DNA of 13,163 bases from Thermoproteota archaeon (GTDB taxonomy: Archaea; Asgardarchaeota; Njordarchaeia; Njordarchaeales; Panguiarchaeaceae): positions 1 through 13,163 of the forward strand of contig JANJXX010000016.1 of the NCBI GenBank assembly GCA_024720975.1, given 5' to 3'. The translations under genes and the position numbers were made by a program. Under the pieces are notes generated by a model. The model was not told the origin of the DNA. It was given only the letters and a program-made list of their open reading frames with translations, and searched no databases. Within the stretch, counting starts at the first letter, position 1. Every line of letters starts with the position of its first letter. This document shows, in pieces, positions 1 through 13,163 of the stretch.

Positions 1-160
1 TTTCTGTGTAGGAGATTTGACCATCGTGTTAACCATATGTTTTTGTAAGCACGCTTTTTCCTTTATAATTTTTGCCTTTTGTTTGATAGTTTTTCTGAGA
101 TCTTTATCGCCCATCTGGCTGGTATTCTGCATCTATGTGATGATTCTGAGCTATTATACA

Positions 161-604
161 CCCAGCAGCCTTAATTATAACCTTGACATCTTTACCGCCT
201 AAGAGGACTTCAGACGTAATCCTGCAATTCCCTCTTCAATGCTCCGCTTGATCTAGCTGACTTCAGGCGGCATCGGAGCATTTTTGTTACATCAACCAAC
301 CTTAACACATTGAATCAACTTGTGTAGAATTAGCCTCTCATCATGCTTAGTCCACCCCCCATATGACCGCCTTAATCCAGGCAATTGCTTGATCAATATC
401 ACGCCTGGTCACACACTCCAGATCAAAGTCCCATGATGCAGGGGAGAGTCGGAGTTAACTGCAATTTTGCTTATTCTGCTGTGGAGACACCAAGCTTACT
501 AAGTTATCCAGAAATTGGGAGCAGCCTCACCGTTATAACTGTCTAGCGATGACCTGCCTATAGCGCTTAGAACCCTTATTATAACTGTAAATAGCGCTCC
601 TCAT
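161..604 (-). pseudogene. Degraded N-terminal part of an archaeal tyrosine recombinase/integrase (multiple frameshifts and stops; catalytic domain absent)
   Basis: Manual translation across frames from ATG 604 gives MRSAIYSYNKGSKRYRQVIAR / NGEAA / QFLDNLVS / LGVSTA / RISKIAVN / DFDLECVTRRDIDQAIAWI / RRSYGGWTKHDERLILHKLIQCVKVG*CNKNAPMPPEVS*IKRSIEE / CRITSEVLLGGKDVKVIIKAAG. This follows, in order, the N-terminal SAM-like region of archaeal tRNA-associated integrases as I recall it (D-x-E-R-x-x-A-W-I-N...W-T-K-H-D...L-R-K-L-I-Q...P-E-V-S-W-I...L-L-T-x-E-E-V-K-x-x-I-x-A-A). It starts 57 nt past the tRNA 3' end. Confidence 0.8.
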
Positions 605-661
605 GTTGAATTCATTATTCCAAACTTAAAAGAAGTAGGGAATTTGGAACTCTAGAGACAG

Positions 662-744
662 TGCCGGGGGCGGGACTTGAACCCGCGAGGCGCAAACGCC
701 ATCGGATCTCGAGTCCGACGCCGTGCCAGCTCGGCAACCCCGGC
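662..744 (-). tRNA. tRNA-Ser (anticodon CGA), long variable arm, no intron, CCA not encoded
   Basis: Reverse complement folds as GCCGGGG TT GCC GAGCTGGCAC GGC G TCGGA CT-CGA-GA TCCGA T GGCG TTTG CGCC TC GCGGG TTCAAGT CCCGC CCCCGGC A. Acceptor, anticodon, variable and T stems all pair perfectly. Confidence 0.96.
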
Positions 745-881
745 CTTTGTATGGACGCCAGCGACATCAAGCTAGTTGTCTATAATATTAACTGATTTAT
801 TGATGTGCCTATATAATCCCTAACCGAAAGTTCTTCCTTAAGAAAAAGGTGGAGGCGACTAAAGTGCAGCTGTAGGATATG

Positions 882-1082
882 TCAGATCTCTTGTAGCAAT
901 TTTTTCAAGGATTGATTTTCTGGTAACTTATCAAGTAGCTCCTTATTGCTTTCTAGAATTCTTTGAACGTGCTGCCTTATTGCTTCTCGTATGAACTCAG
1001 AACGCGAACCGTAAAGTCCTAACTCGTAGACTATAAAGTCTATGAGTTTGACTAATTGACCGGAAATTTTTATCGTAATCAT
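882..1082 (-). CDS. Ribbon-helix-helix (CopG/Arc/MetJ family) transcriptional regulator
   Basis: MITIKISGQLVKLIDFIVYELGLYGSRSEFIREAIRQHV has an alternating beta-strand followed by the SRSEFIREAI helix motif. Start is uncertain: ATG at 1082 chosen, but the frame is open to GTG 1157. Confidence 0.85.
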   Translation of the reverse strand: MITIKISGQLVKLIDFIVYELGLYGSRSEFIREAIRQHVQRILESNKELLDKLPENQSLKKLLQEI

Positions 1083-1178
1083 TCGTGTTTGATTTTGTAA
1101 CAAAGCGTACACCCGTTTAGGGCTCTGGACTAATAGGATAAAAGTCAAAAAAAGCACTAAATAAATGTTGCTTGTTAC

Positions 1179-1186
1179 TTTATAAA
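1179..1186 (-). promoter_or_regulatory. Candidate TATA box (TTTATAAA) for the RHH gene
   Basis: Consensus archaeal TATA in the intergenic region upstream of the RHH ORF, next to an inverted repeat at 1191-1224. Confidence 0.4.
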
Positions 1187-1412
1187 GACAATATCCACGG
1201 GTTCATCATGGATTCGTGGAATATCCCCTATTAACTATTTGGTATTGCATAAGTATTTCGCTTTTAACATTATTGTTCTAATCAACTAAAATAACGTCTG
1301 GCTCCGATTTATTAAATATTGGCTGAAAAAGGCTGCAATCAAGATGAGTTAAAATGCGCTAAGATCCAGTTGCTTTGACAGCATCATCAATTGAATAAAT
1401 CTTTACACGGCA

Positions 1413-1436
1413 GCTTTTGCTGCTGGCAGCAAAAGC
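1413..1436 (-). terminator. Perfect inverted repeat/hairpin just downstream of the GTPase-longin unit
   Basis: GCTTTTGCTGC-TG-GCAGCAAAAGC (11-bp arms), 22 nt after the stop at 1459. No long U-tract follows, so terminator function is inferred from position only. Confidence 0.45.
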
Positions 1437-1458
1437 CTAATGAGTCAATTGCAATTCC

Positions 1459-2145
1459 TTAAGTCTTTAGAAACTGCTTAACGTTATCATATATACGTTT
1501 ATTTATAATTGCATATTTTTTATCGCTTAACTTCAAGATTATAAAGTCGCTAGGATTCTTTATGAAATCATTAACCACATGCCTATTGGCTGGATAAATA
1601 ATGTTAAATCCCAAATCTAGAATCACCATGTTATTTGCGAAATATGTATCCCCTAAAATTCTGTGTTCTACCCCTTCATACTCGTGTGGTTGACTAGCAT
1701 GAGAGGAACTAATTACTCCTTTTACAGCCGTGTAAACTTTCTTGACAAGTTTTTCTATTTCATGTTTAGTCAATAGTGAAACTTCTGATAAAAGCTCAAG
1801 GACACTTGACTCTATATGAGGTTCTATCTTCGATAATATCTCTACTATTGTTTCCTTTCCTAATCTTCCATCAAAGGCTAGTACTATAGCCGCTTTCTTG
1901 GCTTTTCTTGGCAGGGTTTCGTGCCTAATCAAGAAGGGATACGTATACACTATTAGAGAACCTGCCTCAAATAAAGCTTTGTTGTTCATGTACAGCGCAC
2001 TATCTGCTATTAAATAGTTGGTCTCTAGATCCAACGGAAAGCTCTCTGGCAAGATGTGTGATATTATCGGACCTTCTACCTCATCAAACTCTGCAAACCC
2101 AGCAAAGAATAGTTTTTTGTTAATCTCCCGCTCTTGTACACTCAT
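1459..2145 (-). CDS. NPRL2/Npr2-like longin (uDENN-type) domain protein, candidate GAP
   Basis: N-terminal FAEFDEVEGPIISHILPESF matches the longin/uDENN F-x-x-x-x-G-P hairpin (human NPRL2 from memory: [20 protein letters not shown]). YPFLIRHETLPRKAKKAAIVLAFD aligns without gaps to NPRL2 [24 protein letters not shown]. Overlaps the upstream GTPase gene by 26 nt. Confidence 0.75.
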   Translation of the reverse strand: MSVQEREINKKLFFAGFAEFDEVEGPIISHILPESFPLDLETNYLIADSALYMNNKALFEAGSLIVYTYPFLIRHETLPRKAKKAAIVLAFDGRLGKETIVEILSKIEPHIESSVLELLSEVSLLTKHEIEKLVKKVYTAVKGVISSSHASQPHEYEGVEHRILGDTYFANNMVILDLGFNIIYPANRHVVNDFIKNPSDFIILKLSDKKYAIINKRIYDNVKQFLKT

Positions 2146-3130
2146 GACCTATCGTCTCTAGATAAATTTTTGAAAATAGTACTTCAACCGCCTTCATTGC
2201 ATACGCATCTAGAGCATTGGCTTTATTCCTTGCATTGATCAATGTCAGACTGATGCTATGTTCCTTGCATTGAAATATATATGTCAATATCTCGCTTTCC
2301 TCCAGTGCTAAATTTAAACGAATTTTTATGGTTCTGGACGAGTTTAGCAACCTTATGTAAGCTTCATCTTTTAAGCTATTAGCGATCTCTTTCTCGCGCT
2401 CTAAGGACTCAATAATCCTCGCAGCAAACGCCGCTGACCATGACGTTAGGCCTGAGTTACCACTAAAAAATATAGGAAGTCCCATGCCATCGCCTATAAT
2501 AACGGCCTCAGCTTCTGCGTAGTCTCTAAGATAAGTTAGCATACCTTTTATAGAATTCACCGGAATAATCTTCGATAACACAAGGTCGGCAATAACTCCG
2601 AGCAATGAAGTTGGCATGAAAATACTGGTGTCGTATAAATGCAGATTTATATGCGGAAAGGTCTTTGAAATCTTCTGCATTACGCCATTACTGAAAATAT
2701 TCTTGACGCTCAACGATCCAGTAAGATCTTGTTTATGCGCCAGAAATGCTACCTCAATCTTTTCGCGAGGGAAGGTCTTTTGGAAAACTGCTTCTACTTT
2801 ATTCATGATTTCCATGAACTCCTTCAGATAATCGTCCATTTTTGTTCTTTCCGACGCGTCAACGACATACAAAATCACTGATTTAGGATCGATAATTCCG
2901 CACAAATATTCGAAGTTTCGAGCTTTGAATCGCTTCTGGCCGGGCGTTACGAAAATGTTCACTTGAAGCGCTAAAACTAGTGTTTTGAATCGCTCAATAG
3001 ACGTCGATGGTGTCGTGTTCAATGCAAATGACCTATTCGCTGTTGCAAGGAACCTTGCTATTGAGGTCTTTCCGGAGTTTGCTGGACCCAATATGAAAAT
3101 TTTTGCTACTCCATTCGACTGCGAGACCAT
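2120..3130 (-). CDS. Rag/Gtr-like small GTPase with C-terminal roadblock domain
   Basis: G1 GPANSGKTS, switch-I Thr (PSTSIE), G3 variant VTPGQ, ILYVVDAS strand, Rag-type G4 HKQD and G5 TSI. The C-terminal ~150 aa start with helix-strand-D-x-x-G-L-P-I (LTYLRDYAEAEAVIIGDGMGLPIFFS), typical of roadblock domains. Confidence 0.85.
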   Translation of the reverse strand: MVSQSNGVAKIFILGPANSGKTSIARFLATANRSFALNTTPSTSIERFKTLVLALQVNIFVTPGQKRFKARNFEYLCGIIDPKSVILYVVDASERTKMDDYLKEFMEIMNKVEAVFQKTFPREKIEVAFLAHKQDLTGSLSVKNIFSNGVMQKISKTFPHINLHLYDTSIFMPTSLLGVIADLVLSKIIPVNSIKGMLTYLRDYAEAEAVIIGDGMGLPIFFSGNSGLTSWSAAFAARIIESLEREKEIANSLKDEAYIRLLNSSRTIKIRLNLALEESEILTYIFQCKEHSISLTLINARNKANALDAYAMKAVEVLFSKIYLETIGHECTRAGD

Positions 3131-3262
3131 ATAAAATCACACTATTTTCTTAATGTTCAAGAAACCTATAACCCATCACGGGAGATTACATCCTCAAAGG
3201 ACTTCTTGATGTGCTTATAAGGCGTTTATGATTATTGTCCTAAGATTTACGGTGACCTACTA

Positions 3263-4591
3263 ATGAGAAAAGCTGAGATAACACCAGCCATCGAAAAAAT
3301 TCTTGAGTCCATTGGAATAGAGATTCCAACGATAACAGACTTGCCTAAGGATCCTAAGAGTCATAAATCAGCTGCAATTATCGGAACTGCTGGTCATGTT
3401 GATCATGGAAAAAGCACACTGGCAGAAGCACTGACTGGAAAATTCCCCTCAACACATAGTGAGGAGATTCTTCGAGGAATAACTATCTTTCTAGGTTATA
3501 CACATTTAGACATATACCTATGTTGCAGAGGTAACGAAAAACCCGTAGCACTCACTTCAAATGCAAACAAAAAATGCCCTCCCGGTGCAGGGCGTCATCA
3601 CGTTCGTTGCTACTCTGTACTCGATCAACCGGGCCACGAAATTCTATTATCCACAATGCTGGCTGGCGCTTCAATAATAGACTACGGACTCATAGTAATA
3701 GCCGCAAATGAACCTTGTCCAATGCCTCAAACAAGAGAACATACTGCTGCCCTAGAGGCTATGGGCATCAAGAAAATAATCGCTGTTCAAAATAAGATAG
3801 AACTGGTAGACGAAAAGAGGCTGCTAGAAAGCTACCAAGAAATTGTGGAGTTCTTCGATAAGGAAACCAGTCTTGGTGTCCCCGTAATAATACCTGCCAG
3901 CGCGGCATTAAGGATAAATGTAGATCTAATTCTAGCCGCAATATTAGAACACTTCACACCAATGAAGAGCGATACTAGTGGACCAACAATCATGTATGTG
4001 GCAAGATCTTTCGATGCAAATCGACCTGGAACATCCTTAGATAAACTCATAGGAGGCGTTATTGGGGGCGCTCTTAAGAGTGGAGAGTTGAAAGTTGGTG
4101 ATGAGATAGAAATCAGACCAGGAATAGTGACTGAGGAGGGTGAAGTAATCCCATTAATTTCTGAGGTAGCGAGCATACGTAACGATGCTGGGGAGTTCCT
4201 GGAGGCGGCACAACCTCACATGCTTATTGGAGTAGCTACCAACTTGGATCCAGCACTCGCTAAATCTGATAGACTTGTAGGAAATATTGCTGGGCGTCCT
4301 GCGGACTTACCTGATATCGTAGATAAAATCATTGTAAAAGATATTCACATGTTCGAGAGAATAGTAGGCGCTAGGGTTGAGATGAAGAACTATCCCCTAC
4401 GAAAGAACGAAGAAATAGTCATAAGCGTGGGTACCACCACTGTTCCAGGAATCGTCGACTCTGCTCAGGATGATACAGCAGAGATTGCTTTAAGACACCC
4501 CATCGCTATGCCCAAGGGAGAAAGAGTAGCGCTCTTAAGGGAAATAGAAAGAGAATATCGACTCGTTGGGTATGGCAGGCTTTACTACTAA
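3263..4591 (+). CDS. eif2g: Translation initiation factor 2 gamma subunit (aIF2-gamma)
   Basis: GTAGHVDHGKST, HSEEILRGITIFLGY, DQPGHE, ANEPCPMPQTREH, QNKIELV, RSFDANRPG...GGVIGG and terminal RLVGYG. GGTGA Shine-Dalgarno at 3251-3255. Confidence 0.95.
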   Translation: MRKAEITPAIEKILESIGIEIPTITDLPKDPKSHKSAAIIGTAGHVDHGKSTLAEALTGKFPSTHSEEILRGITIFLGYTHLDIYLCCRGNEKPVALTSNANKKCPPGAGRHHVRCYSVLDQPGHEILLSTMLAGASIIDYGLIVIAANEPCPMPQTREHTAALEAMGIKKIIAVQNKIELVDEKRLLESYQEIVEFFDKETSLGVPVIIPASAALRINVDLILAAILEHFTPMKSDTSGPTIMYVARSFDANRPGTSLDKLIGGVIGGALKSGELKVGDEIEIRPGIVTEEGEVIPLISEVASIRNDAGEFLEAAQPHMLIGVATNLDPALAKSDRLVGNIAGRPADLPDIVDKIIVKDIHMFERIVGARVEMKNYPLRKNEEIVISVGTTTVPGIVDSAQDDTAEIALRHPIAMPKGERVALLREIEREYRLVGYGRLYY

Positions 4592-4607
4592 AACTGCGAT
4601 AACGATC

Positions 4608-5153
4608 TCACCTAGACACTATAGACATTGATATTTTCTCTAAGATTGCTTTCAATAATACACTTTCAAGCGGCTCACTTCTAGATTCTGCTTGAAATGC
4701 AAGTTGAGCTTCATCAAGATCATATATGCTGAGGATTTTATTAATGTTAGCTTGACATGAGCTGGAAGCAACTTCTTCAATGACACCTTCACTCACTAGT
4801 TTGTTATATAATTCGCATACATCTGTGCTCTTAGAGTACATAACTAGCCAGCATACATTTGCTGAGATGCCTTTTATTATATCGATGACATCTCTTATTT
4901 GTGTCCTTGCAAAGAGACGAAGAAGAAACTCTATGTGAGACTTTTTTGCTATATTTTTTCCGCTATTTAGGAGTTCTAAAGTTAGATCTAGAATAAATTT
5001 TAAGATTACACCATTAACAACTAAATCACAAGGTATAACTTGAATTAAAGTATCGGTTCCACTGAAATTCTCAATCACTTCTAGAAGCTTCTGCCGATTT
5101 TTGACAGCAACTATTTTTATAACTTTATCAGTTTCCTCGTGAACTCTACTCAA
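4608..5153 (-). CDS. cgi121: KEOPS complex subunit Cgi121
   Basis: NIAKKSHIEFLLRLFARTQIRDVI matches the Cgi121 signature (N-x-A-x-x-x-x-x-E-h-L-h-x-h-x-x-x-x-Q-I-x-x-A-I). C-terminal ILEKIS and ~180 aa length also fit. TTG start. Confidence 0.85.
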   Translation of the reverse strand: MSRVHEETDKVIKIVAVKNRQKLLEVIENFSGTDTLIQVIPCDLVVNGVILKFILDLTLELLNSGKNIAKKSHIEFLLRLFARTQIRDVIDIIKGISANVCWLVMYSKSTDVCELYNKLVSEGVIEEVASSSCQANINKILSIYDLDEAQLAFQAESRSEPLESVLLKAILEKISMSIVSR

Positions 5154-5290
5154 TTTCTTTGACCTTAAACTAAGCCCTAATCTGTAACTTGGTAATACTC
5201 CATTAATATGGTGATATTAGCGCCATATGCAGGGTTCAACATCATAACTTATATATAGCGCCTGCTAGTATTAACAACGGGTGACTCAAT

Positions 5291-5506
5291 ATGAGTGATC
5301 AAATCCAGATATCAAGTATGCGGTTGATCACCTTGCATGTTCCCCAAAGATTTATTGAAGCCCTCGATGAACTTGTCGCTAAAGGATGGTATCCTAATAG
5401 AAGTGAAGCAATCCGTGTTGCTATTAGGGACTTCCTCAAGGAAATGAAGAAAATTATCGAGATGGAGCACAACAAAACAATCAACAAAGATTACCAGAAA
5501 CAATAA
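5291..5506 (+). CDS. Ribbon-helix-helix regulator, CdrS-like
   Basis: MRLITLHVPQRFIEALDELVAKGWYPNRSEAIRVAIRDFL carries the conserved (Y/F)PNRSEAIR motif. GGTGA SD at 5280-5284, with a TATA-like TTATATA upstream. Confidence 0.9.
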   Translation: MSDQIQISSMRLITLHVPQRFIEALDELVAKGWYPNRSEAIRVAIRDFLKEMKKIIEMEHNKTINKDYQKQ

Positions 5507-5927
5507 CCCAGTTGCGGTTTGAAAGAAAATAGCAAGTGACTCCCTCCTCCTTCAATCTTTTGGCTAAACCCATATCCATTGTTGCTACAGACGCCCTTAG
5601 CTTTTTTGCTGTTTTTATTAAGACTTCATCATAAAAGTCTCTTATTTTTCCTTCTTCATGTGCTTTAGAAACACACGCCAATGTATCTTCGTCAACGTCT
5701 ATGACTTCAATCCTTAACTGCTTTATAAACTCTAAAGCAAAATCTGCAGCAATACGAGTTTTTCCCTTTGCCCTACTACGTAAGAATTTTAGCTCCTCCA
5801 TAGTGGTATTAAGGACAGCCAATTCAGCACCTCCAGATATTTCTGATAAAGCGCTTTCGATATTTACTGTGAGCCCCTTTTTACCCTTAATAGGATACAT
5901 AAGAATCGACGAATCTAGTAGAACCAT
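5481..5927 (-). CDS. PIN-domain protein, Fcf1/Utp24-like archaeal family
   Basis: VLLDSSIL (first Asp), TMEEL, YDEVL and VATMD-x-x-LAKRLKEEGV give the PIN acidic set. Start reassigned to ATG 5927, 1 nt after the thiL stop, instead of the track's 5993. Confidence 0.88.
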   Translation of the reverse strand: MVLLDSSILMYPIKGKKGLTVNIESALSEISGGAELAVLNTTMEELKFLRSRAKGKTRIAADFALEFIKQLRIEVIDVDEDTLACVSKAHEEGKIRDFYDEVLIKTAKKLRASVATMDMGLAKRLKEEGVTCYFLSNRNWVIVSGNLC

Positions 5928-5928
5928 C

Positions 5929-6882
5929 CTACATTTTGGAGAAGTGCTCCCAGCCTTTTCTTGGAATTTTCCTTCCCCCAAGAAAAACACCACTACCTTC
6001 TGTAACCCTCCCGACTTTAATTGGTTCCCTCAGCTTGAGTTCTTTGAACACTTTAAGAACCTCTTCGTCACTCCTGTCCGAGGTAAAAACTATTATAAAT
6101 TCTTCTCCAGCATATAGAGCTAAGTCAAGTGGGTCTAAGTTGTTTACATTAGCGTAACTAATTACATGAGAGGATATCGGAACGCAATCGAGCTCAATAG
6201 CAACTCCACTTGCTGATGCTAAGTCATTAAGAGTAACTGCTAGTCCATCAGAGGAATCCATACTCGCCGTTGCGACTTTTTGAAGCGCTAAAGCATACTT
6301 ACTCTCTATCTTTGGTCTAAGGAATTCTTGAACTACGATATCGATACTCTCTATAGGAGAACCATTGGATAGCAAATAGTGAAGCGCTAAACCGCTATTA
6401 CCAAAGTGATCAGTTACCCAAACGGAGTCGCCAACCTTTGCTCCAGATCGTCTTATAGTTTTCCTTGCTAGGCCAAAACACGCAACAGAAATTACCAACT
6501 CAGCTCCGTCACCGAGATCACCACCGTAATATCCGCAGTTTAGAAAGTTGCAGGCATTTCTTATTCCTTTGATGATGTCTTCAAAGGATTTCACATCTAG
6601 TGAACCTGGAGCTGTTATAGATACAATTACCCCTCTCGGAAGGGCGCCTTTCGTTATTACATCACTTGCTGACATAACGACAGAGCGCCAGCCCACATCA
6701 TAGTATGACATTCCCCGTGGTTTATCTGTGCTCTCTACGAACGTATCTATATTCATTACTAGGAATTCCCCTCCTAAGCTTAAGATTACCGCATCCTCGT
6801 TCTTGAACTCAGGGGACTCGAGAAATGGATAAACAACTGACTCAAGAAGCTTTTTCTCTCCATAATCGCGCAGCTTGGGCAT
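5929..6882 (-). CDS. thiL: Thiamine-monophosphate kinase
   Basis: GEKKLL, EDAV, NIDTFVESTD, MSASDVITKGALP, GGDL, RSGAKVGD, SMDSSDGL, LYAGEEF and terminal GWEHF. Confidence 0.95.
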   Translation of the reverse strand: MPKLRDYGEKKLLESVVYPFLESPEFKNEDAVILSLGGEFLVMNIDTFVESTDKPRGMSYYDVGWRSVVMSASDVITKGALPRGVIVSITAPGSLDVKSFEDIIKGIRNACNFLNCGYYGGDLGDGAELVISVACFGLARKTIRRSGAKVGDSVWVTDHFGNSGLALHYLLSNGSPIESIDIVVQEFLRPKIESKYALALQKVATASMDSSDGLAVTLNDLASASGVAIELDCVPISSHVISYANVNNLDPLDLALYAGEEFIIVFTSDRSDEEVLKVFKELKLREPIKVGRVTEGSGVFLGGRKIPRKGWEHFSKM

Positions 6883-6888
6883 AATGAT

Positions 6889-7746
6889 TTAACCTCTATA
6901 ACTTAAGTTCGTAATGTTGACGACTTTCCTAACGCGATTTAATGGATCCTGAACTCTAATGAATTTGGCTTTCTCCTCGGCTTCTGTAAACTCAATATGC
7001 TCACTAGCAACAATTTTATCTAAAACTTGACCATCAGCTACAACATACGCATCCGCCCAACCTGGTTTAACTTTTACCTTGACAATGCAGTTTGAGGGAA
7101 GAACCAGGGGAGCCATTCCCCTATATAAGGGAGCTATTGGAACAATTACCATTGCTTTAAGATACTCACTGACTATGGGTCCTCCTGCTGACAGCGCGTA
7201 TGAAGTGCTGCCTACAGGCGTAGAAATTATTAATCCATCACACAGTACTTCTGTCAGAAATCCCTCATTGACGAATATCTGTAAGCCCACAACTTTACCG
7301 GGTTTACTTGTCATTAAAGTATATTCATTTAAGGCAGGTTGATAACATTTTTTGGGAGTTCTAGCTGCTATTTTTAACACTTCGGAAATACTATATTTAC
7401 CTAACTCTATCTTCTCTAAACTCAGCAGAAATTCATCGGGGGAAAGCTCAGTAAGGAGACCCATCCGACCTAAATTCACGCCTAATATTGGTGTTCCATA
7501 CTTGCTGACCTCTCTAGACGCATAGAGCATTGTCCCATCGCCGCCAAGTACCAGGGCAAAATCGCATATCGAAAGCAGGTGCTTATCAATGCTGTCACCC
7601 ACATTTACTATTTGAAGTATTTGCCAGCCTCGACTGCGCAGGATCTCATTTATCTTACCCAGATATACTCTAGCCTCCTCGCGAGGCGAGACAAAGATTA
7701 CAATTTTAGGCTTTTCACAGTTGAAGTCCTCTCTTTCTAAGTTCAT
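6889..7746 (-). CDS. nadK: NAD(+) kinase
   Basis: LGGDGTML, GVNLGRMGLL, ALNE, DGLIISTPVGSTSYALSAGGP and ADGQ motifs. Confidence 0.96.
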   Translation of the reverse strand: MNLEREDFNCEKPKIVIFVSPREEARVYLGKINEILRSRGWQILQIVNVGDSIDKHLLSICDFALVLGGDGTMLYASREVSKYGTPILGVNLGRMGLLTELSPDEFLLSLEKIELGKYSISEVLKIAARTPKKCYQPALNEYTLMTSKPGKVVGLQIFVNEGFLTEVLCDGLIISTPVGSTSYALSAGGPIVSEYLKAMVIVPIAPLYRGMAPLVLPSNCIVKVKVKPGWADAYVVADGQVLDKIVASEHIEFTEAEEKAKFIRVQDPLNRVRKVVNITNLSYRG

Positions 7747-8227
7747 TTACAATCACTCGATACAATTCCTCTGTGGACGTATAAGTCGTGTCTAGAACCA
7801 TGATTTTGGATTCACCATAATTACTTAATGCCTCACCCAGTATTATTCCAAATCGTTCAGCCTCTAAATTTTCCTCTATTTTTTCGTGTGGGAATCCTCT
7901 TTCTAAGAGACGCCTTTCAAGTTCAAATGGCTCGCACGTGAGAACTATACAGACATCCACAATGTCACTAGGTAAAGCTTCTGCTCCAATACCTTCCACG
8001 ACAACGTTGCTGTGCTTAGCGACAATCTCCTTAACTTTTCTAACAAGCTTATGTTCATTGATTATGTATGCATCTCGCTTCTTATCATAACCATCATAAA
8101 GTTTATTTTCCACAACAAGCTGACTCAAGTGAACAGCGTAAAAACCATTTTTGCTGAACAATTCCGCTAGTCTGGATTTGCCAGTACCAGGTACTCCACA
8201 AATAGCTATAACAACCAAGATGGGCAC
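7715..8227 (-). CDS. Adenylate kinase AK6/Fap7 (hCINAP) family
   Basis: P-loop GVPGTGKS, YDKKRDAYII, and lid L-x-x-RL-x-x-RG-x-x-x-x-KI-x-EN-x-x-AE, all typical of archaeal AK6. Confidence 0.9.
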   Translation of the reverse strand: MPILVVIAICGVPGTGKSRLAELFSKNGFYAVHLSQLVVENKLYDGYDKKRDAYIINEHKLVRKVKEIVAKHSNVVVEGIGAEALPSDIVDVCIVLTCEPFELERRLLERGFPHEKIEENLEAERFGIILGEALSNYGESKIMVLDTTYTSTEELYRVIVNELRKRGLQL

Positions 8228-8275
8228 CTAATAGCTGCTAGCTTTTATACGTAAGTTATAAATTATCCTATATTA

Positions 8276-10318
8276 TTGGATTTGACAAATACTATTCACG
8301 TCAATTCGAATGCTATGAGGAGCTATAAATTGACTCTAGAAAACATTGCACGCGATAAGGTCGGAGACGTCTTTGGAAAGGCTGGCGTGGAAGAATTTAC
8401 GGTGCACGTTCTCGAGAACAAAACCGTTCAAAAAGGTCAGTTTCTTGTTGTCATAGGCGATAACCGTATACTATTGGCTAGGGTTGTTGACTTACAAACG
8501 AGCATGAAGGAAACACTTGCTGAATGCGAGATCCTAGGCGAAGTTGAAGACTCTCAGCTTGTTCAGAATACAAAACCTGTACGGGCCGGTTTTGAAGTAT
8601 ATAACCCCACTGGCGAGTTCCTCAGCAAGGTTGTTACACGAACATCAAAGGACGAAGGATTATTTGTCGGTTCAATATTAACGCATCCAGATTTCGTGCC
8701 AGTGTATTATAATCCGAAAGATTTTCGTGTACACGTTTTAGTAAGTGCTACCACTGGGGGCGGTAAATCCTATACGCTATCAGTGTTCATAGAAGAACTT
8801 ATAAAGAAGACCATGATAGATCAAAAGACTCCTACATCGATTCTAATATTCGATGTACACGACGAATACTCCGGCTTAATCGTACCTAATTTAAACAAAA
8901 AGCAAATAGAAGCCTTAAGAGAATTCAATTTGGAGCCGACAGGCTTCTTAGATTATATTCTGATATTCGATTGGGAAAATAACCCTCCACATCTAAGTCC
9001 GTACCTTACTCCCGATAGGCTAATGTTCATCTTCTCCCTAAAAGAGTTGAGGTTAGCATTCCAACTAAAACAGTTAATGGGCGAAAACACAGAAATGCAT
9101 GTAGATGACCTCTTCCACATGGTTAGCATAAGTGATATGCATCCGCAAACGCGCCAGGCACTAATTAGTAGAATTGGCTCTCTACGTGATAGCGGATTCC
9201 TATCTGATAACTACATAACACCAAGGGAATTTTGCGTCCCAGGTAAAGTAACAATCTTCCGTCTGGTCGGAACGCCGCTTGGAGATCTTGGAATAAGATT
9301 TTTCGTAGCTGACATAATAAGACAAGTATTTGAAGCGAAAAAGAAGGGAGAGCTGCAACAAAACGTGATACTAGTTGTTGACGAGGCGCATTTATTTGCC
9401 CCAGCAAAAGGCACGAATGATCCAGTCAGGGAAATTTTAATTCGTGTCGCGCGAGAAGGAAGGAAAATGGGTGTCTGGTTAATTTTAGCTACACAATCAC
9501 CAAGGGATCTTAGCGACGAGATCATTATAAACTGTTCCACAATTATTGCTCTCAGAATGCAAAAAAGCGATGTAGCTCGCTTAACTCAGTTGTTTGGAAT
9601 ACAAAAAAGCTTAGCAGAGGTTCTAACAAAGACTCAACCAGGGGAATGCTTCATAAAAGCACCATCATTTACAATACCAATCATGGTTCGAATTCGACCA
9701 CGTCAATCTTCTGAAATTAAAGGAGAGGGAGTTGATGCCGAAGCCTTAAAGGAGAAGATTAAGAAGGTTGCTTTGAATACTAGGGAACTTGTATCAAATC
9801 TGAGAATGCGCCATAGTGCTAAATTAGAAAAACCAAGGAAGGAACCAAAAGAAACTCCGCAGCCACAGGAAGCTATTAGTCAAACCGAAGTACTCGCCAA
9901 AAAACCAGAACATATTGTTGCTGGTACCCTACCAATACCGAAGGCTGTGAAAGAAGTTCCAAGTCCCACGGAAGGGTCGTTAGTACAAAAACAATCGATG
10001 ATTCAAAAGGTTATCGAAGAGCGCCTCGACTTCGCTGTAGAGTCTTTTGCAAGCCAAATAAAAGCCCTTGGGAAAGGAATCCTAGCACTAGTAAATGCGC
10101 TCATAGAAAACGATAAGATATCGATAGAACACGCTTTAAACTATGTCTCAGAGGATTTGATAAATTCATTAGTAGCGAATAAAGTAATTCGCATTGAAGA
10201 TTCCTACATTAAACTTAACTTGGACAGAAAATTGGAGGAGACTTTAGATAGAACCCCTTCGATAACCCAGGTCCTAGTTGCAAAAAGGAAGCTCAAGCAA
10301 TTGCTTGAAAGTCAATAA
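8276..10318 (+). CDS. HerA/FtsK-superfamily ATPase (HAS barrel + DUF87-type ATPase) with long C-terminal extension
   Basis: N-terminal beta-barrel (KGQFLVV...LLARVVDL), Walker A ATTGGGKS, IFDVHDEY, Walker B VVDEAH, AREGRKMG and LATQSPRDL. True start may be ATG 8315. Confidence 0.9.
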   Translation: MDLTNTIHVNSNAMRSYKLTLENIARDKVGDVFGKAGVEEFTVHVLENKTVQKGQFLVVIGDNRILLARVVDLQTSMKETLAECEILGEVEDSQLVQNTKPVRAGFEVYNPTGEFLSKVVTRTSKDEGLFVGSILTHPDFVPVYYNPKDFRVHVLVSATTGGGKSYTLSVFIEELIKKTMIDQKTPTSILIFDVHDEYSGLIVPNLNKKQIEALREFNLEPTGFLDYILIFDWENNPPHLSPYLTPDRLMFIFSLKELRLAFQLKQLMGENTEMHVDDLFHMVSISDMHPQTRQALISRIGSLRDSGFLSDNYITPREFCVPGKVTIFRLVGTPLGDLGIRFFVADIIRQVFEAKKKGELQQNVILVVDEAHLFAPAKGTNDPVREILIRVAREGRKMGVWLILATQSPRDLSDEIIINCSTIIALRMQKSDVARLTQLFGIQKSLAEVLTKTQPGECFIKAPSFTIPIMVRIRPRQSSEIKGEGVDAEALKEKIKKVALNTRELVSNLRMRHSAKLEKPRKEPKETPQPQEAISQTEVLAKKPEHIVAGTLPIPKAVKEVPSPTEGSLVQKQSMIQKVIEERLDFAVESFASQIKALGKGILALVNALIENDKISIEHALNYVSEDLINSLVANKVIRIEDSYIKLNLDRKLEETLDRTPSITQVLVAKRKLKQLLESQ

Positions 10319-10366
10319 GTGTGAAAATTTTTTCAATTTCAATCAGTAATTATACGTGTTCTGTAT

Positions 10367-11095
10367 ATGGCCGGTAGTATCGATAAACTGCGATTCGAAG
10401 TACTCGTCGATAATCCTTGCCCTAAACCTCTGCTTGCTGGGATTGATGAAGCAGGAAGAGGTCCTGTAATAGGACCTATGGTCATCGCATGCGTCTCAGT
10501 GCCAAGAGACAAGGGTGATGAAGTAAATGAGCTACTCCTCAACATAGGAGTCAAAGATTCTAAATTACTGTCGAAGAAGAAAAGAGAAGAACTCTTTGAA
10601 AGACTAAAGCAGTACCTAGGATCAATCACTGTTGCTTATATAGCGCCTGAAATTATCGACGAGTATGCCTCGAAAGGAAGATATAACTGGCTTGAGGCGG
10701 AAGTTATTTCAAGACTTCTCAGTTTAATTCCTGGAATCAAGATAGTTTACATCGATGCCCCATCGAATTCTAAAGACTTCGAAAAGAAGATTAGAAGTTT
10801 CTTAAGAGGTGAGTCTGGAATAGAGCTAATTGTTGAAAAACAAGCAGATAAGAAGTATCCCATAGTTTCAGCTGCATCAATAGTAGCCAAAGTTCTTAGG
10901 GATAAGGCTATCGAAGAGATAAAGAAGGAAATCGAAATTGACTTTGGAAGTGGTTATCCTTCAGATCCAAAAACCCGAGAAGCTCTACCAAAGATACTAA
11001 AAATTAGGCCCGAAGCTGTAAGAAAAAGCTGGAAAACGTTAAGGAAAGTACAACAAACAAAATTAGACGACTTAATTAAACACAACAAACTATAG
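10367..11095 (+). CDS. rnhB: Ribonuclease HII
   Basis: GIDEAGRGPVIGPMV, GVKDSKLL, YIDA, ADKKYPIVSAASIVAKVLRD, GSGYPSDP, RKSWKT; C-terminal PIP-like QTKLDDLI. Confidence 0.97.
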   Translation: MAGSIDKLRFEVLVDNPCPKPLLAGIDEAGRGPVIGPMVIACVSVPRDKGDEVNELLLNIGVKDSKLLSKKKREELFERLKQYLGSITVAYIAPEIIDEYASKGRYNWLEAEVISRLLSLIPGIKIVYIDAPSNSKDFEKKIRSFLRGESGIELIVEKQADKKYPIVSAASIVAKVLRDKAIEEIKKEIEIDFGSGYPSDPKTREALPKILKIRPEAVRKSWKTLRKVQQTKLDDLIKHNKL

Positions 11096-11117
11096 GAAAA
11101 GAGAGTTAATCCCGCCC

Positions 11118-11342
11118 TTAATAATCAATAAACAGTTGTTCCTGCTTGATTTTACGTTGAAAACTCGTTGTGCGGATTATCGTGCAGAGCAGTTGGAGCT
11201 TACATTTGCCCTCTCGTATAAACTCTTTCTTACGAAAATCATAAAGAAGACGACCTGTACCATCAGAACATACACAAAGTTCTCGTTTGGATATTATATC
11301 GAGTCTTGTAGTCCCTTGAATTATTAGATGCTCATGGGTCAT
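11118..11342 (-). CDS. Small hypothetical protein (74 aa, four Cys)
   Basis: ATG preceded by GGTGA at good spacing (ggtgatttaaaATG). Fills the gap between rpl21e and the convergent rnhB. No family recognised. Confidence 0.55.
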   Translation of the reverse strand: MTHEHLIIQGTTRLDIISKRELCVCSDGTGRLLYDFRKKEFIREGKCKLQLLCTIIRTTSFQRKIKQEQLFIDY

Positions 11343-11472
11343 TTTAAATCACCAGATTACCTAAGTCTACCTTACAATCCAGAGCCCGCTATAAAAATCA
11401 CGGTAATACTAGAGTGACACTCTCTATCTTATAGAAAAGGAGAGTGCATGAAAAATGATTTAAAGAAGCTAG

Positions 11473-11784
11473 CTACCTACTAGTTGGCAACTTACATTCA
11501 GCCGGCCGTAGATGCTCGATTCTGGCGATCACTTTCTTTAATTTGCCTCCATCCCTAACCAAAACGACGAAGGCTTTACCTCGCTTTTCAACTATCTCGC
11601 CTATCTTACCGTGAAATCTTTTGTATGGAGCACCCTTGTGGATCGATGGATCTATTTTTATGACGACTTTTTCTCCTATCTTGTAGTCGTATATTATTGC
11701 TGAGATTGGTGGCAAACCTCTATCTTTAGGACCTTTCGAAAGTAGTTGCCTCGTTCCAGATCTTGGTCCTCTAGATCCTCTCAC
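11473..11784 (-). CDS. rpl21e: 50S ribosomal protein L21e
   Basis: SRGPRSGTRQLL, GEKVVIKIDPSIHKGAPYKRFHGKIG, RGKAF, DGGKLKKVIARIEHLRP. GTG start with GGTGA/GGAG upstream. Confidence 0.97.
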   Translation of the reverse strand: MRGSRGPRSGTRQLLSKGPKDRGLPPISAIIYDYKIGEKVVIKIDPSIHKGAPYKRFHGKIGEIVEKRGKAFVVLVRDGGKLKKVIARIEHLRPAECKLPTSR

Positions 11785-12280
11785 TCCTGCTCACCAAACG
11801 AAATCTTTCGATTAGTTCGCTTTTTTCTTCATCCTCGATAGATCTTAATACCTTCTCAACGAATCTTTTGCTCAGAGATAGATACTTTGAAAGTTCGTAT
11901 AAAAAGAATGCTATTAGACTTATTGTTGAGAGACCTCCTTCCACATCCGTCGCGTCTGTCGAGCTGTCGCGATACATAACTTCAGGGGCAGATACTCTGC
12001 CAACATCCTTCTTAACGATTAATCTAAGATCTTGAATAATTTTTTCGTCGACACTGGAAAGAACAAAAAGTGCGTCCATATTTCGCGGCTCAATGTGAGT
12101 TACGCGACTGCCAATTCTAAGGATATAAATAGGAACAGATGAGCCAGCTAATACCATTGTAGTCTTATTAACGGATAATTCAAATTTTGATGCCAAAGCT
12201 AATTTTATTAATACGTTATTCAACAATTTCCAGGTATTCTCCTCAGAGATTATTCCAAACACCAGCTCCAGGATAAACAC
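11771..12280 (-). CDS. Highly divergent 2-oxoacid:ferredoxin oxidoreductase gamma / IorB-like protein
   Basis: Size (169 aa) and the segment SVPIYILRIGSRVTHIEPRNMDALFVLS resemble the gamma-subunit 'h-R-I-G/S...D-h-h-h-x-L' region. The N-terminal G-x-G-G-Q-G motif is absent. Directly follows an alpha-like gene. Confidence 0.5.
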   Translation of the reverse strand: MFILELVFGIISEENTWKLLNNVLIKLALASKFELSVNKTTMVLAGSSVPIYILRIGSRVTHIEPRNMDALFVLSSVDEKIIQDLRLIVKKDVGRVSAPEVMYRDSSTDATDVEGGLSTISLIAFFLYELSKYLSLSKRFVEKVLRSIEDEEKSELIERFRLVSRSERI

Positions 12281-13163
12281 CTACGCCAAGATCGCCATCT
12301 TCTTGAATTTTTTGAGCTTGTCTATGATTTTATCCAAATCATACTCTGCAAGATCTATCATTGGAATACTCATTCCAGTGCGCTTTAACACATCATGAAG
12401 CTCATTTTTTAACTTGCTTAATAACCCCTTTTCGACGAGGGACGTGTCTGCGATTATAATCACTGTTTTGTCATTCTCTTTCAAGAGGAATTCAAAGATA
12501 TCAAAGAACTCAGTTAAATGCGACATGTGCACAACAACAATCATATTCTCGCTCTTAAAAACGCATTTAGCCAGTTCTTGGATCTCTAAACTGCTGGCAT
12601 CAGGTAAGCCCAATGATAATGGCTTAATACACAAAACGCTGAATTGCCTTCTGCCAGTTATGCCCTTGATAAATTTACTAATAGCATCTGGCACTAAGAA
12701 ATAAATCTCGTTTCTTGTTTGTATTTTTAGCACATCTTCTGCTCTCGCACCAAGTGCTAAAAAATCCTTAAGAGATTGCGAAATGTCTAGGGAATCTATT
12801 GAGACTGATCCGTCTAAACCCTTGGATATATCGACGATTTCTGGTATCCACTTGAGCTCTCCTCTAGCTACTAAGTCGTAAGCTAGAGAATGTATTAGCG
12901 GCTTTATGGTACCAGTCTGATCGGCTACTACAATATACTTATGGTTCTTGAGTACATCAACCAAGTGGTTTGCTAATGACGAATCAAATTTCAAAATCCC
13001 TATGAGACGAACCATATCAAGCATCTTTTGTGCTAGAAGCACGTTAAAGATCGATTTAAACACAACACCAAATGCTAAAGCAACCACGGGTCCAGATCCA
13101 ATTTCTATCGTTGATGTATCAATTGTCATTGAAGTCTTTGTTTCTACCGGTTGAGATGATATA
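12281..13163 (-). CDS. Highly divergent indolepyruvate/2-oxoacid:ferredoxin oxidoreductase alpha (IorA)-like protein, 5'-truncated by the window edge
   Basis: Frame stays open from 13129 to the window end (ISSQPVETKTS-M). GSGPVVALAFGVVF...VLKNHKYIVVADQ resembles PFOR domain II (transketolase C-like). MIVVVHMSHL...KTVIIIADTS sits where the TPP-binding GD...DN motif would be. Confidence 0.5.
   Translation of the reverse strand, partial: ISSQPVETKTSMTIDTSTIEIGSGPVVALAFGVVFKSIFNVLLAQKMLDMVRLIGILKFDSSLANHLVDVLKNHKYIVVADQTGTIKPLIHSLAYDLVARGELKWIPEIVDISKGLDGSVSIDSLDISQSLKDFLALGARAEDVLKIQTRNEIYFLVPDAISKFIKGITGRRQFSVLCIKPLSLGLPDASSLEIQELAKCVFKSENMIVVVHMSHLTEFFDIFEFLLKENDKTVIIIADTSLVEKGLLSKLKNELHDVLKRTGMSIPMIDLAEYDLDKIIDKLKKFKKMAILA

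Follow-up and report, generated by a model that had tools for sequence, protein, structure and literature searches.

Organization of the locus

The window (the whole stretch of DNA that was analysed, 13,163 nucleotides) derives from a hot-spring Asgard archaeon, and DNA of the locus is present in hot-spring metagenomes. Two minus-strand genes, at 2120-3130 (336 aa) and 1459-2145 (228 aa), form the pair described here, with the following layout.

2120..3130, minus strand: gene for a Rag/Gtr-like GTPase with a C-terminal roadblock (P0001, 336 aa), assigned by Pfam Gtr1_RagA, AF2 model and Foldseek
1459..2145, minus strand: gene for a GAP-type longin protein (P0002, 228 aa), assigned by AF2, Foldseek and VIA, with no Pfam match reaching the curated cut-off
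2120..2145, minus strand: 26-nt overlap of both frames, from the ORF coordinates
3131..3262, no strand: divergent intergenic region between the aIF2-gamma gene and the pair, whose promoter it presumably contains, judging by the gene layout
1413..1436, no strand: perfect 11-bp inverted repeat, 23 nt 3' of the stop codon of the longin gene

The 26 nt shared by the two frames had been reported in the earlier note and are borne out by the ORF coordinates. This overlap suggests translational coupling, and the junction is tight in every relative of the order, where it ranges from a 14-nt overlap to a 4-nt gap when measured from the first in-frame start codon. The divergent upstream neighbour of the pair is aIF2-gamma, identified by its Pfam GTP_EFTU and eIF2_C matches, and the region at 3131..3262 presumably holds the promoter of the GTPase and longin genes. 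Another family of the order has, at this upstream position, a divergently oriented gene for a polytopic membrane protein, and no same-strand gene upstream of the pair is conserved among the families of the order that were compared.

Downstream of the longin gene, a perfect hairpin had been described as closing the unit. The hairpin itself is real: the arms of its perfect 11-bp stem are separated by 2 nt, and RNAfold draws it with 10 pairs and a 4-nt loop. Its role as a closing terminator did not hold up, since no T-run follows it, it went uncalled in the terminator scan, the 67-nt stretch that contains it has a z-score of only -1.2, and a comparable inverted repeat is absent 3' of the longin gene in the four relatives checked. 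The hairpin was therefore rejected as a conserved terminator.

The upstream gene encodes a Rag/Gtr-type GTPase

Eukaryotic Rags carry HKxD at G4 instead of NKxD, and TSI at G5. Rag/Gtr GTPases are obligate dimers, joined via their roadblock domains, and signal to TORC1. P0001 is an archaeal Rag/Gtr-type GTPase, composed of a G domain and a roadblock domain.

2576..3106, minus strand: G domain, about residues 9-185, with P-loop 15-22, P63-G64-Q65, H132-K133-Q134-D135 and T168-S169-I170 read from the translation
2162..2560, minus strand: roadblock domain, about residues 191-323, from the model topology and from its alignment to C-terminal domains in Rag/Gtr chains

The best Pfam family for this protein is Gtr1_RagA (PF04670; 54.1 bits, E 1.9e-14, cut-off 22), and the second is Arf (37.5 bits). 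The residues of the P-loop (G15-x4-G20-K21-T22), G3 (P63-G64-Q65), G4 (H132-K133-Q134-D135) and G5 (T168-S169-I170) are invariant in 7/7 family sequences (alignment A1), except for T22, which is Ser in three of them. The G3 motif (V61-T-P-G64-Q65) keeps its Gln and has V61 in place of the usual Asp; the Asp of the canonical DxxGQ is missing in 7/7 members of the GTPase family. For this reason, P0001 was filed as an archaeal Rag-like GTPase and not as a RagA or RagC orthologue.

The AF2 model of P0001 (pLDDT 76) shows a C-terminal half with the roadblock topology alpha-beta-beta-alpha-beta-beta-beta-alpha. A Foldseek search with this model retrieved, as its best matches, LokiRagO (8yl2) together with Gtr1-Gtr2 and RagA-RagC chains (E 2e-15 to 1e-11), in alignments that run over the full length, roadblock included (about 326/336 columns; 317-345). 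These results bear out the description of this gene in the earlier note, namely a GTPase with Rag-type HKxD and TSI motifs fused to a roadblock domain, and its expectation of Gtr1_RagA plus a roadblock. No conserved Arg stands beside the switch I Thr in the GTPase family alignment, which would make an arginine provided in trans plausible.

The downstream gene encodes a GAP-type longin protein

The features of P0002 on which its classification depends are the following.

1696..2115, minus strand: longin domain, about residues 11-150, from VIA to GATOR1 entries and hhalign to NPRL2 1-150
2068..2073, minus strand: Gly25-Pro26, the 'GP motif' opening strand beta2, invariant in 14/14 aligned longin domains
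1906..1908, minus strand: Arg80, candidate arginine finger in the beta4-beta5 loop, placed by hhalign onto NPRL2 Arg78
1468..1659, minus strand: C-terminal alpha/beta domain, residues 163-226, modelled at pLDDT 85-92

The AF2 model of P0002 (pLDDT 84) has the longin topology beta-beta-alpha-beta-beta-beta-alpha-alpha. Among the VIA matches, the first 18 (Z 8.8-11.6) comprise nothing but GAP-class longin complexes and a Lokiarchaeal longin, and both Foldseek and VIA ranked first the GAP-class matches, that is, GATOR1/SEAC, FLCN-FNIP2, Lst4 and C9orf72-SMCR8. Generic longins (VAMP7, Ykt6, Sec22, adaptin sigma/zeta) gave Z values of at most 8.2 against the same model. VIA aligned residues 11..149 of P0002 onto residues 6..144 of the GATOR1 entries 9o5a, 9o5d and 7t3b (Z 10.7-11.3, identity 18-20%). 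The model, its best VIA score (Z 11.6) and the GAP-class marks thus support the longin fold that had been attributed to this 228-aa partner.

When P0002 was searched as a single sequence, neither a curated Pfam/NCBIfam family nor a meaningful PDB match was retrieved, and the full-length profile of its family gave only helical noise against the PDB. When the profile was restricted to the longin domain and compared to the whole PDB, human NPRL2 came out on top (E 0.038), through the signature F-x-E-F-x3-G-P-x-I-x4-P-E-x-F; hhalign of the P0002 longin with NPRL2 residues 1-150 gave a probability of 75% and E 2.5e-5. A full-length profile of the Gerd-type longins showed no significant match to full-length NPRL2 (probability 0.2), with the longin part alone aligning. 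Pfam NPR2 (PF06218) matched 0/12 members of the longin family at E up to 10. Folliculin (PF11704) matched 4/12, P0002 not being among them, with a best E of 6e-5. The nearest Atlas clusters to the longin consist of Asgard proteins, about one fifth of whose members carry NPR2 or Folliculin. The family is narrow (13 representatives among 1.84 billion proteins), and its proteins, wherever labelled, are labelled as hypothetical. As for the C-terminal domain (163-226), it gave a weak Pfam bpX2 match (E 0.005) and, in one relative, a weak hint of CTD1; an Atlas feature search with this domain returned no usable match.

In the model of P0002, strand beta2 starts at residue 25, and Arg80 is part of loop 75-81, which joins strand 64-74 to strand 82-92. 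An Arg occupies the Arg80 column in 10/12 sequences (alignment A2), whereas the remaining two have it one residue away, so that the position is not strictly column-invariant; the equivalent Arg75 is invariant in 8/8 proteins of the Gerd-type longin family. In NPRL2, Arg78 is the arginine finger (PMC8534245), and a GP motif at the start of beta2 together with an Arg finger has been described as specific to GAP longins and missing from non-GAP longins (PMC12290439). By its modelled fold, GP motif and arginine position, P0002 is a GAP-type longin, with a predicted GAP activity.

The earlier note had named this partner NPRL2-like, and had expected a structural search to return NPR2 or a longin. 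The longin part of this expectation stands, with GAP-class complexes first and Arg80 on NPRL2 Arg78. The name is too specific, given that Pfam NPR2 matches none of the 12 family members, Folliculin matches four, and the structural scores of GATOR1/SEAC entries are tied with those of FLCN-FNIP2, Lst4 and C9orf72-SMCR8. Since the NPR2 HMM is unmatched and the support is at profile level, P0002 was not filed as a member of the NPRL2 family; as its closest eukaryotic paralogue, NPRL2, folliculin and SMCR8 cannot be told apart.

Conservation of the pairing and genomic context

The GTPase gene lies directly upstream of the longin gene, on the same strand, in 8/8 genomes of the Njordarchaeota-labelled order, which include a family with different flanking genes. 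The same order, GTPase and then longin, was observed at 10/10 assessable loci of a Heimdall/Gerdarchaeota-labelled family. In these genomes, the linked GTPases score 91-104 bits against the Njord-type profile, as compared to 50 bits or less for the 5-11 other GTPases. A third lineage has the reverse order, with the longin gene ahead of a Rag-like one (95.7 bits to Gtr1_RagA), and one Loki-type genome has a 454-aa ORF in which a longin with GP motif and Arg is fused to a GTPase of the HKFD type. Across the paired loci, identity is 16-30% for the longins and about 25% for the GTPases. The earlier note had called for a check of neighbourhood conservation across archaeal genomes; these observations support retention of the pairing in two or three Asgard lineages, to a degree that exceeds general synteny, along with a single fusion protein. 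Many GP-longins of Asgard archaea are found away from any GTPase, for example a 162-184-aa Harpocratesius-labelled family and a 394-425-aa family (f12).

The genome to which the locus belongs is 81% complete, which bounds every absence in it. Within this 81%, no kinase domain of the PI3K/PIKK (TOR) type (PF00454) was detected, so that the output of the switch would be TOR-independent, consistent with the TORC1-independence suggested previously. The longin profile, which could miss a more divergent longin, matched one gene in the genome; a second longin (NPRL3-, FNIP- or C9orf72-like) was not found there or in the operon. The genome contains three Rag-like genes, i.e. P0001 and two paralogues on contig 24, and an MglA-like GTPase gene on contig 19, close to a roadblock gene.

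Proposed mechanism and alternative explanations

We tentatively read the pair as one transcription unit for a small-GTPase switch and its off-switch, in which the longin is the candidate cognate GAP of the GTPase, and we give this reading slightly less than an even chance. We infer co-transcription, translational coupling, physical binding, GAP activity and homodimeric action. The single transcription unit would yield a Rag-like GTPase, with the catalytic Gln65 in its G domain and a roadblock that is probably a dimerisation platform, along with its cognate longin off-switch. The longin would dock on the GTP-bound G domain via the beta1-beta2 face bearing Gly25-Pro26, and Arg80, from the beta4-beta5 loop, would enter the nucleotide pocket and speed GTP hydrolysis. 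The longin may act as a homodimer, replacing the eukaryotic longin heterodimer. A complex prediction of the full-length GTPase and longin with GTP and Mg gave a score of 0.01, which is below the mark, was obtained without controls and speaks neither for nor against binding.

Some considerations count against a GAP function. Eukaryotic GAP longins are heterodimers within larger complexes, and platforms made of longin and roadblock domains are mostly GEFs or scaffolds, not GAPs. In the case of MglA, the GAP works without a trans arginine, and G3 is P-G-Q as in P0001. The sequence links of P0002 to the eukaryotic GAP longins, which are weak, also count against it. TRAPP, Mon1-Ccz1, DENN and Ragulator are longin/roadblock platforms that work as GEF or platform. 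P0002 might likewise be a cognate partner that acts as a nucleotide-exchange factor or as a nucleotide-state-specific platform, Arg80 and the GP motif having a structural or binding role. Conservation of the pairing and the existence of a fusion favour a partnership and are silent on its activity, generic and GEF longins still match the P0002 model at Z 6-8, and a GEF role has been proposed for an Asgard operon of roadblock, Rab-like GTPase and DENN (Liu et al., 10.1101/2020.10.19.343400). We nevertheless regard this explanation as rather unlikely, considering that a GP motif with a loop arginine has been reported only in GAP longins (PMC12290439), that Foldseek and VIA place GAP-class above GEF longins, and that Arg80 is aligned with the catalytic Arg78 of NPRL2.

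Another explanation sees in the longin a constitutive, non-catalytic subunit, whose sheet would pair with the roadblock of the GTPase and replace a second Rag or a Ragulator-type anchor. This would leave unexplained why the GP motif is invariant and the loop arginine conserved, and the two further Rag-like paralogues could be the dimer partners; we hold it to be improbable, even if longin and roadblock domains have a common core and build dimeric platforms (PMC10933270), the P0002 model also matches the C-terminal domain of LokiRagM (Z 6.6-7.2), and one gene each per operon fits a 1:1 stoichiometry. Less probable again is that the longin acts on some other target, such as a Rag-like paralogue, the MglA-like GTPase of contig 19 or a non-GTPase. 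The presence of three Rag-like genes and an MglA-like GTPase in the genome leaves room for it, as do the many Asgard GP-longins that adjoin no GTPase and the GTPases of MK-D1, which generally lie outside operons with longin or roadblock genes (Tran et al., PMC10933270). On the other hand, the adjacency persists despite rearrangement of every flanking gene and the low identity of both longins (16-30%) and GTPases (about 25%), the linked GTPases show specific orthology to each other, and a fused longin-GTPase exists.

Possible evolutionary meaning and novelty

In eukaryotes, Rag GTPases and longin-domain GAPs (GATOR1, folliculin) are the amino-acid-sensing input to TORC1. The recurrence of the pair in distant Asgard lineages makes it a candidate forerunner of the eukaryotic Rag off-switch. 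The module might be ancestral in a fuller sense, which we think doubtful: the operon would be a surviving minimal form of the machinery ancestral to both Rag-GATOR1 and Rag-FLCN, with one longin acting as a homodimeric arginine-finger GAP, present in the common ancestor of Njord- and Gerd-type Heimdallarchaeia and working without TOR, Ragulator or lysosomes, and the NPRL2/3, FLCN/FNIP and SMCR8/C9orf72 pairs would be later duplications. If the longin is indeed a GAP, the Rag-longin switch would be older than TOR, Ragulator and lysosomes, and a duplication origin of the eukaryotic longin heterodimers would be supported.

No published account of this GTPase-longin operon was found. The parts, namely Asgard Rag-like GTPases and GAP-type longins, have been published before, and a 2025 paper left open whether ArfR or Rag/Gtr GTPases partner the Asgard GP-longins (PMC12290439). 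The conserved 1:1 operon offers a concrete GTPase-longin pairing, backed by the orthologues of a second lineage, the reverse-order pair of a third and a natural fusion. As P0001 and P0002 are small, soluble and from a hot spring, they are suited to binding, GTPase and structural assays.

Comparison with known systems

GATOR1/SEACIT, formed by NPRL2-NPRL3-DEPDC5 (Npr2-Npr3-Iml1 in yeast), is the GAP for RagA/B or Gtr1. P0002 is like it in having a GP-motif longin, a beta4-beta5 arginine on Arg78 and the N-terminal signature around GP, and the target GTPase is in both cases a G domain followed by a roadblock, with HKxD and TSI. The eukaryotic assembly is a three-subunit complex, whereas a single 228-aa protein is present here, with no NPRL3-like longin or DEPDC5 found; moreover, the Asgard partners lie in one operon, the longin has no Pfam NPR2 match, and no TOR kinase domain was found. 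FLCN-FNIP (Lst7-Lst4 in yeast) is the GAP for RagC/D or Gtr2. It belongs to the same longin class, with Folliculin matching 4/12 family members and FLCN-FNIP2 and Lst4 (Z 10.1-11.4) tying with GATOR1, but P0002 is without a DENN domain and no FNIP-like partner was found.

MglA-MglB consists of a small GTPase and a roadblock-dimer GAP, encoded in an operon in bacteria and archaea. The present pair is similar in that a prokaryotic operon likewise joins a small GTPase to a regulator of the roadblock/longin superfamily, and the G3 P-G-Q lacks the Asp. It differs in its regulator, a longin that carries a candidate trans arginine, and in its GTPase, which is classed as Rag rather than MglA and has its own roadblock.

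Among Asgard proteins, the longins with GP motif and arginine finger (PMC12290439) and the NPRL2-like longins (Liu et al., 10.1101/2020.10.19.343400) are of the same protein class and phylum as P0002. In our reading of these two papers, no conserved operon of a longin and a Rag-like GTPase is reported, and the operon that the latter describes contains a roadblock, a Rab-like GTPase stated not to be of the Rag family, and DENN. LokiRagO (8yl2) and LokiRagM (8zla, 9m28) have the same G-domain and roadblock architecture as P0001, LokiRagO being its best structural match, at about 17% identity. MK-D1 has both G-R and L-G-R architectures (PMC10933270); its L-G-R fusions combine three domains in one protein, and here they are divided between two genes.

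Gene Pair and Surroundings

The genome from which the window comes is 1.36 Mb long and 81% complete, with 40% G+C; the window is its contig 7, and hot-spring metagenomes contain the sequence. The following features are relevant to the gene pair:

2120..3130, minus strand: ORF of P0001, Rag/Gtr-like GTPase with roadblock domain, 336 aa
1459..2145, minus strand: ORF of P0002, GAP-type longin protein, 228 aa
1413-1436: perfect 11-bp inverted repeat, 23 nt past the P0002 stop codon

The two ORFs share 26 nt and therefore overlap, as claimed in the earlier note, which also described a hairpin closing the unit. A perfect hairpin is indeed present, with a fold energy of -18 kcal/mol, but its z-score with respect to shuffles is only -1.2, there is no T-run behind it, and it was not called by the terminator scan. 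A comparable repeat was found 3' of the longin gene in none of the four relatives examined, so that the role of terminator is unsupported.

On the same strand, 301 nt downstream of the P0002 gene, lies a 91-aa ribbon-helix-helix (CopG-type) ORF (882-1157, minus strand). One close relative also has this gene downstream, but another carries it inverted, so it probably does not belong to the unit. Three other minus-strand ORFs of the window, at 4608-5153 (181 aa), 11771-12280 (169 aa) and 12281-13129 (282 aa), match no Pfam family; in relatives, the 181-aa ORF is conserved beside the aIF2-gamma gene.

P0001 Is a Rag-Type GTPase

The top Pfam family of P0001 is Gtr1_RagA (54 bits, with a cut-off of 22), followed by Arf. 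Its G domain contains the P-loop G15-x4-G20-K21-T22, P63-G64-Q65, H132-K133-Q134-D135 and T168-S169-I170; in a seven-member family alignment these residues are invariant, the exception being T22, replaced by Ser in three sequences. The AF2 model (pLDDT 76) shows a G domain and then a domain of roadblock topology (alpha-beta-beta-alpha-beta-beta-beta-alpha). Foldseek aligns P0001 over its full length with its top matches: LokiRagO (8yl2), a "RagA-like" Lokiarchaeal protein, and chains from Gtr1-Gtr2 and RagA-RagC entries (E 2e-15 to 1e-11). P0001 is thus a Rag-type GTPase carrying a roadblock domain, as had been proposed. The G3 motif DxxGQ is without its usual Asp, which is replaced by V61, and for this reason we filed P0001 as an archaeal Rag-like protein, not as a RagA or RagC orthologue.

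Elsewhere in the genome, on contig 19 (about 71500-75460), we observed a 210-aa small GTPase (Gtr1_RagA 31.9 bits) that consists of the G domain only and looks MglA-like by eye. It is directly adjoined by a 389-aa ORF, whose N-terminus appears actin-like by eye, and a Roadblock/LC7 gene is located about 1.6 kb away.

P0002 Is a Longin of the GAP Class

Neither Pfam nor NCBIfam yields a match to P0002 at curated threshold, and the protein's own family is very small (13 representatives among 1.84 billion proteins). The AF2 model (pLDDT 84) shows a longin domain (beta-beta-alpha-beta-beta-beta-alpha, residues 13-121), a further helix (127-150) and, at residues 163-226, a confidently modelled small alpha/beta domain. 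In Foldseek, the first ranks went to a Lokiarchaeal longin (8yqg) and to chains from GATOR1, SEAC and FLCN-FNIP2 entries. With VIA-align, the best 18 entries (Z 8.8-11.6) were all either GAP-class longin complexes (GATOR1/SEAC, FLCN-FNIP2, Lst4, C9orf72-SMCR8) or the Lokiarchaeal longin; generic longins reached Z values of at most 8.2. In the VIA-align superpositions, residues 11..149 are collinear with chain residues 6..144 of the GATOR1 entries 9o5a, 9o5d and 7t3b, at 18-20% identity. These results support the longin fold claimed for the partner of P0001.

When a profile of the longin domain only was searched against the whole PDB, the top match was human NPRL2 (E 0.038, marginal alone), the matched stretch being the signature that surrounds the GP motif; chain 6ces_N was confirmed to be NPRL2. 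A profile-profile comparison with residues 1-150 of vertebrate NPRL2 gave a probability of 75% (E 2.5e-5, 79 columns) and placed Arg80 of P0002, in the beta4-beta5 loop, opposite Arg78, the NPRL2 arginine finger (PMC8534245). At the start of strand beta2, Gly25-Pro26 is invariant in 14/14 aligned domains and occupies exactly the position given for the GP motif, which is reported from FLCN, NPRL2, SMCR8 and C9orf72 and as absent from non-GAP longins (PMC12290439).

The earlier note had called the protein NPRL2-like. Its membership of the GAP-longin class holds, with Arg80 aligned on Arg78, but NPRL2 is not singled out as the nearest eukaryotic paralogue: Pfam NPR2 matches 0/12 family members, Folliculin matches 4/12 (best 6e-5), and the GAP-class complexes tie in VIA-align score. 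For these reasons we name no paralogue, and the description should be widened to GAP-type longin.

Conservation of the Pair

In the window's own order (Njord-type), each of the 8 longin-bearing genomes has a Rag-like gene directly preceding the longin gene in the same orientation. The junctions vary between a 26-nt overlap and a 4-nt gap when the first in-frame start codon is taken. At genus level this says little, because the entire neighbourhood is syntenic (aIF2-gamma, PIN, ThiL-like, NAD kinase); in another family of the order, however, the flanking genes are different and the pair is kept.

A longin-domain profile search covering 300 genomes of the phylum revealed the same gene order in a second family (Gerd-type), whose proteins are labelled Candidatus Heimdallarchaeota or Gerdarchaeota at NCBI. 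Here the GTPase precedes the longin in 10/10 assessable loci, with longins of 331-360 aa and gaps of 19-61 nt. The pairing is conserved in both groups. Njord-type and Gerd-type longins are homologous (217 columns, probability 93%), and the Arg equivalent to Arg80 is invariant in 8/8 aligned Gerd-type proteins. When the Njord-type GTPase profile was compared with three Gerd-type genomes, each with 6-12 small GTPases, the longin-linked GTPase scored far above all others (91-104 bits across G and roadblock domains, vs. 50 or less). This comparison of sequences indicates that the two operons are orthologous units, not chance neighbours. In one Gerd-type operon (L023 and L030, G261:C1), the longin is followed by an ORF, starting at L023 2619 (plus strand), that by eye looks metallophosphoesterase-like (GDxxDE, GNHD); this gene is absent from Njord-type loci.

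In one genome of a third Asgard family (locus L061, G040:C15), a 454-aa longin protein (1372-2733, minus strand) is followed by a strongly Rag-like gene (324-1247, minus strand) with a canonical DVGGQ motif (Gtr1_RagA 95.7 bits). The longin protein begins with an FLCN-like longin, in which G-F replaces G-P and the loop reads A-R-G; the C-terminal half of this protein is long, rich in hydrophobic segments and apparently multi-pass. The module may thus exist here in a membrane-anchored form.

GP-longins also occur without a GTPase neighbour, as 162-184-aa proteins in a Harpocratesius-labelled family and 394-425-aa proteins in another large family. Locus L057 (G076:C142, 1103-2527, plus strand) encodes a protein whose N-terminus is a GP-motif longin and which continues with a TackOD1 output domain (Pfam 1.6e-30) and a weak Mrr_cat match; L058 and L066 have the same arrangement. 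Such proteins agree with the longin/two-component-type fusions that Liu et al. (10.1101/2020.10.19.343400) noted.

A Candidate Two-Gene Switch

The folds, motifs, alignment and gene linkage shown for the pair are best accounted for by a two-gene switch, in which P0002 would be the cognate regulator of P0001. P0002 would most likely be a GAP, with Arg80, beside the GP motif, complementing Gln65 of P0001. Binding of the two proteins, its stoichiometry, catalysis and co-transcription are what we infer for such a switch, and we hypothesize both the GAP activity and an ancestral relation to the eukaryotic module.

The main rivals assign P0002 a different role or a different target. It might serve as a GEF or platform for P0001, or its longin domain might pair with the roadblock domain in a purely structural manner. 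It might also act on another GTPase: contig 24 of the same genome encodes two more Rag-like GTPase-roadblock paralogues (91794-92657, plus strand, 288 aa; 43706-44563, minus strand, 286 aa). AHKQD and TSI occur in both paralogues, neither has a longin neighbour, and they could be dimer partners or independent switches. The regulator of P0001, and specifically a candidate GAP, is still the best-supported role of P0002.

Comparison With Known Systems

A search of the 81% complete genome gave no PI3K/PIKK kinase domain, in agreement with the absence of TOR kinase in Asgard archaea reported by Liu et al. (10.1101/2020.10.19.343400); any output of the pair is therefore TOR-independent. The interpretation of the two genes as a minimal, operon-encoded, TOR-independent Rag and GAP-longin pair is partly supported, in that the architecture and the conserved pairing hold.

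We found no published description of a conserved operon of this kind, although our coverage was mainly outside subscription journals and absence is not proven. Lokiarchaeal Rag-like GTPases, as well as a Roadblock-Longin protein, have crystal structures in the PDB, for which no open paper was found. RagA-like GTPases have been reported to be abundant in Asgard archaea, in which families of NPRL2-like longins and fusions of Rag with longin are also described (Liu et al., 10.1101/2020.10.19.343400); the operon in that work comprises a roadblock protein, a Rab-like GTPase, stated not to be of the Rag family, and a DENN protein. In MK-D1, GTPases are generally outside operons with longin or roadblock genes (Tran et al., PMC10933270). 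The L-G-R architecture described there is matched by a Loki-type genome (locus L059, G164:C11), in which one 454-aa ORF (1497-2858, plus strand) combines a GP/Arg longin with a GTPase domain (P-loop at residue 173, G4 motif HKFD at 278) and about 130 C-terminal residues, and is a natural fusion of parts encoded separately in the window. Asgard longins with GP motif and arginine finger were described in 2025, and the same paper asked whether they partner ArfR or Rag/Gtr GTPases (PMC12290439).

What the first reader, a model, noticed from the sequence alone, without database searches (positions are those of the whole stretch)
1870..1950. Arginine finger of NPRL2/FLCN appears conserved (Arg80) in the archaeal longin protein
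Seen: VYTYPFLIRHETLPRKAKKAAIVLAFD, with Arg80 encoded by AGA at 1908-1906. It aligns gap-free with human NPRL2 [27 protein letters not shown] (recalled), sharing P, I, H, R, A and D in register. Known: that Arg (NPRL2 R78, equivalent to FLCN R164) is the catalytic arginine finger for Rag GTP hydrolysis. The partner GTPase keeps the switch-II Gln (Q65). Inference: the GAP chemistry itself, not just the fold, predates eukaryotes.
Basis: partly seen in the sequence, partly recalled or inferred. Interest (0 to 1): 0.82.

Follow-up and report, generated by a model that had tools for sequence, protein, structure and literature searches.

The report
Archaeal NPRL2-like longin beside Rag GTPase
This makes a good but untested candidate for an archaeal forerunner of that switch, and the idea is already in the literature.

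Summary
Window 1459-2145(-) encodes a 228-aa protein. The quoted 27-mer is residues 66-92 (bases 1950-1870), and Arg80 is AGA at 1908-1906. The recalled NPRL2 peptide is exactly human NPRL2 64-90, so R80 pairs with R78.

- **Alignment strength:** the gap-free match (6/27) is weak alone; 37 of 500 shuffles reach it.
- **Fold:** an AlphaFold model (pLDDT 84.7) is a longin fold. Its best solved neighbours are NPRL2/Npr2, folliculin, Lst4 and C9orf72-SMCR8 chains (Z 9-11.6), against 8.5 or less for ordinary longins.
- **Position:** R80 lies in the beta4-beta5 hairpin loop, as in NPRL2.
- **Conservation:** an Arg sits in that column in 15 of 20 homologues and within one residue in 19. One lineage has none.
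- **GP motif:** the published GAP-longin "GP" motif (G25-P26) is invariant.
- **Operon:** the gene overlaps by 26 nt an upstream Rag/Gtr-type GTPase-roadblock gene that keeps Gln65. The pair is conserved in every related genome with enough flank.

Catalysis is untested, and residue-level 3D superposition could not be done. Asgard NPRL2-like longins (2020) and their GP motif plus arginine finger (2025) are published. This scan has also noted similar pairs on other DNA. Verdict: new member of a known kind, moderate interest.

The parts
2120..3130 (-). Rag/Gtr-type GTPase gene (336 aa, P0002): G domain plus C-terminal roadblock-like domain
   Evidence: Pfam Gtr1_RagA 54.1 bits (cut-off 22), E 1.9e-14. 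Atlas language-model neighbours are Asgard and fungal Gtr1/RagA clusters at 0.92-0.97. Motifs seen: GPANSGKT, FVTPGQKR, HKQD, TSI. The tail resembles the genome's own Roadblock protein (hhalign prob 60%, E 8.8e-5; shared D-x-x-G-F/L-P motif).
2936..2938 (-). Codon of Gln65, the switch II catalytic glutamine of the GTPase
   Evidence: Invariant in 9/9 orthologues. Also kept in the two more distant partner GTPases, L027 and L031.
2120..2145 (-). 26-nt overlap of the GTPase stop with the longin start (translational coupling)
   Evidence: ORF coordinates. Related loci show an overlap, abutment or a gap of 18 nt or less.
1459..2145 (-). NPRL2/FLCN-class longin protein gene (228 aa, P0001)
   Evidence: AF2 model at pLDDT 84.7. 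VIA Z 11.6 to a GATOR1 NPRL2-length chain and 11.2 to folliculin.
1783..2112 (-). Longin domain, residues 12-121 (b1 13-21, b2 25-32, a1 40-52, b3 57-61, b4 64-74, b5 82-92, a2 97-121)
   Evidence: DSSP on the model, with block pLDDT mostly above 90.
2068..2076 (-). Codons of E24-G25-P26, the 'GP motif' at the start of strand b2
   Evidence: G25-P26 invariant in 20/20 homologues; E24 invariant within the order-level family. The NPRL2 8-35 fragment containing its G20-P21 aligns in this register in 13/13 members, with 0-7 of 500 shuffles as good. The motif is described for GAP longins in PMC12290439.
1903..1923 (-). b4-b5 hairpin loop, residues 75-81 (HETLPRK)
   Evidence: Secondary structure of the model.
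1906..1908 (-). Codon AGA of Arg80, the candidate arginine finger
   Evidence: Arg in this column in 15/20 homologues, within one residue in 19/20, none in 1. In register with NPRL2 R78.
1465..1659 (-). Small C-terminal alpha/beta domain (residues 163-227) after a long helix (127-150); function unknown
   Evidence: Model. Atlas structural matches to eukaryotic NPRL2 and folliculin models extend over residues 2-197, 11-222 and 11-227. Weak Pfam bpX2 hit, E 0.005, below cut-off.
1413..1436 (-). Perfect 11-bp hairpin with a 2-nt loop, 22 nt after the longin stop codon; possible end of the transcription unit
   Evidence: Read directly from the sequence. No T-run follows, and the terminator scan did not list it.

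Best explanation
Window 1459-3130(-) is a two-gene operon of a Njordarchaeales-type Asgard archaeon. The first gene encodes a Rag/Gtr-type small GTPase fused to a roadblock-like dimerisation domain. The second, translationally coupled gene encodes a longin-domain protein of the NPRL2/folliculin/SMCR8 class.

The most likely mechanism is as follows.
1. The longin protein, probably as a homodimer because no second paralogue was found, docks on the switch face of the GTP-bound G domain.
2. It inserts Arg80, from the beta4-beta5 hairpin next to the invariant Glu24-Gly25-Pro26 turn, into the nucleotide pocket.
3. There the arginine neutralises the transition state, while the GTPase's own Gln65 positions the water.
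4. [quoted passage not shown]

Shown here: the fold, both motifs, their conservation, and the conserved gene pairing. Inferred: binding, stoichiometry, GAP activity and the catalytic role of R80.
For: **Fold**
- The AF2 model from 15 sequences has pLDDT 84.7 and a longin topology.
- VIA-align ranks 1-16 are all one of: GATOR1 chains of NPRL2 length (Z 11.6, rmsd 3.1, 133 aligned; 6ces_N is NPRL2), yeast Npr2, folliculin (6ulg_L Z 11.2; identity), Lst4, C9orf72-SMCR8 chains, or a Loki longin.
- Ordinary longins such as VAMP7, Sec22 and sedlin score Z 8.5 or less.
- Foldseek gives the same ranking on both models.
- Atlas structural neighbours include eukaryotic NPRL2 (TM 0.58), folliculin (0.60) and C9orf72.
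- The nearest language-model cluster is an Asgard cluster in which 19% of members carry Pfam NPR2.

**Motifs**
- G25-P26 is invariant in 20/20 homologues.
- The NPRL2 GP fragment aligns in register in 13/13 members.
- An Arg is in the R80 column in 15/20 and within one residue in 19/20, across sequences only 13-53% identical.
- R74, the other Arg in the segment, is not conserved.
- NPRL2 R78 is NPR2-HMM position 84. The fragment P0011 55-95 maps to HMM positions 65-106, consistent with its Arg at position 84.
- Four members hit Pfam Folliculin over exactly this hairpin; P0012 scores 23.4 bits against a cut-off of 23.3.

**Linkage**
- The GTPase gene lies immediately upstream on the same strand, overlapping or 18 nt or less away, in all related loci with enough flank: L004-L009, L011, L012, L014, L021-L027.
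- It also does so in one distant family, L031, with a 48-nt gap. Protein identity across these loci falls as low as 24%.

**Partner GTPase.** Q65, the P-loop, HKQD and TSI are conserved.

**Eukaryotic mechanism.** It is established by structures: FLCN Arg164 next to BeF3 (PMC9473554) and SMCR8 Arg147 (PMC8213707).
Against: - No biochemical or direct structural evidence of binding or catalysis exists.
- The gap-free R80/R78 alignment is not significant on its own (37/500 shuffles).
- P0001 itself hits neither Pfam NPR2 nor Folliculin.
- Profiles of the family do not reach any PDB longin by sequence.
- One same-order lineage (L027) keeps the EGP motif, the operon and the GTPase's PGQKR, but has no Arg or Lys in the loop.
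- Four further members have the Arg shifted by one residue.
- Relative to folliculin, the family Arg is one position off.
- All three eukaryotic GAP longins work as heterodimers with a second longin. No paralogue was found in this genome, which is 81% complete.
- Longin domains more often act as exchange factors or platforms than as GAPs.
- The GTPase lacks the G3 aspartate (V61, invariant) and has an invariant Arg67 of its own, so its chemistry may differ from Rag proteins.
Confidence: 0.5

Rival explanations
1. The longin protein binds the operon GTPase but is not an arginine-finger GAP. Instead it acts as a nucleotide-exchange factor, a dimeric platform or an effector, as most longin and roadblock modules do (TRAPP, Mon1-Ccz1, DENN, Ragulator). 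On this reading R80 and the neighbouring basic residues (R80, K81, K83, K84) serve binding or structure.
For: The conserved operon shows functional linkage only, not its direction. The L027 lineage keeps the pair without any basic residue in the loop. The Arg position slips by one residue in four members. The GTPase lacks the G3 Asp, which could lower Mg/nucleotide affinity and alter its regulatory needs. The literature notes that longins mostly act as GEFs (PMC10933270, PMC12290439).
Against: The nearest structural neighbours are specifically the GAP longins, 2-3 Z units above GEF or SNARE longins. The GP motif is reported as specific to GAP longins and absent from other longins (PMC12290439), and it is invariant here. 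An Arg is kept within one residue in 19/20 highly diverged sequences.
Confidence: 0.3
2. It is a GAP of the MglB type. Binding of the longin dimer reorders the GTPase's own catalytic residues (Gln65, and possibly the invariant Arg67 or the Arg/Lys47 of switch I) without supplying a residue in trans. R80 is peripheral.
For: The GTPase has a PGQ switch II and no G3 Asp; from general knowledge this is reminiscent of MglA, whose roadblock partner MglB supplies no finger (background in PMC10933270, PMC9481161). R67 is invariant in 9/9. L027 lacks the loop Arg, yet its GTPase keeps PGQKR.
Against: The partner is a longin of the NPRL2/FLCN class, not a roadblock protein. RagC-type GTPases also have PGQ (my recollection, not tested here). 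The loop Arg is far better conserved than expected for a peripheral residue.
Confidence: 0.13
3. The resemblance is fold-level only and the adjacency is incidental. The protein has a function unrelated to the GTPase.
For: There is no significant sequence-profile match of P0001 to NPR2 or Folliculin. The C-terminal domain is of unknown function.
Against: Gene order, strand and coupling are conserved in all informative loci down to 24% identity, and in a second Asgard family. Two independent motifs sit in register with NPRL2.
Confidence: 0.05

Closest known systems
NPRL2 / yeast Npr2, the catalytic subunit of GATOR1/SEACIT (Arg78 / Arg84), GAP for RagA/Gtr1
   Same: Longin fold with the highest structural scores (Z up to 11.6). 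The EF-x4-GP-x-I-[ST]-x3-P segment aligns in register (9/28 identities for P0001, up to 12/28 in relatives). The Arg lies in the beta4-beta5 loop with the same spacing from both strands. The longin domain is followed by further small domains. The client is a Rag/Gtr-type GTPase with a roadblock tail.
   Different: 228 aa rather than 380. No NPRL3 or DEPDC5 counterpart was found, so it is probably a homodimer. P0001 does not reach Pfam NPR2. It is encoded in an operon with its presumed client. The client lacks the G3 Asp. Activity is untested.
Folliculin (FLCN, Arg164), RagC/D GAP, and SMCR8 (Arg147), Arf GAP
   Same: Same longin class (Z 10-11.2). The GP motif plus loop Arg are present. Four family members match Pfam Folliculin over the Arg hairpin. 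Distant relative L029 has I-R-G-G-Q-R against FLCN A-R-G-F-Q-R.
   Different: No DENN domain is recognisable. The family Arg is one HMM position after FLCN R164 (62 against 61). No FNIP- or C9orf72-like partner was found.
Asgard 'Folliculin/SMCR8-type' and 'NPRL2-like' longins already described (Traffic 2025, PMC12290439; Liu et al., bioRxiv 10.1101/2020.10.19.343400)
   Same: Asgard longins with the GP motif and the arginine finger in the same arrangement. The published hypothesis is that they share ancestry, and perhaps GAP activity, with the eukaryotic complexes. Pfam Folliculin matches occur in 78 of 301 sampled genomes of the phylum.
   Different: This family is small, with 14 clusters at 50% identity among 1.8 billion representatives. 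It is essentially confined to one order. Unlike 30/30 sampled Folliculin-type Asgard loci, it is fixed in an operon with a Rag-like GTPase, which names a client; the papers leave that question open.
MglA-MglB (bacterial Ras-like GTPase with roadblock GAP)
   Same: A prokaryotic small GTPase encoded next to a roadblock/longin-superfamily regulator. The switch II reads PGQ and the canonical G3 Asp is missing.
   Different: The partner here is a longin of the GAP-longin class with a conserved trans Arg, whereas MglB supplies none. Pfam and language-model neighbours place the GTPase with Rag/Gtr, not MglA.

Membership tests
Longin-domain GAP subunits (NPRL2 / FLCN / SMCR8 class) | Longin fold (b-b-a-b-b-b-a) with GAP longins as nearest structural neighbours | tested here: met
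   AF2 pLDDT 84.7. VIA Z 9.2-11.6 to NPRL2/Npr2, FLCN, Lst4 and C9orf72-SMCR8 chains, against 8.5 or less for other longins. Foldseek E 5e-5 to 1e-3.
Longin-domain GAP subunits (NPRL2 / FLCN / SMCR8 class) | GP motif at the loop/start of strand b2 (PMC12290439) | tested here: met
   G25-P26 begins strand 25-32. It is invariant in 20/20 and in register with NPRL2 G20-P21.
Longin-domain GAP subunits (NPRL2 / FLCN / SMCR8 class) | Conserved arginine in the b4-b5 loop at the finger position | tested here: met
   R80 lies in loop 75-81. Arg is in the exact column in 15/20, within one residue in 19/20, and absent in L027. It is in register with NPRL2 R78 and one position after FLCN R164.
Longin-domain GAP subunits (NPRL2 / FLCN / SMCR8 class) | Residue-level 3D superposition of the Arg on NPRL2 R78 / FLCN R164 | tested here: inconclusive
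   The tools return only first and last aligned residues (model 12-149 against NPRL2 7-144, 133 aligned). This is compatible with the sequence register but is not proof.
Longin-domain GAP subunits (NPRL2 / FLCN / SMCR8 class) | Significant match to Pfam NPR2 (PF06218) or Folliculin (PF11704) | tested here: inconclusive
   P0001 has no hit. Four relatives hit Folliculin, and only P0012 just passes the cut-off (23.4 against 23.3 bits). A P0011 fragment hits NPR2 at E 0.029.
Longin-domain GAP subunits (NPRL2 / FLCN / SMCR8 class) | Heterodimer with a second, non-catalytic longin subunit (NPRL3 / FNIP / C9orf72) | tested here: not met
   Only one copy of the family is found at E up to 10 in the window's own genome, which is 81% complete. 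The protein after the paralogous GTPase (P0017) is not detectably a longin. A homodimer is assumed.
Longin-domain GAP subunits (NPRL2 / FLCN / SMCR8 class) | Arg-dependent stimulation of GTP hydrolysis on a Rag/Arf-family client | not testable with these tools
   Needs biochemistry. Only the conserved operon with a Rag-like GTPase argues for a client.
Rag/Gtr GTPases (the operon partner) | Gtr1_RagA-type G domain with HKxD (G4) and TSI (G5) | tested here: met
   Pfam Gtr1_RagA 54.1 bits against a cut-off of 22. HKQD and TSI are conserved; that these are Rag signatures rests on my own knowledge. Atlas neighbours are Gtr1/RagA clusters, including fungal GTR2.
Rag/Gtr GTPases (the operon partner) | C-terminal roadblock dimerisation domain | tested here: inconclusive
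   No Pfam hit for residues 210-336. hhalign to the genome's own Robl_LC7 protein gives prob 60%, E 8.8e-5 over 39 columns, plus a shared D-x-x-G-F/L-P motif.
Rag/Gtr GTPases (the operon partner) | Canonical G3 DxxGQ | tested here: not met
   The motif reads FVTPGQ with invariant V61 in place of Asp; Q65 is kept.

The most novel reading that the evidence does not exclude
This operon is a minimal, self-contained 'proto Rag-GATOR1' switch. A homodimeric NPRL2-like longin uses Arg80 as a true arginine finger on a homodimeric Rag-type GTPase. That would make it the first prokaryotic longin GAP. It would also show that the catalytic mechanism of GATOR1, folliculin and C9orf72-SMCR8 was already in place, with a Rag-type client, before eukaryotes.
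Probability: 0.4. Interest if true: 0.75.

Novelty: new member of a known kind. Interest (0 to 1): 0.45.

Why it matters
Rag GTPases and their longin GAPs (GATOR1, folliculin) are the core of eukaryotic amino-acid sensing upstream of TORC1. Their origin is an open question. Papers from 2020-2025 showed that Asgard archaea have NPRL2/FLCN-like longins with the GP motif and the arginine. They could not say which GTPase these longins act on, because regulators and GTPases are rarely in operons.

Here the candidate GAP and a Rag-type GTPase are fixed in a translationally coupled pair across a whole order. The organisms appear to be thermophiles and the proteins are small. This gives a concrete two-protein system in which the hypothesis can be tested directly by wild type against R80A and Q65L assays, and by a transition-state-analogue structure. 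The value is as a test system; the concept itself is not new.

Tried and rejected
- **Complex prediction:** Complex prediction on the GTPase G domain 1-215, the longin 1-125, GTP and Mg scored 0.14 and 0.01 (mark 0.32). The tool gave 'no answer' and no interface, so this counts neither for nor against binding.
- **PDB sequence searches:** phmmer/hmmsearch with P0001, the full-length profile A2 and the longin-only profile A4 found no longin of known structure.
- **Fetching eukaryotic NPRL2 sequences for a profile-profile alignment:** The A5 profile search returned only family members plus one new one, P0019.
- **Pfam NPR2 across 301 genomes of the phylum:** only 3 weak, sub-threshold hits, none in this order.
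- **R74 as an alternative finger:** not conserved.
- **R80 as merely a salt-bridge partner of invariant E24:** no covariation. Distant relatives keep the Arg without the Glu, and L027 keeps the Glu without the Arg.
- **The protein after the paralogous GTPase (P0017) as an NPRL3-like partner:** no similarity (hhalign prob 0.05%, no Pfam hit).
- **Papers not held:** Shen et al. 2019 (PMC6393612) and Jansen & Hurley 2023 (PMC10050129).

Full report
**1. What is in the sequence**

On the minus strand, an ORF at 2120-3130 (336 aa, P0002) is followed by an ORF at 1459-2145 (228 aa, P0001). The two overlap by 26 nt.

Arg80 is AGA at 1908-1906.

A search of PDB sequences returns it as residues 64-90 of chain 6ces_N, so its arginine is R78. 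The gap-free pairing shares six residues.

I tested whether that is more than chance. It is the best ungapped placement of the NPRL2 fragment on P0001. However, 37 of 500 shuffled fragments do as well. The alignment is a lead, not evidence.

**2. Fold**

P0001 has no Pfam family apart from a sub-threshold bpX2 hit in its tail, and it has no PDB relative by sequence.

An exhaustive HMMER search of 1.8 billion representatives found a small family of 14 clusters. With 15 of these sequences AlphaFold2 gives pLDDT 84.7:
- strands 13-21, 25-32, 57-61, 64-74 and 82-92;
- helices 40-52 and 97-121.

This is the longin topology. It is followed by a long helix (127-150) and a small alpha/beta domain (163-227).

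In VIA-align, ranks 1-16 fall into these groups:
- GATOR1 chains of NPRL2 length (Z 11.6, rmsd 3.1 A, 133 residues; model 12-149 against chain 7-144);
- folliculin (6ulg_L, Z 11.2);
- K. lactis Lst4;
- C9orf72-SMCR8 chains;
- yeast Npr2;
- a Lokiarchaeal longin, 8yqg.

Chain identities rest. Ordinary longins (VAMP7, Sec22b, sedlin, sigma/zeta adaptins, DENN1) reach Z 8.5 at most.

Other searches agree:
- Foldseek gives the same ranking with both models.
- The ESM-Atlas shape search returns eukaryotic NPRL2, folliculin and C9orf72 models over nearly the whole protein.
- The nearest language-model cluster is Asgard, with 19% of members carrying Pfam NPR2.

**3. The two motifs**

R80 sits in the beta4-beta5 hairpin loop (75-81).

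In an alignment of 20 homologues that are 13-53% identical to P0001, only F20, G25 and P26 are invariant. The distribution of the arginine is:
- in the R80 column in 15 sequences;
- one residue earlier in 3;
- one residue later in 1;
- absent, with no Lys either, in 1 (L027).

R74 is not conserved.

G25-P26 opens strand b2. This is exactly the 'GP motif' that a 2025 paper describes as specific to the catalytic longins SMCR8, C9orf72, FLCN and NPRL2, and as a spatial neighbour of the arginine finger (PMC12290439).

I verified NPRL2 residues 8-35, which contain G20-P21, against the PDB. That fragment aligns ungapped in the same register in all 13 family members. Identities are 7-12 of 28, and 0-7 of 500 shuffles do as well.

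For the arginine I used Pfam coordinates:
- NPRL2 R78 is NPR2-HMM position 84. The fragment P0011 55-95 maps to positions 65-106 (E 0.029), which agrees with its Arg at position 84.
- FLCN R164, verified, is Folliculin-HMM position 61. The family Arg falls on position 62.

The Arg is therefore in register with NPRL2 and one position off folliculin, within the same loop. Four members hit Pfam Folliculin across this hairpin, and one of them just passes the curated cut-off.

**4. The partner and the operon**

P0002 matches Pfam Gtr1_RagA (54 bits). Its language-model neighbours are Asgard and fungal Gtr/Rag clusters.

Nine orthologues share GxxNxGKTS, an invariant FVTPGQKR, HKQD and TSI. Gln65 is kept. 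The G3 aspartate is replaced by an invariant Val61, and Arg67 is invariant.

The C-terminal 120 residues resemble the genome's own Roadblock protein. The hhalign result is prob 60%, E 8.8e-5, and the two share a D-x-x-G-F/L-P motif.

Record titles of related loci name Candidatus Njordarchaeota. NCBI places that group in the Asgard kingdom.

The GTPase gene lies directly upstream on the same strand, overlapping or at most 18 nt away, in all nine non-self loci from the collections that have enough upstream sequence (L004-L009, L011, L012, L014). The same holds in all seven order-level genome loci (L021-L027). Protein identity drops to 24-30% across these.

There are two special cases:
- One distant member (P0014, L015) has no GTPase on the short upstream stretch available.
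- A weak relative in another Asgard family (L031) also follows a homologous GTPase, with a 48-nt gap.

Folliculin-type longins are common in the phylum, with matches in 78 of 301 genomes. Yet none of 30 sampled loci has this type of GTPase within 1.5 kb. The linkage is therefore a property of this family.

In the phylum sample the family itself occurs in:
- 4/4 genomes of the same genus;
- 3 of 9 other genomes of the order;
- 2 of 11 genomes of one other family, and only weakly there.

**5. Mechanism and rivals**

The best reading (0.5) is a longin-type GAP that supplies R80 in trans to a Rag-like GTPase that supplies Q65 in cis. This is the mechanism shown structurally for FLCN and SMCR8 (PMC9473554, PMC8213707).

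Several points count against it:
- There is no assay.
- The L027 lineage lacks the Arg.
- The Arg slips by one residue in four members.
- No NPRL3/FNIP-like second longin is found in this 81%-complete genome.
- The switch II is atypical.

Rivals are a GEF, platform or effector role (0.3), an MglB-like allosteric GAP that uses the GTPase's own residues (0.13), and an unrelated function (0.05).

**6. Comparison with what is known, and novelty**

NPRL2-like longin proteins in Asgard archaea were described in 2020 (bioRxiv 10.1101/2020.10.19.343400). [quoted passage not shown]

A 2024 structural study noted that GTPase and longin/roadblock genes are generally not in operons, which makes pairs hard to assign.

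Notes from this scan report similar Rag-plus-longin pairs in other Asgard genomes. I did not test those notes. In one of them the proposed Arg proved variable.

What this window adds is a new, compact, order-specific member whose client is named by a conserved operon. I class it as a new member of a known kind, with interest 0.45.

**7. Limits**

- The complex prediction gave no verdict.
- No eukaryotic NPRL2 or FLCN full sequences could be brought in for a profile-profile alignment.
- The C-terminal domains of both proteins were not folded separately.

Noticed in passing
window 2948-2950 and 2930-2932 (GTPase V61 and R67): The Rag-like GTPase has FVTPGQKR instead of DxxGQ. Val61 at the G3 Asp position and Arg67 are invariant in 9/9 orthologues. 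The paralogue P0018 reads IDVFPGQ, with an Asp one position earlier.
   Followed up: partly
L027:931-1758(-) with GTPase L027:1755-2714(-): A same-order lineage keeps the operon and the EGP motif. Its longin has no Arg or Lys in the b4-b5 loop (YDQQLNSYHQF), and its GTPase has NKQD/AVSV instead of HKQD/TSI. It is a natural 'finger-less' control.
   Followed up: partly
window 3263-4591(+) and related loci L004, L005, L006, L009, L011: The eIF2-gamma gene is divergently adjacent to the GTPase-longin operon in the window and in the closer relatives (67-77% identity). It is not adjacent in L007, L008 or L014.
   Followed up: partly
window 882-1157(-): A ribbon-helix-helix (CopG-type) protein gene lies downstream of the longin gene. 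Homologues lie next to the operon in L004, L006, L009, L012, L021 and L024.
   Followed up: partly
L019:1477-2343(+) and L019:2340-3086(+) (own genome, contig C24): A second Rag-like GTPase with a roadblock-like tail (P0018, 29% identical to P0002) is translationally coupled (4-nt overlap) to a 248-aa protein. That protein (P0017) has an N-terminal hydrophobic helix, no Pfam family and no detectable similarity to the longin family.
   Followed up: partly
own genome contig C19: 71619-71894(+) and 73748-74122(-) (L020, L018): A stand-alone Roadblock/LC7 protein (162 aa) lies about 1.9 kb from a third small GTPase (210-aa frame) that matches Gtr1_RagA at 31.9 bits.
   Followed up: no
P0016 (2173 aa): A very large metagenomic protein matches the family profile in 8 separate stretches, all to the segment corresponding to P0001 residues about 167-201. 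This suggests that the small C-terminal domain is a repeatable module.
   Followed up: no
window 1413-1436(-): A perfect 11-bp hairpin with a 2-nt loop lies 22 nt after the longin stop codon. No T-run follows.
   Followed up: partly
L029:706-1845(-) (genome G189, another Asgard family): A 379-aa longin protein has a hairpin reading I-R-G-G-Q-R, which closely mimics FLCN A-R164-G-F-Q-R. It also passes Pfam Folliculin at 29.1 bits, and no GTPase was seen in the available flank.
   Followed up: partly
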